The notes under the pieces were generated by a model. It was not told where the DNA came from. It worked only from the letters and a program-made list of their open reading frames with translations, and searched no databases. The position numbers were made by a program, and so were the translations under genes. From an uncultured bacterium (GTDB lineage Bacteria; Acidobacteriota; HRBIN11; JAKEFK01): DNA of 64,000 nt. Each line of letters opens with the position of its first letter. The first letter of the stretch is position 1. Positions 1-64,000 of this stretch are shown one piece after another. Location of the stretch: the NCBI GenBank assembly GCA_963777505.1, contig CAVZQN010000001.1:608001-672000 (forward strand). Reading direction: 5' to 3'.

Positions 1-210
1 TTTTTTTGTATTGAGCGTTAGATAAATTCTGCGGTCTTCTTCTTTTGTAGCAGCGCTTGCGGATGCTTTTGGAAGATTGACACCCAACGAGGGTTCAGAA
101 ATAAATCTCGCAGTAACCATAAAAATGATGAGCAATACGAGAGTGATATCTACAAGCGGTGTTACGTTGATCCCTGTGATTGCATCTTCTTCAACATCAG
201 ATTCTTGCAT
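1..210 (-). CDS. ExbD/TolR biopolymer transport protein (runs off window edge)
   Basis: Manual translation MQESDVEEDAITGINVTPLVDITLVLLIIFMVTA carries the ExbD/TolR INxTPLxD signature; lies directly downstream of an ExbB-like gene. Confidence 0.9.
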   Translation of the reverse strand, partial: MQESDVEEDAITGINVTPLVDITLVLLIIFMVTARFISEPSLGVNLPKASASAATKEEDRRIYLTLNTKK

Positions 211-854
211 GGTCATCCACTCTTCGTTTTGATTCGCTCTTCATATATACAATCAATATTTTCGAGGCAGCTTCCATTTGTGTAACAGCTTCTTTCACTT
301 TCCGTTGAAAGTAGTTGTAGGCCATAACTGCAGGAATCGCGACCATCAAGCCCGACCGCTGTTGCAACAAGTGCTTCAGAAACACCCGCCATTACGACAG
401 AAGGATTTGAATTTTCAGCAACTGACAAATCATGAAATGCTTTAATAATTCCAAGAACGGTTCCGAATAATCCGATAAATGGCGCATTGTTCCCTAGAGT
501 GCCTAAGATCACAAGCTTATTTTCCATCTTAAACTTCTCGGCGATTTTCTTCGCGATCATCATTTCTTCGACAGCTTCGGGTCCTTTTTCTAAATTCTGT
601 AATCCGGCTTCAATAACGCGGGATGCCGGAGCGGACTGCTGCCGTACATAATCAAGAGCCGCTTCAGGATCGTCCCTGTTTAAGAATCCTGTAAGCATCT
701 CGGTAAATTCTTCCCAATGAATGCGATTTTTGTAAATGTAAATCGTTTTCTGGATCATTACTGCAATCGATAAAACGCTGCTTAATATAAGTAGATAGAG
801 AACCCACTCGCCGCCGACGAGTGCGAGATCGAGAAAAGTCTTGACAATATCCAT
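197..854 (-). CDS. MotA/TolQ/ExbB proton channel protein, split by one frameshift near 350
   Basis: APFIGLFGTVLGII and GVSEALVATAVGL in ORF 213..854; the conserved continuation MVAIPAVMAYNYF is in frame 197..385. Confidence 0.9.
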
Positions 855-929
855 ATGCTAAATATTTGATTTTATTTGGTTTGCGGCAAATCAGTCAATT
901 TTTTGCCAGATTCAATTAAAGGAGGTTTT

Positions 930-1217
930 ATGAGTCGGAAATTGTTCATCGGAATACTAATCCTTATCACCCTTGGTATTTTCGGTTTCGAAAGCATAGC
1001 ACAGTACACCGGGCACGACGTTGAAAAAATGACACCTCCTGACCACTATCCAAAACCTGGTCCTGGCGATGTTGCAATCATCCGCGAACTTCAGGAAACA
1101 AACCGTCTTTTGCATCAACAAGCGGAGCTTTTGAAAGAACAAAATCGCTTGCTGAAAGATACGCTCGCAAAACTCGAGCCAGTCGCACCGAAGACTGAAT
1201 CTTCTCCTTCTAATTAG
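930..1217 (+). CDS. Small exported hypothetical protein with coiled-coil C-terminus
   Basis: GGAGG RBS before ATG 930; signal-peptide-like MSRKLFIGILILITLGIFG; heptad LQETNRLLHQQAELLKEQNRLL. Confidence 0.65.
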   Translation: MSRKLFIGILILITLGIFGFESIAQYTGHDVEKMTPPDHYPKPGPGDVAIIRELQETNRLLHQQAELLKEQNRLLKDTLAKLEPVAPKTESSPSN

Positions 1218-1361
1218 ACGCGGCAAAGTCGTAATCGATGCATCCTATAAGATAGCGATTTCTCCTTTTCTAGACATCTGCCATCCAAAAAGCTGATTCA
1301 TCCGTCGATCAGAAATACGCCGGGAATGGCATTTCTCCTCCCTGCTTCGACGTGATTGATA

Positions 1362-1378
1362 TTGGTATACGAATTGCT
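1362..1378 (+). promoter_or_regulatory. Putative sigma54 (-24/-12) promoter
   Basis: TTGGTATACGAATTGCT, exact GG-N10-GC spacing, ~45 nt upstream of the outer-membrane protein start. Confidence 0.6.
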
Positions 1379-1423
1379 AACGCATCTGAATGGAAGATGC
1401 TCCAGAACAATGGAGGTTCGAGA

Positions 1424-2104
1424 ATGAAGAAGGTAGTTTTGCTGATTCTGCTATCCGTAGCGGTTGCTATTCCTGCTTCCGCCGGATCGTTGAATGTACT
1501 CGCGGGATATGCTCAACCTGCAGGTGACTCCGATGTTTTCGAGCAAAATGAGAGAGAAACGACTTTTGAGAAAGATGACTTTGCTGCTTTCGGCGGGACA
1601 GTTGGGTACGATCATTTTCTTGGTGACTATGTAAATCTCGGAGGCAGTATCTCTTTTCTTTATAGCGAGACGGATGCGTTTGATGTGGATTTCGAGTTTG
1701 AAGATGGGGGCCCTATTTTCCGAACGCTCCGACTTCAAGTTGTACCACTAGAAGCGAATATCCGTTTTCTGCCTACCGGCCGTGATGCAGCCGTTATTCC
1801 TTATTTTGGCGGCGGCGCCGGTTTTTATTTCTGGGAATATGAAGAATTTGGGGATTTTGTGATTAATCGAAATACCAATGATCCTGAAATCATTTCAGGT
1901 ACGTCATTTTCAGATGGAGCAGACCCGGGATGGCATGTTGAAGGAGGGGTGTACATACCCATTGCACGTTCTACTGCTATTGCAGCTGAAGCTAAATACT
2001 GGAAAGCAGAAGGAGATCTAGATCCGGAAGGTTTTGATCCGTTATTTGAACCGTTGGATTTATCAGGGTTTCAAATTTCGGGCGGTATTTCTTTCTGGTT
2101 TTAA
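1424..2104 (+). CDS. Outer-membrane beta-barrel protein (OmpW/OmpA-like barrel)
   Basis: GGAGG RBS, signal peptide MKKVVLLILL..ASA, alternating beta-strand pattern, C-terminal GISFWF. Confidence 0.8.
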   Translation: MKKVVLLILLSVAVAIPASAGSLNVLAGYAQPAGDSDVFEQNERETTFEKDDFAAFGGTVGYDHFLGDYVNLGGSISFLYSETDAFDVDFEFEDGGPIFRTLRLQVVPLEANIRFLPTGRDAAVIPYFGGGAGFYFWEYEEFGDFVINRNTNDPEIISGTSFSDGADPGWHVEGGVYIPIARSTAIAAEAKYWKAEGDLDPEGFDPLFEPLDLSGFQISGGISFWF

Positions 2105-2131
2105 CGCACTCTCACATCATATACACTGCCA

Positions 2132-2168
2132 GGCCCCGCCGCTTTCGAGCGATCGGGGCCCTTTTTTT
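2132..2168 (+). terminator. Rho-independent terminator
   Basis: GGCCCC..GCT-TTCG-AGC..GGGGCC stem followed by T7. Confidence 0.8.
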
Positions 2169-2318
2169 GACCGCAAAGTCGCAGAGCTTTATTCAGGAGA
2201 CTCAGAGAATATAGAATTCTTTCACCCCTGCACCCCGGCTCCCTTTCTCCCCTGCTTCGCGAGCGGGCACAAATCCTATCGATTCCACTTATCTCGAGTG
2301 TTGTAATATGGTCAGTAA

Positions 2319-3902
2319 ATGAATGTCCGGTGGCAAAGTCTAAAAGTTCGTTACGCAATCATAGCCAGCTTTTTTATCGCTGTGATTTTGCTTGTAAACG
2401 CTTTCATTCTTGTATGGTTTAAGTACAAGGAATTTGAGAAAGATATCGATCAGCGCGCATTTTCATTTGCCAGCCTTGCAGTAAAACCTGTCGCAGATGG
2501 TTACGATGCCTACTACTACTCTGGTTATTTCAAATTCCGTGAATTAATGAACAAACTGATTTCGTACGAACCGGATCTAATCAAAATTTTGCTGGTCGAT
2601 GTAAACGGCAGGATTTTGTTCGATAGTGACAATCTTAAACAGAGTACTTTCATCCCTGAAGCCGGAACTGAATTGCCGCGTGTGAAGGATCAATATTATT
2701 TAAACGCAATTCGAAAACTTGAGATAAGCCACCGATACATCCCCCGGCGTAAAGGCGATAAGGTTCTGGAAATTGTATCTCCATACATCGAAGAATGGGG
2801 ACGTCACAAGAATTCTGTGATCATGACTTTTTCCTATGACGCACTTAAACCACAGGTGCGTTTATTGATTTATCAAATTGCGGCACTGACGCTTCTCAGC
2901 ATGTTGTTGACCAGCTTTATTGCCTGGGTTCTTGCAGACAAAATTACTCTTCCGCTCGTTGCTTTAACGGGAAGAGCCCGGGTCATGGCAAGCGTTGCTC
3001 CAGGCGAGATTCAAGTTGAAGAATCAGACAATGAAATCAAACTATTAAATGATGCCTTTAATGCGATGTCTGCTCACATCCATGAAAATATCCGGAAACT
3101 GGAATTGAACAACGTGAAACTTGCAGCGCTTAATGATGAATTAAAAGAATTGGATCGAATGAAATCTGATTTACTCGCCAATGTTTCGCATGAACTCAGA
3201 ACTCCGTTAACTTCAATCAAGGGATATGTTGAATATATTCTGGAAGGAAAACTGGGTCCGGTTTCAAGCAAACAAGAAAAAGGGCTGGGTGTAGTTCAAC
3301 GCAATTTGGACCGGCTCTCAAAATTAATTACTGCTCTGCTCGATTATTCGCTGATGGATGCAGAACGGATGGTGTTGAATATCAAACCATTTTCTCTTCA
3401 TACGCTTGCAAGACAAATCACTGCAACTCTAGCTTCCGAATTAGAAAAACGTGCACTTCAATTTAAGTCCAATATTCCGGAAGATTTGCCCCTCGTCATG
3501 GGTGACAAAGACAAACTGTATCAAGTCCTGGAAAATCTAACGATTAATGCAATCAAATTTACCGAGAGCGGAGGAACGATTACTGTTTCTGCATTTGCGG
3601 TTACGCATAACGACCAACCCTGGATTGAACTGCATGTATCGGACACAGGAGTAGGGATTCCAAAATCTGAATTAGATCGTATCTTTGATCGTTTTTATCA
3701 GGTCGATGCTACAAGTAAACGCAAGTATGGGGGGATCGGACTCGGACTTGCTATTGCTCGCTCCATCGTCGAAGCGCACAGAGGAACAATTAACGCCCGA
3801 AGCGAAGAAAACAAGGGGACTACATTTATCATCCGGCTTCCAGCGGCTTTCGAAATCAATACGGAATTGGATCAAGAGTTTCTTGAGCACAAGACAGTTT
3901 GA
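2319..3902 (+). CDS. Membrane sensor histidine kinase (periplasmic sensor, HAMP, HisKA, HATPase)
   Basis: Two TM segments, SHELRTPL H-box, NAIKFT, DTGVGI, GIGLGL. Confidence 0.95.
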   Translation: MNVRWQSLKVRYAIIASFFIAVILLVNAFILVWFKYKEFEKDIDQRAFSFASLAVKPVADGYDAYYYSGYFKFRELMNKLISYEPDLIKILLVDVNGRILFDSDNLKQSTFIPEAGTELPRVKDQYYLNAIRKLEISHRYIPRRKGDKVLEIVSPYIEEWGRHKNSVIMTFSYDALKPQVRLLIYQIAALTLLSMLLTSFIAWVLADKITLPLVALTGRARVMASVAPGEIQVEESDNEIKLLNDAFNAMSAHIHENIRKLELNNVKLAALNDELKELDRMKSDLLANVSHELRTPLTSIKGYVEYILEGKLGPVSSKQEKGLGVVQRNLDRLSKLITALLDYSLMDAERMVLNIKPFSLHTLARQITATLASELEKRALQFKSNIPEDLPLVMGDKDKLYQVLENLTINAIKFTESGGTITVSAFAVTHNDQPWIELHVSDTGVGIPKSELDRIFDRFYQVDATSKRKYGGIGLGLAIARSIVEAHRGTINARSEENKGTTFIIRLPAAFEINTELDQEFLEHKTV

Positions 3903-3940
3903 TAACGCAAGAGTGTTTGCCGCGGCGATTTAAAGGGATA

Positions 3941-3949
3941 TGTTATAAT
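3941..3949 (+). promoter_or_regulatory. Extended -10 promoter element
   Basis: TGTTATAAT 16 nt before the response regulator ATG. Confidence 0.45.
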
Positions 3950-3965
3950 CGGCGCCCAGAAAAAC

Positions 3966-4346
3966 ATGCCCAAGCAGAAAATCCTTCTTGTCGATGATGA
4001 AGAAGATATTCTCGACTTTCTTGAGTTAATTCTCGAAGAGCAAGGGTATGTTATTCTTAAAGCTGGTTCAGGAAATGAAGCACTTGCTTCAGCTCAAATG
4101 AATCATCCGGATCTTATCTTGCTAGATGTAATGATGCCGGACATGGATGGTTGGGAGGTTTTGAAGCTGCTGAAAGCTGATGAAGACATCGCTACTATTC
4201 CCGTCGCGATGCTCACTGCGCGTACAGAAATGAAAGATAGAATACAGGGGCTTCAAGAAGGGGCAATCGATTATATTTGCAAGCCTTTTGCAACGCGCGA
4301 GTTATTGGAAAAATTAAACGTTATTTTTGCCCAGGTCAAAAAATAA
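3966..4346 (+). CDS. Single-domain response regulator (receiver)
   Basis: ILLVDDE, LLDVMMP, MLTA, KPF motifs. Confidence 0.95.
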   Translation: MPKQKILLVDDEEDILDFLELILEEQGYVILKAGSGNEALASAQMNHPDLILLDVMMPDMDGWEVLKLLKADEDIATIPVAMLTARTEMKDRIQGLQEGAIDYICKPFATRELLEKLNVIFAQVKK

Positions 4347-4417
4347 ATCTTTCGATTTAAAGCCGCCAATCTTAATGCGGCTACCCGGCCTGCCAGTGAG
4401 AGTAAGCAAGGAAGGCG

Positions 4418-5737
4418 ATGCCTGGCAATGTGAAACCCGATTACTTCCACCTTCGAGCCGAATGGCTCAAATTCAAAAGCAATCTATTCGACAAGAATAC
4501 GAATCTTCCCACACTTGCAATGATCCTTGAAGATGCCCGAAAATTAATTGAAGATCATGGGACGATCGGACTTTTCTTACTGGATCTAGGAAAGCAAAGA
4601 AACTTCGAAACAACCTATGGCTGGCAGGTATACGACTCCATCATTCAACAAATAGCCGAAATTCTTCAAGAAACGAAAGAAGAAATCCTTCACAAAACCG
4701 ATGTCATTGCGCTTTCTCATGTGCGAGGCGATGAATTCGTTCTGTTGTTAAGTCCGCCATCGAAAAAGAATTGGGATGACAAATCGCTGGAGTTAATGAA
4801 TCAACGATTAAGAAACTCAGTTCGAAAGAAAATGGAACGCTTCAAAAGACAACGCTGGCATTCCAATTTGAGCTTTCATACAGGTTATTCATTGATAAAT
4901 CCAGATCCTACGATCCGCATCGAACGAACCATTCAACGCGCAATCGTTCACGCGCGTGAAGTGAGTGGACACGAAATTGAAAATGAGATGATCAGTTATC
5001 ACATTTCGTTGCAGCGAATGATTTCGATGAATTCGATCCTTACTTATTTTCAGCCGATCGTTTATCTCGATTCGCTGGAAGTATTAGGTTATGAGGCGCT
5101 AAGCCGCGGTCCTGACGACTCCGGGTTTGAAGGAACCGAATTGTTGTTTACATTTGCAGAGAGTACAAATATGCTGCTCGAACTTGAGCGGCTTTGCAGG
5201 AAGAATGCATTGCGTTCGGCTCAGGACCAACATCTTAAAAAACACTTATTCTTAAATTCCTCTGCGCGTTCTTTTGAAGATAGTCACTTTACGCCCGGAC
5301 AGTTGGCGGAATATGTTCATGAATTGGGATTACGTCACGATAATGTCGTCCTTGAAATTACAGAACGTATTGCGATTCATGAGTGGGATAAATTCAAAAA
5401 GGTGCTTCGGGAATTTCGTAATTATGGATTTCATATCGCAATCGATGATATGGGCGCAGGTTATAGTTCGTTGCAAGCCATTGCGGAATTACAGCCGGAC
5501 TTTCTGAAGTTTGATATTTCGCTTGTCCGCAATATTCACGAAAACTTGATTAAGATTGGCTTGCTTGAGACCCTTGTAGCGTTGTCCGACAAAATCGGCG
5601 CTCAGGTGATCGCTGAAGGCATTGAGGACCGGCGGGAGTATGATGCTCTGCGTGCGCTCGGTGTCGAACTCGGACAAGGCTACTACTTCGCAATCCCCTC
5701 ACCCGATTTTCCTCACATTAACATACCAGTTGGTTGA
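4418..5737 (+). CDS. EAL c-di-GMP phosphodiesterase with degenerate GGDEF (RGDEF) domain
   Basis: VRGDEF; GYEALSR, EITE, DDMGAGYSSL and AEGIE catalytic motifs intact. Confidence 0.9.
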   Translation: MPGNVKPDYFHLRAEWLKFKSNLFDKNTNLPTLAMILEDARKLIEDHGTIGLFLLDLGKQRNFETTYGWQVYDSIIQQIAEILQETKEEILHKTDVIALSHVRGDEFVLLLSPPSKKNWDDKSLELMNQRLRNSVRKKMERFKRQRWHSNLSFHTGYSLINPDPTIRIERTIQRAIVHAREVSGHEIENEMISYHISLQRMISMNSILTYFQPIVYLDSLEVLGYEALSRGPDDSGFEGTELLFTFAESTNMLLELERLCRKNALRSAQDQHLKKHLFLNSSARSFEDSHFTPGQLAEYVHELGLRHDNVVLEITERIAIHEWDKFKKVLREFRNYGFHIAIDDMGAGYSSLQAIAELQPDFLKFDISLVRNIHENLIKIGLLETLVALSDKIGAQVIAEGIEDRREYDALRALGVELGQGYYFAIPSPDFPHINIPVG

Positions 5738-5804
5738 TTTGTTTAGCTTTGTAGATAAAACTGCGCTTCTACTCACGATTGAGATCGTACTATAATGATG
5801 TTAG

Positions 5805-8800
5805 ATGAACCGCTATGACATTGCTTCTGTTTTAGCGGAGGGAGCACAAGGGCGGGTCTACCGGGCGACGGATCGCATTACCGGACAGGCATGTGTTTTA
5901 AAAACCGGTGAGACCGTGAGAGCGGAAGCTTTGCTCTCACTTCAATTGAGCCATCCTTATGTCGCTCGTCCGTTTGATGCAGGAATTGATTCGTCATTAG
6001 GTCAATACGCTGCTTATCCCGAATACACTGAAACTCCTTTGCTGGAGTGGAGTCGAGCTTCCGAACCAGGCGAATTACAACGCGTGGCTTTACAGATCGC
6101 AGAATTTCTTGCGTTCCTTCACCGGCGTGGATGGCTTTACCACGATTTCAAGCCTGAACATTTCTTAGTCGCACGTCAAAGCATTCGCGTTCTCGATCTA
6201 GGTTTAGCGCAGCCAATTCAGGAATCCTCTCAAACTTTTTCCGGCACTTTTCCTTATATAGCACCCGAACGATTGTCTGGGCGGAAGTGTGATGCACGTT
6301 CCGATATTTTTGCGCTTGGAATGCTTTTGCTTCATGTTTTGCAGCCTGATGAAACGTGGGATTTTGAACCTTCTGTCGAAGTTTTGCAAAACCTGCAAAA
6401 ACGGACCCGCAAGCTCAATGGTTTTTGGAAAGATCTTTTAAGCGAAATGATTTCTCTGGAGCCGTCTCAACGGATTGAATCGGCTGCAGAACTCTGGAAA
6501 CGATTACTTCCATCCAGCGCACGCGGAAGCTTTTTGTTTTTTCCAATGCCTGCCTACTTCACAATTTCTGAAAACCTTCTTCAAAAACAAATTGTTACTG
6601 TTCAAACGGCTAGCAATCTGAATATTTCAGAAGCTGAAAAAATTACGCTGCAGGAAGCCTGGAAGAAAGGGATCTTTACTGCCAGCTTTGACCTGCGCCA
6701 CAAAACTCCGGAAGAAGTTTTTCGGACAATATGCTGGGCACAACTGAATCTGCAGGCATCTGATTTGTTTTCCGCAATTGAATCCTTGCAAAAGGCATCA
6801 AACCTTGAGCCCTTTACAATTGTTCTTCGGCATGCCGAAGCATTGAATCCTTCACAGCGTTCATTGCTCGCATACGGACTGTCTGCACTTCAAAGCGTTT
6901 CATCGTTGCACTTTGTATTTATCGGAAACAAACAAGCCATAGAAGTACCTGATGAATCTTCAGCCAAACTCGAAATACCACTTCTGACAAAGCAAACATT
7001 GAATGACATTCTGCCTCAAGCTTTTCCGTCTGATGGTTTAAAGCAGGACCGTTTAGAAAAAGCACGCGCTAGAGGATACTCCTTACCGGATCAGTTCCTT
7101 GCCGATTTGCGTAAACAACTTCCTCAAGATGCTTTGCTTTTGTGGCCAGCAGCAGCCAGAGATTTAGCACCAGCAGCAGCGCTTGAACGTTTAAGAGCCA
7201 CTGAGATGCGGATCCTTGGTTCGCTCGCGATTGCAACTTTGCCATTACCCAAAGATTGGTTATTTCAAGCATTACGTTTGACAGAAGCTCAAGGAATGGA
7301 ATGGATCGAGAGTCTGCAAGCCAGAGGTTATCTGCAGATGCGAGATGAATCTCGTTAGCATCGTGATCAACCCGGATAGTGTGATGAAACGTTTGCGAAA
7401 GGATCGTGTGCGGCAAATTGCTACCTCTTTGCTTTCCAATGCTCCGCTCAATGCAGATCCTGAAATTTTGTATCGTTTTGCGAAAGCGTCACACAATAAA
7501 AGCAATGCTACATTTCAAGCTCTGCGTGTTGCTAGCAAGTTCCCCGAACGATCCGATGCTGCTCAAGAATGGTACTGGAAGGCATTTTTAGCCGGCGCCG
7601 AACTCCCAAAAGCAAACCTTTTCAGATTGGTAATGGTTTCTATGCGTGCTGGACAATCTAAAAGAACGAGAGCGGATTCTGAATTCTATCCGAAAGAGAT
7701 TTGGGCAGATCTTTCAAGCTGGCTCGTATGTGGCTTGATTTTTATTTAAGAGCTTCAGGCTTCACATCCGGCGAAAAGCTTGCGGTCAAAAATGGCAATT
7801 ATTGCGAAAAGAAAGAATAACAGTTTACAGAATCATTTTTTTACAAGCCATGGCATGCCAGATCTTATGATTCTACAAAATAAGCTATCAAGGAAGCAGA
7901 TGAAATCCTGAGTAAATTACAAACAGAGCCTTCAGATTATAGCCAACAAAGAAGTCTATGGCTATTAGATTCATAACTACTAGGGCTTATGCTGCTTTTA
8001 TAAAGGAAAATTTGATGAAGCATTCAAGTCGTTCAAGCGCGCGATCTGAAGAAACATCCTTTCAGAACTCAGCAATGCGTTTATGAATTTGGGAATAGTT
8101 TTATCTGCAGGTTGGGACAGCTTGATCAGGCAGAAAAATGGCTATCGAAAGCAGTGCTGTTTTTCAACGACAAAATGATTCTGAAAGGCTTTCCTTTGCG
8201 TTCGGAAATCTTAGGCATACTGCTCAAACAAAAAGGAAAAACCGCCGAAGCAGAGATCTTGCTATTTCAGAAGTTTGCAGCTTAGTCGTATTTACAAAAA
8301 TGTGAATCGGTGCTACAGGGGCTCTTATTAACCTCAGTGCAAGCTATGAAATTGAAGGACGTTTAACGAAAGCTCTGCGCTACGCGAAACAAAGCCATAC
8401 AAATCTGGCGCAGGACGCAAAACTTTCTCAACAAATTGCTTATGGTTTAACTCATGCTGGACGAATCTATGCGATTTTGGGAAAATACAAGTTATCCGTT
8501 GTGTGCTTAAAGGAAGCAATAGACCTTCGATATCGCACTTAAACATACTGCGGAACTAGCAGTCTACTTCATGAAACATTTAGCTTTAACTTATATGTTT
8601 TCAGGACATTTAGAGAAGCAATCATTCAGTTTTCTAATGCCTCCGAGCTATTTGAAAAAGCTAGATCCACCCTTGATTGCAAAAGAGTTGGCCCTTTTTA
8701 CAGCCTTAACGACTAAATGATCATGTACTCTGTTGAAAACATGGATGTGAATGTACCCGAGGAGTCGTTTCGAATCGGGATATATCATTACTGTAGCCGC

Positions 8801-10567
8801 CAGAGCTCAGGATAGAGTCAAAAACGAGCAATGATTCCGAAATATCAAGCCACCTACATGAGGCTGAAAGAATCTTCCGAAATGTACCTTCTTTGTTCTG
8901 GCTCGGACGGGTTTTAAAGCTTAAAGCTGAATACAGTATCAAGAAGGATCATTATTGAAAAAGCAGGAATCCATTTAGAATCGGCGTACAATATTTTTTC
9001 AAGACTTGGAGCAAGAAAAGATTCTGAAGCTTGAATCAAATGAATATGACTATCAAGACTTCCTCGGAATCTTCTAAGCACAATGGCAGAAGGTCTTCCT
9101 TACAAAGTGCTAACAATGGTGAAGGAGGTTGTTATCCGAACAAAATCCTGATCGGATGATCAACCGCATACTTTCTAGCTCTCTTAGAATTTACGGACAT
9201 GGAACGTGCGGTTCTGATTCTGACAGAAGATCCGCCACGAATTTTTAAGTCTGTGACACTTAGATGACAGTACCGTGCAAGAAATATATGAAATCAGCCA
9301 ATCAGCGTTAGAAGAAGCATCAGATTCTCAAAAGCCATACGTCAGCGTTTGAATGCGGTTTCAGACCCATATCTAAAAGCAAAACCCAGTATTCTGGCTA
9401 GCCGGATTATGAGCATTGTTTGTTTACCGTTGCGTCGGGAGATGGTTTTACTGGAGTTTTGTACCTTGATAGTCGCGAAGGAATTGAGACATTAGCGAAA
9501 ACAGAAACCGTTCTTCTTGAAATCTTTGCATCAATTATTGGAATTGCGTTGAGCAATTCAATGGTTCTTGAACAATCACTCGCCGAAAATGAATCTTTAA
9601 GAGCATCGTTAGGTCTTATTCATTTCCCAGAAATTATTGGAAAGAGTGAATCCATATTAAAGGTTTTGAAAACAGTCCAACATCTTCTGGAAACGGACCT
9701 TCCCGTTTTGATCACAGGAGAAACGGGAACCGGGAAAGGAACTGATTGCACGTGTTCTTCATTTTTCAGGAAAACGAAAAAGCGGACCATTCCTTGCAGT
9801 CAATTGTTCGGCGTTAACGAAAACACTTTTGGAAAGTGAATTGTTCGGACATGAAAAAGGATCGTTTACCGGAGCAATACAGCTAAAGAAAGGATTATTT
9901 GAACAAGCAAAACAAGGAACTCTTTTTCTTGATGAAGTAGGAGAAATGCCTCCTTCCATGCAAGTGAAACTGCTTGCGTGTGCTTCAAGAAGGAGAATTC
10001 AGGCGAGTCGGTGGAACGGAAACCCTCATTACTGATGCAAGAGTCATTCTTGCTACGAATCGGAATCTCCCAGAAATGATTCGTCAAGAAAAATTCCGTG
10101 AAGATCTCTACTATAGAATTAGAGGCGCACAAATTCATATGCCTTCCTTAAGAGAACGCTCTCAGGACATTCAACTGATTGCTGCACATTTCATAAAAAC
10201 AGCCGCCGCAGCCGCCCGTAAGAAGATCTCTGGCTTCTCTCCTGAAGCGTTAGAGCTCATGAAAAAATATGCCTGGCCAGGGAATGTCAGGCAGCTAAAA
10301 AATGAAGTCGAAAGGGTTGTTGCCTTTGCCCAATCCGAATGGATAAAACCCGAAGATCTCGACGCTGAAATCCGGGAAACCGAGAAGTCCTCTGCTCCCG
10401 CGAAGGGAACGCTAAAGGAAAGAGAAAAGCGCATTATTTTAGAGGCTCTAAAGGACCATAGTTGGAATATCCTCCAAACAGCCAGAAGTCTTGGCTTGAC
10501 AAGGAATGGACTTTACGGCAAGATGAAACTACATGGCATTACTTCGAAATCTGATCTAAGGAAGTAG
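5805..10567 (+). pseudogene. Large Ser/Thr kinase-(ATPase-like/TPR)-GAF-sigma54 activator-Fis HTH fusion, broken by many frameshifts (real decay or consensus error)
   Basis: Kinase YHDFKPEH/DLG/YIAPE at the N-terminus; GAF fragment GVLYLDS; [49 protein letters not shown] and a C-terminal HTH spread over several frames. Confidence 0.8.
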
Positions 10568-10810
10568 TGTCAATACTTTAATAATTTTTAACCTTGGAAG
10601 TTTAGGTGTTGCAGTAGGATCTCCTGGCGGTTTTTCCAAACTGCCTCGTCTACTGTCGAATGCAAACCGGTCAACGGGCCGAGGGAATTGCTATGGCGGC
10701 AGTAAACAGTGTTAACGGATTGAACACAATGTCTCCTCTATTCTCCTCCCATTTTCTGACCACACATTCGACGACAAATAAGTTTTTATTCTCGATTTGT
10801 TGCTCATAGC

Positions 10811-10833
10811 GTGAACAGTTAAAACTGTTTCAC
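10811..10833. promoter_or_regulatory. Near-palindrome, candidate enhancer (UAS) for a sigma54 activator
   Basis: GTGAACAGTT-AA-AACTGTTTCAC about 65 bp upstream of a -24/-12 motif. Confidence 0.4.
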
Positions 10834-10895
10834 GTTTTTAATTTTTAGTTTGTATCTGCAATCTTTTCAGTAAGTTAGTGGTTGAATGGTTTCAT

Positions 10896-10910
10896 TGGCA
10901 TTGCTCTTGC
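10896..10910 (+). promoter_or_regulatory. Putative sigma54 promoter
   Basis: TGGCATTGCTCTTGC with exact GG-N10-GC spacing; IHF-like TTTCAGTAAGTTA just upstream. Confidence 0.65.
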
Positions 10911-11078
10911 GAGTGAAACCGATGTAAGTCGGGGAGGTCTTGGAGATGCTGTATGCGCTTAGACCGTCTATATTCCCTGGCAGTCATTAATAAAAGAATC
11001 CCTTTCAGTCAAAAAACCCCTTTTAACCCCATTTCCGCGTCTATTCGTCTGCGGAAATCTAATCCTTGGAGAGACACC

Positions 11079-11477
11079 TTGAGAAAAAAATTAGGCACAA
11101 CAGTTTTATTAATAACCCTTTCTTGCGGAATTGCAAGTGCAGATTACTTGGCACCTCAACGGACATGCAAAATCAACAACTTGGGTCCAAAAGATCGACA
11201 ACGCATTCAAAATGTTCCGAGCCTGGTTATAAACGGAGGAATGATAATGCTATCCAATTCGCAGGTTATTCTCGAACTTCCCGAGGAGAAGGACATCGAG
11301 ACTGTGGAAGAAATGTCCATGCCGTCGAACCCTGGCTTAATACGTAAAACGATCCGTTATAGAAATGGGGTCACGGCAGTACTTTTCCAAGATTTTCAGG
11401 AATCGGTATTTAGCATTCAATTGAAGTCCGATGATCCGTTTTGGATTAGCCAGAATAGAGTTCTGAAAGTTAGTTAA
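11079..11477 (+). CDS. Hypothetical exported protein
   Basis: GGAG then TTG start gives signal peptide LRKKLGTTVLLITLSCGIASA; an upstream start at 10953 is possible. Confidence 0.55.
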   Translation: MRKKLGTTVLLITLSCGIASADYLAPQRTCKINNLGPKDRQRIQNVPSLVINGGMIMLSNSQVILELPEEKDIETVEEMSMPSNPGLIRKTIRYRNGVTAVLFQDFQESVFSIQLKSDDPFWISQNRVLKVS

Positions 11478-11506
11478 AAGGACACAGTCTGCAGAAAATT
11501 AGAGTT

Positions 11507-11534
11507 TTTTGAGCTCAATGAAGAAAGCTCAAAA
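11507..11534. terminator. Hairpin, possible bidirectional terminator
   Basis: TTTTGAGCT..AGCTCAAAA inverted repeat. Confidence 0.4.
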
Positions 11535-11756
11535 GGCTGTGTAAACGATTTGAGCAGTAGTACAAAGGGCTAAAAAGCCCAAAAAGACTGCTGTTTCTCG
11601 TCGAGTACCGGACTCTGCTCTGGGATCCCTTTTGCTCATTCCGTTAGCACCTACGCCCGTAGTGTTTTTACACTCCTTCCAGATATAAACTATTTATTCA
11701 CAATCACTTACACCGACGCTCTAGGACTTGGCCTGGCTTTTGATATAAGGAAGGTC

Positions 11757-13157
11757 ATGCAACCACGCATACAGATGGGGGAAAGGGCACTCGGCCTACA
11801 ACCACTAGAAATAAGAAAGAGCAATAAGAGAAGTATCGGTTCTGACGATCAGCAGATGGATCCTTATGTGATGACCGCGGAATGGCTGCGGTTTAAGAGC
11901 ACGCTGTTCGACAAGAACACGAATTTACCAGCACTGCCGATCGTCATCGACAGTGTACGCAAGATGGCCGACGAATACGGCACATTGGGGTTAATTTCTG
12001 TAAACCTGGGCCGCCAGGAAAATCTTGAAAGCATGTATGGCTGGCAGGTTTATGACGAAATGATTTCCGAATTTGCTACTGTTCTGGATCTTGCAAAGGA
12101 TGAAGTACTCCACAAACGAGATTTAATCGCAGTGACTCAGGTGAGGGGGGACGAATTCTTAGTATTCCTGACTCCGCCTTCGGGGGGAACCTGGAATGAA
12201 CATACACTTGAGCTCACAAACGAACGTTTGCGGAATGCTGTGCGTAGACGGATTGAACAGATGAGTCAGCAGCGCTGGCATCATCTTTCGTTTTACACAG
12301 GTCATGCTTCAATCGTCCGCGATCCTGCGGTACGAATTGAACGTTTGATCTTGAGAGCAATTTCGCGCGCGCGTGAAGTAAGCGGACAAGAAGTTGAAAA
12401 TCAAAAGATCCGCCATCACATCGCGTTGCAGCGAATACTTTCGAATCGTTCGATAACAACGTATTTCCAGCCGATCGTACATATGGAAAGTCTTGACATA
12501 TTGGGTTATGAAGCTTTAAGCAGAAGCCCGGTAGACTCAGGATTTGAAGGCTCTGAACTACTTTTTGCATTTGCTGAAAGCACAAACATGCTGTTGGATC
12601 TTGAACGGCTTTGTCGCGGTAATGCATTAAGAGCCGCCAGAGAATATGGTATCGATCGGAATTTATTCCTGAATTTCTCAGCAAAAGCTCTGCAAGATTC
12701 ACAGTTTACACCGCATCAACTTTCCGATTCCGTTGTAGAAAGCGGGCTGAGACAGGAAGACGTAGTTCTGGAAATTACAGAGCGCGTTGCGATACAACAA
12801 TGGGCTGGATTTAGAAAGATACTCCATCAGTATCGCGATCGCGGATTTCGCGTAGCAATAGACGATATGGGCGCGGGCTATAGCTCGTTACAAGCGATTG
12901 CAGAACTCGAACCAGATTATCTGAAGTTCGATATTTCGCTTGTCAGCAATATCCACGAAAGCCTAATTAAGGTGGGACTCCTGGAAACATTAGTTTCTCT
13001 ATCATCAAAAATCAATGCCAGGGTAATTGCAGAAGGAATAGAATCTCGGGAAGATTTTGTCGCTCTGAAAAACCTTGGCGTTCAACTCGGGCAGGGGTAT
13101 TATTTTGCGGCTCCTGCACCAAATTTACCTGAGATTGACACACATGATGCTTGTTGA
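11757..13157 (+). CDS. Second RGDEF-EAL phosphodiesterase (paralog of 4418..5737)
   Basis: Same AEWLxFKSxLFDKNTNLP N-terminus, VRGDEF, GYEALSR, DDMGAGYSSL, AEGIE. Confidence 0.9.
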   Translation: MQPRIQMGERALGLQPLEIRKSNKRSIGSDDQQMDPYVMTAEWLRFKSTLFDKNTNLPALPIVIDSVRKMADEYGTLGLISVNLGRQENLESMYGWQVYDEMISEFATVLDLAKDEVLHKRDLIAVTQVRGDEFLVFLTPPSGGTWNEHTLELTNERLRNAVRRRIEQMSQQRWHHLSFYTGHASIVRDPAVRIERLILRAISRAREVSGQEVENQKIRHHIALQRILSNRSITTYFQPIVHMESLDILGYEALSRSPVDSGFEGSELLFAFAESTNMLLDLERLCRGNALRAAREYGIDRNLFLNFSAKALQDSQFTPHQLSDSVVESGLRQEDVVLEITERVAIQQWAGFRKILHQYRDRGFRVAIDDMGAGYSSLQAIAELEPDYLKFDISLVSNIHESLIKVGLLETLVSLSSKINARVIAEGIESREDFVALKNLGVQLGQGYYFAAPAPNLPEIDTHDAC

Positions 13158-13193
13158 GGCCTTTTAACTACTTCCCCTCTCTGGTCCAAAGGT

Positions 13194-13226
13194 GGGGCGT
13201 ACTTGGTACGCCCCTCTCTCTTCTTT
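13194..13226 (+). terminator. Probable terminator
   Basis: GGGGCGTAC-TTG-GTACGCCCC followed by a pyrimidine run. Confidence 0.65.
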
Positions 13227-13303
13227 CCATTTGCAGTCGTAATTCATAAACCTGTCATTCTTGGCATCTTTGCGTCTTGGCGGTTGAGCTTTACTATTGA
13301 GAT

Positions 13304-14428
13304 GTGAAACATCGGACCGCTCTTGGTTCCATTCCGCTTTTCAAAATCTATGGCATCCCGATTGAAATTAACTATTCGTGGATTCTGATTTTTGTTCTGG
13401 TTTCAATCAATCTCGGCTCGGGCTGGTTTCCAGCGACACTTCCCTGGATTTCAACATCGCTTTCCTACGTGCTTGGCGCTGTCTCTGCCCTGCTGCTTTT
13501 CCTCTGTGTTCTCGCTCACGAATTGAGCCATTCATTGGTTGCACGCAAGGAAGGATTACATGTACATGGAATTATCCTTCATGTTTTTGGTGGCGTTTCC
13601 TTAATTCACGAAGGCGCGTACAAACCCGCAGTCGAATTCAAGATAGCAATTGCAGGCCCTCTTCTTAGCGTCATTCTAGGCGGACTATTCCTCATCGTAC
13701 GTAAGGTCCTATTTACGAATCCAGAGTCTATTCCTTTTGCTCTTTTCACCTACCTTTTTTTAATCAACTTTATGCTCGCAATCTTTAACCTGCTTCCGGG
13801 CTTTCCTTTAGATGGCGGAAGGGTGCTACGTTCAATTCTTGTTTTCTGGAAAAAAGATCTCATGACCGCTACAAGAATTGCCACACGTGTGGGCGTAGCC
13901 ATTGCATACTTATTGATGATTTACGGAGGAATAGCAATTTTAAGAGGGTTTCTCGGTGGTTTCTGGACGATCTTGATCGGAATTTTTGTCAAAGATGCAG
14001 CAGAATCCAGTTATAAACAAATGGTCATGAATCAACGTTTTGAAGGAAAGCTTGTTGAAGACATTATGCAGAGAAATCCTGTGGTTATCCCGCCGGACAT
14101 CACTGTGCAAAATTTAATTGATGATTACTTCTGGCGGTATCAGTATGGAAGCTTCCCTGTTGGCGATACTCATGCACTCGGAATCATTCCTTTCACAGAT
14201 GTGAAAAAAATTCCGCCAGAAGACCGCGACAAGACAACAGTCCGTTCTGTTATGCACCCGATCACAGATGCTTTACAAATCAGTCCTGACAAAACAATCC
14301 TTGAGGCTTTTGAAAAAGCGAGGGTTAACGGAGTCGGCCGATTGATCGTCACAAACGAATCAGGAGAGATTTTAGGTTATATAAGCTTGCGAGATATCGC
14401 TCGCGTGTATCAAGAAAAGAATTCTTAG
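13304..14428 (+). CDS. Site-2 protease (M50) with CBS domains
   Basis: HELSH, AGP, FNLLPGFPLDGG; C-terminal CBS pair. Confidence 0.95.
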   Translation: MKHRTALGSIPLFKIYGIPIEINYSWILIFVLVSINLGSGWFPATLPWISTSLSYVLGAVSALLLFLCVLAHELSHSLVARKEGLHVHGIILHVFGGVSLIHEGAYKPAVEFKIAIAGPLLSVILGGLFLIVRKVLFTNPESIPFALFTYLFLINFMLAIFNLLPGFPLDGGRVLRSILVFWKKDLMTATRIATRVGVAIAYLLMIYGGIAILRGFLGGFWTILIGIFVKDAAESSYKQMVMNQRFEGKLVEDIMQRNPVVIPPDITVQNLIDDYFWRYQYGSFPVGDTHALGIIPFTDVKKIPPEDRDKTTVRSVMHPITDALQISPDKTILEAFEKARVNGVGRLIVTNESGEILGYISLRDIARVYQEKNS

Positions 14429-14429
14429 T

Positions 14430-16004
14430 TTATTGATCGGCAGAAATTTCGTAGAGCGGCTTTCGTTTCTTTACGCCTAAAGTATCCAGCGCTTTTTGAT
14501 TCTTTGGATCCAGTTGAAGAATGATATTCAGGTGCTTGAACGCTTTGAATTTCAAGCCTTGAGCTTGATAAAAATCAACCAATGCAAAATGGTTGTCCAG
14601 ACTGCGAGGTTCAATTTCAAGGGCTCGTAAAAGGTGCTTTTCCGCATCCAGGGCCTTTCCGGACGTTTGTAACATCTTTCCCAGAGCGCGCAAAAGAATC
14701 GTATTGGCTGGATCTTGATCGATCTCGTCCTCTAAAATATGCAAGTTTTCATTATCACCATTTGATGATCCGCTGCCTGGAATTGCTGTATCTTCGTTTT
14801 CCGGCGTGATCTTATTTTCCATCGTATTCGTCCGCATTTTTTCCGGAAACATCTCACCATTCAAATCATCACCGTCCGATGATTCCGATGACCCTGGTAT
14901 ACCGAACTCAAGCGGCTGGAGAGCCGCTTCCCTTTGCATTAAGTTGTGATGCGCCTGCGCCATCCGATCAATAATTTCCTTCAATGTGTCTTTTAGATCA
15001 CGGAACCTTTCGAAAGAAAAATAAGGTGGATGAAAGATACTGGTCAGGTTATTGTATGCCTTTTGAATTTCATCGCTGCTGAAATCCGGCAAAACATTTA
15101 GAACTTCTTCATCGGTTGCATCTTTGAGTCGCTTTTCGGTCGCCAGAATCAACTCTCGTAATTCATCTTCATTATGAGTTTTCAAACGAGATGCCTGTAC
15201 GGGATTACCTGGTGGATATTCACCTGGAGACATCGGCTTTGTGTTTAAAGGCGCATGTCCCTTTGCAATCACAGCATCTGCATTCGTGAGCTCTTTTAGT
15301 TCTTCGCAATGAACCATGCCCGATATCAAAAGGCAATACAAAGCGCGGCCAAATTCATGGGGAGGAAGTCGCGTGATGGAACGAAGCTGGCGGATTGTAG
15401 TTTTGTCATCTACACCTGCTAGGATCGTTTCCTCAGAAAAGTCGAGATTCGTTCGGGGAAGACGGCGTGTTGCCGGACCTAGTAAAACAATTCGATCATC
15501 ATCCGCTCCGATCCCCCTTTCCAAAACAACCAAACTGGTTATGTTCCGGATACCATCAATCACAACAGCTGGTGTGGAGACTTCCACCATAATATCTTCA
15601 AAAACCGGACGTTCTCTTTCAACAAATTCATAATCACCCGAATCCCAATTAAAAACAGAAAACAAAATTTGCTGAAGCTGATAATTCACGGCCTGAGTAA
15701 TTTCTGAGGCTGAAAGAATGCCTTTTTGAAGTAGAAGCTGACCTAAACGACGACCTTCTTCCAGTTCGGATGAAACCTGATTGAATTCTTCTTCAGTGAT
15801 CTTTCCGAGACGCAACAACACTTCGCCCAATCGTTCATGTTTTACATTTGAATGAACGAAGACAATTCTTCCGGATTTGAAATAGATACTCTTTTTGATT
15901 CCAGCCTGGCTTAAACGTAAAATTCCTGTTTGAGCCGCCAGGTGGAATTCGACTGCTAAGTCGGCCACATTTACATGGGCCAAACTGCCATGTTGAAGTT
16001 CCAT
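14430..16004 (-). CDS. DUF4388-type domain + J-like domain + TPR protein
   Basis: GSL..TGILRL..IYFKSG, RLGEVLL, FNWDSGDYEF; J-like EIQKAYNNLTSIFHPP; C-terminal TPRs. Confidence 0.75.
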   Translation of the reverse strand: MELQHGSLAHVNVADLAVEFHLAAQTGILRLSQAGIKKSIYFKSGRIVFVHSNVKHERLGEVLLRLGKITEEEFNQVSSELEEGRRLGQLLLQKGILSASEITQAVNYQLQQILFSVFNWDSGDYEFVERERPVFEDIMVEVSTPAVVIDGIRNITSLVVLERGIGADDDRIVLLGPATRRLPRTNLDFSEETILAGVDDKTTIRQLRSITRLPPHEFGRALYCLLISGMVHCEELKELTNADAVIAKGHAPLNTKPMSPGEYPPGNPVQASRLKTHNEDELRELILATEKRLKDATDEEVLNVLPDFSSDEIQKAYNNLTSIFHPPYFSFERFRDLKDTLKEIIDRMAQAHHNLMQREAALQPLEFGIPGSSESSDGDDLNGEMFPEKMRTNTMENKITPENEDTAIPGSGSSNGDNENLHILEDEIDQDPANTILLRALGKMLQTSGKALDAEKHLLRALEIEPRSLDNHFALVDFYQAQGLKFKAFKHLNIILQLDPKNQKALDTLGVKKRKPLYEISADQ

Positions 16005-16067
16005 CCCCGCCTCTACTCGCGCACTTTTATTTTAAACTAAACTCGCTGCCACGGTCAAGTCTATAAA

Positions 16068-16080
16068 AATCAATAACTTA
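16068..16080. promoter_or_regulatory. IHF consensus site
   Basis: AATCAATAACTTA matches WATCAANNNNTTR in the intergenic region. Confidence 0.45.
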
Positions 16081-16106
16081 GAGGCAGCAAAGCAAGGTTG
16101 AGGAGT

Positions 16107-17045
16107 CTACGACAATCGCTCGACAGTTTCCGCAACGGATTCTGCATATACGGAACCTTGAAAACTTGCTCGAGTTTCAAGCTCTCTTTCGATTGCTGCG
16201 ACGATTTCTCTTCTTCGATTACACCAATTTGGGGCAACGAGAAGTTTTTCCGGACAATCCGCCGTGAGACGCAGAATCAGCATTTCCGGCGGAAGCAATT
16301 CCAATATCTTCGCGACAATTTCCGCATATTTTTGCATTGTCAATAAACGAAGCGGCATCCGTTCGTGCATTTTTTCAAGAGCCGTACCGCGAACGACATG
16401 CAAGTTGTGGATCTTGATTCCATCTACGGGAAGAGCTGCAACTTCGCGCGCGGTTTGCAGCATTTCAAAATCGTCTTCCCAGGGAAGCCCTGTAATAATA
16501 TGAGCGCCAATTTTGATTCCACGTCCGGATGTTCGTAAAACCGCATCTTTAAAGTCCGCAAAAGTATGGGCGCGATTTAATCGCTTCAATGATTCATCAC
16601 TGCTCGATTCCAATCCATACTCCAACCAGACTTCATGCGTTCCAACGAAGCGTTCGATGACTTGCAAAACATCTTCGGGAACACAATCGGGACGGGTGCC
16701 AATCGCCAATCCAACAACTTCAGGAAAGTCATAAATCACGCTGTAAAGCTTTTGAAGATGTTCCGGCGATCCATATGTATTTGAATAAGCTTGAAAGTAC
16801 GCGACGAATTTATGCGCTCCGAATCTTCGTCTACCCCGTTTGATCCCGGTCTCAAGTTGTTCACGAATCGGCGCATCAAGGCTGAAGTTAAAGCTGTCGT
16901 TGTTGCAATAAATACAGCCGCCAACCGCTTTGGATCCATCTCGATTCGGGCAGGTAAAACCGGCATCTAGAGACACTTTCTGAACTCTACCACCATAACG
17001 CTCGCGCCAATATTGATAAACCGGACGATACAATTTCTTTTTCAT
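16107..17045 (-). CDS. Radical SAM protein, TIGR01212/YhcC family
   Basis: GFTCPNRDG..GCIYC, YFQAYSNTY, IGTRPDC. Confidence 0.92.
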   Translation of the reverse strand: MKKKLYRPVYQYWRERYGGRVQKVSLDAGFTCPNRDGSKAVGGCIYCNNDSFNFSLDAPIREQLETGIKRGRRRFGAHKFVAYFQAYSNTYGSPEHLQKLYSVIYDFPEVVGLAIGTRPDCVPEDVLQVIERFVGTHEVWLEYGLESSSDESLKRLNRAHTFADFKDAVLRTSGRGIKIGAHIITGLPWEDDFEMLQTAREVAALPVDGIKIHNLHVVRGTALEKMHERMPLRLLTMQKYAEIVAKILELLPPEMLILRLTADCPEKLLVAPNWCNRRREIVAAIERELETRASFQGSVYAESVAETVERLS

Positions 17046-19076
17046 CGATACTGCTTGGATTTACGATTCAAGTTAGGATCATCATCGCCTGTAATTTCAA
17101 GATACTTACGTAAATGCTCTCCTGATCGTGGAAAATCCCGCTTCTGCTCATATGCAAGAAAAAGCAGGTAATGCGCTGAAGATAGATTCGATTTTAGAGC
17201 GACTGCCCTTTCGTTTTCCAAAATTGAAAGATCCACTTCCCCTTCATGAAGATAAACGAGTCCAAGATTATTGTGTGCTTCCGCAAAATTTGGATTGATT
17301 TCGATCGTATTCAAAAAGGATCGTTTCGCCTTTGGATAATCCTTTTTACCTAAATAAATTGTGCCGAGATTATAGTGAGCTGATTCATTGTTTGGTTCGA
17401 TCCGCAATAATTTTTCATATGTAGAAAGAGCCTTGTCGTAATCCTGCATGATCATGTACGTTTCCGACAAACCTTGCAAAGTAGCGCCTGAAGACGGATC
17501 TATTTCACTTGCCCGCAAAAACGCTGCTTCAGCATTTTGATAGTCCATACGGTCACGCAAAATAAATCCGATCTGCTGCCAGGCTTTATCCATTTTGGGA
17601 TCAATCTCAACTGCCTGTTGATACGAAACAAGAGCTTCTTGATTGCGCAGCAATTTTTGTCTTGTTGCTCCCAGAAGAAAATGAACGCTCGCATCGTTAG
17701 GATGATTTTTTATAATGTCTTGAAGAACAGTCGACGCTTGCTCGTAATCCTTTTTTTGAAACAGATTTTTTGCGCGAGCTAAATCCTCTTTATAGTCCCT
17801 GGGTACTTCAACATTGCTATTCGTATTTTGATTTTGATTGACGTCGACTCTCACCGCTGTTTGAATTTGCCGTGTCATCTTTACCATTACGAATGACGAA
17901 ATAATAAAATCCACCTGCTACTGCAGAAACAGCAAGAAAAGAGACAAGCATCATTGCGCCAATCTTTAATACATTCCCCTGTCCTTCTATTGGTTTACCG
18001 GTTGGAATTCCCGTTGGCCCTGGAGGGTGAGAGTAACGGACGGAATCTGGCGTCGTTGTAGGGCCGGCATCCATTGAAGTTGGTGTTCCTCCCAAAACGG
18101 TTGGTGGAAGCGAAGAATTCGTCATTTGAATTGAGATATTTCCTGCCGTATTTGGTCTTTTCTCATCTGTTTCTACTGCAGTAGGAGCCGGTGCGATGTG
18201 ATATCGGGAAATCATTTGCGTGTGAGTAATTCCAACAACAGTCGCATTGTTCATTTCGCGATAATGACGCCTGGCATCTCGCAGCAAATTTGCCATTTCT
18301 GCTGCCGTTTGAAGCCGTTTACTTTTGTCTTTCTCAATACAACTATCAACAATCTTCTGCACTGGAGTTGTATCTACATTCATGAAGGTCGACAGCGGTT
18401 TGGGTTGTTCATGAACGATTTTGTAAAAAACACTCGCCATATCTCCAGGAAAGGCTTTTTCGTAAGTTAATACTTCGTACAAAATTGCACCGAGTGCAAA
18501 TACGTCACTTCTACCATCTACGCGTAAACCGCGCACCTGCTCAGGCGACATATAAAATGGCGTTCCCAGAACTGTCCCGGAGGCAGTCATGTTGGAATGC
18601 TCCATCTTCGCGATTCCAAAATCCATAATCTTTACAACCCCTTCTTGATCAACGCGGATATTGGAGGGCTTCAAATCGCGATGCACAATTTGATTCTTAT
18701 GCGCATAGGAGACCCCTTCGCAAACTTGAATCATCATGTTGAGACGGTCTTCAATGGATAATGCCGCTCGAGTCTTAATCATTTTTTCGAGGTCATCACC
18801 CTGAATAAACTCCATTGCGATGAACATTTGGGATTCAACTTCACCGAGATCGTAGATGGTAACGATGTTGGGGTGGCGTAAACCGCCGGCAGCTTGTGCT
18901 TCGCGAATGAACCGCTCACGAGCCATTTCGTCGTCAAGGGAAGGACCGCGCATGATCTTCAGCGCAACATATCTCCCCAGCGCAGGATCGTGAGCTTTAT
19001 ATACCTCACCCATTCCGCCTCTTCCGACGACGGAATCTATCACGTATTTACCGACTCTTTGCGGTATTTGGGCCAT
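17042..19076 (-). CDS. Membrane Ser/Thr kinase with C-terminal TPRs, one frameshift near 17850
   Basis: GRGGMG, HRDLKPSN, DFGIA, SPEQ and a TM helix in 17817..19076; TPR array in overlapping frame 17042..17914. Confidence 0.85.
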
Positions 19077-19127
19077 AAGTTTAGACAGACTAGGATAACA
19101 TCTTTAAGTCTATGGGGTTAGGGTTGT

Positions 19128-20753
19128 TTAACCGCCAAAGTGCGTTTTATGCAAATTTTCTACTGTTTCCAGCGTATCAATCTCGTCCGGTTTTTTATCC
19201 CATCGAATTCTTTTGATGCGCGGAAACCTTAGCGCAAAACCGCTGGAATGCCGATCGCTCCGATTAATCCTGTCAAAAGTCACTTCCAAAACGACTTGAG
19301 GTTTCACCTGATGATAATAGCCGCGGTTCCCTGAAGAAATTTCGTGAAATAAGGATGATAATTGCTGCATTTCAACGTCAGTGATCCCTGAATATGCCTT
19401 TCCAATTGTAAGTAACTCCCCTTTGTGCTGCACTGCAAAAGTGTAATCAGACAAAACACCGGCTCGTTTGCCGTGGCCGTACTCTGCAGCGACAACAACG
19501 ACATCAAGCGTTGCCAATGTTCGTTTCAATTTCAACCAGGTTTTTCCGCGTTTTCCGGGGGAATATGTAGAATCGGGATGTTTAATAACAAGACCTTCAT
19601 TGTTGCGATCACGTGCGCCTTCAAATGATTCTTCCAAACTTTGAGGATTTTGAACAATTTTAGAAGTAGAAGGAGAGAATGAATTCTGATTTTCCTCCCA
19701 CAATGAAAACAACCGGCTCTTGCGCTGGGTCAATGGTAGAAATATCAACAAATCACCTTCTATATATAGAAGATCAAAAGCAAAATAACGCGTTGGAACA
19801 GCTTCAAGAATTTCTTTCGCGATTAATTTTCGACCCAACCTGATTTGAAGTTCAGCAAAACTTAAAATCTGTTCATCACGATACGGTACGATTTCACCAT
19901 CCATTAAGAATGATCCCGGAATTTTTGCAATCGCACTCACGATATCAGGAAAGGAGGCTGTAATATCATCTAGATCCCGTGAATAAATCCGAATCTCATC
20001 ACGATCCTTGTGCACCTGTGCTCGAATCCCATCATATTTATCTTCTGCGAGTCCGGTTCCGTTCATGTACTCCAGAATCTTGGAGACGTCTTCTTCTGGA
20101 GAAGCAAGCATTGGCTTTATGGGATGCAGCAATTGCATTTGAGCTTGATCCAATTTTCCGGCTCGAGCCATTAATGCGGTTTCACCAATGTCGCCAATCA
20201 ACATGTTCGCAAATTGAACCTGCTTTAAAGTCCTGTTAAAAGCTTTAGCAATCGAAGACTCAACAAGGCTCTCCTGCAATCCAATCCTCATTCCACCTAA
20301 CAAAATTTTCGTGATGTACTTTGCTTCCAACGGAGTTGAACGTTCCAAAATTTCTCGCGTAAAGGCACGCTTCTTTATCAAGGATCCCGTTTCACCAAGA
20401 GCATGATAGTACGCTTGAACATCCAGCAAGCGGAGTGATGCAGGCACGTTATGATTTCCCGCTTTGAGGACTTCAAAAATAGCTGTTCCTGGGTCACCGG
20501 TTTTTAATAAAGCAGAACCGAATTGCTCCAGAGCATGAGGTGCAATCTCCAGCAAAGCCTCACGGACAACAGCAAACCCCGCATTCGTTGTTCGCTGTTC
20601 CCGGAGCGCAAATGGAGAGCCGGACATGAAAATCGCAGCAAGCCGGAGATCCTCATCGGTCAATGAATGCAGGTAATCCGCGAGAATGCGCTCCTTTTCA
20701 AGCTTTTTCGTTGTCGCTGCAATCTTTTCGCAAGTCTCAGAGAATGTGTACAT
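19128..20753 (-). CDS. ATP-dependent DNA ligase (LigB/archaeal-like, with N-terminal DNA-binding domain)
   Basis: EDKYDGIR motif I, DGE, FDLL, EGLVIK, WLKLK, LRFPRI. Confidence 0.93.
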   Translation of the reverse strand: MYTFSETCEKIAATTKKLEKERILADYLHSLTDEDLRLAAIFMSGSPFALREQRTTNAGFAVVREALLEIAPHALEQFGSALLKTGDPGTAIFEVLKAGNHNVPASLRLLDVQAYYHALGETGSLIKKRAFTREILERSTPLEAKYITKILLGGMRIGLQESLVESSIAKAFNRTLKQVQFANMLIGDIGETALMARAGKLDQAQMQLLHPIKPMLASPEEDVSKILEYMNGTGLAEDKYDGIRAQVHKDRDEIRIYSRDLDDITASFPDIVSAIAKIPGSFLMDGEIVPYRDEQILSFAELQIRLGRKLIAKEILEAVPTRYFAFDLLYIEGDLLIFLPLTQRKSRLFSLWEENQNSFSPSTSKIVQNPQSLEESFEGARDRNNEGLVIKHPDSTYSPGKRGKTWLKLKRTLATLDVVVVAAEYGHGKRAGVLSDYTFAVQHKGELLTIGKAYSGITDVEMQQLSSLFHEISSGNRGYYHQVKPQVVLEVTFDRINRSDRHSSGFALRFPRIKRIRWDKKPDEIDTLETVENLHKTHFGG

Positions 20754-20872
20754 GGTTTTAATAATCTTATTAATTTAGTGCACTTTGTGCCTTTGTAGTA
20801 ATCCTTATACTCAGAACAAATTAAACTGGAAAGCGTATAGAATGAAGGATATCTTTGTCCTTTGGAGGAATC

Positions 20873-22594
20873 ATGCTCAAAAATCTCCTGCAATACCTGC
20901 TGTTTTCCTTGCTTTCCTTTGTTGTGTTTTTAGTGGCAATCGTAATCATCGCAGTAGTAACAATGGGTCCAGATGTCAAAGAAAACAGCATCCTCGTATT
21001 AGATGTTTCAGGTCCAGTTCTTGAGGAAGGTCCGCAGGGATTTATAGAAAAATTCATGGTTGGAGATGTTTTAACGACTCGTGAAATTATGACTTCTCTT
21101 GAAAAAGCAAAGAATGACAGCCGCATTAAAGGGGTTCTCGTTACAGCTCTAAACTCTCAATTGGGCTTAGGAAAGGCGCAGGAAATCCGATCTGGCATCA
21201 AAAGATTTTCCAAATCCAAACCGGCATATGGCTACATCGAAGAGGGTGATGCCAAAGAATATTATATGTGCTCTGCTGCACAAAAGTTGTTTTTGGCTCC
21301 TGCAGGTGAGGGTGGAATTAATCTGACTGGTTTACGTGCGGAAATGCCATTCTTAAAAGGCACATTAGATAAACTCGGAATCATTGCTGAGTGGGATCAT
21401 ATCGGTGAGTACAAAAGCGCAAGCGAAATGTGGACTCGTGAATCAATGTCTGAAGCGAATCGCGAAGCGACCGAATCACTTTTAAACAGTCTCTATGAAC
21501 GGCTCACCGGAGATATCGCGAAAGATCGAAAACTTTCGCAAGCAAGAGTTAAGCAAATCATCGATGAAGGCCCTCCGATTCGAACTGAAGCAAAGCAAAA
21601 AGGACTTGTTGACGATTTGCTCTATCGCGATCAGGTGGATGAAAGGATCAAGAAAGAGTTAAAACTGAAAGATATCGAATGGATCGGGATTCGTAAGTAC
21701 AAAGAGCCGACATTTACAGAAACATACAGCGGGGCCGGCAGCAAAATTGGAATCATTTACGCAACGGGTGCAATAACGCCTGGTGAATCCTCAAAAGGAT
21801 ATTCCGAAAGCACACTTGGATCGTCAACGATTACCCAGGCGATTCGGCAGGCCCGTGAAGATAAAACCGTAAAAGCAATCGTTCTCAGAGTCGATTCTCC
21901 GGGTGGCTCAGCAGTTGCTTCCGATCTGATCTGGCGTGAAATCGTCATTACCAAAAGCAAAAAACCTGTAGTCGTTTCAATGGCGGATGTCGCTGCAAGC
22001 GGTGGATACTATGTGTCAATGGGAGCATCAAAGATTCTGGCTGATCCTTCAACCGTAACAGGCTCAATTGGTGTTGTATTCGGGAAGTTTTATATGAAGG
22101 GTCTGTACGATAAGATCGGAATGACAAAAGAAATTGTTAAAAAAGGGGAACACGCAGATCTATACAGCGATTATGTTCAGTTTGATGAAGAGGAATGGAA
22201 AATGATGCGCAATCATATGGCCGCCATCTATGATGCGTTTACACGCAAAGCCGCAGAAGGCAGGAAAAAAACGCAACAAGAAATTGATGCGATCGGTAGA
22301 GGCCGCGTTTGGTCAGGCGATCAAGCTCTGCAATTAGGACTCATTGACCAATTAGGTGGACTTCAGGATGCAATCTGGGAGGCTCGTAAACTCGCAAAAA
22401 TTCCGGAAAAAGAAGAAGTAGGAATCGGAGTTTATCCCGCTAGAAAAGGCGGATGGGCAGATATTGTTGCCACCGGAACTCAAGCGAATATTTCATTACC
22501 CGATGAAATTACACGAATGCTGACTCTAGCAAAGATTACGGACCGCGAAAATTTGATTTATTTCATGCCTTACGATTTCAAACTGGGCCGATAG
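20873..22594 (+). CDS. sppA: Signal peptide peptidase SppA (67K type)
   Basis: GEYKSA, VDSPGGS, AASGGYY, TGSIGV; tandem S49 domains. Confidence 0.92.
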   Translation: MLKNLLQYLLFSLLSFVVFLVAIVIIAVVTMGPDVKENSILVLDVSGPVLEEGPQGFIEKFMVGDVLTTREIMTSLEKAKNDSRIKGVLVTALNSQLGLGKAQEIRSGIKRFSKSKPAYGYIEEGDAKEYYMCSAAQKLFLAPAGEGGINLTGLRAEMPFLKGTLDKLGIIAEWDHIGEYKSASEMWTRESMSEANREATESLLNSLYERLTGDIAKDRKLSQARVKQIIDEGPPIRTEAKQKGLVDDLLYRDQVDERIKKELKLKDIEWIGIRKYKEPTFTETYSGAGSKIGIIYATGAITPGESSKGYSESTLGSSTITQAIRQAREDKTVKAIVLRVDSPGGSAVASDLIWREIVITKSKKPVVVSMADVAASGGYYVSMGASKILADPSTVTGSIGVVFGKFYMKGLYDKIGMTKEIVKKGEHADLYSDYVQFDEEEWKMMRNHMAAIYDAFTRKAAEGRKKTQQEIDAIGRGRVWSGDQALQLGLIDQLGGLQDAIWEARKLAKIPEKEEVGIGVYPARKGGWADIVATGTQANISLPDEITRMLTLAKITDRENLIYFMPYDFKLGR

Positions 22595-22626
22595 TCCTTT
22601 TTGCTATGGCGCGATAGAATAATCAC

Positions 22627-23568
22627 ATGAAAAGTGTTGCATTTGTTGAAGGCCAGTTTGTTCCGCTCGAAGATGCCAAAATTAGCATCATGACCCATGC
22701 GTTCCTTTATGGAACAGCAGTTTTTGAAGGAATCCGCGCATACTATAACAAAGATCAAGATGAACTTTTCATTTTCCGTGCTCATGACCATTTTCGTCGA
22801 TTTAAAAATAGCTGCCGTCTGCTCAAGATTGAGCTTCCGCTAAACGAAACACAGCTTGTGGATCTCACCGTCGATTTACTTCAGCAAAACGAATTTCATG
22901 AAGATGTTTACATCAGACCGGTAGGGTATAAATCTTCGCGCAGGATCGGCCTCAAATTAGATGATCAAAATGATTTTCTGCTGTTCTCAGTTCCGATGGG
23001 TTCGTATCTTTCACGCGAACATCCTTTAAGGCTGATGGTGTCTTCCTGGAGACGGATTGAAGACAACGCAATCCCAGCGCGATCCAAGATCAATGGAAGT
23101 TATGTGAATCTTGCTCTGGCCGCAAATGAAGCAAGGGAAAACGGATTCGATGAAGCCATACTTTTAAATGAAGACGGAAGTGTTTCAGAAGCCGCAGGAA
23201 TGAATCTCTTTATTGTTCGTGATGGCACTCTTATTACAGCACCGGTTACCGATAATGTTTTAGAAGGCATCACGCGGGATACAATTTTCCAAATTGCAAC
23301 CAACCTGAAAGTGCCACATATCGAACGAACAATTGATCGCAGCGAATTATATATAGCTGACGAATTATTCCTTTGTGGAACGGGTGCGGAAGTTTCAGCG
23401 GCAGGCTTCGTAGATAATCGTCCGGTCGGAACAGGTGAAGTCGGGCCAATTACATCACAAATCCAAAAGTCATATTTCCAGATCGTCCGGGGCGAGGGCG
23501 CAACACATCCGGATTGGCTTACTCCAGTTTTGAAGTCTGCTCGGGAATTGAATGTTCAGAAATCCTGA
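22627..23568 (+). CDS. ilvE: Branched-chain amino acid aminotransferase
   Basis: YGTAVFEGIR, YIRP, EAAGMNLF, LEGITR, GTGAEV. Confidence 0.93.
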   Translation: MKSVAFVEGQFVPLEDAKISIMTHAFLYGTAVFEGIRAYYNKDQDELFIFRAHDHFRRFKNSCRLLKIELPLNETQLVDLTVDLLQQNEFHEDVYIRPVGYKSSRRIGLKLDDQNDFLLFSVPMGSYLSREHPLRLMVSSWRRIEDNAIPARSKINGSYVNLALAANEARENGFDEAILLNEDGSVSEAAGMNLFIVRDGTLITAPVTDNVLEGITRDTIFQIATNLKVPHIERTIDRSELYIADELFLCGTGAEVSAAGFVDNRPVGTGEVGPITSQIQKSYFQIVRGEGATHPDWLTPVLKSARELNVQKS

Positions 23569-23965
23569 TGATTCCGTAATCCGCGATATCCTTACAAAAC
23601 ATCGTACTATAGCTGTAGTAGGATGTTCTCCTAAACCGGTCCGTGATAGCAATTCTATTGCCCGCCTTTTGATTTCACGCGGAAATCATGTCATTCCTGT
23701 CAACCCCGGACATCGCGAGATCCTTGGATTGCCTTGCTATCCCAACTTGCTTCAGATTCCTGAAAAAGTCGATATGGTTGATGTGTTCAGAAGGTCTGAA
23801 TATGTTCCTGAGATTGCAGAACATGCTGTATCGATTGGCGCAAAAATACTCTGGACTCAATTAGGAGTCGAAAGTGAAGAGGCAGCAGAGCTCGCACAAA
23901 AAGCTGGCCTTATAGTCGTAATGAATCGTTGTCCCGCAATTGAGTATCGCCGTCTCGGAATTTGA
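23552..23965 (+). CDS. CoA-binding protein (YccU-like)
   Basis: IAVVGCS, PVNP, DVFRRS, WTQLG, MNRC. Confidence 0.9.
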   Translation: MFRNPDDSVIRDILTKHRTIAVVGCSPKPVRDSNSIARLLISRGNHVIPVNPGHREILGLPCYPNLLQIPEKVDMVDVFRRSEYVPEIAEHAVSIGAKILWTQLGVESEEAAELAQKAGLIVVMNRCPAIEYRRLGI

Positions 23966-23972
23966 ACCGGGA

Positions 23973-24773
23973 TTAGTGCAACACGAGTCCTGCATATCCA
24001 ACAACAGATTGATAGTCATTGGTTACATCACCCGATGTTGCATACTTCAGAAGTGATCCTTTCCTACAGTCAAGATCCTTCGCAGAAATCAACGTGGAAG
24101 TGGTTGGTAGATAGCCGCACATAGAAATTTCATGATTATGAATCGTATCGTATAGACCTCTCGCGTTCAGTTCTTCCATTTGTTTTATAGCCAAGCGATC
24201 TTTACGATTTGCGGATTCCTGCGTTTCATAGTGCGTCATGTCAGTGCTTGAAATGATCAGGACTTCCCGCGGAAAAGTTTGAACGATATCTGCAATTGCG
24301 TGCCCTAGCTCCTCAAGGTATTCATATCGCATCTGCCTCACACAAATCGGAAGAAATTTGATATCGCCTTTTAGATATTGCAGAAATGGAAGCTGAACTT
24401 CCAGAGAATGTTCTCGAATATGTGCGCGGCCATCTTTAGTTGCACGCGGAAAACGTTTGATCAATTCGCGTACAAGTTCCTGATCGACATAAGCCGAACC
24501 CAGCGGTGTCAGCCATTCTCCTTCTGGGTAAATATCAAAATCACTTCCCTGTCCCGTATGATTCGGACACAAAATAATGAACGTATCCGGAAGAATGACT
24601 GATGCATACACTTCACCGGCTACAGCACCTGAATAAATGTAGCCGGCATGGGGTACAACGATTGCATCTGCCCGCATCTTTTCACGTTCGGGAAGCAGTT
24701 TTTCAAGTTGTTGTTCCAGTTCTGATTTAGTTCCAGGGTAAAAATACCCGGCCACAGCCGGCTGTCGTTGCAT
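23973..24773 (-). CDS. MEMO1-family protein (AmmeMemoRadiSam protein B)
   Basis: PAVAGYFYP, PHAGYIYSG, EHSLEVQLPF, STDMTHY, VVGYAG. Confidence 0.92.
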   Translation of the reverse strand: MQRQPAVAGYFYPGTKSELEQQLEKLLPEREKMRADAIVVPHAGYIYSGAVAGEVYASVILPDTFIILCPNHTGQGSDFDIYPEGEWLTPLGSAYVDQELVRELIKRFPRATKDGRAHIREHSLEVQLPFLQYLKGDIKFLPICVRQMRYEYLEELGHAIADIVQTFPREVLIISSTDMTHYETQESANRKDRLAIKQMEELNARGLYDTIHNHEISMCGYLPTTSTLISAKDLDCRKGSLLKYATSGDVTNDYQSVVGYAGLVLH

Positions 24774-24843
24774 ATTTTCCTCTATAGCGCGAGTCTAAGA
24801 CTGGCCTGCTCATTATTGCCATTTTCAATTATGATAGACGAGT

Positions 24844-25302
24844 ATGGAAAAACACAAATTGCCGGATATTGAAGAGATTTTGAATCTTCTTCCACATCGG
24901 TACCCATTTGTTCTTATTGACAAAATTACTTCGATGGGGCCCGGCTGGAAAATTACCGGCATCAAAAATATCACATACAACGAATGGTATTTTCAGGGTC
25001 TTCCTGCGGTACTTCGAATTGTGCCTGCACTCATTTTATGTGAAGCAGTCGCACAACTTGGATCATTGCTCGTATTCCAGGAAGAGGAATCCAGAGGAAA
25101 AATTATTTACTTTACAGGTATTGAAAGAGTTCGCTTTCGACGCCCCGTTCGCCCAGGTGATACCTTGCATCTTGCCGGTGAGATTGTGCGTCGTAAAGGG
25201 CGCGTTGGCCGCTTTAAAGTTGAAGGCAGTGTTGACGGTCGAATTGTTCTGGAAGGAATTATGAGGTTTGCAATTGATAAGGGTAATGGAGGAATGGAAT
25301 GA
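24844..25302 (+). CDS. FabZ-like hotdog dehydratase (atypical active site)
   Basis: LPHRYPFVLID, EAVAQ, RFRRPVRPGD; the usual FxGHFP reads FQGLPA. Confidence 0.8.
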   Translation: MEKHKLPDIEEILNLLPHRYPFVLIDKITSMGPGWKITGIKNITYNEWYFQGLPAVLRIVPALILCEAVAQLGSLLVFQEEESRGKIIYFTGIERVRFRRPVRPGDTLHLAGEIVRRKGRVGRFKVEGSVDGRIVLEGIMRFAIDKGNGGME

Positions 25303-26441
25303 AACCGCTTGAAACACTCGGTTTTTTCCAGAGCTTGCAAGAACAAATGATCAGCAAGCTAAAACAATGGGTTGAAATCGAATCACCTACTACTGATAAA
25401 TCTTCTGTTGATCAATTTGGCGATGAAGTTGCGGCATCGCTTGGTGAATTAGGAATGTCAGTAGAGATCGATTCACAACCATCACGCGGAAATCATATTG
25501 TTGCCAGATGGATCGGTAAGGGCCCAAAGATATTAATCATTGGACATATAGACACAGTGTGGGAATTAGGAACACTCGAACGAATGCCTTTTAGACGCGA
25601 AGGAGAAATTGCATACGGGCCCGGAATTTTCGACATGAAAGGTGGAATCGTTGTCACCTACTTTGCTTTACAGCTTTTACGCGAACATGGCCTTCACCAC
25701 AGTAATGTCACACTTCTTCTGAATTCTGATGAAGAAGAAGGGAGCGAAACCTCCCGTGGGTTAATTGAACGTGAAGCACAGAATGCTTCTTGCGCTTTCG
25801 TTCTAGAGCCTTCTGGCCCCGATAACGGCTTAAAAACAAAAAGGCGAGGCGTTGGAGAATACCTCATCCGCACGTTTGGCAGAGCTGCACACGCGGGAGT
25901 CGAACCCGAAAAAGGTGTCAGCGCGATCGAAGAACTCTGCCGGCAGATTTTAACAATTCAAAGCTGGAACAAAGAGCGATCCGGGATCAGCGCAAATGTG
26001 GACGTAGTTCATGGTGGCACGCGATCAAATGTAATTCCTGCAGAAGCTCAGGGAATTGTAGATGTTCGTTGTGATTCTCCGGAGGATAAAAGTTGGATTG
26101 AAGAACGCTTTAGTTCATTAAAGGCGATCCATCCTGGTGCGCGTCTTGTGGTTGAAGGTGGAGTGAATCGTCCTCCTCTTGTTCGATCGGCTCAGGTCCT
26201 TGAATTATTCAAAGATGCTTCAGAAATCGCTGCTTCTTTCAATTATTCTCTAAAAGAATATTGGACAGGTGGCGGTAGTGATGGCAATTTCACATCGGCT
26301 CTCGGAGTTCCAACTCTCGATGGTCTTGGAGTTGAAGGTGAAGGAGCCCATGCGGATCATGAACAAATTATTGTTTCTTCCCTTCCCCGCCGCGCAAACC
26401 TGCTCTATCACCTGATCCGTAAAAAAACAGGGTTGGTGTAA
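25299..26441 (+). CDS. M20 metallopeptidase (glutamate carboxypeptidase-like)
   Basis: GHIDTV, DMKGG, DEEEGS, AHAG, GGSDGN. Confidence 0.9.
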   Translation: MKPLETLGFFQSLQEQMISKLKQWVEIESPTTDKSSVDQFGDEVAASLGELGMSVEIDSQPSRGNHIVARWIGKGPKILIIGHIDTVWELGTLERMPFRREGEIAYGPGIFDMKGGIVVTYFALQLLREHGLHHSNVTLLLNSDEEEGSETSRGLIEREAQNASCAFVLEPSGPDNGLKTKRRGVGEYLIRTFGRAAHAGVEPEKGVSAIEELCRQILTIQSWNKERSGISANVDVVHGGTRSNVIPAEAQGIVDVRCDSPEDKSWIEERFSSLKAIHPGARLVVEGGVNRPPLVRSAQVLELFKDASEIAASFNYSLKEYWTGGGSDGNFTSALGVPTLDGLGVEGEGAHADHEQIIVSSLPRRANLLYHLIRKKTGLV

Positions 26442-26462
26442 GAACATTCAGTCTCTCAGGTG

Positions 26463-27020
26463 TTATGAGCCTTTGATGAGTGGCAGAATTTTCTTAAATT
26501 CGGGCACATCGCTCCTTCCAAGTAACTCATAGATCAACATTTCGCTGGTTACAGGTAGGGCACCTGCTTTTACCATCCGCTCGAGACCCCTGATGTGATC
26601 TTCTTCTCGCCTGGCACCGACAGCATCGGTTACTACGGCTACATTTTTTCCTTGCTCAAGTAGATCCAATACTGTCTGAAGCACGCATATATGCGTTTCG
26701 ATCCCGGTAACCGCTACCCATTCTTTTGAATGTCGGTCCAACTCCTGTTTAAACCCTGGGTCGGCCCCGCAACTAAAAGTCGTCTTATCAAGAACATTCC
26801 CCTTGACTTTTGATCGAAAAATTTCGTCCAAATCGCCTAAACCCTTACGGTACTGGGTGGTCACAATTGTTGGAATTTGGAGTACTTCTGCTGTACCGAT
26901 TAGTGTTCCGGAATGCGCTACTATTCTTTTCGCAGCTGTAATCAAATCTAAGAGCTTCTTTTGTAAATCTATGAAAATAAATAAGATATCGTTCGATCTT
27001 AATCGTGGTATATTTGTCAT
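26463..27020 (-). CDS. Isochorismatase-family hydrolase
   Basis: IDLQ, KTTFSC, GIETHICV. Confidence 0.9.
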   Translation of the reverse strand: MTNIPRLRSNDILFIFIDLQKKLLDLITAAKRIVAHSGTLIGTAEVLQIPTIVTTQYRKGLGDLDEIFRSKVKGNVLDKTTFSCGADPGFKQELDRHSKEWVAVTGIETHICVLQTVLDLLEQGKNVAVVTDAVGARREEDHIRGLERMVKAGALPVTSEMLIYELLGRSDVPEFKKILPLIKGS

Positions 27021-27110
27021 AATACGTTCCTAAATTGACCGAAATCATACTACATTTATGATTCTTATTGATTCATTTCATCGTTCGGTGTATATTCTCA
27101 ACGGACAAAA

Positions 27111-27752
27111 ATGACCGTTGAAGAAATCTACATAAAGTTGCGCGATGAATTAACGGCAGAGAACGAGAGCAGCAGTTCCCCTGAGCGCATTTTCATCAAA
27201 AATGATGAACAAACGATTTGTACGCTTGGGATGAATCGCAGCCACGAAATCATCTTTGTCGAATTTAAGCCGGCTCCGAAGGATTTGCACGAAATTGAAC
27301 GGGAAGGCTTCGTTCACCCGCACCCTGTTGAAATGTTGCATGACGCTGGATGGCGCCAGGCGCAATTAACAACCTGGGAGGAATCGGGAAAGCTCCTGGA
27401 AATCATCAATCGATCTTATAAGAAAAAGAAGCCTAAACCTGAAATAGCTGGCGCCAAAAAGGCAGTCAAAATTCCGCTATTAAAGAAGCCTCCTGGAACG
27501 TCGATTCAAGGTAAGATCGGGGGAGCGGCAAGCAAGCTTGCTCAGCTGGCCGCAATAAAGGTTGTTGGTAAGCCTGGAAAAGCTCTCAAGCCAGCACCAC
27601 CCCTCCCGGCGAAAGCAAAAGGTAAGCCCGCGCCTGCACCAAAACCAGCACCCAAAGCAAAACCGGTCGCAAAAGCAAAGGCCACGAAAAGCGTAGCCAA
27701 ACCAAAAGCAAAAGCAGCTCGCCCAAAACCCTCCAAATCAAAGAAAAAATAA
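27111..27752 (+). CDS. Hypothetical protein, globular N-terminus plus Lys/Ala/Pro-rich histone-H1-like tail
   Basis: C-terminal KPAPKAKPVAKAKATKSVAKPKAK; N-terminal domain ends GW..LLEIINRSY. Confidence 0.7.
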   Translation: MTVEEIYIKLRDELTAENESSSSPERIFIKNDEQTICTLGMNRSHEIIFVEFKPAPKDLHEIEREGFVHPHPVEMLHDAGWRQAQLTTWEESGKLLEIINRSYKKKKPKPEIAGAKKAVKIPLLKKPPGTSIQGKIGGAASKLAQLAAIKVVGKPGKALKPAPPLPAKAKGKPAPAPKPAPKAKPVAKAKATKSVAKPKAKAARPKPSKSKKK

Positions 27753-27837
27753 GCAGTAGTTTTCAACACGAACGCACCACGTCACCAAGCACACGAATTC
27801 ATTTAAATTAATTATTAGTGAACATTGTGCCTTAGTT

Positions 27838-30201
27838 TTAGTCTTGAGGAGTCTCTGGCTGGGATTCAGCAGTCGCTTCGAGTTCTTCTGGCTGAAGCGG
27901 GATAGCATTTCCATGATGTTCTGGCCCGCACATCTGACGTGGCTCAGAACCAGCAATAAAAGATTCAATGATGACATCAGTACAATCCGCGGTAGCCCGC
28001 AATCCGGTGTGTCGATCGATAGCAACCGTGATGATGTTGCTTGTAGCTTGAAATTCTTCGACTGGTTTGTCCGCGAGAACTTCTTTCATGAAATCAATCC
28101 AAATAGGCAACGCAGCTTCTGCACCAGTTTCCTTTTTGCCTAAAGTCTTCTTTTCATCAAAACCAACCCACACACCAGCAACTAAAGATGGTGTGTAACC
28201 AATGAACCACGCATCGGTGCAATCATCGGTTGTTCCTGTTTTGCCTGCTAACGGACGCTTTAATGATTTCGCCTTGACAGCAGTGCCGCGCTGGATCACA
28301 CCCTGTAACACATCAGTCAGCAAATAAGCGATGTCTGCCCTCATCACTTCTTTTGCGCGAGGCATATTTTGTTCAAGAGTATTGCCGCTTCTATCAAGGA
28401 TTTTCTCAATCATCATTGGTTCCAGCATTAATCCTTGATTTGCGAATGCACCATAAGCACGAACCATGCTGAGTAATGTCGCTTCGCTTGCTCCGAGTGC
28501 GAGAGGCAAGTATGGTTGCATCTTTTGAACCGTATCGAAATGGCCAATGTAGTCAATCGCGTATTTAACTCCGACTTGTTCCAGAAGTTGTACAGCAACG
28601 GTGTTTCGCGATAACTCTAAGGCCCTTCGCAAAGTCATAGGGCCCATGAAATCTCCCGTGTAATTTTGCGGCGACCATGTTTCTTTCGAGTAGGGATCAT
28701 AATAAGAAAGCGGTTGATCAACCATCACATCAGAAGGTGTGTAGCCTCTTTCGAATGCAGCCGCATAAATGAATGGCTTAAAAGCTGATCCTGTTTGCCT
28801 GTAAGCCTGTATAGCACGATCGAATTTTTTTGTGGCGAAATCGGAACCACCGATTAGCGCCCTTATCTTTCCGGTTTTTATTTCCATTGCTACAAGGGCG
28901 CCATCCACAAGAGGAACTTGATCGAGTGAAATTGAAGTGATTTTTCCATCCACTACTTCTAGAATTTTGAAATCTGTTAAAGTTCCGTGCTTTAGAATTG
29001 CAGTTGCAGTTTTCTTATGTGTCCAGGCCCAGCCATCCGGCAGTAAAGGGACATCCTGCCTACCAATCCGAATAGTAGCCAGTCGATCAGTCACTTCCAT
29101 CGCAATTCCTTTTACGATCTTTCCTGGTGTCATTTCTGACGTCCAGCTTGAATCCCGAAAAGATTCAATCTGTGCAGGTGTCAGAATTGAAGTGACCGGT
29201 CTCCATCCTTGTTTTTTATCAAGTCTTCTTACGCCTTTATCAAGAGCACGCTCGGCAGCCTTTTGCATTTCAACATCTAACGTTGAATAGATTTCGAGGC
29301 CGCTTTCGTAAATTCCGGCGTAGCCGTATTTTGTTTCTAAATACTTCCGAATCTCTTCAGTGAAATAAGGAGCCAGATAAGTTTTTGGTAATGGCTGAAT
29401 TGCACCAAGCGGCGCCTGGAGACTTTGCTCATAAACTTGTTTTGTTATGAATTTCTCATTGAGCATGCGCTTCAAAACATGATTTCTTCTTTGTGTCGCC
29501 CGTTGAGGATGAACATGCGGAGAAAACTCCTGAGGAGCTTTTGGAAGAGCCGCAATCATGGCTGATTCCACAACATTCAGTTGAGATGCAGGTTTTCCGA
29601 AATAGTAACGTGCAGCCGCTTCAACGCCGTATACACCATGACCAAGGTAAATTTGATTGCAATAAAAAAGGAATAATTCTTGTTTCGTATATTTCCTTTC
29701 CAGCTGAACTGCAAGCATAGCTTCCAAAATCTTTCTTTCCATCGTCTTTTCAGGACGAAGAAAAAGCATCTTTGCAAGCTGTTGGGTGATCGTACTACCT
29801 CCTTCAACAACCCTTCCGGTTTTTAGATTTGTATACAGCGCGCGAAGAATTCCCCAGGGATCCACACCGGGATGTTCGAAATAATGTGCATCTTCTACAG
29901 CGATCAGTGCGTTTCTTAAGTCAGACGAAACATGATCCATGGAACGCAAAACAACCCGTTTTTCGACAAAAAATTCGTCGATAGGTCGAGCATCTGCTGA
30001 ATAGACATGAGTTGGAATGCTTGGTTGAAAATTTTCAATTTGTTGAATTTGAGGCAGTCTGTTGAGATACGAAAGGAAGAATCCGAACAAACTTCCGATA
30101 GAAATGCTTAGAAAATAGAGGAGCCCGACAAAAATCGTCCGAAAAAGCTTTCTTTTCTTCGTCGGCTCAACCTGAAGATCGCTTTCAAGTACTTCATTCA
30201 T
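27838..30201 (-). CDS. Penicillin-binding protein 1A (transglycosylase + transpeptidase)
   Basis: EDAHYFEHPG, GGSTITQQ, RKILE, SAFK, SRN, KTG. Confidence 0.95.
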   Translation of the reverse strand: MNEVLESDLQVEPTKKRKLFRTIFVGLLYFLSISIGSLFGFFLSYLNRLPQIQQIENFQPSIPTHVYSADARPIDEFFVEKRVVLRSMDHVSSDLRNALIAVEDAHYFEHPGVDPWGILRALYTNLKTGRVVEGGSTITQQLAKMLFLRPEKTMERKILEAMLAVQLERKYTKQELFLFYCNQIYLGHGVYGVEAAARYYFGKPASQLNVVESAMIAALPKAPQEFSPHVHPQRATQRRNHVLKRMLNEKFITKQVYEQSLQAPLGAIQPLPKTYLAPYFTEEIRKYLETKYGYAGIYESGLEIYSTLDVEMQKAAERALDKGVRRLDKKQGWRPVTSILTPAQIESFRDSSWTSEMTPGKIVKGIAMEVTDRLATIRIGRQDVPLLPDGWAWTHKKTATAILKHGTLTDFKILEVVDGKITSISLDQVPLVDGALVAMEIKTGKIRALIGGSDFATKKFDRAIQAYRQTGSAFKPFIYAAAFERGYTPSDVMVDQPLSYYDPYSKETWSPQNYTGDFMGPMTLRRALELSRNTVAVQLLEQVGVKYAIDYIGHFDTVQKMQPYLPLALGASEATLLSMVRAYGAFANQGLMLEPMMIEKILDRSGNTLEQNMPRAKEVMRADIAYLLTDVLQGVIQRGTAVKAKSLKRPLAGKTGTTDDCTDAWFIGYTPSLVAGVWVGFDEKKTLGKKETGAEAALPIWIDFMKEVLADKPVEEFQATSNIITVAIDRHTGLRATADCTDVIIESFIAGSEPRQMCGPEHHGNAIPLQPEELEATAESQPETPQD

Positions 30202-30307
30202 ATACAGATCAGATGATAAAGCATGCACGTCAAGACGGCAAAGGTCAAATATTGATCCTTGTGTTTTCCTTGGCGCTGTGGCGGAGAGTATGATATAAAA
30301 CGATGGA

Positions 30308-31069
30308 ATGATTGAGGCCCACGGTAAATCCGATATAGGCAGAAAGCGTCAGCGAAACGAAGATTCTTTTGCCGTAAGTTCTGATGCACAGGTCTTTATC
30401 GTCGCTGATGGAATGGGGGGACACAATGCAGGAGATGTTGCCTCCCAAACAGCAGTGCGGACGATTGAGAGCTATATGGTACGTACGCATGAAGAACGTG
30501 AACTGAGCTGGCCTTTTGGAATTGATCCAAAATTTAGCTTCGACGGTAACCGAATTAGAACAGCTTTAAAGCTTGCAAATCATAAGATCTGGCAGCTTGC
30601 CGATGCAAATCAGGAATATACAGGAATGGGCACAACTGTGGTCTGTTCGGTCATCCGTGATGATGTTGCAGTAATCGCCTCTGTTGGTGATTCTCGTGCT
30701 TATCTGGTTCGTGGAAATCAATTGGCAGTCTTAACAAGAGATGATGTTTGGCTGAACGAAACATGGGTACGTAAAGCATTTACTGAAGATCAGCTTGCTC
30801 GTCTTCCTTTAAAAAATGTTCTTTCAAAAGCAATTGGCTCTAAAGAAGATATTGATTTTCCCGTTCAGGAGTTTCAGCTCCAGGATGGAGACATTTTGTT
30901 CCTTTGCAGCGATGGTCTTCATGGGCTTGTTACCTCCGAAGACCTCCTCACAATATGCCGCCAGCATAGCAACGATCTGCAAACTCTTTCAAAAACCTTA
31001 ATAGACCTGGCTAATGAAGCCGGGGGCAAGGACAATATAACGATCGTCGTATTGAAATATACGAAGTAG
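30308..31069 (+). CDS. PP2C-type Ser/Thr phosphatase (Stp1/PrpC)
   Basis: RNED, VADGMGG, GMGTT, VGDSRAY, CSDGL, DNIT. Confidence 0.95.
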   Translation: MIEAHGKSDIGRKRQRNEDSFAVSSDAQVFIVADGMGGHNAGDVASQTAVRTIESYMVRTHEERELSWPFGIDPKFSFDGNRIRTALKLANHKIWQLADANQEYTGMGTTVVCSVIRDDVAVIASVGDSRAYLVRGNQLAVLTRDDVWLNETWVRKAFTEDQLARLPLKNVLSKAIGSKEDIDFPVQEFQLQDGDILFLCSDGLHGLVTSEDLLTICRQHSNDLQTLSKTLIDLANEAGGKDNITIVVLKYTK

Positions 31070-31070
31070 C

Positions 31071-33887
31071 GTGTCGGAACGTACTGACAAAATCATCCGT
31101 AAGATGGGGCGGTACACCCTCGTTGATAAGCTCGGACAAGGCTCAATGGGCGTGGTGTATAAAGCCTACGATGAAATGCTCGATCGTTATGTCGCATTGA
31201 AAACCATGGTCAGTGATATGACCACTGACACTGAACTCCGAAAACGTTTCTATCAAGAAGCACGACTGGCCGCAAAGATTAATCATCCTTATATCATCAC
31301 TGTCTTCGATCTTGGCGAAGTGGAAGGCCAAATTTATATCGCAATGGAACTTCTTGAGGGCGAAGATCTGAAGTCATTCCTCAAAGAAGGAAAGCCGCTT
31401 TCGATGGAACAAAAAGTGGATTGGATGATTCAACTGGCTGAAGCTTTCAAATTTGCGCACGATGAAGGGATCATACATCGAGACATCAAGCCCGGAAACA
31501 TTCACATTCGTAGTAGCGGGGATCTGGTAGTTATGGATTTTGGTATCGCACGAGCCGCATCATCAGACATTACCCGAGCAGGCGCTATTATCGGAACTCC
31601 AGAATACATTTCTCCTGAACAGATCCTTGCAATTAAAGTGGATCATAGAGCTGATATTTTTTCACTCGGGCTTGTCTTTTATGAAATTCTGACACGTACA
31701 CATCCATTTCGAAGTGCGAATCTTCCTGCCACAATCCACCGGGTCTTGAATGAAAATCCTGTGCCGCCAAATCAGGTTGATCACACGATTCCTGTACGTC
31801 TAAGTGACCTTGTAATGAAAGCCATGGCCAAAGATGTTGCAGATCGCTATCAGAACTGTAAAGAGATTCTCCAGGAGTTGCTCAATTGCCGTGAAGAGTT
31901 TTCACGTCAGGCTCGAACGCTTGTGAATGCCCGGGATATTTTAAATCACGAAACGATTACTTATATCACTCGTCTTCAGGATTTATATCCACGCCGGGAA
32001 TTCCTCGAGATTTGCGAAGAACTTAATTACGATCCATCAACGGGACATTTGAGCGATCCACCTTTGCCGCAGGAACCTACGTACACGCAGGCGAGTGAGT
32101 TTTATGCGAAGTCTCATCAGAGAATGGTGCGGGCAAAACATTACATTGAAGGCTCAGCACAAATCGAAAGTATCATGCAAGCTGGTAAGGCGCTGTATGC
32201 AGCGGGGAATTATCAACAATGTATCGAACAGATGAATATTATTCTTGCTTATTCACCGGGTCACGAACTTTCTGCCGAATACATTCAACAATGCCAACAT
32301 CGAATCCGCGAGCAGGAAGAACTTCAAGAACGACGGCGATACATCATTCAGGCTGAACAGGAAATTATGAATTTTTTTCAGGCCGGCGATATCACAAACT
32401 GTCACCGCGGCGCTCTAACGTTGTTAGGAATTGATCCTGAAAACGGCATTGCAAACAGTTATCTGAAAAAATGTGAAGAACGTCGTAGCCGCGAAGAACA
32501 AGCATCCGAACGAAAACGCGAAATTGAAAGTTATCTCGAAAAAGCTCAAGAACTGTTTGATCAAAAGCATTTTGAAGAATGTGGGGAGATGTTGAACCAG
32601 TGCGAAGCTATAGAGCCGCGTAACCCTGCAGTTCGTTCTTTGAGGGCCCGTTACCAAAATGCATTGCGTTCTGCAGAAAAGCGCGAAAAACAACAAAGTG
32701 AATTTCTAGACACGATGAACCGTGCAATCAGCCTGCGTACGAAAGGTGAGTTGAACAAAGCACTTAATTTATTTCTGATCGCTCGGAAACTTCATCCCGA
32801 TTCCCAGGATGTTGCAAGAGAAATTCAAGCAACTGAACAAGAAATTCGCTCCGGCGAGGAATATCGCGAAAAACTAGCGCGTCCTCGCTCTACATCAATT
32901 TGGGTGTATCCCTTAATCCTGATTTTGTTACTCGCAGCCGGTCTTTATTTTTGGCCGAAGTCTAATGTCAGCAAAGATGAAACACAGAAAGTGATTTCAA
33001 CAGCGCGTGAACAAATGCAGAAGGGAGATCTGGAAGGCAGTCTTAAAACTCTTCAAGACTTCACTGCCAAGGAGCCCACGAATGCAGAAGCAAGAAACCT
33101 GCTTCAAGAAGTTAATAATCGGATAGCTCAAAAACAGACGGCCTCTCAAAAAGATCAAGTTGCCAAACTACTCGAAAATGCCCAGCGCGAAGAACAACAA
33201 AAAAACTATCAGAAAGCAATCGGATATTATGAAGACATTCTCAAAATTGATCCGTTGAATGAACAAGCACAAAACGGATTAACAAACGCAAGAGTTGAAC
33301 TTGCAAATACTACGAGCCGTGAAAAGCTTCAAGAGGAAATCGATCGAGCTTATAGTCAAGCGAGGAAAGATTTCGACCAACGCAAATATGCGAAAGCCAA
33401 ATTAGAACTGACTCAGATTCTTGCTCTGGAACCAGGAAATGCAAAAGCAAAAGCGTTGTTAGCTGAAGTGGAAAAGAAGCTTGAAGGGCCGCCAGTAGAG
33501 GTTCCTGATACTTCAGCCAAAATCAATTCTCTTCTGACTTCCGCTAGAAATGAAATTCAGAGGAAAAACTATGATCGAGCCAAAGCCGCATTAGCTGAAC
33601 TTGCCAAGTTAGATCCAAATCATCCTCAATTGGGGCCGCTGCGCAAAACGATCGAACAAGAAACATCGGGCCCTCGATATGGGTCCATTACAATTAATTG
33701 TGAACCGTTTGGAAATGCTTTTCTTGATGGTCAGCCGATTGGCGAGACACCGATTCCCTTGCGAAAGATTCTTGTTGGACAGCATGTGATCAGTGTAAAA
33801 AGGCCCGGGTTTAAAGAGGTATCAAAAACAATTAATGTACAGGAAGATACCGTCCAACATTTGCAGTTTGCTTTAGAAAAGGAATGA
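31071..33887 (+). CDS. Membrane Ser/Thr kinase with TPRs on both sides of the membrane and a C-terminal PEGA domain
   Basis: HRDIKPGN, DFGIA, SPEQ; TM WVYPLILILLLAAGLYFW; PEGA-like DGQPIGETP..GQHVI..PGF. Confidence 0.9.
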   Translation: MSERTDKIIRKMGRYTLVDKLGQGSMGVVYKAYDEMLDRYVALKTMVSDMTTDTELRKRFYQEARLAAKINHPYIITVFDLGEVEGQIYIAMELLEGEDLKSFLKEGKPLSMEQKVDWMIQLAEAFKFAHDEGIIHRDIKPGNIHIRSSGDLVVMDFGIARAASSDITRAGAIIGTPEYISPEQILAIKVDHRADIFSLGLVFYEILTRTHPFRSANLPATIHRVLNENPVPPNQVDHTIPVRLSDLVMKAMAKDVADRYQNCKEILQELLNCREEFSRQARTLVNARDILNHETITYITRLQDLYPRREFLEICEELNYDPSTGHLSDPPLPQEPTYTQASEFYAKSHQRMVRAKHYIEGSAQIESIMQAGKALYAAGNYQQCIEQMNIILAYSPGHELSAEYIQQCQHRIREQEELQERRRYIIQAEQEIMNFFQAGDITNCHRGALTLLGIDPENGIANSYLKKCEERRSREEQASERKREIESYLEKAQELFDQKHFEECGEMLNQCEAIEPRNPAVRSLRARYQNALRSAEKREKQQSEFLDTMNRAISLRTKGELNKALNLFLIARKLHPDSQDVAREIQATEQEIRSGEEYREKLARPRSTSIWVYPLILILLLAAGLYFWPKSNVSKDETQKVISTAREQMQKGDLEGSLKTLQDFTAKEPTNAEARNLLQEVNNRIAQKQTASQKDQVAKLLENAQREEQQKNYQKAIGYYEDILKIDPLNEQAQNGLTNARVELANTTSREKLQEEIDRAYSQARKDFDQRKYAKAKLELTQILALEPGNAKAKALLAEVEKKLEGPPVEVPDTSAKINSLLTSARNEIQRKNYDRAKAALAELAKLDPNHPQLGPLRKTIEQETSGPRYGSITINCEPFGNAFLDGQPIGETPIPLRKILVGQHVISVKRPGFKEVSKTINVQEDTVQHLQFALEKE

Positions 33888-33888
33888 A

Positions 33889-34521
33889 TCAATCCACCAG
33901 GTGATTTTGAATCGCATAACGGATGAGTTCTGCATCTGTCTTCATATTCATTTTTTCAAGAATACGCGTGCGGTATGTATTTACCGTACTGACACTTAAA
34001 AATAGCTCACCGGAAATTTCTTTTACGGTTTTGCCGCTGGCGATCAAACATAACACCTGATATTCACGATCAGACAGTGATTCGTGGGGAGGTCGATCCG
34101 ATGCAAGATCCAGCTCAGTCGCTAATTTCTCCGCTAGCGTTGGACTAACATATTTTCGTCCCTGTATTACCTTTCTTAGAGCCAGGATCAGCTCCTGAGC
34201 CGCGCCTTCTTTCGTAACGTAGCCGGCAGCTCCGGCCTTTAACGCGCGCACCGCGAAACGATCTTCAGGATGCATACTCAAAATAAGGACAGGAAGTTGA
34301 GGATAATCTAGCTTGATATCCTTAAGCAGTTCTAATCCACTTTTTCCCGGAAGTGAGATATCGAGTATGACTACATCAACCTCGTGTTTCTTTAAACCTT
34401 CAAATAGCTCACGTCCGTCCCCTGCTTCACACACAACATTCATATCGGGAGCTTCTTTAAGAATTTTTTTAAGACCTTCTCTGATTAGAACATGATCATC
34501 TGCAATGAGTAGTTTTGTCAT
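33889..34521 (-). CDS. NarL/LuxR-family response regulator
   Basis: IADDH, LDISLPG, LSDRE, HTH STVNTYR. Confidence 0.95.
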   Translation of the reverse strand: MTKLLIADDHVLIREGLKKILKEAPDMNVVCEAGDGRELFEGLKKHEVDVVILDISLPGKSGLELLKDIKLDYPQLPVLILSMHPEDRFAVRALKAGAAGYVTKEGAAQELILALRKVIQGRKYVSPTLAEKLATELDLASDRPPHESLSDREYQVLCLIASGKTVKEISGELFLSVSTVNTYRTRILEKMNMKTDAELIRYAIQNHLVD

Positions 34522-34534
34522 ATGTCCCTACATC

Positions 34535-36736
34535 CTATCTCGTATCCGTTTTAATCGGAACTCGCACTTTGACGGATGTCCCGTTTCCGGGTGAGCCACT
34601 TACTTCCACATCTCCCCCCAGAAACAAAGCCCGTTCACGCATACCCAAAAGTCCGAATGAACGACTTTTGGAAAGATCGTCCATCGTTACCCCGCGGCCA
34701 TTATCCTTTACTTCCATGATTAACTCGCCATTGTGTCTCGTTAAGAAAATATCCACCTGACTTGCACCAGAATGACGTGCAACATTTGTTAATGCTTCTT
34801 GCAAAATCCGGAAAATTGCAGTTTCGCTCTCACGGTCAGTGACATCAATAAAATCCATTGTGGGATCCAATTTGCATTCAATACCAGATCGAGACTGGAA
34901 TTCTTGTGCCTGCCATTCGATTGCAGATCTTAATCCGAGATGATCTAAAACTTCAGGTCTAAGCTCAGTAACGATCTTTCGTACTGATTTGATCGTTGCA
35001 TCCACTTTTTTCGTCATTGACTTAATTTCGTCATGCAGTAGACGCCGCGGCAAAACGGCGCTGGATTCAAGCAATTTATGACTTAAGAGTGAGAGATCCA
35101 TTTTTAAGGCTGTTAAAACTTGCCCGAGTTCATCATGAACTTCACGTGCAATTCTTGTCCGCTCTTCTTCACGAATGAATTGAAGGTGAGCTGATAAAGC
35201 GCGCATTTGTTCCCTCGATGCACGCAACTGTTCATCGGCTCTCTTCCGATCTGTTATGTCCTGAGAAGTACCCACCATTTTTTGAGGTTTCCCATCCGAA
35301 CCAACGACTACTTCGCCTCGTCCCTGAAGATAACGAATCTCGCCATCGGGCCAGACAATTCGATATTCGATACTAAAAGGACGTTGTGCGCGTCTTATTT
35401 CTTCGAGCGTTGGGAGGTCTTCCGGATGCACTCTCTCTAATATTTTTTCGCTCGAAATCTGCTCCGCTGGATCGAAGCCAAAAATACGATACATTTCCTG
35501 GGACCAACTTATTGAATTCGAATCAATATCAAATTCCCAACTCCCTATTTGTGCAATTCGCTGAGCAGATTGAAGTTGCATTTCATTTCGCCGCAATTTG
35601 TCTGCAGCCATCTTCTCTTTCGTAATATCGCGCACAATTTTTGAAATCCCAACCACTTCTCCTGCTTTGTTTCTGATAGGCGAAACTGTAAGGGAAACAT
35701 CTATTCGTGTACCATCTCTTCGAAGTCGAACAGTCTCCAAATTTCCTACAGCGCCACCTTCCTTCAAAAGTTCCATATTCAAACTATGTTCCAGTTTTTT
35801 ATCATCAGGCACAATGATACTGATATGAGATCCTAATATTTCAGCTGCGGTATGTCCGAACATGAATTCTGCGGATGGATTCCAACTTAAAATGATTCCA
35901 TCCAAAGATACACTGATGATCGCATCGTCAGAATACTGCACAATACTTGCAAGCTGAGAAGATAGCACTTCTGATTCTTTTCTTTGTATGGCGGTTCCAA
36001 GCATATTCGCAACTGTTTGCAAGAAATTCACTTCATCCTGATTGAATTCTCTCGATTTTTTTGTGTGCGCTCCGAGCACTCCAAATGGTTTATCGTGTCC
36101 CAGAATTACAACATTAACTCCGCTGTCAATTCCTAGATCCAACAAATATGGTGCCGGCTTAAATCTGTTTTCGTTCCTTAAATTCGAATAAAGGAGTGGA
36201 TCTTTTTTTTCTAACGTAAAACCGGCATTTCCACCGCTATCAAGTGAACGAGTTTCTGAAACTTCAACAGGCCAACCGGAAAAAGCGCGAAGGTTAAGTG
36301 ATTTTCGATCTGCCGAAGTTTCAACAATGTCACAAAACTCAACATCCAGAATTTGTGAAATCAAGAAGCAAGATTCTCTCATAAGCCCATCAAGATCTGC
36401 GCCACTCAGCGCACGCTGTCCGAGCTCAGCAATAACGCCATGCTGCAAGACTTGTCTTGCGAGTTGATCATCACTCTTTTGTAATGATGAGGATATCTCG
36501 AAGAGCACCTCATCCGTTTTTTCTAGAGCGGATGAAATTGAGTCGTAGGCATCATCGCGCTTCCTAAGAACAGAATTAACCTTGCTTAGTTCACCTTCGG
36601 CATCTTTTAATGCACTGGATACCTTGTTCAGTTCACTAGCTGTTCTTTCTATCTCAGAGGATGCACGTAGGATTTCCTGCTCTTTCGATTCCAACAGCTT
36701 GCGGCCTGCTATAAGATTCCGCAAAAATCGTAACAT
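34535..36736 (-). CDS. Cytoplasmic GAF-PAS-PAS histidine kinase (HisKA_3)
   Basis: RIAREVHDELGQ, EALTNVARH, DNGRG, GLLGMRER; PAS/PAC motifs. Confidence 0.93.
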   Translation of the reverse strand: MLRFLRNLIAGRKLLESKEQEILRASSEIERTASELNKVSSALKDAEGELSKVNSVLRKRDDAYDSISSALEKTDEVLFEISSSLQKSDDQLARQVLQHGVIAELGQRALSGADLDGLMRESCFLISQILDVEFCDIVETSADRKSLNLRAFSGWPVEVSETRSLDSGGNAGFTLEKKDPLLYSNLRNENRFKPAPYLLDLGIDSGVNVVILGHDKPFGVLGAHTKKSREFNQDEVNFLQTVANMLGTAIQRKESEVLSSQLASIVQYSDDAIISVSLDGIILSWNPSAEFMFGHTAAEILGSHISIIVPDDKKLEHSLNMELLKEGGAVGNLETVRLRRDGTRIDVSLTVSPIRNKAGEVVGISKIVRDITKEKMAADKLRRNEMQLQSAQRIAQIGSWEFDIDSNSISWSQEMYRIFGFDPAEQISSEKILERVHPEDLPTLEEIRRAQRPFSIEYRIVWPDGEIRYLQGRGEVVVGSDGKPQKMVGTSQDITDRKRADEQLRASREQMRALSAHLQFIREEERTRIAREVHDELGQVLTALKMDLSLLSHKLLESSAVLPRRLLHDEIKSMTKKVDATIKSVRKIVTELRPEVLDHLGLRSAIEWQAQEFQSRSGIECKLDPTMDFIDVTDRESETAIFRILQEALTNVARHSGASQVDIFLTRHNGELIMEVKDNGRGVTMDDLSKSRSFGLLGMRERALFLGGDVEVSGSPGNGTSVKVRVPIKTDTR

Positions 36737-36745
36737 GCATACAAT

Positions 36746-37603
36746 TTAACCATTGGCACAAAGAACACGCAAAGAGCTACGTTGCGTTTTGAGTTTAGAA
36801 AGCGCACGACATTGAATCTGACGAATTCGTTCTCTCGAAAGTCCAAGACGATGCCCGATTTCCTTCAATGTCCGGGGATGATCGTCGTCCAGTCCATATC
36901 GCAAACGTAAAACGGTTTCTTCGGTATTGTTTAAGTCGCTGAGAGCCATATGAACGCTTTTCCGCGCAGATTCGCGCATGAGATTTTGTTCAACTGTGTC
37001 ATCCGTTCCTTGCGAAAAAACCTCTTCAAGTGCACGTGCTTGTTCTGCACTGGCTGGATGATTTAAAGAAATTGCCTGGCCACCGGCGTCCATAATTTCA
37101 CGCAAATCATCGGCAGGAACACCCAATTCTGCTGCAATCTCCTTGACTGTCGGTCTACGGCTTAGCTGCTCTTCCTGTTTCATCGCAGTTAAACCTGCCC
37201 GATACAGCATATAGTTGACCTTTGCAGGCAAACGTACAGGGTGACCGAGGTTAGAAATGGCTGTCACAAGGGCTTGTCGGATCCACCAAACAGCGTAAGA
37301 AATGAACCGAACATTTTTGGTAGGATCATAACGACGAGCAGCTTCAATTAGTCCCATATTTCCTTCATGAATAAGATCTAAAAATGATACTCCGGCACCT
37401 CGATAGTTCTTTGCAATTTTTACAACAAATCTCAAATTGGCTTCTACTAAACGACGAAAAGCCTCTTCATCGCCCATTTTCTGAATTCTCGCTCCAAGAG
37501 CCTTTTCTTCGTCACCTGTCAGCAATGGAGTCAACGAAATTTCCCTCAAATACACCCCAAGTGTTTCACGTCCTTGTTTTGCTTTAGTTTCTTTAGAATA
37601 CAT
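36746..37603 (-). CDS. Sigma-70 family sigma factor (RpoD/RpoS-like, no region 1.1)
   Basis: YLREI, EANLRFVV, DLIHEGNMGL, YAVWWIRQA, SRERIRQI. Confidence 0.92.
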   Translation of the reverse strand: MYSKETKAKQGRETLGVYLREISLTPLLTGDEEKALGARIQKMGDEEAFRRLVEANLRFVVKIAKNYRGAGVSFLDLIHEGNMGLIEAARRYDPTKNVRFISYAVWWIRQALVTAISNLGHPVRLPAKVNYMLYRAGLTAMKQEEQLSRRPTVKEIAAELGVPADDLREIMDAGGQAISLNHPASAEQARALEEVFSQGTDDTVEQNLMRESARKSVHMALSDLNNTEETVLRLRYGLDDDHPRTLKEIGHRLGLSRERIRQIQCRALSKLKTQRSSLRVLCANG

Positions 37604-37793
37604 GTGGCACCTCAGAATCTAGAAGTTTTTGTGTAGGATAGTGTCGATTTCACCGATATCAGAATACGGAATTGGGATACTCGTAGGTATCAGCAGAACA
37701 ATCAATTGTGTGTCGTTAAAATTGCTACGTCCCCTCGTAAAACCATCTAAATATTGCGATTAACAACCGCAACATGTATCTTTATCCTCTGCA

Positions 37794-38990
37794 ATGAAAT
37801 CATTCTGGTTTTTCTTTCTTATTATTGTTGCCCTGCTGCTTTTGATGCAGGTTTACCTCGGCAGAAGCGTTCATTTGTGGTTATTAACGTTACCTATCTC
37901 GACAGTAAAACGCGTCTGGATTGAGCGTATCTTGATTGCCTTGCTAATTTACTTCAACTTGTCAATTCCTCTAAGAATCCTTATCAGAATGTCAACAAAT
38001 ATTGACCTCACATTTTTAAAAAATCTGTTCGTTATTCCGGGAACCACCTGGCTCATCACGATGATGATGATGGTGTTCTTTTTTTTGGCGAAAGATGCAG
38101 CGGGTTGGTTCTTATCGTTATTTAAAAATGAAACTGTAGATTTGAGCCGGCGTGCCTTCTTACAAGCGGCCGGGGCAGTCAGTATCGGCGCACCGCTTGT
38201 AATAACTGGATACGGCGCTCTAAAAACGTCTCGTGATTACGACATCAAAAAAGTCACTATTCCATTTGCGAATCTGCCCAGCGCTTTTGATGGTTTCACA
38301 ATTGCTCAAATCAGCGACATCCATTCGGGTGCTTTTATGGATGAAAAGGAAATGCTGAAAATTCGCGAGCTGATGGATGCACAACATCCACAAATTGCAG
38401 TTATGACCGGTGACCTGGTCGATACACTTGCTAAAGAAATTGAACCGGTAGCACGCGTATTTTCAAAACTGAAAACAGAGTATGGGATCTTCGGTTGCAT
38501 GGGCAATCATGATGTGTTTGATGATTATCGGGTTATTTCTTTCGCAATGAAAGATTCAGGAATTCAAATGCTTGAAAACTCCAATCATGTTTTACGCCTC
38601 AATGGCGATGAACTCAATTTACTGGGAATTAACGATGCAGGAAAACGTCGCAATCTTTCCGATTTGAAAAAGAGTTTGCAAGGAATTGATCCTGATGGAT
38701 TTAAGTTACTGCTTTCGCACAGGCCTGAATTTTTCGATAGCGCGGTTAAGGGTGGAATCGACTTGCAATTATCCGGGCATACACATGGCGGACAGATTGG
38801 TCTGAGTTTATTTGGACTTAACCTCGCCCCAACACAATTGTTTCAGGATTATGTCAAAGGTCTGTATCAAAAAGGAAAATCGAAATTGTATGTAAATCCA
38901 GGAGTGGGGATGGTTTTTGCTCCGGTAAGAATTGGAGTACGTCCTGAGATTACTTTGATTACTCTTCGTTCTTTACCGATTCACGGTTGA
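37794..38990 (+). CDS. Membrane-anchored metallophosphoesterase (YkuE/YaeI-like)
   Basis: DIH, GDLVD, GNHD, LLSHRP, GHTHGGQ; N-terminal TMs plus internal SRRAFL. Confidence 0.92.
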   Translation: MKSFWFFFLIIVALLLLMQVYLGRSVHLWLLTLPISTVKRVWIERILIALLIYFNLSIPLRILIRMSTNIDLTFLKNLFVIPGTTWLITMMMMVFFFLAKDAAGWFLSLFKNETVDLSRRAFLQAAGAVSIGAPLVITGYGALKTSRDYDIKKVTIPFANLPSAFDGFTIAQISDIHSGAFMDEKEMLKIRELMDAQHPQIAVMTGDLVDTLAKEIEPVARVFSKLKTEYGIFGCMGNHDVFDDYRVISFAMKDSGIQMLENSNHVLRLNGDELNLLGINDAGKRRNLSDLKKSLQGIDPDGFKLLLSHRPEFFDSAVKGGIDLQLSGHTHGGQIGLSLFGLNLAPTQLFQDYVKGLYQKGKSKLYVNPGVGMVFAPVRIGVRPEITLITLRSLPIHG

Positions 38991-39498
38991 AATTCCACGC
39001 AGAAAAGAATTCTCGGAATTTAGGATCTTCGCACAATGCTTTATTCAATCCGTAATACATTCTGACAAGATCATCAGTCTTTCGAATTTTTGAATTCAGA
39101 TTTCGTGCGAGTGACTCCCAAAGCTTTTCAGAGATTTCTGTACTGCTGGAAAGTAAAGCTTTAAAGTCAGCCCTGGTTAAGGTAACCACTGAAGTACGTT
39201 CTTCAGCTTCCACTGTTGCAACTGCGGCATGATCGTCGATTAAAGACATCTCACCGAAAAATTCACCGGGACCAAGCTTTGCTACTTCAATTTGTTCCTG
39301 TCCGAAAGAGAGAAAGATTCTGACTCTTCCCGTTACAATGATGAAAACAGAAATCCCAACAATTCCTTCTTCAATGATGTGCGTGCCGGGCTCGAAGCTT
39401 TCTTCCCTGAGTAATCCTTTGATCAGAGTTAGCTGCCGGTCTTCTAAATGCGAAAATAAGGATACGTTTTGTAGAAAGTCATCATCGATCATGGGCAA
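38959..39498 (-). CDS. Cyclic-nucleotide-binding domain protein
   Basis: LFSHL, GEFFGEMSL, ATVEA; no obvious HTH. Confidence 0.85.
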   Translation of the reverse strand: MPMIDDDFLQNVSLFSHLEDRQLTLIKGLLREESFEPGTHIIEEGIVGISVFIIVTGRVRIFLSFGQEQIEVAKLGPGEFFGEMSLIDDHAAVATVEAEERTSVVTLTRADFKALLSSSTEISEKLWESLARNLNSKIRKTDDLVRMYYGLNKALCEDPKFREFFSAWNFNRESVKNEE

Positions 39499-39500
39499 GA

Positions 39501-40145
39501 TTATATCCCCTGTCGCGATAGTTCACCAAGAATACCTGATAGCTGTTTGATATTCTCAATAGCATGATGACCGTCGTCTACAGGTTTTCCATCGCCAATA
39601 AGAACTGTGTTCATTCCCATTTCGCGAGCAGGTTTCAAGTTTCTTTCCATATCATCAATTAATAACACTTCATTGGGTTGTAAACTCAAATAGTTGATGG
39701 CGGTGCGATATGGTTCAGGATTTGGTTTCGGGATAAAGCCCATAGCTTCAATGTCAAAGATTCTTTCAAATTGATCACGGACTGCAAGAGCGTCCAAAAC
39801 ACGGTTGGCATGTTTCATATCGCTGTTGGTGAAAATTAATTTTCGCGCACGAACCTGATCAAGCGTCATTCTTAATTCTTCATCCGCTGAAATGAATTCA
39901 TGCACAGGTACATCATGCACATAATCCAAAAAATCTCGAGGATTAACGTTATGATGAAGCATCAATCCACGCAAAGTAGTTCCATATTTAACGAAATAAT
40001 TGTTTCGAAAATCATTTACATCCATTGGAGAAACTTGAAGATTTGCAATAAGCCAATCGTTCATCCTCTGGTCAATTAAATCGAAAATGCCGCAGCTTTC
40101 GGAATAGAGCGTATTATCCAAATCAAATAAAATTGCCTTCAACAT
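39501..40145 (-). CDS. Pyrimidine 5'-nucleotidase-like HAD hydrolase
   Basis: FDLDNTLY, YGTTLRGL, FTNS, KP, IDD. Confidence 0.9.
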   Translation of the reverse strand: MLKAILFDLDNTLYSESCGIFDLIDQRMNDWLIANLQVSPMDVNDFRNNYFVKYGTTLRGLMLHHNVNPRDFLDYVHDVPVHEFISADEELRMTLDQVRARKLIFTNSDMKHANRVLDALAVRDQFERIFDIEAMGFIPKPNPEPYRTAINYLSLQPNEVLLIDDMERNLKPAREMGMNTVLIGDGKPVDDGHHAIENIKQLSGILGELSRQGI

Positions 40146-40156
40146 TTTTTACCTTT

Positions 40157-40280
40157 TTTGTAGTAAGGTACGCAGTTCGGACGCATGTATGCGGCCGAAC
40201 AGTACCGTGAAAAGCAATGGCGCTGCTTCTCTTGCTTGCGGCACTGCTTCGCTCCGCTCAGCTGCGTGCCTTACTACAAA
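40157..40280. repeat. Structured MITE/REP-like element with 19-bp terminal inverted repeats
   Basis: TTTGTAGTAAGGTACGCAG ... CTGCGTGCCTTACTACAAA (18/19), internal hairpin GTTCGG-A-CGCAT..ATGCG-G-CCGAAC. Confidence 0.7.
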
Positions 40281-40285
40281 CATCT

Positions 40286-41314
40286 TTATAGCCTGACTGT
40301 TGGATTATCCGTCTCAAGACAGGCTTGAATATTTCTGTATAGTCTTGAAACTAGATCTTTTTGATGGTCTAAAGTTGCATTTGCAATTGTTATCAGTTGA
40401 TTGTTAAAAACGATTAATTCCAAATAATTTGCTAAGTTATTGCAACGCCGTGAAAGACGGATTCCTTGTTCGAGCACATTATCAACAACTTCAAGATCTT
40501 CCATCGCAGGAATCATGTCTCGAACATTTTCGGACAGGTCTGCCAACAGCTTTAAACTATCCTCAACCATCCGCATTGCATCTTCGAGTTTGTTGATCCA
40601 CTCCCTATGATCCTGGCTATAATCAGAATTCTCCCGAATATTTTGTTCAAAATTGTTGGCGTGTATCCGAACCGATTTATAGAATTCATCTAACCGCGAA
40701 TGTACCTGCGAAAGAATCGTCCATTCTTTAAGCGGCTGCAAGCTTATTTCAAGTACTGATGATCCAATTCCGATTTTGTCACCCGGGTTAATTAAAACGC
40801 CATCATCAACATATTTTTCATTCACCCTCACATGAACTCCTGGTTTTGCGAAATCTATTTTCCAGTGACGATCTTTGCGAGTTAGGTTTAGATGACGTCC
40901 CGATACGCTCGGATCATCGATTGGAATATGATTTTCTTGCAAGCTTCGACCAATTTTGAGAAAGGGCTGGCTAATGAGAAGCCTCTGACGAATCACACTG
41001 GCTGGATCTTGAACAATGATTTCGGGTAAAGAGGGCGGCGCATTCACAAAGAAAACGATGGTATAAGCATCGAGCCTGATATAGTCTCCAGTTTTCAATT
41101 CTTTTCTTTGAATTTTTTCACCATTAACGTAAGTGGAGTTTGCGCTTCCAAGATCTTCGGCACACCAAATGCCATTTGCATCAAAAATGCGTAGATGGCT
41201 TTTTGAAACCGTAGGAAAATTTAGTTGAAGATCTGCCTCTGGAGAACGCCCAATGACAACCTCTTTTTCAATTGGGTATTCAACTCGCAGGGTTTTGTTT
41301 ATAAGGATTGCCAT
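40286..41314 (-). CDS. Tandem FHA-domain protein with helical C-terminus
   Basis: IGRS..VSKSH..DLGSANSTYVNG; second IGRS..VSGRH. Confidence 0.88.
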   Translation of the reverse strand: MAILINKTLRVEYPIEKEVVIGRSPEADLQLNFPTVSKSHLRIFDANGIWCAEDLGSANSTYVNGEKIQRKELKTGDYIRLDAYTIVFFVNAPPSLPEIIVQDPASVIRQRLLISQPFLKIGRSLQENHIPIDDPSVSGRHLNLTRKDRHWKIDFAKPGVHVRVNEKYVDDGVLINPGDKIGIGSSVLEISLQPLKEWTILSQVHSRLDEFYKSVRIHANNFEQNIRENSDYSQDHREWINKLEDAMRMVEDSLKLLADLSENVRDMIPAMEDLEVVDNVLEQGIRLSRRCNNLANYLELIVFNNQLITIANATLDHQKDLVSRLYRNIQACLETDNPTVRL

Positions 41315-41349
41315 TGGGATCTATTTTAACCATCTTTGTGTCCGTGTAG

Positions 41350-42180
41350 TTAAACAACATCCGCAAATGTCCGTTCCATTCTGCGGAAGTACAAAGCCCC
41401 GGTTACAAGCAGGAACAAAGCAGCACCGGTTGAAACGGCAAGGATTGGCCCCAACGATTCAGGACGTCCCAGCAAGGCCCAACGGAAGCCTTCAACAACG
41501 CCAACCATCGGATTCACTCCGTACAGGGTGCGCCATGGTTCGGGTAACATACTGCTTGGGTACGCCACCGGCGTTGCGAAGAGCCAGAATTGTGTGAGAA
41601 ATGGAACAATGTATCTGACATCACGAAATTCAACATTTAAAGCTGATAACCATAATCCGGCTCCAAGTGCAGTAACAAGTGCAAGAAGAAAGAAAAATGG
41701 AATCACAAGACTTGCAAACCCAGGAACAACACCGTAATAGATCATCATTCCAAGAAGCACTGCAAACGCTATAACAAAATCCAAAGCTCCTGAAAGAACT
41801 GCAGACACAGGAATCACAAGCCGCGGGAAATAAACTTTGGTGATTAAGTGTTGACTGCCTACAAGACTATTTGAAGATTGAGAAAGTGCATTTGCAAAAA
41901 AGGTCCACGGCACTAGACCGGCAAATGCAAACAACGGGTATGGAAGTCCATCTGACGGCACTCCAGCAAGACGGCCGAAGAAAATACTAAATACAACCAT
42001 TGTGAAAAAAGGTTGAATTACTGCCCACGCAGCTCCAAGGACGGTTTGCTTATATCGAACCTTCAGATCGCGCCAGATCAGGAAGTAAAATAATTCTCGA
42101 AACTTCCAAAGTTCGCGGAAATGAATACCAACCCACCCTTTTACCGGTTGGATACGAGTGATGATTAGCGATTCATCCAT
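41350..42180 (-). CDS. ABC-2 polysaccharide export permease (Wzm-like)
   Basis: RDLKVRYKQTVLG, KVYFPR, FATPVAYP, NPM. Confidence 0.9.
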   Translation of the reverse strand: MDESLIITRIQPVKGWVGIHFRELWKFRELFYFLIWRDLKVRYKQTVLGAAWAVIQPFFTMVVFSIFFGRLAGVPSDGLPYPLFAFAGLVPWTFFANALSQSSNSLVGSQHLITKVYFPRLVIPVSAVLSGALDFVIAFAVLLGMMIYYGVVPGFASLVIPFFFLLALVTALGAGLWLSALNVEFRDVRYIVPFLTQFWLFATPVAYPSSMLPEPWRTLYGVNPMVGVVEGFRWALLGRPESLGPILAVSTGAALFLLVTGALYFRRMERTFADVV

Positions 42181-42218
42181 TCCATCATTCCATCATCCAT
42201 CATCCAATAGTCCATTCT
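42176..42218. repeat. Short 7-8-mer tandem array (TCCATCA-like)
   Basis: TCCAT TCCATCAT TCCATCA TCCATCA TCCAATAG TCCATT between the UpxY-like and Wzm-like genes. Confidence 0.6.
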
Positions 42219-42219
42219 C

Positions 42220-42711
42220 TTATTGAACATCAGTATCAGTGATATCTATTTCGAGTGCAGCAGACTGCTGAATCAAATCCACAGAAAGAACAAGGAGATG
42301 CTTTTTGCGTTTCGAGAGTACGATTCCTTCAACGCCTTTTAGTGGACCTCTTTTGATTCGAACTCGCATTCCTTCTTTAACATAAGGATATGGATCATAC
42401 TGCAACCCACTTTCAACGAGCTGACGCACGGCATCAATTTGATCTTCTGGTATTGCAACCGGTGTCCCTTCATGCGAGACAAATTGCACTACACCCGGGG
42501 TACGCAAAACGGGCAAGCGGTGTTCGGAAGTAGTATGGACAAAGACGTATCCGCCGAACAATGGGAATTGCACCTCTTTTCTGCGATCCTTCCAACGGCT
42601 TATAACCGTTCGCAAGGGCAAAAAGACATCAATACCCTTTTCGTTCAGATAACCAGCGACCTTCTTTTCGTGTCTGGGCTTTGTATAAATCGCGAACCAC
42701 TCAAAAATCAT
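42220..42711 (-). CDS. UpxY/NusG-paralog transcription antiterminator
   Basis: WFAIYTKPRHEKKV, PLFGGYVF, KOW-like GMRVRIKRGPLKG. Confidence 0.9.
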   Translation of the reverse strand: MIFEWFAIYTKPRHEKKVAGYLNEKGIDVFLPLRTVISRWKDRRKEVQFPLFGGYVFVHTTSEHRLPVLRTPGVVQFVSHEGTPVAIPEDQIDAVRQLVESGLQYDPYPYVKEGMRVRIKRGPLKGVEGIVLSKRKKHLLVLSVDLIQQSAALEIDITDTDVQ

Positions 42712-42722
42712 CTCGAAAAATT

Positions 42723-43769
42723 TTAGAAAAGTGAAAGTCGAATCCGCAAATATTGCTTTGGATCCTGCCGAATGTCACGGATTAATAACTGCAGCTCCTT
42801 AACTGTATTATTTGTGTTGTCATACAGTTCTTTATCAGAAAAAAGTTTTCCGACAGTGCCTTCACCTTTTGACATGCGCTCCGTTAATGGCTTGAGATTT
42901 GCCATGACCTGATTCAGATTGTTATAAAGAGCTGGATCGCGTGAAAGTTTGCCGAGTGTACCATCGCCTTTTTCGATTCGCACAATCACGCCTTCAAGTT
43001 TTGCGATTGAGTTCGAAAGTTTTTCCCCCATTTCTTTATCATTCAACAATTTCCCGGCAGTACCCTGACCAGCGCGCAAATTTTCAGTAGCAGCGCGTAG
43101 ATTAACCGCCGTGTCGCTTAAATCTCGATACAATTTGTCGTTATTGATGAGACTGCCGATCGTACCTGAACCCGAATGCGTTTTCCTTAGGATTTCGTTC
43201 AAGTTTTTATAAATATCATCGTCTTTCAAAAACTTGCCCACTGTCCCTTTTCCTTCTTTCATCGCCTGGGTTATGTCTTTAACATTAATAACAGTATCGC
43301 CAAGATTATCGAAAGTATGATTTGCTCTTGCGATCATTTCATCAATATCAAGAGGCGGCGCCCCAGTAACAGTTTCGTATTCTTTTAGAGGACGCCCATC
43401 GCGAGTGCCCTGGCTGATCTCGATGTATTTATCACCTAAAAGACCGAGGCTACTAAGATGCGCAATCGAATCAGTTCGAATTCGTTCTCTGTATTTTTCC
43501 TGAATGCGCAACTCGACACGTACGCCTTTTTCAAGTTCTACAAATTCATATCCATTAACATTGCCGACTGTCACACCTTCCAACATCACTGGTGAATCCT
43601 CACGTAGGCCTCCAATGTTTGGCATATACGTATACAGTGTGTATCGTTTCGCAAAAGGTGATTCAACACCCAGCACCAACACTACAATCCCAACAAGGAC
43701 CGCAAGCGAAATGATGATGAGTGCTCCCACCTTCAGCTCAGACCAGGCAAGAGCTTTCTTTGTCGGCAT
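42723..43769 (-). CDS. mlaD: MlaD/MCE-family protein
   Basis: ELKVG, GL..V..GV.VG, GLLGDKYIEI, GTxGKL repeats; AGGAG-type RBS at MPTKK. Confidence 0.88.
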   Translation of the reverse strand: MPTKKALAWSELKVGALIIISLAVLVGIVVLVLGVESPFAKRYTLYTYMPNIGGLREDSPVMLEGVTVGNVNGYEFVELEKGVRVELRIQEKYRERIRTDSIAHLSSLGLLGDKYIEISQGTRDGRPLKEYETVTGAPPLDIDEMIARANHTFDNLGDTVINVKDITQAMKEGKGTVGKFLKDDDIYKNLNEILRKTHSGSGTIGSLINNDKLYRDLSDTAVNLRAATENLRAGQGTAGKLLNDKEMGEKLSNSIAKLEGVIVRIEKGDGTLGKLSRDPALYNNLNQVMANLKPLTERMSKGEGTVGKLFSDKELYDNTNNTVKELQLLIRDIRQDPKQYLRIRLSLF

Positions 43770-43785
43770 ATTTCCTCCACTTAAT

Positions 43786-43817
43786 TGCTGAGTGCTGAAC
43801 AATGAGTGCCGAGCACT
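43786..43817. repeat. Heptamer tandem array (TGCTGAG-like)
   Basis: TGCTGAG TGCTGAA CAATGAG TGCCGAG between mlaF and mlaD. Confidence 0.55.
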
Positions 43818-43823
43818 ATCGAA

Positions 43824-44690
43824 TTACGTTGTATCACCGCGAAATTCCACGATATACGGATCAGTAGAATTTCTGAATTCTTCAACAGTTCCTTCAAAAA
43901 TTTTTTCACCTTCGCTGATCATATAAAAAATGGTTTCACTTAAATGACGTCCGGAAGTATCACGAATCATCCGTATATCATTTCCTTCCGCTGATACAGA
44001 ATTATAAGCAAGCTTGTAACCATCTTCGAGCTTGTGTGAAACAAGAATCGACGTAACATTTCGAAGATCTCGAAGTTTAATCATTTGTTTAATAACTGTC
44101 TTTGAAGTAACGGGATCAAGACCGGCTGTCGGCTCATCGTACAACAACAATTTCGGATTGGCGGCCATCGCTCGGGCGATAGCAACACGCCTCTTTTGAC
44201 CTCCACTTAATTCAGCCGGCATCTTATCGATCATTTCTTCAAGCTCCACAAGTGTCAAAAGCTCCAAAATTCTTGCTTCAATGTCTTCCTCAGGCATTGT
44301 TTTCCGTTCGTACAGAACATAACCGATATTTTCGCGTACAGTTAGCGAATCGAACAATGCGCTTTCTTGAAAAACCATTCCCAATTTCTCTCGTACGGGA
44401 AATAATTCATCTTCCGTATATCGACTGATTTCTTCTCCATCAACGAATATTTCTCCACTATCCGGTTTAATCAAGCCTAAAATCAATTTTAGAATCGTGC
44501 TTTTACCGGCGCCACTTTGACCAACAATCATCATAGAAGTGCCTGTTAGCACACGTAGATTGATGTCTTTAAGGATGTGAGAATCACCGACACTGAAATA
44601 GACATTACGAAGTTCGATCATGCAGCTATCTTTGGGAGATATTGCTGGAACAGGAGAGACAATCGCTGTAGTGTCGGCCTCTTTCATCAA
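43824..44690 (-). CDS. mlaF: MlaF/Mkl ABC ATPase
   Basis: GQSGAGKS, VFQESALFDS, LSGGQ, YDEPTAGLDP. Confidence 0.9.
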   Translation of the reverse strand: MMKEADTTAIVSPVPAISPKDSCMIELRNVYFSVGDSHILKDINLRVLTGTSMMIVGQSGAGKSTILKLILGLIKPDSGEIFVDGEEISRYTEDELFPVREKLGMVFQESALFDSLTVRENIGYVLYERKTMPEEDIEARILELLTLVELEEMIDKMPAELSGGQKRRVAIARAMAANPKLLLYDEPTAGLDPVTSKTVIKQMIKLRDLRNVTSILVSHKLEDGYKLAYNSVSAEGNDIRMIRDTSGRHLSETIFYMISEGEKIFEGTVEEFRNSTDPYIVEFRGDTT

Positions 44691-45442
44691 AGCACCGCAA
44701 AAAAGAGTTTTGTCAAAACAAAATCAGATGCAAGCACTATGACAGAACAAACAACGACAGATTGTGTTGTTGATCGGCCCACACCTTGGGTTCCACCTGT
44801 GGTTTGCAGGCCCATGTAGCAGCCCACCATGGCAATAATGTAACCGAATACTATAGGCTTTATCACGCCTCCAATAAGGTCACTTGCGGTAAGCGCATCA
44901 ATTGAAGATTGAAAGTAAAGTCCACCTGGTATTTGCAATACAAGAATACTAATCAGCCATCCGCCTAATAATCCAACGGTATCTGAAAGGATTGTAAGAA
45001 GGGGCACCATTAAAACACCTGCAACTAGCCGCGGCACAACAAGCTTACGAATCGGGTCACTACCCATAGCGCGCATAGCATTAATTTGATCGGTCACCAT
45101 CATCGATCCAAGTTCTGCAGCAATTCCGGACCCGACACGCCCAGATACCATTAGTGCGGTTAACACCGGGCCTAGTTCGCGAATCATTGACAAGCTCACA
45201 ACACGACCCACATAGTTTTTGGCCCCAAATGTTTCAAGGCTGAGCGCTGTCTGTAAAGCAAGAACCATTCCGGTAAAGAGCCCGGTTAGCATTACGATGT
45301 TCAAGGAACCGACACCTATCGAATCCATTTGTAGAATCATTTCTTGTGGAAAACGAGGGCGCGTAAAAAGCGCACTTATTGCACGAGCACAGAGGTGAAA
45401 GAACTCCTGTACTTCGTAGACCCAGACTTTGAGTGTTTCCAT
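44687..45442 (-). CDS. mlaE: MlaE ABC permease
   Basis: RELGPVLTAL, AELGSM, LVVPR, GVGRSTT. Confidence 0.92.
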   Translation of the reverse strand: METLKVWVYEVQEFFHLCARAISALFTRPRFPQEMILQMDSIGVGSLNIVMLTGLFTGMVLALQTALSLETFGAKNYVGRVVSLSMIRELGPVLTALMVSGRVGSGIAAELGSMMVTDQINAMRAMGSDPIRKLVVPRLVAGVLMVPLLTILSDTVGLLGGWLISILVLQIPGGLYFQSSIDALTASDLIGGVIKPIVFGYIIAMVGCYMGLQTTGGTQGVGRSTTQSVVVCSVIVLASDFVLTKLFFAVL

Positions 45443-45486
45443 AAAGGAAAGATTATATCCGTCCCGGCGTGAAAGAGTGCATGAGG

Positions 45487-46125
45487 CTATTTTCTTAAAA
45501 TTACACGAGCCGGTGCTCCGTCCATATCTGATAATTTGAGTGGAAGACACGACATCTCGTAATCTCCTTCTTCAACTTCAGATAAATTTAGCCCTTCTAT
45601 GAGAATCACCTCGTTTCCCAACAAATAGCGATGGACGGGAAATTCTGTGTTGCCGTATTCTTCCACCGACAAATAGTCAAACCCGATCAGTTTAATTCCG
45701 TTCTCAACCAAATATATCGAGGCTTCAAGAGTCAGGTAAATGTATTTCCTTTGAAAATTCTTTTTGCTCCCCCAAAAAAGAGAATTACGGGTCTTGAAAA
45801 GAATTCGAAAATCATCCACACGGACAAGATTAGTCAACTCTGAGACATCTACCTTCGTTTTGTCATGAATTTCTACAACCCGCACACGACCATTCAGAAT
45901 TTCCAAGGGCAGCTCTGAAACAGTCGCTCCATCTTTCAAAAAATGTGACGGCGCATCAACATGCGTACCCGTATGATTGCCAAGCGAAATTTGATGCAAC
46001 TGATATTGATCGTTTTCAAGAGTTTTAAGCTGACGAGATTTGAAACGTGGATCACCGGGAAATGTATGCATCCCCATTCGAACATCCACACTAATATCGT
46101 AAATTCTTGATGACATGGAATTCAC
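45487..46125 (-). CDS. Cyclase family / kynurenine formamidase-like protein
   Basis: HTGTHVDAPSH, GFDYLSV, DGAPAR. Confidence 0.88.
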   Translation of the reverse strand: MNSMSSRIYDISVDVRMGMHTFPGDPRFKSRQLKTLENDQYQLHQISLGNHTGTHVDAPSHFLKDGATVSELPLEILNGRVRVVEIHDKTKVDVSELTNLVRVDDFRILFKTRNSLFWGSKKNFQRKYIYLTLEASIYLVENGIKLIGFDYLSVEEYGNTEFPVHRYLLGNEVILIEGLNLSEVEEGDYEMSCLPLKLSDMDGAPARVILRK

Positions 46126-46133
46126 TTAGCGAT

Positions 46134-46556
46134 TTATGGAATCAACTCTAGACGGTTGAAAAAGAATGGAATTTCAGTCGAGGCAGTCGCTTCGGCATCT
46201 GAGCCATGGATTACATTTTGCTCAACATTCGATGCTAAATCTTTCCGGATTGTGCCCTCTGCAGCTTTCGCAGGATCCGTTGCACCCATCAAAGTGCGAA
46301 GCCGCTCAATTGCATTCTCCCCTTCCAGCACCAATGGAACTATTGGACCTGAACTCATAAACTGAATCAGACTTTGGTAAAAAGGACGTTCTTTATGAAC
46401 AGCATAAAAAGCACCGGCTTGTTCTGACGAAAGTTGCACAATCTTCATTCCAACAATTCGGAAGCCTGCCGTTTCTAAACGTTTAACGACTTCACCGATC
46501 ACTTTTTGCCGGACTCCGTCCGGTTTCACTATGGCTAATGTTCTTTGCATTTTCAT
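46134..46556 (-). CDS. ndk: Nucleoside diphosphate kinase
   Basis: IVKPDG, MSSGP, GTIR, NVIHGSD. Confidence 0.97.
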   Translation of the reverse strand: MKMQRTLAIVKPDGVRQKVIGEVVKRLETAGFRIVGMKIVQLSSEQAGAFYAVHKERPFYQSLIQFMSSGPIVPLVLEGENAIERLRTLMGATDPAKAAEGTIRKDLASNVEQNVIHGSDAEATASTEIPFFFNRLELIP

Positions 46557-46580
46557 ACTCTCAACAGGATCATCTTTCGT

Positions 46581-47480
46581 TTATGTTTTATTGATTACTT
46601 TTTGTATGGTCGAACCTATATCTGCAGGACTAGGAGTCACTGTAACTCCTGCAGCTTCAAGAGCAGCGATTTTTGATGCTGCAGTTCCGGTACCTCCCGA
46701 GACAATCGCACCGGCATGACCCATCCGTTTATCGGCTGGCGCTGTTGTTCCTGCGATGAATGAAACCACCGGCTTTGTTACATTGCTACGAATAAAATCG
46801 GCAGCCTGTTCTTCCGCAGTACCTCCGATTTCGCCAATCATAACAATGGAAGTCGTTTCGGGATCCGATTGAAATAATTTCAACGCATCAATAAACGATG
46901 TGCCATTGATTGGATCACCGCCAATTCCAATGCATGTGGATTGTCCAAGATTCAGCGCACTCAATTGCCCTACTGCTTCATATGTCAGTGTCCCACTCCG
47001 GCTGACAACACCGACATTCCCTTGTTTATGGATGAAACCAGGCATGATTCCAATTTTGCATTTTCCAGGCGAAATGATTCCCGGACAATTTGGTCCAATT
47101 AATCGTGAATTCGATTCGTTCAAATGGCGCTTCACTTGAACCATATCGCGAACTGGAATTCCTTCTGTGATCGCAATAATCAATTCAATACCGGCATCCA
47201 TTGCTTCTAAAATTGCATCCGCTGCAAAAGCCGGCGGAACGAAAATAACGGAAACATTCGCCTGTTCTTTTTGAACGGCTTCACGAACTGTATTAAATAT
47301 TGGGATCGCCTTTTTGCTTGCAGGAACTTCAGTAAATTGGGTTCCACCTTTCCCCGGAGTTACTCCACCAACAATATTTGTTTGCGCATAATCCATGCAG
47401 TGAAATGTATGAAACTTCCCTTCTTTACCCGTAATGCCCTGCACTATGATGCGGGATTTTTCGTCCACTAATACGCTCAT
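46581..47480 (-). CDS. sucD: Succinyl-CoA ligase alpha subunit
   Basis: [28 protein letters not shown]. Confidence 0.97.
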
Positions 47481-47493
47481 CGTTGCTCCAATT

Positions 47494-47524
47494 GAGAATA
47501 GAGAATAGAAGATAGAGAATAGAA
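47494..47524. repeat. Heptamer array arm (GAGAATA-type), inverted partner of 47974..48004
   Basis: GAGAATA GAGAATA GAAGATA GAGAATA GAA. Confidence 0.85.
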
Positions 47525-47539
47525 AGAAATGCTTCCATA

Positions 47540-47925
47540 TTATTTAGAGCCTCGGCAAAAGTCTGAGGATTTATCAATCATTCCTCTAAGCATTCCTCCG
47601 ATCTGTTGCCATGACGTATCAAGGTCAGTAAATTGTTTCAGGCTTATGTATTTGCAATCTAGAGCATGATCTAGCCATGCTTGGGTTTCCATTGCTTCTC
47701 CTAGGCTTCATCTACTTTGTTCTTAAATGCCGCGACATAATATCGTCTGGCCCACGCTTCCGCGAGCATTGCATTTACTGCTCTTGATGACCGCCTGATT
47801 TGACTGACTAATGAATATTTTTCTTCCGAAGGAAATGAGCAAGTGACCCTTGATAGATTTCAGAAGAACTTGTGCGAGCACGTTGATAAACGTTAAGATC
47901 TTGAAAACTTTGAATTAAGGCCTAT
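47540..47925 (-). pseudogene. Four-helix-bundle protein (23S rRNA IVP / TIGR02436 / Avd-like) with about 3 indels; absent from ORF track
   Basis: TAAGGAGG RBS; reconstructed (M)ALIQSFQDLNVYQRA..FPSEEKYSLVSQIRRSSRAVNAMLAEAWARR..EAMETQAWLDHALDCKYI..IGGML..K*. Confidence 0.85.
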
Positions 47926-47973
47926 GATTTTTCCTCCTTAACTCCATCTCGCTATCCACCGCACCAACTCTCC

Positions 47974-48004
47974 TTCTATCCTCTATCTTCTATCCTCTAT
48001 CTTC
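47974..48004. repeat. Heptamer array arm (TATCCTC/TATCTTC), inverted partner of 47494..47524
   Basis: Reverse complement GAAGATA GAGGATA GAAGATA GAGGATA GAA matches the other arm at 27/31. Confidence 0.85.
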
Positions 48005-48019
48005 TCTGCTACTTATCCT

Positions 48020-49178
48020 CTACTTCGCTAAAGCAACTACTTTCTCTGCTCCATCCTTCATATTCTCCGCGATCATCAATTTAAGATTTGATTTCCGTAA
48101 AATCTCTTTACCTTGCTCAACGTTTGTACCTTCCATTCTCACGACAATGGGAAGCGTCATCTTCAATTCCGCAGCGGATTCAACAACACCTTGAGCAAGA
48201 ACATCGCAACGAAGAATGCCGCCGAAAATATTAATAAAGACAGCTTTTACTTCAGGATCCGATGTAAGAATTCGAAACGCATTTGTAATTTGATCCTTTT
48301 TTGCGCCGCCGCCAACATCTAAAAAGTTTGCAGGCTTTCCACCGGCAAGCTGAATAATGTCCATCGTTGCCATCGCAAGTCCTGCACCATTAACCATACA
48401 GCCGACGGTTCCATCCAATTTGACGTAATTCAAATTGTATTTGGAAGCTTCAACCTCAAAGGGATCCTCTTCACTGATATCTCGCAGTTCCAGAATGTCA
48501 CGATGGCGGAACATTGCATTGTCATCGAAGTTTATTTTCGCATCCAGCGCCAGCACATCACCCTGTTTCGTCAGGAGCAATGGATTGATTTCAGCGAGTG
48601 ATGCATCTTTTTCAATGAAGAGCCGAAATAATTCGGTAACAAAATGAATGCCTTTCTGAATACTTTCCGCAGGCAAACCCAATGAATACGCGATTGATCG
48701 TGCTTGATACGGCAGAAGACGTTCGCCTGCTACATGAATTCTCAAAATCTTTTCAGGCTTTTCTTTGGCAAGTGTTTCAATATCCATTCCACCTTCTGAA
48801 CTTGCCATGATTACAGGCATTGAAGCCTGACGGTCCAAAACAATTCCGAGATAATACTCTTTTGCTATATCCAATCCTTGTTCAACAAGAACTTTGTGAA
48901 CAATCTTACCTTCAGGACCAGTTTGCGGTGTGATCAGGGGTTTCCCTAATAACTCTTTCGCTTTTGCGGCAGCTTCATCCGGACTCTTCGCGATCTTGAT
49001 ACCGCCACCTTTTCCGCGGCCCGCCAGCATGAATTTGCGCTTTTACAACAACGACAGGTGTTCCGAGTTTTTGCGCGGCAGCTTTCGCTTCTTCAGGAGT
49101 TGTTGCAACAATCCCGTTTGGTACGGGAATTCCATAACCTCTGAAAAGTTCCTTTCCCTGATATTCATGAATTTTCAT
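48020..49178 (-). CDS. sucC: Succinyl-CoA ligase beta subunit, one frameshift near 49020
   Basis: [17 protein letters not shown] in one frame, RGKGGG..EINPL..NGAGLAM..NFLDVGG in the other. Confidence 0.95.
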
Positions 49179-49201
49179 GTTTCACCACAAAGGCACAAAG
49201 A

Positions 49202-50149
<948 letters not shown>

Positions 50150-51379
50150 TTAGAGATTTTCGATGATTGCCGTTGCAAATTCCGATGTCTTTAATTCCTT
50201 TGCGCCTTCCATCTGTCTTGCAAGATCATATGTAACTTTCTTTTGTTGAATCGTTTTTGCGAAAGCATGCTCGACCGCATCTGCTGCTTCTTTCCAGTTC
50301 ATGAATTCAAGCATCATAACTGCCGTTAAAAGAAGCGAACCCGGATTTACCATATCTTTGTCAGCATATTTTGGGGCGGTGCCGTGGGTTGCCTCAAATA
50401 AAGCTGCCTTATCGCCGATATTTGCACCTGGTGCAATGCCAAGTCCTCCGACCTGTGCAGCACAAGCATCGGAAAGGTAGTCGCCATTGAGGTTTGTTGT
50501 AGCAATAACTTCATATTCATCTGTGCGCGTGAGGATTTGCTGGAACATAGAATCCGCAATGCGATCCTTGATCACGACTTTTCCGGATGGATCGCCGCTT
50601 GAAAGTTGTTCTTCGCTAATCGTACTATTTGCAAATTCGGTGCGTGCAAGTTCATATCCCCAATCGCGAAAAGCACCTTCTGTATATTTCTGAATATTCC
50701 CCTTGTGAACAAGCGTTACGCTTTTTCGTTTATGTTGAAGTGCATGCTGAATCGCCATCCGAACTAATCGATTGCTTGCAAATTTGGAAATCGGTTTGAC
50801 GCCAACACCTGAATCCGGTCTAATTTCCACACCTAATTCTTCTTTTAAAAACTGAATGACTTTTTTTGCTTGATCGCTTTCCGATTGCCATTCAATTCCC
50901 GCGTAAACGTCTTCTGTATTTTCCCGGAAGATCACAACATTCATTTTTTCAGGATTACGCACAGGCGAAGGAACGCCTTGATAGAATTTAACCGGACGTA
51001 CGCATGCATAGAGATCAAGAACCTGACGCAGAGTGACGTTCAAACTGCGGAAGCCGCCGCCAACTGGCGTTGTAAGCGGTCCTTTAATTACGACTTTATA
51101 GTCCGAAATAGCCTGAATCGTATCTTTGGGCAATAGTTCGCCATACTTTTCCTGGGCTTTTTCACCCGCATAGATTTCGAACCATTCTATTTGACGTTTA
51201 CCGCCATAATTTTTTTCTACAGCGGCATTGACGATTCGCTGCGTAGCTTTTGTAATATCGCGGCCAATTCCATCGCCTTCGATAAATGGAATGATCGGGC
51301 GATCAGGAACTTGAATTTTTCCGTCACTCAGCTGGACCTTACTGCCAGTTTTGGGTTCTTCAAGTTTATCGTAGGACAC
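50150..51379 (-). CDS. icd: NADP isocitrate dehydrogenase
   Basis: [45 protein letters not shown]; GTG start after GAGGTGGAG. Confidence 0.96.
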
Positions 51380-51404
51380 TCTCCACCTCACATAAAAACT
51401 AATT

Positions 51405-51474
51405 CGTAACGCGTAATCCGTAACGGCAGTACAACGCAGATACGCATTACGTATCACGCATTACGGATTACGTT
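51405..51474. repeat. Inverted heptamer arrays enclosing no ORF
   Basis: CGTAACG CGTAATC CGTAACG ... TACGCAT TACGTAT CACGCAT TACGGAT TACGTT; 12-bp perfect pairing CGTAATCCGTAA/TTACGGATTACG. Confidence 0.75.
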
Positions 51475-51551
51475 CACATGACAAAGCCTTCAATCGACGT
51501 TTCTACTACACAAATCGCGTAAAACGAAAACTGTGGATTGAAATTAGTAGT

Positions 51552-51749
51552 TTAAGCGGATTGCCTGCGGAGTTTGCGGCGCAGCCGTTTCCGGGCAGAA
51601 GCCTGTTTAGCTCTTTTCTTTTCACCAGGCTTTAAATAAAAGGAATGTTTCTTAATTTCCTTGATGATGTCTTCTTGTTGTACTTTGCGCTTAAAACGTT
51701 TTAAAGCGCTTTCCAGCGATTCACCATCCTGGATAATAACTTCAGCCAA
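51552..51749 (-). CDS. rpsU: 30S ribosomal protein S21
   Basis: GESLESALKRFKRK..YLKPGEKK; GGAGG RBS before TTG. Confidence 0.95.
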   Translation of the reverse strand: MAEVIIQDGESLESALKRFKRKVQQEDIIKEIKKHSFYLKPGEKKRAKQASARKRLRRKLRRQSA

Positions 51750-51806
51750 CCAATTCACCTCCTTATTATGAGACGGCAAATTCTATCATAAAGTATCAAT
51801 AAAACG

Positions 51807-51871
51807 GTAGCGGCGGGTCTAAGACCTATCCGCTTTCCAAAGCGATTTTACAATACCTCGCCAGCCCCTAC
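51807..51871. repeat. Degenerate GTAG REP-like pair
   Basis: GTAGCGGCGGGTCT..AGACC on the left; CGCCAGCCCCTAC (rc GTAGGGGCTGGCG) on the right. Confidence 0.45.
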
Positions 51872-51872
51872 A

Positions 51873-52193
51873 TTATTTCAATGCAAATATATAGCCAGTC
51901 TCGACGGAAACCAGCTCGACAGGAGCATCGATCCTGACGTGATCTCCTTCCTGCGTCTTCAATCGACCCATACAACGGAGTCCTGCATCGAGTTGTATGA
52001 TTGCAAGGAAATACGGAACACTCTTCTGAAACTCCTCCGGCGCAACATGCACGCGAGTGAAACTATAAATCTTTCCTGATCCAGAAGCATTTTCCTGTAA
52101 TGTCTGAACGACTTGCGGACAAGCAGGACACAAATCAACATCGTCCAGATAAATCTTTTTGCATGAAGGACAACGGCGGATAACAATTTCCAT
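51873..52193 (-). CDS. Zn-ribbon/OB-fold protein (DUF35), thiolase partner
   Basis: CPSC..CPAC, GKIYSFT, PYFLAIIQL. Confidence 0.88.
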   Translation of the reverse strand: MEIVIRRCPSCKKIYLDDVDLCPACPQVVQTLQENASGSGKIYSFTRVHVAPEEFQKSVPYFLAIIQLDAGLRCMGRLKTQEGDHVRIDAPVELVSVETGYIFALK

Positions 52194-52195
52194 TG

Positions 52196-53362
52196 TTATG
52201 CCCTCCTCTGCAAAATATGAACGACGCAGCTGGCTCCGCTTCCTCCAAGATTATGTGAAAGTGCGATTTGAGCATTTTCAACCTGGCGTGCACCGGCTTG
52301 ACCACGCAGCTGCAAAACCAGTTCTGCAACCTGTGCAATTCCTGTGGCTCCAACCGGATGACCTTTCGACTTGAGTCCGCCACTTGTATTCACTGGAATC
52401 TTTCCACCGATCGCTGTCATTCCTTCATAGCTGAATGGACCGCCCTGACCTTTTTTACAAAAGCCTAAATCTTCAATCGCGATGATTTCAGCAATGGTAA
52501 AGCAATCGTGAACTTCAACTACATCGATGTCTTCGGGTTTTACTTTTGCCATTTCATACGCTCGGCGTCCGGCAGCAATGGTTGCATCAAAGCGCGTAAT
52601 ATCTTCCTTCATATACATACAGAAGGAATCTGATGCCTGTCCGTGACCAATGATATCAACTGGAATTGCAGAGTGTTGTGATGCAAGTTCAGAAGCACAG
52701 ACAACAACTGCGGCGGCTCCATCGGTAATCAAAGAACAATCGAAAAGATTTAAGGGTTCCGCTACGAGCACTTGCGAGTTCATTGCCTTATCCAGGGAAA
52801 TTTCTTTTTGCATATGCGCATCGGGGTTTTTTGCGCCATTCGCATGATTCTTTACAGCGATGCTGGATAAATGTTCGCGTTTCGTTCCAAATTCATGCAT
52901 GTGTCTTTGCGCCATCAAAGCAAACATGGATGGAAATGTTGCTCCAATTCTTGCTTCCGAATGCCAATCTGCAGCCTGTGCAAGATATTCTGTAACCCGT
53001 GGAGTTTCTACAGTATTCATTTTCTCCACACCGCCAACAAGAACGTAATCGTATAAACCTGCGCCAACTGCAATCACGGCTTCGCGCAAAGCAGCTCCGC
53101 TTGAAGCGCACGCTGCCTCCGTTCTTACCATTGGTACATTGGGCAAACCCATCGCGGTTCCAGCATAAGGAGCCACATGATTTTGTTTGTTGAATCCTGT
53201 TGCTGCAAAATTACCAAGATAAAATGCTTGAATGACAGAAGATTCCAGCCTTGCATCTTCTAAAGCTTTCTTGCCTGCTTCTGCCATCAAACTTTTTAAT
53301 GAACGATCGGGAAAAACGCCGAACTTCGTTTTTCCTGATCCGATGATTGATACTCCTCGCAT
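52196..53362 (-). CDS. Thiolase (SCP-x/archaeal-like)
   Basis: EAACASS, DGAAA, EVHDCF, SGGLKSKGHPVGATG, HNLGG. Confidence 0.92.
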   Translation of the reverse strand: MRGVSIIGSGKTKFGVFPDRSLKSLMAEAGKKALEDARLESSVIQAFYLGNFAATGFNKQNHVAPYAGTAMGLPNVPMVRTEAACASSGAALREAVIAVGAGLYDYVLVGGVEKMNTVETPRVTEYLAQAADWHSEARIGATFPSMFALMAQRHMHEFGTKREHLSSIAVKNHANGAKNPDAHMQKEISLDKAMNSQVLVAEPLNLFDCSLITDGAAAVVVCASELASQHSAIPVDIIGHGQASDSFCMYMKEDITRFDATIAAGRRAYEMAKVKPEDIDVVEVHDCFTIAEIIAIEDLGFCKKGQGGPFSYEGMTAIGGKIPVNTSGGLKSKGHPVGATGIAQVAELVLQLRGQAGARQVENAQIALSHNLGGSGASCVVHILQRRA

Positions 53363-53459
53363 TTCTATCACTCCATTAATCCATCAATCCAATAATGCAT
53401 TTAATTTAGCGGACGGGAGTCCACGGTCCCCGATGCAGGCAGAGGCCTGCGGTCCCTTA

Positions 53460-55163
53460 TTATGGTGGGGGTTGATTCAATATTTTCTCAAGTTCCTTTA
53501 ACAATTGTTGTTCATCCATCGCCGGACCGACAGAATTCCCTTCCATAATCGTAGCTAATAAAGATTCCATTGAACCTTCACCGATATCTGCATCACCATG
53601 CTCTTCTTCCATCCAGTGTTTGAAAACTGCTTCGAGTTTTTCTTTATTCTGGGGCTGAATTGACTGAGCTGTCTCTTTAAAATCATAAGGCCCTGCTGTT
53701 TGAAACCAGAACTTGGTGTAATACTTTTTCATCGTTGCAAAGAACGCTTCATCTCCCATCGTTTTACGAATATTGTCGAATGCAAGCGCACCTTTGCCAT
53801 AAACAATCGCAGAATATTCAAGAGGTCCGTTATAAGCAGAAGCGGGAAGCAGCACAGGCTGATCGGATCCGCCAAGCATTCGGTGCATTTGATAATTCAA
53901 TTTCATTTGCATCGCCATCTGTTTTTCCGCAGCTTCACGGCCATAAAAATGTTCGAAATATAAAACTGCTGAATAATTCGCCATCGCTTCATCAATGAAC
54001 GGATATTTTTTTGAATTGCTTCCAACGACAGCATTCCACCATTGATGAGCAACTTCATGTGCAACCACAAACTCGAGGAGCTGATCAAAAACCGGGCTTT
54101 GTGATAACAATTGTTGAATCGTGCTTGAATCAAAAGCCGCTTCATCTTCTTTGTAGAGTATGGAAGATACAGTAACGAGGCCTGGAAACTCTACTCCGCC
54201 GGCACCGCCATACAATGGAGCTTCGACAATATCCAGTTCTGAATATGGATAGGGCCCAAATTCCTGATAAAAATATTCAAAAGCCTTAACAGCAGTATCC
54301 AGAGCTTTTTCTCCGCTGCCGCGATGCTTCGATAAATAATAGGAACGGATTGATGTTTGGCCTCGAATTGCATTTTTTTGTTCGAATTGATCGCTGAGTT
54401 CAACCACAAAATCACGAGTCAATTTCGCTTCGATATGATGCACAAGCTTGCCTTCTTTGCCAGGGACTTTCTTAACAGCTGATCCGGTTGTAACCACTTG
54501 ATATGCCGCCGGTGCGCTAATTCGAACATTGAAAGAAGCTGGATCAAAATAACTGACATCGCCAATTCCTGCATAGGCTTCTTCATCCCAACCTTCTTTA
54601 TCAAATTTTGAAAGAGCTACATACCAGAGTCCAAGATTCAAAATGTCTTTGTTTGAACTAAAAATTCCATAATCAGGCTGCTCTTCTTTAGGATTGAGAA
54701 TATTTGTGAGTTGATCCATTGCTTGGGAAAAAAGGTCTTTCGCTCCTGATTGTTGTGGGATTTCCGCTTGAAAATCAAATTCCACGGTAACAGTCTGTGA
54801 AGTCTGAAGCGCTTCTTTTAAATAAACTCGCAAGGAAGGCCCTTTTTCTTCAATTTTCGCCGCAACGCCATTCGCAGTTACATTCGTTACAGTTAGAAAG
54901 GGGTCCCGTGATTTCGTTAAGGCCGGGTCATTAGGATAAATAAAAAATAGCAGGTAATTTGTGGATTTTTCCTGGCGATTTGTAAATGAAACTTTTTGAT
55001 GGCCGGAGTATTTCAATCCTTTTGGATCAATGTCCACATTAATGTCATAAATGGCGATGGGCAATAAAGTCGCAGCCTGTTTTTGCGCCAATCTCGTGAG
55101 TGAAGCTGAGGCAGACTGGATTACAAATAAACTTATAAAAATTGAGAATACGATCCCTTTCAT
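53460..55163 (-). CDS. Exported M1-family metalloaminopeptidase
   Basis: Signal peptide, GGVEFPG, HEVAHQWW..DE, VYGKGA. Confidence 0.88.
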   Translation of the reverse strand: MKGIVFSIFISLFVIQSASASLTRLAQKQAATLLPIAIYDINVDIDPKGLKYSGHQKVSFTNRQEKSTNYLLFFIYPNDPALTKSRDPFLTVTNVTANGVAAKIEEKGPSLRVYLKEALQTSQTVTVEFDFQAEIPQQSGAKDLFSQAMDQLTNILNPKEEQPDYGIFSSNKDILNLGLWYVALSKFDKEGWDEEAYAGIGDVSYFDPASFNVRISAPAAYQVVTTGSAVKKVPGKEGKLVHHIEAKLTRDFVVELSDQFEQKNAIRGQTSIRSYYLSKHRGSGEKALDTAVKAFEYFYQEFGPYPYSELDIVEAPLYGGAGGVEFPGLVTVSSILYKEDEAAFDSSTIQQLLSQSPVFDQLLEFVVAHEVAHQWWNAVVGSNSKKYPFIDEAMANYSAVLYFEHFYGREAAEKQMAMQMKLNYQMHRMLGGSDQPVLLPASAYNGPLEYSAIVYGKGALAFDNIRKTMGDEAFFATMKKYYTKFWFQTAGPYDFKETAQSIQPQNKEKLEAVFKHWMEEEHGDADIGEGSMESLLATIMEGNSVGPAMDEQQLLKELEKILNQPPP

Positions 55164-55318
55164 CTTTTTTCTAATACCCAGCCAATGTAGAATATTAAAC
55201 TTCCAATTCCTAATGCCGCCAGTTCGAACTTAATCAAACTATATTGAATGCCGAATAGAAAGCCTGAGGCAACAACAATAAGTCCCACAAGTTCGAGAAA
55301 CTTCCCAGTAGACTTCAT
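55160..55318 (-). CDS. 52-aa two-TM membrane protein (not in ORF track)
   Basis: MKSTGKFLELVGLIVVASGFLFGIQYSLIKFELAALGIGSLIFYIGWVLEKR*; ATGA overlaps with both neighbours. Confidence 0.8.
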   Translation of the reverse strand: MKSTGKFLELVGLIVVASGFLFGIQYSLIKFELAALGIGSLIFYIGWVLEKR

Positions 55319-55974
55319 TCTTGGTCATGAGCACAGGCGCCAATCCATTCCTCGCCTGATTCCGAAACTTCCTTTTTCCAGATCGGCACTCTGTGTTTTA
55401 ACTCATCGATGCAATATTTGCAGGCTTCCAGAGCTTCGCGACGATGCTCAGCCGAAACTGCGACAATCACCGCAAGATCACCAACATCAAGCTTGCCAAT
55501 CCGATGCTCAATTGCCACTTTTTTCAGCGGCCATCGGGAAAACATTTCTTCCACAATTTGATGAAGCTTCTTTTCAGCCATTGGAACATGACATTCATAG
55601 TGAAGATGACGAATCAATTTCCCTTCATTATGACGTCTTACTCGGCCAATGAATGTTGCGATTCCACCTGCTTCATCTTCCGAAACCGATTCGATCGCAC
55701 GTTCGACAGAAAGTGGGGTCTCATATATATATTTCGGCGCGCCTCCACTCACCGGAGGAAACAAAAGGAGTTGATCGCCATCTTTCAGCTGTGCCTCAGC
55801 AGAAACATATTCATCTCCTATTGCGAATAGCGGAGGAATAGGAGAAAGTTTCGGAAATTTTTCGCTGACAACTTTCCAGGCATCGTGGCAGGTCATGGAT
55901 TCACGAAAAGGCAGAGAAAGTTCACGCATTCCTGCATATTCTGCGAAAGCTGCAAAAAACTTGATAGTGATCAT
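55315..55974 (-). CDS. Fused MoaD-MoaE molybdopterin synthase
   Basis: MoaD IKFFA..FPPVSGG followed by MoaE FIGRVR, HRIG, SAEHR, LKHRVPIWKKE. Confidence 0.93.
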   Translation of the reverse strand: MITIKFFAAFAEYAGMRELSLPFRESMTCHDAWKVVSEKFPKLSPIPPLFAIGDEYVSAEAQLKDGDQLLLFPPVSGGAPKYIYETPLSVERAIESVSEDEAGGIATFIGRVRRHNEGKLIRHLHYECHVPMAEKKLHQIVEEMFSRWPLKKVAIEHRIGKLDVGDLAVIVAVSAEHRREALEACKYCIDELKHRVPIWKKEVSESGEEWIGACAHDQE

Positions 55975-55985
55975 GAAGGCAAATA

Positions 55986-57116
55986 CTAAACTTTTTCGCG
56001 CGGATCAAACAACTTCATATATTCATCAATCGCAAAACGGTCTGTCATACCAGCTATGTAATCGCAAATGACACGCTCTTTGCTATCCTGCTTCATCCGG
56101 TTACGAATATGAAGAGGCATCAGATCAGGATCTTCTTGATAAGCCTTAAAGAGCGCCTCCAGAATTCTGCGCGCCTTATGCTTCATTCGATTCACACGAA
56201 AGTGATTGTAGAGATTCTTATAAAGATGCACTTTTAATTCACGATGTTTATCGCCGATTTGATCGCTAAATGAAACAAGCATTCGTGGCGCTTTTCGAAT
56301 ATCCTCGAGCGTCTGAATTCCTTCTTTTTGGATTGTTCGTTTTATGTTTTCGATGAGATCAGTGACTTCCAAATTGATCAAATTGATAATCGTTGCATTG
56401 ATCAACAATTTCAGTGGCGCTGCAGGATGTTTTGATTTTGCCTCACGGAATAAATCTCCAAAAATCGGAATCTTCTCTACAAGTTCGTCAAGATTCAGCA
56501 GTCGAGACTCCAAACCATCATCTAAATCGTGATTGTTGTATGCAATTTCATCGCACAGATCCACAATTTGAGCCTCAAGCGGCGGTAAATCATCAAGAGC
56601 AAATCTTTTCAATGTGTCAGGTTGATTTTTCATCCCTTTATACACAGTGCTGTGTTTGACGATTCCTTCGCGCGACTCAAATGTCAGATTCAATCCTGTA
56701 AATTCAATGTATTTTTCTTCTAGCTGCTCCACGATTCGAAGCGTTTGCAGATTATGTTCAAATCCTCCGTAGGCTTTCATCAGTTCATCCAGAACATCTT
56801 GTCCGGAATGTCCAAAGGGAGGATGTCCCATATCGTGAGATAGCGCCAGAGCTTCAGCAAGATCGGAGTTCAGACCAAGATCGCGTGCGACCGTTCGAGT
56901 AATTTGGGCGACTTCCATGCTGTGAGTCAGGCGCGTTCGATAATGATCGCCTTCATGATTCACAAAAACTTGAGTCTTGTATTCCAATCGTCTGAATGCA
57001 CGAGAATGAATAATACGATCGCGATCTCTTTGAAACGGAGAACGATAGGGATGCTCAGGCTCTGGATAAACTCGACCCCGCGTTTGATCATCCCGAATTG
57101 CATATTGAGCAAGCAT
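55986..57116 (-). CDS. dgt: dGTP triphosphohydrolase
   Basis: FQRDRDRI, RTRLTHS, HDMGHPPFGH, DEIAYNNHDLDD, DYIAGMTD. Confidence 0.95.
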   Translation of the reverse strand: MLAQYAIRDDQTRGRVYPEPEHPYRSPFQRDRDRIIHSRAFRRLEYKTQVFVNHEGDHYRTRLTHSMEVAQITRTVARDLGLNSDLAEALALSHDMGHPPFGHSGQDVLDELMKAYGGFEHNLQTLRIVEQLEEKYIEFTGLNLTFESREGIVKHSTVYKGMKNQPDTLKRFALDDLPPLEAQIVDLCDEIAYNNHDLDDGLESRLLNLDELVEKIPIFGDLFREAKSKHPAAPLKLLINATIINLINLEVTDLIENIKRTIQKEGIQTLEDIRKAPRMLVSFSDQIGDKHRELKVHLYKNLYNHFRVNRMKHKARRILEALFKAYQEDPDLMPLHIRNRMKQDSKERVICDYIAGMTDRFAIDEYMKLFDPREKV

Positions 57117-57153
57117 AGATTCAATTTAACCGCAAAGCGTCGAATAAACAAAA

Positions 57154-58185
57154 TTACTCAGGGAGAACAACAATTTTTCCAAAGACGTTCCGGTCCTCCA
57201 TTTTTTCCTGCGCTTTACGTGTTTCTGAAAGCGGAAAGACTGAATCAATCACAGGACGAAGTTTGCCTTCACTGACAAATCGCAGCACTTCTTGCAAATC
57301 GCGTTTACCACCCATATAACTTCCAAGGATCGAAAGTTGCCGGCTATAAACGTAACGCAAGTCCATCTTCGCATTTGGACCCGAAGTTGCACCACACGTT
57401 ACAAGCCGGCCAAATCGGCTCAAGCTGAGAATATTCTTTTCCCAGTTTTCCTGACCTGTATGTTCAAATACCACATCCACCCCGCGCTTATTTGTGATCC
57501 TGCGGATCTCTTCCAGAAAATCTTTTTCTTTATAGTTAATTAAGATGTCTGCTCCAAGTTCCTTCGCTTTGTCTAGCTTTTCGTTTGTACTGGCAGTTGC
57601 TATCACGCGAGCGCCGATCAATTTTGCGATCTGAATGGCAGCAATTCCGACTCCGCTTCCGGCGGCCTGCACCAGGACATCTTCACCAACTCGAAGGCGC
57701 GCTCGATCAACTAGCATATGCCAGGCTGTTTGGAAAACGAGTGGAATGGATGCTGCCTGTTCATAAGAAAGCCCTGAGGGCATAGAGTACAAAGTATTTA
57801 CGGGTACTGAAACTTGCTCCGCCAGAGTTCCATAACGATGCACTCCTAACATGCCAAAAGAAAGGCAAAGACTATCCTGATTCTGCAAACAATATTCACA
57901 ACGTCCACAGGAAAAAGATGGGGTAATCATAACCGCATCGCCAGGTTTGAACTGAGTAACTCCGGTTCCAACACGCAATACATCTCCTGCGCCTTCACAG
58001 CCTGAAATATGAGGCAGCGGAGTTGGACGTCCCGGAATTCCTTTGCGAAGCCACAAATCAAGATGATTCAGCGCGGCAGCACGAACTTTGACTACAACTT
58101 CAAGGTCGCGAACTTCCGGCTCAGGTACAGATTCATAACGTAAGACTTCCGGCCCGCCATGCTCGTAAAAGATGATTGCTTTCAT
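57154..58185 (-). CDS. Zinc-binding (MDR) oxidoreductase
   Basis: LNHLD, CGRCEYC..C structural Zn site, AAGSGVG, GKIVV. Confidence 0.9.
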   Translation of the reverse strand: MKAIIFYEHGGPEVLRYESVPEPEVRDLEVVVKVRAAALNHLDLWLRKGIPGRPTPLPHISGCEGAGDVLRVGTGVTQFKPGDAVMITPSFSCGRCEYCLQNQDSLCLSFGMLGVHRYGTLAEQVSVPVNTLYSMPSGLSYEQAASIPLVFQTAWHMLVDRARLRVGEDVLVQAAGSGVGIAAIQIAKLIGARVIATASTNEKLDKAKELGADILINYKEKDFLEEIRRITNKRGVDVVFEHTGQENWEKNILSLSRFGRLVTCGATSGPNAKMDLRYVYSRQLSILGSYMGGKRDLQEVLRFVSEGKLRPVIDSVFPLSETRKAQEKMEDRNVFGKIVVLPE

Positions 58186-58197
58186 ATTTCCTCCGCT

Positions 58198-58270
58198 TAG
58201 TAGGGGCGGCTCTATGACCGCCCGCGACTCAATCTCAACAACTCGGGCGGTCAAAGACCCGCCCCTACTA
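58198..58270. repeat. GTAG-type REP doublet (REPIN-like)
   Basis: TAGTAGGGGCGG...CCGCCCCTACTA outer and TGACCGCCCG...CGGGCGGTCA inner perfect inverted repeats. Confidence 0.8.
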
Positions 58271-58307
58271 AGCTGTCGCCCGAAATGTCATAATATATGG
58301 AAAAGTT

Positions 58308-60056
58308 ATGCAACGCTTAGTGACATTCCTGGTATTTCTAATTTTTGTTTCCGTATGCGTGGCACGTCCCGGCACAGAGCTGCTTCAACAGGGCATGAAA
58401 GATTACCAGCAAGGGAACTATGAAGCCGCAATTTCAAAATTGAAGAGTGCTACAGAACAACTGGATTCGGCTGAAGATAAGGCGTCCGCACATCTTGCTC
58501 TTGGCATCATTTACCAGCTTCTAAACGATGAAGAACAGGCTCGCGTTCAATTTGCAAAAGCAATCATTGTTAATCCAAATCTGAAATTAGATCGCGATTT
58601 TTATTCCGCAAAAACGATTGAATTGTTTGATCAAGCAAGATACGAAGGACTGGATCGAGTCAAAAAGGGAAAGAGTCTTTATTTGGAAGGAAAATATGAA
58701 CCGGCGATTGAGCAAATTAACACCGGTATCAATCTTCTACTAACAACGAGCCCTAAAATAGAACGTCATATCATCATTGATGGCTATCTTACTTCCGCAA
58801 AAATTTTTCAACTTATGGCGAAAAATAATCTCGCTGTATCCGAGTTTCAAAAAGCTTTACAGGTAAATCCAGAGCTCACCCTGGATCCTGAATTGTACTC
58901 GCAATCCACCATTGATTTGTTTCAACAGGCCAAGTCGGAAGGCGATCGTACAGTCTCAAAAGCGCGTGAGCTTCTTGCACAAAATAACTATTCAGATGCC
59001 ATCGAACTCATTGAACAAAATGACAACAAATATTATTCGAAATCAACTCGCAAAGAGGCAAACTACTTGCTTGCGGAGGCGTATTACTCCAGCAAACAAA
59101 CAGGCCGCGCCGAAACACTCGCAGCAGCAGTATTAAGAATGGATCCCGCCTTTTCTCCAGCATCGAATGTGAGCAACACGACCTTCAAAAATTTCTTCGA
59201 GGATCAACGGCGTAAAACAAATGGTGAAAAGAACAGAGTTCTAATCATTCGTGGTGCTGACAACCCTGTTCACACTTTGGCAATTGAAGGATTCAAGCAA
59301 GAAGTTTCGACCACTGAAACAAAAGAAACTGATGCTTCAAAAGCTGCTGAGGCAATTAAGAGTTTTAAACCGAAAGTCATTTTTGCAACCGGAGCAAATT
59401 CTCTTCAAGCTGTTCGCAAAACGGAAAAACAAGTTCCTGTAATTTTCGCTAACGTTTTAAAAACGGAAGCTGGAAATCTGATCAATAGCAACGTTGGGGG
59501 AATTTTTTGGGAAGTGCCAACCGAAGCCCAACTTTCGTTTCTTTATGGAGTTTTACCGAAAGGGAAACGGATCGGTGTTGTTTACAATCCGGATGTATCG
59601 GAAGCGAATTTGAACGAAGCTAAAGCTATCGCTCCGAAATATGGGTTTGAAATTATTGGACGAACAGCGAAAAGTTCGGGTCAGATGGAAGAAATACTTT
59701 CAGAATGGGAAGGAATCGATATCTTATGGGTTATTCCTGATAAATCCCTTGTGAATTCACCGGATGTATTCCGCAGAGTATTGGTAATCACAACGCAAAG
59801 AAGACTACCGGTCTTTGCTTATCATGAAGCCTTTGTAAAAGAAGGCGCACTTCTATCGGTCAGCAGTGACTTTGGTTTAATGGGAAAACAAGCAGGTGAA
59901 CTTGTTCAAAACCTGCTTGATCAAAAAACAGGAACAAACCTTCCGACACTTTCCCCGACCCTTTCGAAGCTTGCAATTAATTTGAAAACGGCGAAACGTT
60001 TGGGCATCGAAATTGATCCTAATGTTCTGATGAGCGCTGCCGTCGTATATAAGTAA
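58308..60056 (+). CDS. Exported TPR protein fused to an ABC substrate-binding-like domain
   Basis: Signal peptide, duplicated TPR-NP.L.LD...YS..TI.LF.QA module; C-terminal RIGVVYNP, GALLSV, INLKTAKRLGI. Confidence 0.85.
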   Translation: MQRLVTFLVFLIFVSVCVARPGTELLQQGMKDYQQGNYEAAISKLKSATEQLDSAEDKASAHLALGIIYQLLNDEEQARVQFAKAIIVNPNLKLDRDFYSAKTIELFDQARYEGLDRVKKGKSLYLEGKYEPAIEQINTGINLLLTTSPKIERHIIIDGYLTSAKIFQLMAKNNLAVSEFQKALQVNPELTLDPELYSQSTIDLFQQAKSEGDRTVSKARELLAQNNYSDAIELIEQNDNKYYSKSTRKEANYLLAEAYYSSKQTGRAETLAAAVLRMDPAFSPASNVSNTTFKNFFEDQRRKTNGEKNRVLIIRGADNPVHTLAIEGFKQEVSTTETKETDASKAAEAIKSFKPKVIFATGANSLQAVRKTEKQVPVIFANVLKTEAGNLINSNVGGIFWEVPTEAQLSFLYGVLPKGKRIGVVYNPDVSEANLNEAKAIAPKYGFEIIGRTAKSSGQMEEILSEWEGIDILWVIPDKSLVNSPDVFRRVLVITTQRRLPVFAYHEAFVKEGALLSVSSDFGLMGKQAGELVQNLLDQKTGTNLPTLSPTLSKLAINLKTAKRLGIEIDPNVLMSAAVVYK

Positions 60057-60109
60057 ACTTTTACCGCAAAGACGCAGAGTGCTAAAATGCTGGCAGGAAA
60101 AGGAGGGTT

Positions 60110-62083
60110 ATGAGAGTAGTCGCAATCCTCGGATTCGTGATTCTAATTGTTGGAAGTGCCACCGCTCAAGAATCGCAAGAAGTAACGCTTGAAGACATTT
60201 TTAATCTTGTTGCTGAAGGGAAAGTCATCACTGCAACCAGAACCGAACGCCTTCTAAAAACAGCACCACAAGCAGTTACAGTTATTACACGCAGTCAAAT
60301 CAGAGACCTCGGAGCTTCAACCATTGGTGAAGCCTTGCGCTTCGTTCCTGGAATGAACGCTCGAATAACCCCAATGGGAGGAGTTTTAGGAATTCGATCA
60401 CTCGGACCCTCTCCTTTTACTGAACGTGTTCTTTTCCTTATTGATGGCACGCCGTACAACAGTCCTGATAAGGGCGGCTATCCTGGTCATCCTGCATATG
60501 AAGATTTTTTCCCGATTGAACACGTCAAGCGCATTGAAGTGATTAAAGGTCCAGGTTCGGCGTTATACGGACAGAATGCATATTTCGGGATCGTTAATAT
60601 CATTACGGAAGATTTCAAAGATGATGGTACGCGTTCGGCCGTTATTCAAGCAGGAAGCCGGGATAATGCACGCTTCGCGATGAGTTACGGTGACACCGTA
60701 GGTGATTGGAATTATTCAATCACAGGCAAATACAAAACTCAAAGTGGACCAATGAGTTTTCTTGAAGAAACTGAAATCAAAAACGGTGACGTTTTTCTAA
60801 AAACGAACTATAAGGGTTTTGCACTCTCTTATTTATTTCACAAAGATGAAAGCAGTGAATTCACAATGGATTCCACACGCAACATCAGAACTACCGGCAC
60901 ACATCAGACATTGAACTTTATTGATGCATCGTATTCAAAGAAATTTTCGGAAGATTGGAACTGGCGCGTCAAAGGCTTTTTTAATCGCCGCGATGGGAAT
61001 ACCTGCGAAAGTTGTCACAATCCCTTGTCAGTAGGACATCCGGCGAATCTGGTTCAAAACGAGGATGAACTCAATCAGCGTCTGTTTTTCAATACGCAAT
61101 TGGATTGGATCGTTGCAAGTCATCGCGTCATTTTCGGTGTAGACGCTCAATCTGATAAAACAGAAAAAGATATCGCCAGGCTTGCGAATGCGGATGAAAC
61201 TGTCAACAATGTTGCCGGTTATGCCCAGGGCGAATTTAGTTTTGCGGATGGAAAAACAATTATTACTGCTGGAGTACGGCTGGATCAAAATGAAGTTACA
61301 GATACTTCAATTAGTCCAAGTATTTCAGGAGTTTTTCTTCCAACAACCAATCTTGTTTTAAGAACTTCCTATGGCCGCGCTTTTCGGCAGCCAACATGGA
61401 ATGATCTATTTATCGATATGAAGTTTCTTGCCGGCTTTCCAGATATAAGACTTACGGGAAATCCTGATCTGGAAACTGAAAAGATTGATACGTTCGAAGC
61501 TGGAATGGAATACTTTTTTAATCCTGAATTTTCCGCAAAAGCAGATTTTTTCTATAGTGACGTTCAAGACTTTATTGAAGTAAATGCAGGCTTGCCAACA
61601 GGGTCTACAATAAACCGCCAGAGCGACATTCAGCTAACAGGTGTCGAATTAGAAGCTCGCTACAGACCCAGTTCCAAATTTTCCGCGATTTTTGGCTACG
61701 CGCTGCAATCTACCGATTTGAATTCCAGTCTTCCGGGTCCAGATTCCGCAGGAGCCTATGCGCCTGAACATAAACTAACCGGGATTATCAATCTCACTCC
61801 TGTGGATTTACTCAGTTTTAATTTTGGAATCAACTATTGGGGTGAATTTGATTCCAGACGGTTTACTTCCGGGACAGTTAATTTCGGAGAAGAAGTTGGC
61901 GAACCATTTACCTACGCTAATTTTCAAACAATATTACACATCCCTGTGCAAGGTCAGAGATTGAATTTAGGCTTTCTGATTAAAAATGTTTTTGATGAAG
62001 AAGTTCAATTGACTCCGGCTGTCGGTGTTGATGATTCACTTTATGGAAGGGAATTCTACGGCTCACTCTCGTACGATTTTTAG
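60110..62083 (+). CDS. TonB-dependent receptor with a CxxCH motif
   Basis: Plug AP.AVTVIT, LIDG, RIEVIKGPGSALYG; NPDLETEK; C-terminal YDF; CESCH. Confidence 0.92.
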   Translation: MRVVAILGFVILIVGSATAQESQEVTLEDIFNLVAEGKVITATRTERLLKTAPQAVTVITRSQIRDLGASTIGEALRFVPGMNARITPMGGVLGIRSLGPSPFTERVLFLIDGTPYNSPDKGGYPGHPAYEDFFPIEHVKRIEVIKGPGSALYGQNAYFGIVNIITEDFKDDGTRSAVIQAGSRDNARFAMSYGDTVGDWNYSITGKYKTQSGPMSFLEETEIKNGDVFLKTNYKGFALSYLFHKDESSEFTMDSTRNIRTTGTHQTLNFIDASYSKKFSEDWNWRVKGFFNRRDGNTCESCHNPLSVGHPANLVQNEDELNQRLFFNTQLDWIVASHRVIFGVDAQSDKTEKDIARLANADETVNNVAGYAQGEFSFADGKTIITAGVRLDQNEVTDTSISPSISGVFLPTTNLVLRTSYGRAFRQPTWNDLFIDMKFLAGFPDIRLTGNPDLETEKIDTFEAGMEYFFNPEFSAKADFFYSDVQDFIEVNAGLPTGSTINRQSDIQLTGVELEARYRPSSKFSAIFGYALQSTDLNSSLPGPDSAGAYAPEHKLTGIINLTPVDLLSFNFGINYWGEFDSRRFTSGTVNFGEEVGEPFTYANFQTILHIPVQGQRLNLGFLIKNVFDEEVQLTPAVGVDDSLYGREFYGSLSYDF

Positions 62084-62973
62084 TTTATAGTTTGCCGCTT
62101 CAGTAATTCCAAAAGGCGTCGCGCTTTGTCAGAAGTGATGCTGCCTGATCGCGCAGCAAGCTCAACTGCTTCTTGACCTAAAACTCTGTAAGAATCCAAA
62201 ACCCCTGAAGGCAATTCTTCCAAAGTCTTCACATGTGTTTCAATTGTTTTTTCATCACCGCGTGAAATCGGTCCGGTTAACGCACTAGCAGTTCCAAACT
62301 CTTCAATGTTTTGCAGGGCACTTACCATCAAAGGAAGAAACGCTTGATACGAATCTTCAGGGGATTCTCCGATTTCTTCCATAATGGTGACTGCAAGATG
62401 AGCAAGAACGACCAGGTAATTTGCGGCAAAAACACTCGCAGCATGATAAAGCGGCTTACGAGCTGTTGGAATTAAAAGCAATTTGCCTTGCAGCTTGTCT
62501 ATAAGCTTGACCGCCCAACTCATCGCACGATCATTTCCTTCAATTGCATAATAAATGCCGGGCAATGTTTCGAGGGCTTTTTCCGGATTTGCGAAAACTT
62601 GAAGCGGATGAATCGATGCGATATCTGCACCTTTTTTGTGGAGAGGTTCGAGAATCGTTGATGCAATCGAACCGCTCGTATGAAAATAATAATGCCCAGC
62701 TAACGAACCTGGCACATCTGTATCGAGCGTTTGAACAACTTCTGAAAGCGCATCATCATTCGTTGTGATGAAATGGACTGTTCCCGAAGTTGCAGCTTCA
62801 ACAATGTCCGTCCCGGGCTCACCATCACCAATAAATTCTACTGCCGTTTCGGCATTCTTCAGATTCCGACACACTACCATACCAATTGGATAACCAGCGA
62901 TTCTACAGGCTTTCGCAAGCGTCCTCGCAACGCGTCCGCATCCTATCCATGAAATCTTTTCGAGCGATGTCAT
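62080..62973 (-). CDS. Rossmann-like + DUF2520 protein (PanG-like oxidoreductase)
   Basis: IGCGRVA, HTSGS, HPLQ, YHAASV, LTGPISRGD. Confidence 0.88.
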   Translation of the reverse strand: MTSLEKISWIGCGRVARTLAKACRIAGYPIGMVVCRNLKNAETAVEFIGDGEPGTDIVEAATSGTVHFITTNDDALSEVVQTLDTDVPGSLAGHYYFHTSGSIASTILEPLHKKGADIASIHPLQVFANPEKALETLPGIYYAIEGNDRAMSWAVKLIDKLQGKLLLIPTARKPLYHAASVFAANYLVVLAHLAVTIMEEIGESPEDSYQAFLPLMVSALQNIEEFGTASALTGPISRGDEKTIETHVKTLEELPSGVLDSYRVLGQEAVELAARSGSITSDKARRLLELLKRQTIN

Positions 62974-63140
62974 ACCACTATTATGCTATTAAATCTTTAG
63001 TTTGTCGTTCCTTTGCGTCTCTGCGGTTAATTTTTTACCCCCAATTGGTTCAGCATAAGGGCATAATCGAATGCATCATCCTTCAGGGAATTATGCTAAA
63101 CATCCTTCATTTTCCATGCTTATGATGATTAAATAATTCG

Positions 63141-64000
63141 ATGAATTTATCAGCGGGAACTCAAATCGGGAATTATGAAATTCTTGGTTTGCTTGGCACC
63201 GGTGGAATGGGACAAGTCTTTCGCGCGCGCGATATTCAGCTCGGACGACTGGCTGCGATCAAATTTTTAACAGATGTGGGAGTTGGAAGCGAAGGAGGTT
63301 TACGCCGGTTCATCACTGAAGCAAAAGCTGCTTCGGCCTTGAATCATCCGAATATCCTGACTGTTTATGGAATCGGTGAACATGAAGGCAATCCATTCAT
63401 TGCAATGGAATTTGTAGATGGCTCAACTCTTCGTTCCATGATTAAGGGGGCACCTCTACCGTTAAAGCGCGCGCTTGAAATCACAAGGCAAACTCTAGCC
63501 GGACTTTCCAAGGCTCATTCGATCGGAATCATTCATCGCGACTTGAAGCCTGAAAACATCATGGTAACTCATGATGGATTGGTTAAGATTCTGGATTTTG
63601 GCCTTGCGAAACTTTTGAAAAGTGATGCACCCGATCAAACTTCGGGACCGCTTGAAACGATTGGACAGTCCGATACAAAAACTGGAATGATCCTTGGTAC
63701 TGCCGCATATATGAGTCCCGAACAAGCTCGCGGTCAAAGTGCCGATCTGCGTTCCGATATTTTTTCGCTGGGAATCGTCTTGTACGAAATGATTACGGGC
63801 ATCAATCCGTTCCGCCGCGAAACTACAGTCGATACGATTAGCGCAATTTTGCGCGATGCTCCCACGCCGGTCGGTTTACCTTCAAAAACACTCCCCCCAG
63901 GATTGAATGCGATTTTGGAAAAAGCGCTTGAAAAGAAATCCGAAAATCGATTTTCCTCCACTCGTGAAATGGAAACTGCGCTTCTGCAATTGCGAACTCA
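63141..64000 (+). CDS. Ser/Thr protein kinase (runs off window end; not in ORF track)
   Basis: Manual translation MNLSAGTQIGNYEILGLLGTGGMGQVF..HRDLKPEN..DFGLAK..YMSPEQARG. Confidence 0.93.
   Translation, partial: MNLSAGTQIGNYEILGLLGTGGMGQVFRARDIQLGRLAAIKFLTDVGVGSEGGLRRFITEAKAASALNHPNILTVYGIGEHEGNPFIAMEFVDGSTLRSMIKGAPLPLKRALEITRQTLAGLSKAHSIGIIHRDLKPENIMVTHDGLVKILDFGLAKLLKSDAPDQTSGPLETIGQSDTKTGMILGTAAYMSPEQARGQSADLRSDIFSLGIVLYEMITGINPFRRETTVDTISAILRDAPTPVGLPSKTLPPGLNAILEKALEKKSENRFSSTREMETALLQLRT

Follow-up and report, generated by a model that had tools for sequence, protein, structure and literature searches.

What has come between sucC and sucD, the genes for the two subunits of succinyl-CoA synthetase, in this genome of an uncultured acidobacterium? 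The window, by which we mean the whole stretch of 64,000 nucleotides that was analyzed, carries on its minus strand mdh, sucC, a 539-bp spacer, sucD, and ndk, in this order. An inserted unit of about 510 bp had been proposed at this junction in the original prediction, and a unit of nearly that size is present. Its parts and its immediate neighbors are listed here in the direction of transcription. This genome is called G000 among the seven genomes of the family that were compared, and G001 is a genome of the same genus.

48020..49178, minus strand: sucC, succinyl-CoA synthetase beta subunit, in the assembly two overlapping frames (48975-49178 and 48020-49030)
48020-48022, minus strand: sucC stop codon
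47971..48019, minus strand: 5' arm, a heptamer array, (RATAGAR)n, purine-rich on the transcribed strand, beginning directly 3' of the sucC stop
47971-48000, minus strand: core of the 5' arm, pairing with the 3' arm
47926..47970, minus strand: leader between the 5' arm and the IVP gene, which aligns with the leaders of both G001 copies
47933-47940, minus strand: TAAGGAGG in the cassette leader
47540..47925, minus strand: broken PF05635/TIGR02436 four-helix-bundle (IVP/S23p) gene, three pieces in three frames, start codon disrupted
~47832-47921, minus strand: gene piece A, 30 residues
47704-47835, minus strand: gene piece B, 44 residues, followed by TAG at 47701-47703
47540-47701, minus strand: gene piece C, 53 residues
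47490..47527, minus strand: 3' arm, a heptamer array, pyrimidine-rich on the transcribed strand, adjoining the ribosome-binding site of sucD
47486-47489, minus strand: GGAG ribosome-binding site of sucD
46581..47480, minus strand: sucD, succinyl-CoA synthetase alpha subunit, intact, 299 aa, with its ATG at 47480

The spacer is framed by two arms that lie in inverted orientation, as had been foreseen. Both were recognized as period-7/14 tandem arrays by Tandem Repeats Finder, and a repeat search paired positions 47498-47527 with 47971-48000, giving 30-nt arms that are 90% complementary (27/30) and 443 nt apart. The inverted-repeat score of 45 compares with a mean of 14.5 (standard deviation, 2.0; maximum, 24) over 500 shuffles of the downstream end, corresponding to z=15. 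The element resembling a ribosome-binding site that had been assigned to the enclosed gene is also in place, in the leader.

The gene between the arms had been described as encoding a four-helix-bundle protein of about 128 aa, and of this description the family stands and the intact reading frame does not. PF05635 matches piece B at 7.2e-9 with 36.3 bits and piece C at 1.1e-5 with 26 bits (cut-off, 33.8), and TIGR02436 gives two matches, 1.4e-7 with 31.7 bits and 2.6e-6 with 27.6 bits, both of which exceed its 24-bit cut-off; each family is thus represented above its cut-off at this gene. Piece A, with 30 residues, matches no HMM when taken alone. A PF05635 scan of the whole genome gave 42.1 bits here, with a stop within the match. 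The uninterrupted open reading frame of about 110-135 aa that is usual for PF05635/TIGR02436 is absent from the sucCD copy, and the reconstructed protein masks at least three frame breaks. Piece A has a stop codon immediately upstream and lacks an ATG, GTG, or TTG start in its frame. In an alignment with both G001 copies, the sucCD gene shows extra bases at the start codon, a 2-base excess between pieces A and B, and a 1-base loss ahead of piece C. As assembled, the gene is non-functional.

The damage is concentrated, with three breaks in 390 bp compared to a single one noticed in about 17 kb of flanking and syntenic genes. That single break is in sucC, which in G001 is one 388-aa open reading frame; it lies near IHAGG/RGKGG (window 48975-49030), and a related-strain contig without one base at 49020 has the frame whole there. 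The sucC break may be an assembly error or specific to the strain, and if it is an error, part of the damage to the IVP gene could be an artifact too. There may be local assembly trouble at the cassette. Mere assembly noise nonetheless appears unlikely as an account of the damage, since just one other break was noticed in those 17 kb of syntenic genes. A related-strain contig of 151 nt spans sucD, the 3' arm, and the end of the gene (47449-47600) and misses the internal frame breaks; among the DNA sequencing runs, three carry only relatives, at shares of 0.05-0.07.

The decay would appear to be recent. Between G000 and G001, four-fold degenerate sites in sucD, sucC, and ndk show only 35-37% identity and are hence saturated, whereas the cassette gene region is 68% identical, and 27 of the 28 columns that are invariant among 49 homologues are, judged by eye, still kept in the broken gene; together these argue for a gene that was broken only lately. 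The junction copy in G001 has one frame break, located elsewhere than the breaks in G000. A shared ancestral break, with a stop at the same place in both genomes, was considered and rejected because an alignment by eye puts the one-base losses at different nearby positions, and we take the breaks in the two genomes to be independent.

Because the sucCD copy is broken, the fold was studied on the intact G001 protein, modeled with the 49 homologues. The model is a four-helix bundle (pLDDT 92.8) of four long helices and a short C-terminal one. Its best structural matches are the S23p proteins 2gsc, from Xanthomonas, and 2rld, from Bacteroides, with target-normalized TM scores of 0.80-0.94, and the sequence-level scores agree (6.6e-13 for 2rld and 1.6e-8 for 2gsc). 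The next recognizable relative after these two is Avd, the accessory protein of diversity-generating retroelements (DGRs): chain 4dwl_D, of the Bordetella phage DGR, superposes with a target-normalized TM score of 0.87 and an rmsd of 1.8, at a weak E-value. The matched 8ub* entries, which are DGR ribonucleoprotein structures, share the fold as well. The match to the Avd model NF033474 reaches 13.9 bits, far under the cut-off of 80, and the open reading frames listed around the sucCD cassette resemble the housekeeping genes sucC, sucD, ndk, and mdh, where an Avd gene would adjoin a reverse transcriptase with template and variable repeats. Homologues are conserved across phyla, with a mean column identity of 74% over the 49 sequences. 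To our knowledge, no function has been assigned to the S23p/IVP family. The solved entries 2gsc and 2rld, released in 2006-2007, have five chains each, and the Xanthomonas S23p protein forms a homopentameric ring, as cited in the text of Warrier et al. 2016 (PMC4990558).

Comparison of the sucC-sucD junction among relatives yielded both occupied and empty sites. The junction is occupied in three of the seven family genomes (G000, G001, and G004), and in the other four the two genes are adjacent, being 6-7 nt apart in G003, G005, and G006 and overlapping in G002. The cassette of G001 is at the same junction, and its arms also pair (L080, z 12.8). In G004, which represents another genus, an intact gene of 132 aa, framed by arms of the GATGGAR type, lies directly upstream of sucD. 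Its IVP protein is only 58% identical to that of G001, while SucD of this genome is 80% identical to the G004 protein and 85% to that of G001. A separate insertion in G004 fits these relationships equally well as old common descent followed by precise losses. With no transposase inside and empty relatives at hand, the unit has the properties of the discrete, transposase-free cassette that the original prediction placed at this operon junction, carrying a gene of the IVP family. Comparison of the occupied junctions of G000 and G001 with empty ones revealed no target-site duplication at the borders.

The G004 contig (L012) contains the start of sucD twice at 556-720, on either side of 10 N and with differing upstream sequences, one start being preceded by an arm of the IVP cassette and the other by (TTGATCT/TTGATTT)-like repeats. 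The double start may reflect two junction alleles in the population that were joined by the scaffolder.

G001 has a second copy 7 kb away, in inverted orientation, with an intact 130-aa gene and arms of its own. The orthologous place in G000 has no cassette, and it also lacks the asparaginase-like neighbor gene present at the G001 site, and so it does not qualify as a clean empty site. At the DNA level the two G001 copies share 82% identity, while the G000 copy shares 68-70% with either, which points to a duplication, move, or conversion after the two species split. Where cassette copies are compared, their likeness stops within the arrays. The intergenic sites involved also harbor other repeats: a palindromic repeat from another family, about 120 nt long, occurs in the window at 40160-40283 and in G000 at C6:446070-446170, both intergenic, and the orthologous G001 sites hold RATAGAR elements, namely, the second cassette and a hairpin (L093). 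From these positions, elements of more than one kind appear to occupy the same intergenic spots.

Among known systems, the S23p-bearing intervening sequence (IVS) of 23S rRNA comes closest. In Coxiella burnetii, according to the text of Warrier et al. 2016 (PMC4990558), RNase III cleaves the 28-bp terminal stem of the 23S IVS (helix 45); the 5' part of this IVS contains two to three GACAGAT heptamers in tandem ahead of the S23p start, and its S23p open reading frame is undergoing reductive evolution. As far as that text describes them, the IVSs of C. burnetii and also Leptospira share with the sucCD cassette an S23p/PF05635 gene on the sense strand within an inverted-repeat stem-loop, a size of about 430-540 nt, the lack of a transposase, and tandem heptamers in the 5' part whose number varies between strains; the decaying open reading frame is common to the cassette and the Coxiella IVS. 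Terminal inverted repeats closing a long stem around the insert are found here as well. Unlike the IVS, the cassette sits between two protein genes of an operon and not in an rRNA helix (Rfam gave no rRNA or any other match in 46000-49500), both of its arms consist wholly of periodic repeats, and the arm units also occur as many gene-less hairpins; moreover, RNase III cleavage is established for the IVS and would be expected for the cassette by analogy. Because the sucCD cassette lies outside rRNA, the location that defines an IVS, we class it as an IVS variant rather than as an IVS proper.

Other short repeats bear a more partial resemblance. Dispersed heptamers are known from several bacteria, the cyanobacterial STRR being one further example. 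The main text of Rehm et al. 2015 (PMC4692102) describes dispersed heptamer arrays, including convergent pairs, for Xanthomonas and Nostoc, with 70-75 convergent inverted pairs of GGGAATC arrays in Xanthomonas, and that of PMC4679880 describes TAACTGA repeats and dispersed heptamers in Beggiatoaceae and cyanobacteria. Such repeats are, as in the present case, intergenic 7-nt tandem arrays, often in convergent pairs able to form stem-loops and patchy across phyla; the sucCD arrays are unlike them in framing an S23p/IVP gene, a link that the main text of neither paper draws. MITEs and REP/BIME elements are likewise short, palindromic, intergenic, and present in many copies that vary in presence or absence between relatives, but the cassette arms consist of periodic arrays in place of unique terminal repeats. 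A MITE or other transposon with terminal inverted repeats is further disfavored by the lack of a target-site duplication at the borders and of a transposase inside the cassette. For REP/BIME with RAYT, Y1_Tnp genes occur at C4:1856189 and C4:954439, but the nearest (RATAGAR)n is about 12 kb from the first and there is none near the second.

These comparisons lead us to a reading that we consider probable, if short of assured: the spacer would be a decaying cassette of the IVS type, in which an S23p-family gene within inverted 7-nt arrays was inserted, is co-transcribed, forms a stem, and is processed by RNase III. The cassette, with arm-gene-arm as the mobile unit, would have entered the gap separating the sucC stop from the sucD ribosome-binding site prior to the split of the two sampled species of the genus, and constraint would have preserved the gene over most of the subsequent period, until its recent breakage in this genome. 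The cassette lacks promoter-like sites on the minus strand as well as terminator-like sites, and so it is probably transcribed together with sucC and sucD. In such a transcript the arms are predicted to pair into a stem of about 30-35 bp, looping the gene out and bringing the end of sucC beside the start of sucD. The stem would be a likely substrate for RNase III, the gene for which is present in this genome, by analogy with the S23p-bearing 23S rRNA intervening sequences. Cleavage would separate the cistrons and release the RNA of the gene, and in this way it would make an insertion within an operon tolerable. No candidate enzyme for movement was found, either within the cassette or in a genome-wide search limited to Y1_Tnp.

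How general is the association of gene and arms? For clade 1 we used the intact G001 protein as the query and found 58 loci at about 55-67% identity, in records labeled Verrucomicrobiota, Acidobacteriota, Planctomycetes, Binatia, KSB1, Salinibacter and relatives, Chloroflexi, and others. With two partial matches left out, 56 of the 58 loci were scored for inverted repeats joining the 160-nt flanks on the two sides of the gene (z>4). A flanking inverted repeat was detected at 45/56, nearly all of them GAGGATN-type heptamer arrays; in a rerun on 37 loci, 33/37 passed, compared to 2/37 and 1/37 (3/74) at controls offset by 1300 nt. The query for clade 2, which has many cyanobacterial members, including Nostoc, Scytonema, and Crocosphaera, was the C3 paralogue of this genome. 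Flanking inverted arrays, here of G-rich units, were found at 70 of the 78 assessable loci, with periods of 8 (47 loci), 9 (17), and 7 (3), and so the repeat period is not always seven. The family-wide occurrence of inverted arrays, which the original prediction had offered as a check, is therefore strongly borne out in both clades. Arm units of clade 2 (L102-L181) include GCAGGGGA, GGCAGGGGA, GGTGACAG, and GGGGACAA, many of them in Nostoc and other cyanobacteria, and these arms may overlap with G-rich repeats discussed in print as quadruplex-forming.

We conclude that an IVS-like architecture is not confined to rRNA; in full-text searches of the literature, we found no IVP genes between inverted periodic arrays outside rRNA. 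Nor is it confined to operons. The neighbors of 50 homologous cassettes, oriented roughly by naive calling of open reading frames (stop to stop, >=110 aa), are arranged ++ in 18 cases, +- in 14, -+ in 12, and -- in 6. With just 18/50 lying between co-oriented genes, many cassettes cannot depend on operon read-through.

The arrays are not special to the sucCD gene. This genome carries 58 (RATAGAR)n arrays, which fall into 37 clusters and are mostly gene-less hairpins. Adjacent arrays are paired in one order only, a purine arm and then a pyrimidine arm in 17 pairs and the reverse in 0, and 15 of the 17 pairs have a spacer of 3-19 nt and are gene-less hairpins. Four of the five PF05635 genes of the genome have significant arms (z 14.9, 6.7, 16.3, and 14.1), each with a unit of its own: RATAGAR, GCAGGGGA, GAAMGAT, and TCTGAAA. 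These four units top the lists of period-7 and period-8 tandem repeats of the genome, where only A-rich units of the AAAAATN type rank among them, and all four are dispersed, RATAGAR in 58 arrays and the other three units in 17, 14, and 10. That each arm unit is also dispersed without a gene suggests that the repeats and the IVP genes would stand in a relation either of parent and derivative or of protein and binding site. The fifth PF05635 gene (G000 C10:81249-81557; 121 aa, E 8e-10) is not flanked by inverted arrays (z 1.0) and may represent a different use of the fold.

The hairpins themselves come and go. We examined ten hairpin sites of G001, and at the 7 whose flanks both mapped to one place in G000, an array was present in 2 and missing in 5. 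A direct test of whether hairpins derive from cassettes came out negative: the 92-nt spacer of the hairpin at C6:430003-430157 had no likeness to the interior of any of the three cassettes.

The pairing of the arms offers a further view of what is conserved. At each of the three differences in the 30-nt pairing at the sucCD locus, the 5' arm has G where the complement of the 3' arm has A, giving G-U pairs in the minus-strand RNA, and a longer alignment of 36 columns favors minus-strand G-U by 5 to 1. The RNA of the minus strand has a predicted fold of -163 kcal/mol (z -4.46), closed by the arm stem, versus -129.4 kcal/mol (z -1.61) for the plus strand. The strand bias of G-U pairs that had been reported for this locus was therefore reproduced, but its reading as a general sign of selection on RNA was not: across 37 loci with strong arms, transitions number 85 with G-U in the sense RNA and 73 with G-U in the antisense RNA (p=0.38), next to 82 transversions, and by locus the split is 14 versus 16, with 7 ties. 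Given no general excess of sense G-U, nothing marks RNA rather than DNA as the level under selection.

The heptamers of these loci share the consensus R-A-T-N-G-A-R. In a pairing register chosen blind to N, the fourth position is complementary between arms in 60/156 columns (38%, compared to 27% expected; p=0.0015), whereas the other six positions are complementary in 1023/1095 (93%). What is conserved is thus a 6-nt core at a fixed spacing in both arms and not perfect pairing, and each repeat would often introduce one mismatch into the stem. Such a pattern is compatible with an imperfect stem, of RNA or DNA, or alternatively with a series of putative protein-binding sites. A Shine-Dalgarno and anti-Shine-Dalgarno reading of GAGGAT/ATCCTC was also tried and was rejected, since the TCTGAAA and GAAMGAT units of this genome misfit.

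On a larger scale, one may tentatively suppose, at some distance beyond the evidence for the sucCD locus, that S23p/IVP proteins are trans-acting partners of the hairpins made of 7-9-nt repeats, whether heptamer, STRR-like, or G-rich, that many bacterial genomes contain. The cassettes would be the autonomous elements and the hairpins their derivatives or targets, forming a class of mobile or self-propagating elements that has no classical transposase and is tolerated in operons and rRNA through looping-out from the transcript.

A portable regulator is a different and unlikely interpretation of the same partnership. The IVP protein would bind its own repeat arrays, as RNA or DNA, with the gene-less hairpins, in leaders and at gene junctions, as its regulon and the arms serving autoregulation; the cassette would then be no selfish insert. 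The repeated 6-nt core with its one free position does resemble a row of binding sites, and one genome holds four genes with four units, each of them dispersed (the 17, 14, 10, and 58 arrays given above); the cross-phylum conservation of the proteins (74% over 49 sequences) and the crystallization of solved homologues with 5 chains each are in keeping with it. Against a regulon, however, about 17 paired (RATAGAR)n hairpins persist although the only cognate gene is broken, and hairpins come and go between congeners, with 5/7 of the mapped G001 sites having no array in G000.

It is more doubtful still that the gene alone moved, for example by recombination between dispersed arms, into the loop of a pre-existing REP-like hairpin, a course of events that we regard as improbable. 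Gene-less hairpins of the same polarity are certainly common (17 pairs versus 0 reversed, 15 of them with 3-19-nt spacers), and the likeness of cassette copies does end within the arrays, but across phyla the type of unit tracks the protein clade and not the host, GAGGATN going with clade 1 and 8-9-nt G-rich units with clade 2, as expected if the arms travel with the gene. There is also no such hairpin in G000 at the second site of G001.

Least of all do we credit, as highly improbable, that the host keeps the stem for sucCD, the paired arms preserving the closeness of the sucC stop and the sucD start and thereby translational coupling: this would account for arms that survive longer than the gene, still pairing 27/30 here and also pairing in the congener G001 (L080, z 12.8), and it suits both the genes lying 6-7 nt apart or overlapping in empty relatives and the arms running from the sucC stop to the sucD ribosome-binding site, but it is pure inference, arms so short may simply lack the time to decay, and the same architecture also occurs in non-operon contexts.

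If gene and repeats belong together, two matters become testable at the bench at once. The heptamer repeats of bacteria have been described repeatedly without explanation, a function for S23p/IVP proteins is likewise lacking, and the system would combine a small protein with a defined repeat and with cultured carriers, of which Nostoc, Crocosphaera, and Salinivenus appear among the homologue records. The sucCD copy is a natural experiment of its own, in which the arms persist and the gene decays. Annotators should expect short inserts of the IVS-like type within conserved operons.

Two further features of the hairpins were observed. At C4:1516660-1516745 of G000 there is an inverted (AAAAATN)n heptamer hairpin where G001 (L100) has a GATNGAR hairpin; units of the AAAAATN type rank with the most frequent period-7 repeats in this genome, and no cognate IVP gene was seen for them. 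In addition, a perfect TATAAT is found within 20 nt outside the hairpin end in 3/34 flanks, compared to about 0.05 expected from its frequency in the genome. Four cases of TATAAT near hairpins were noted by eye, e.g., C11:11537-11622, C3:345348-345447, C4:857891-857955, and C4:1569518-1569565, and the motif may be an outward-facing -10 element or may reflect a preference for sites before promoters.
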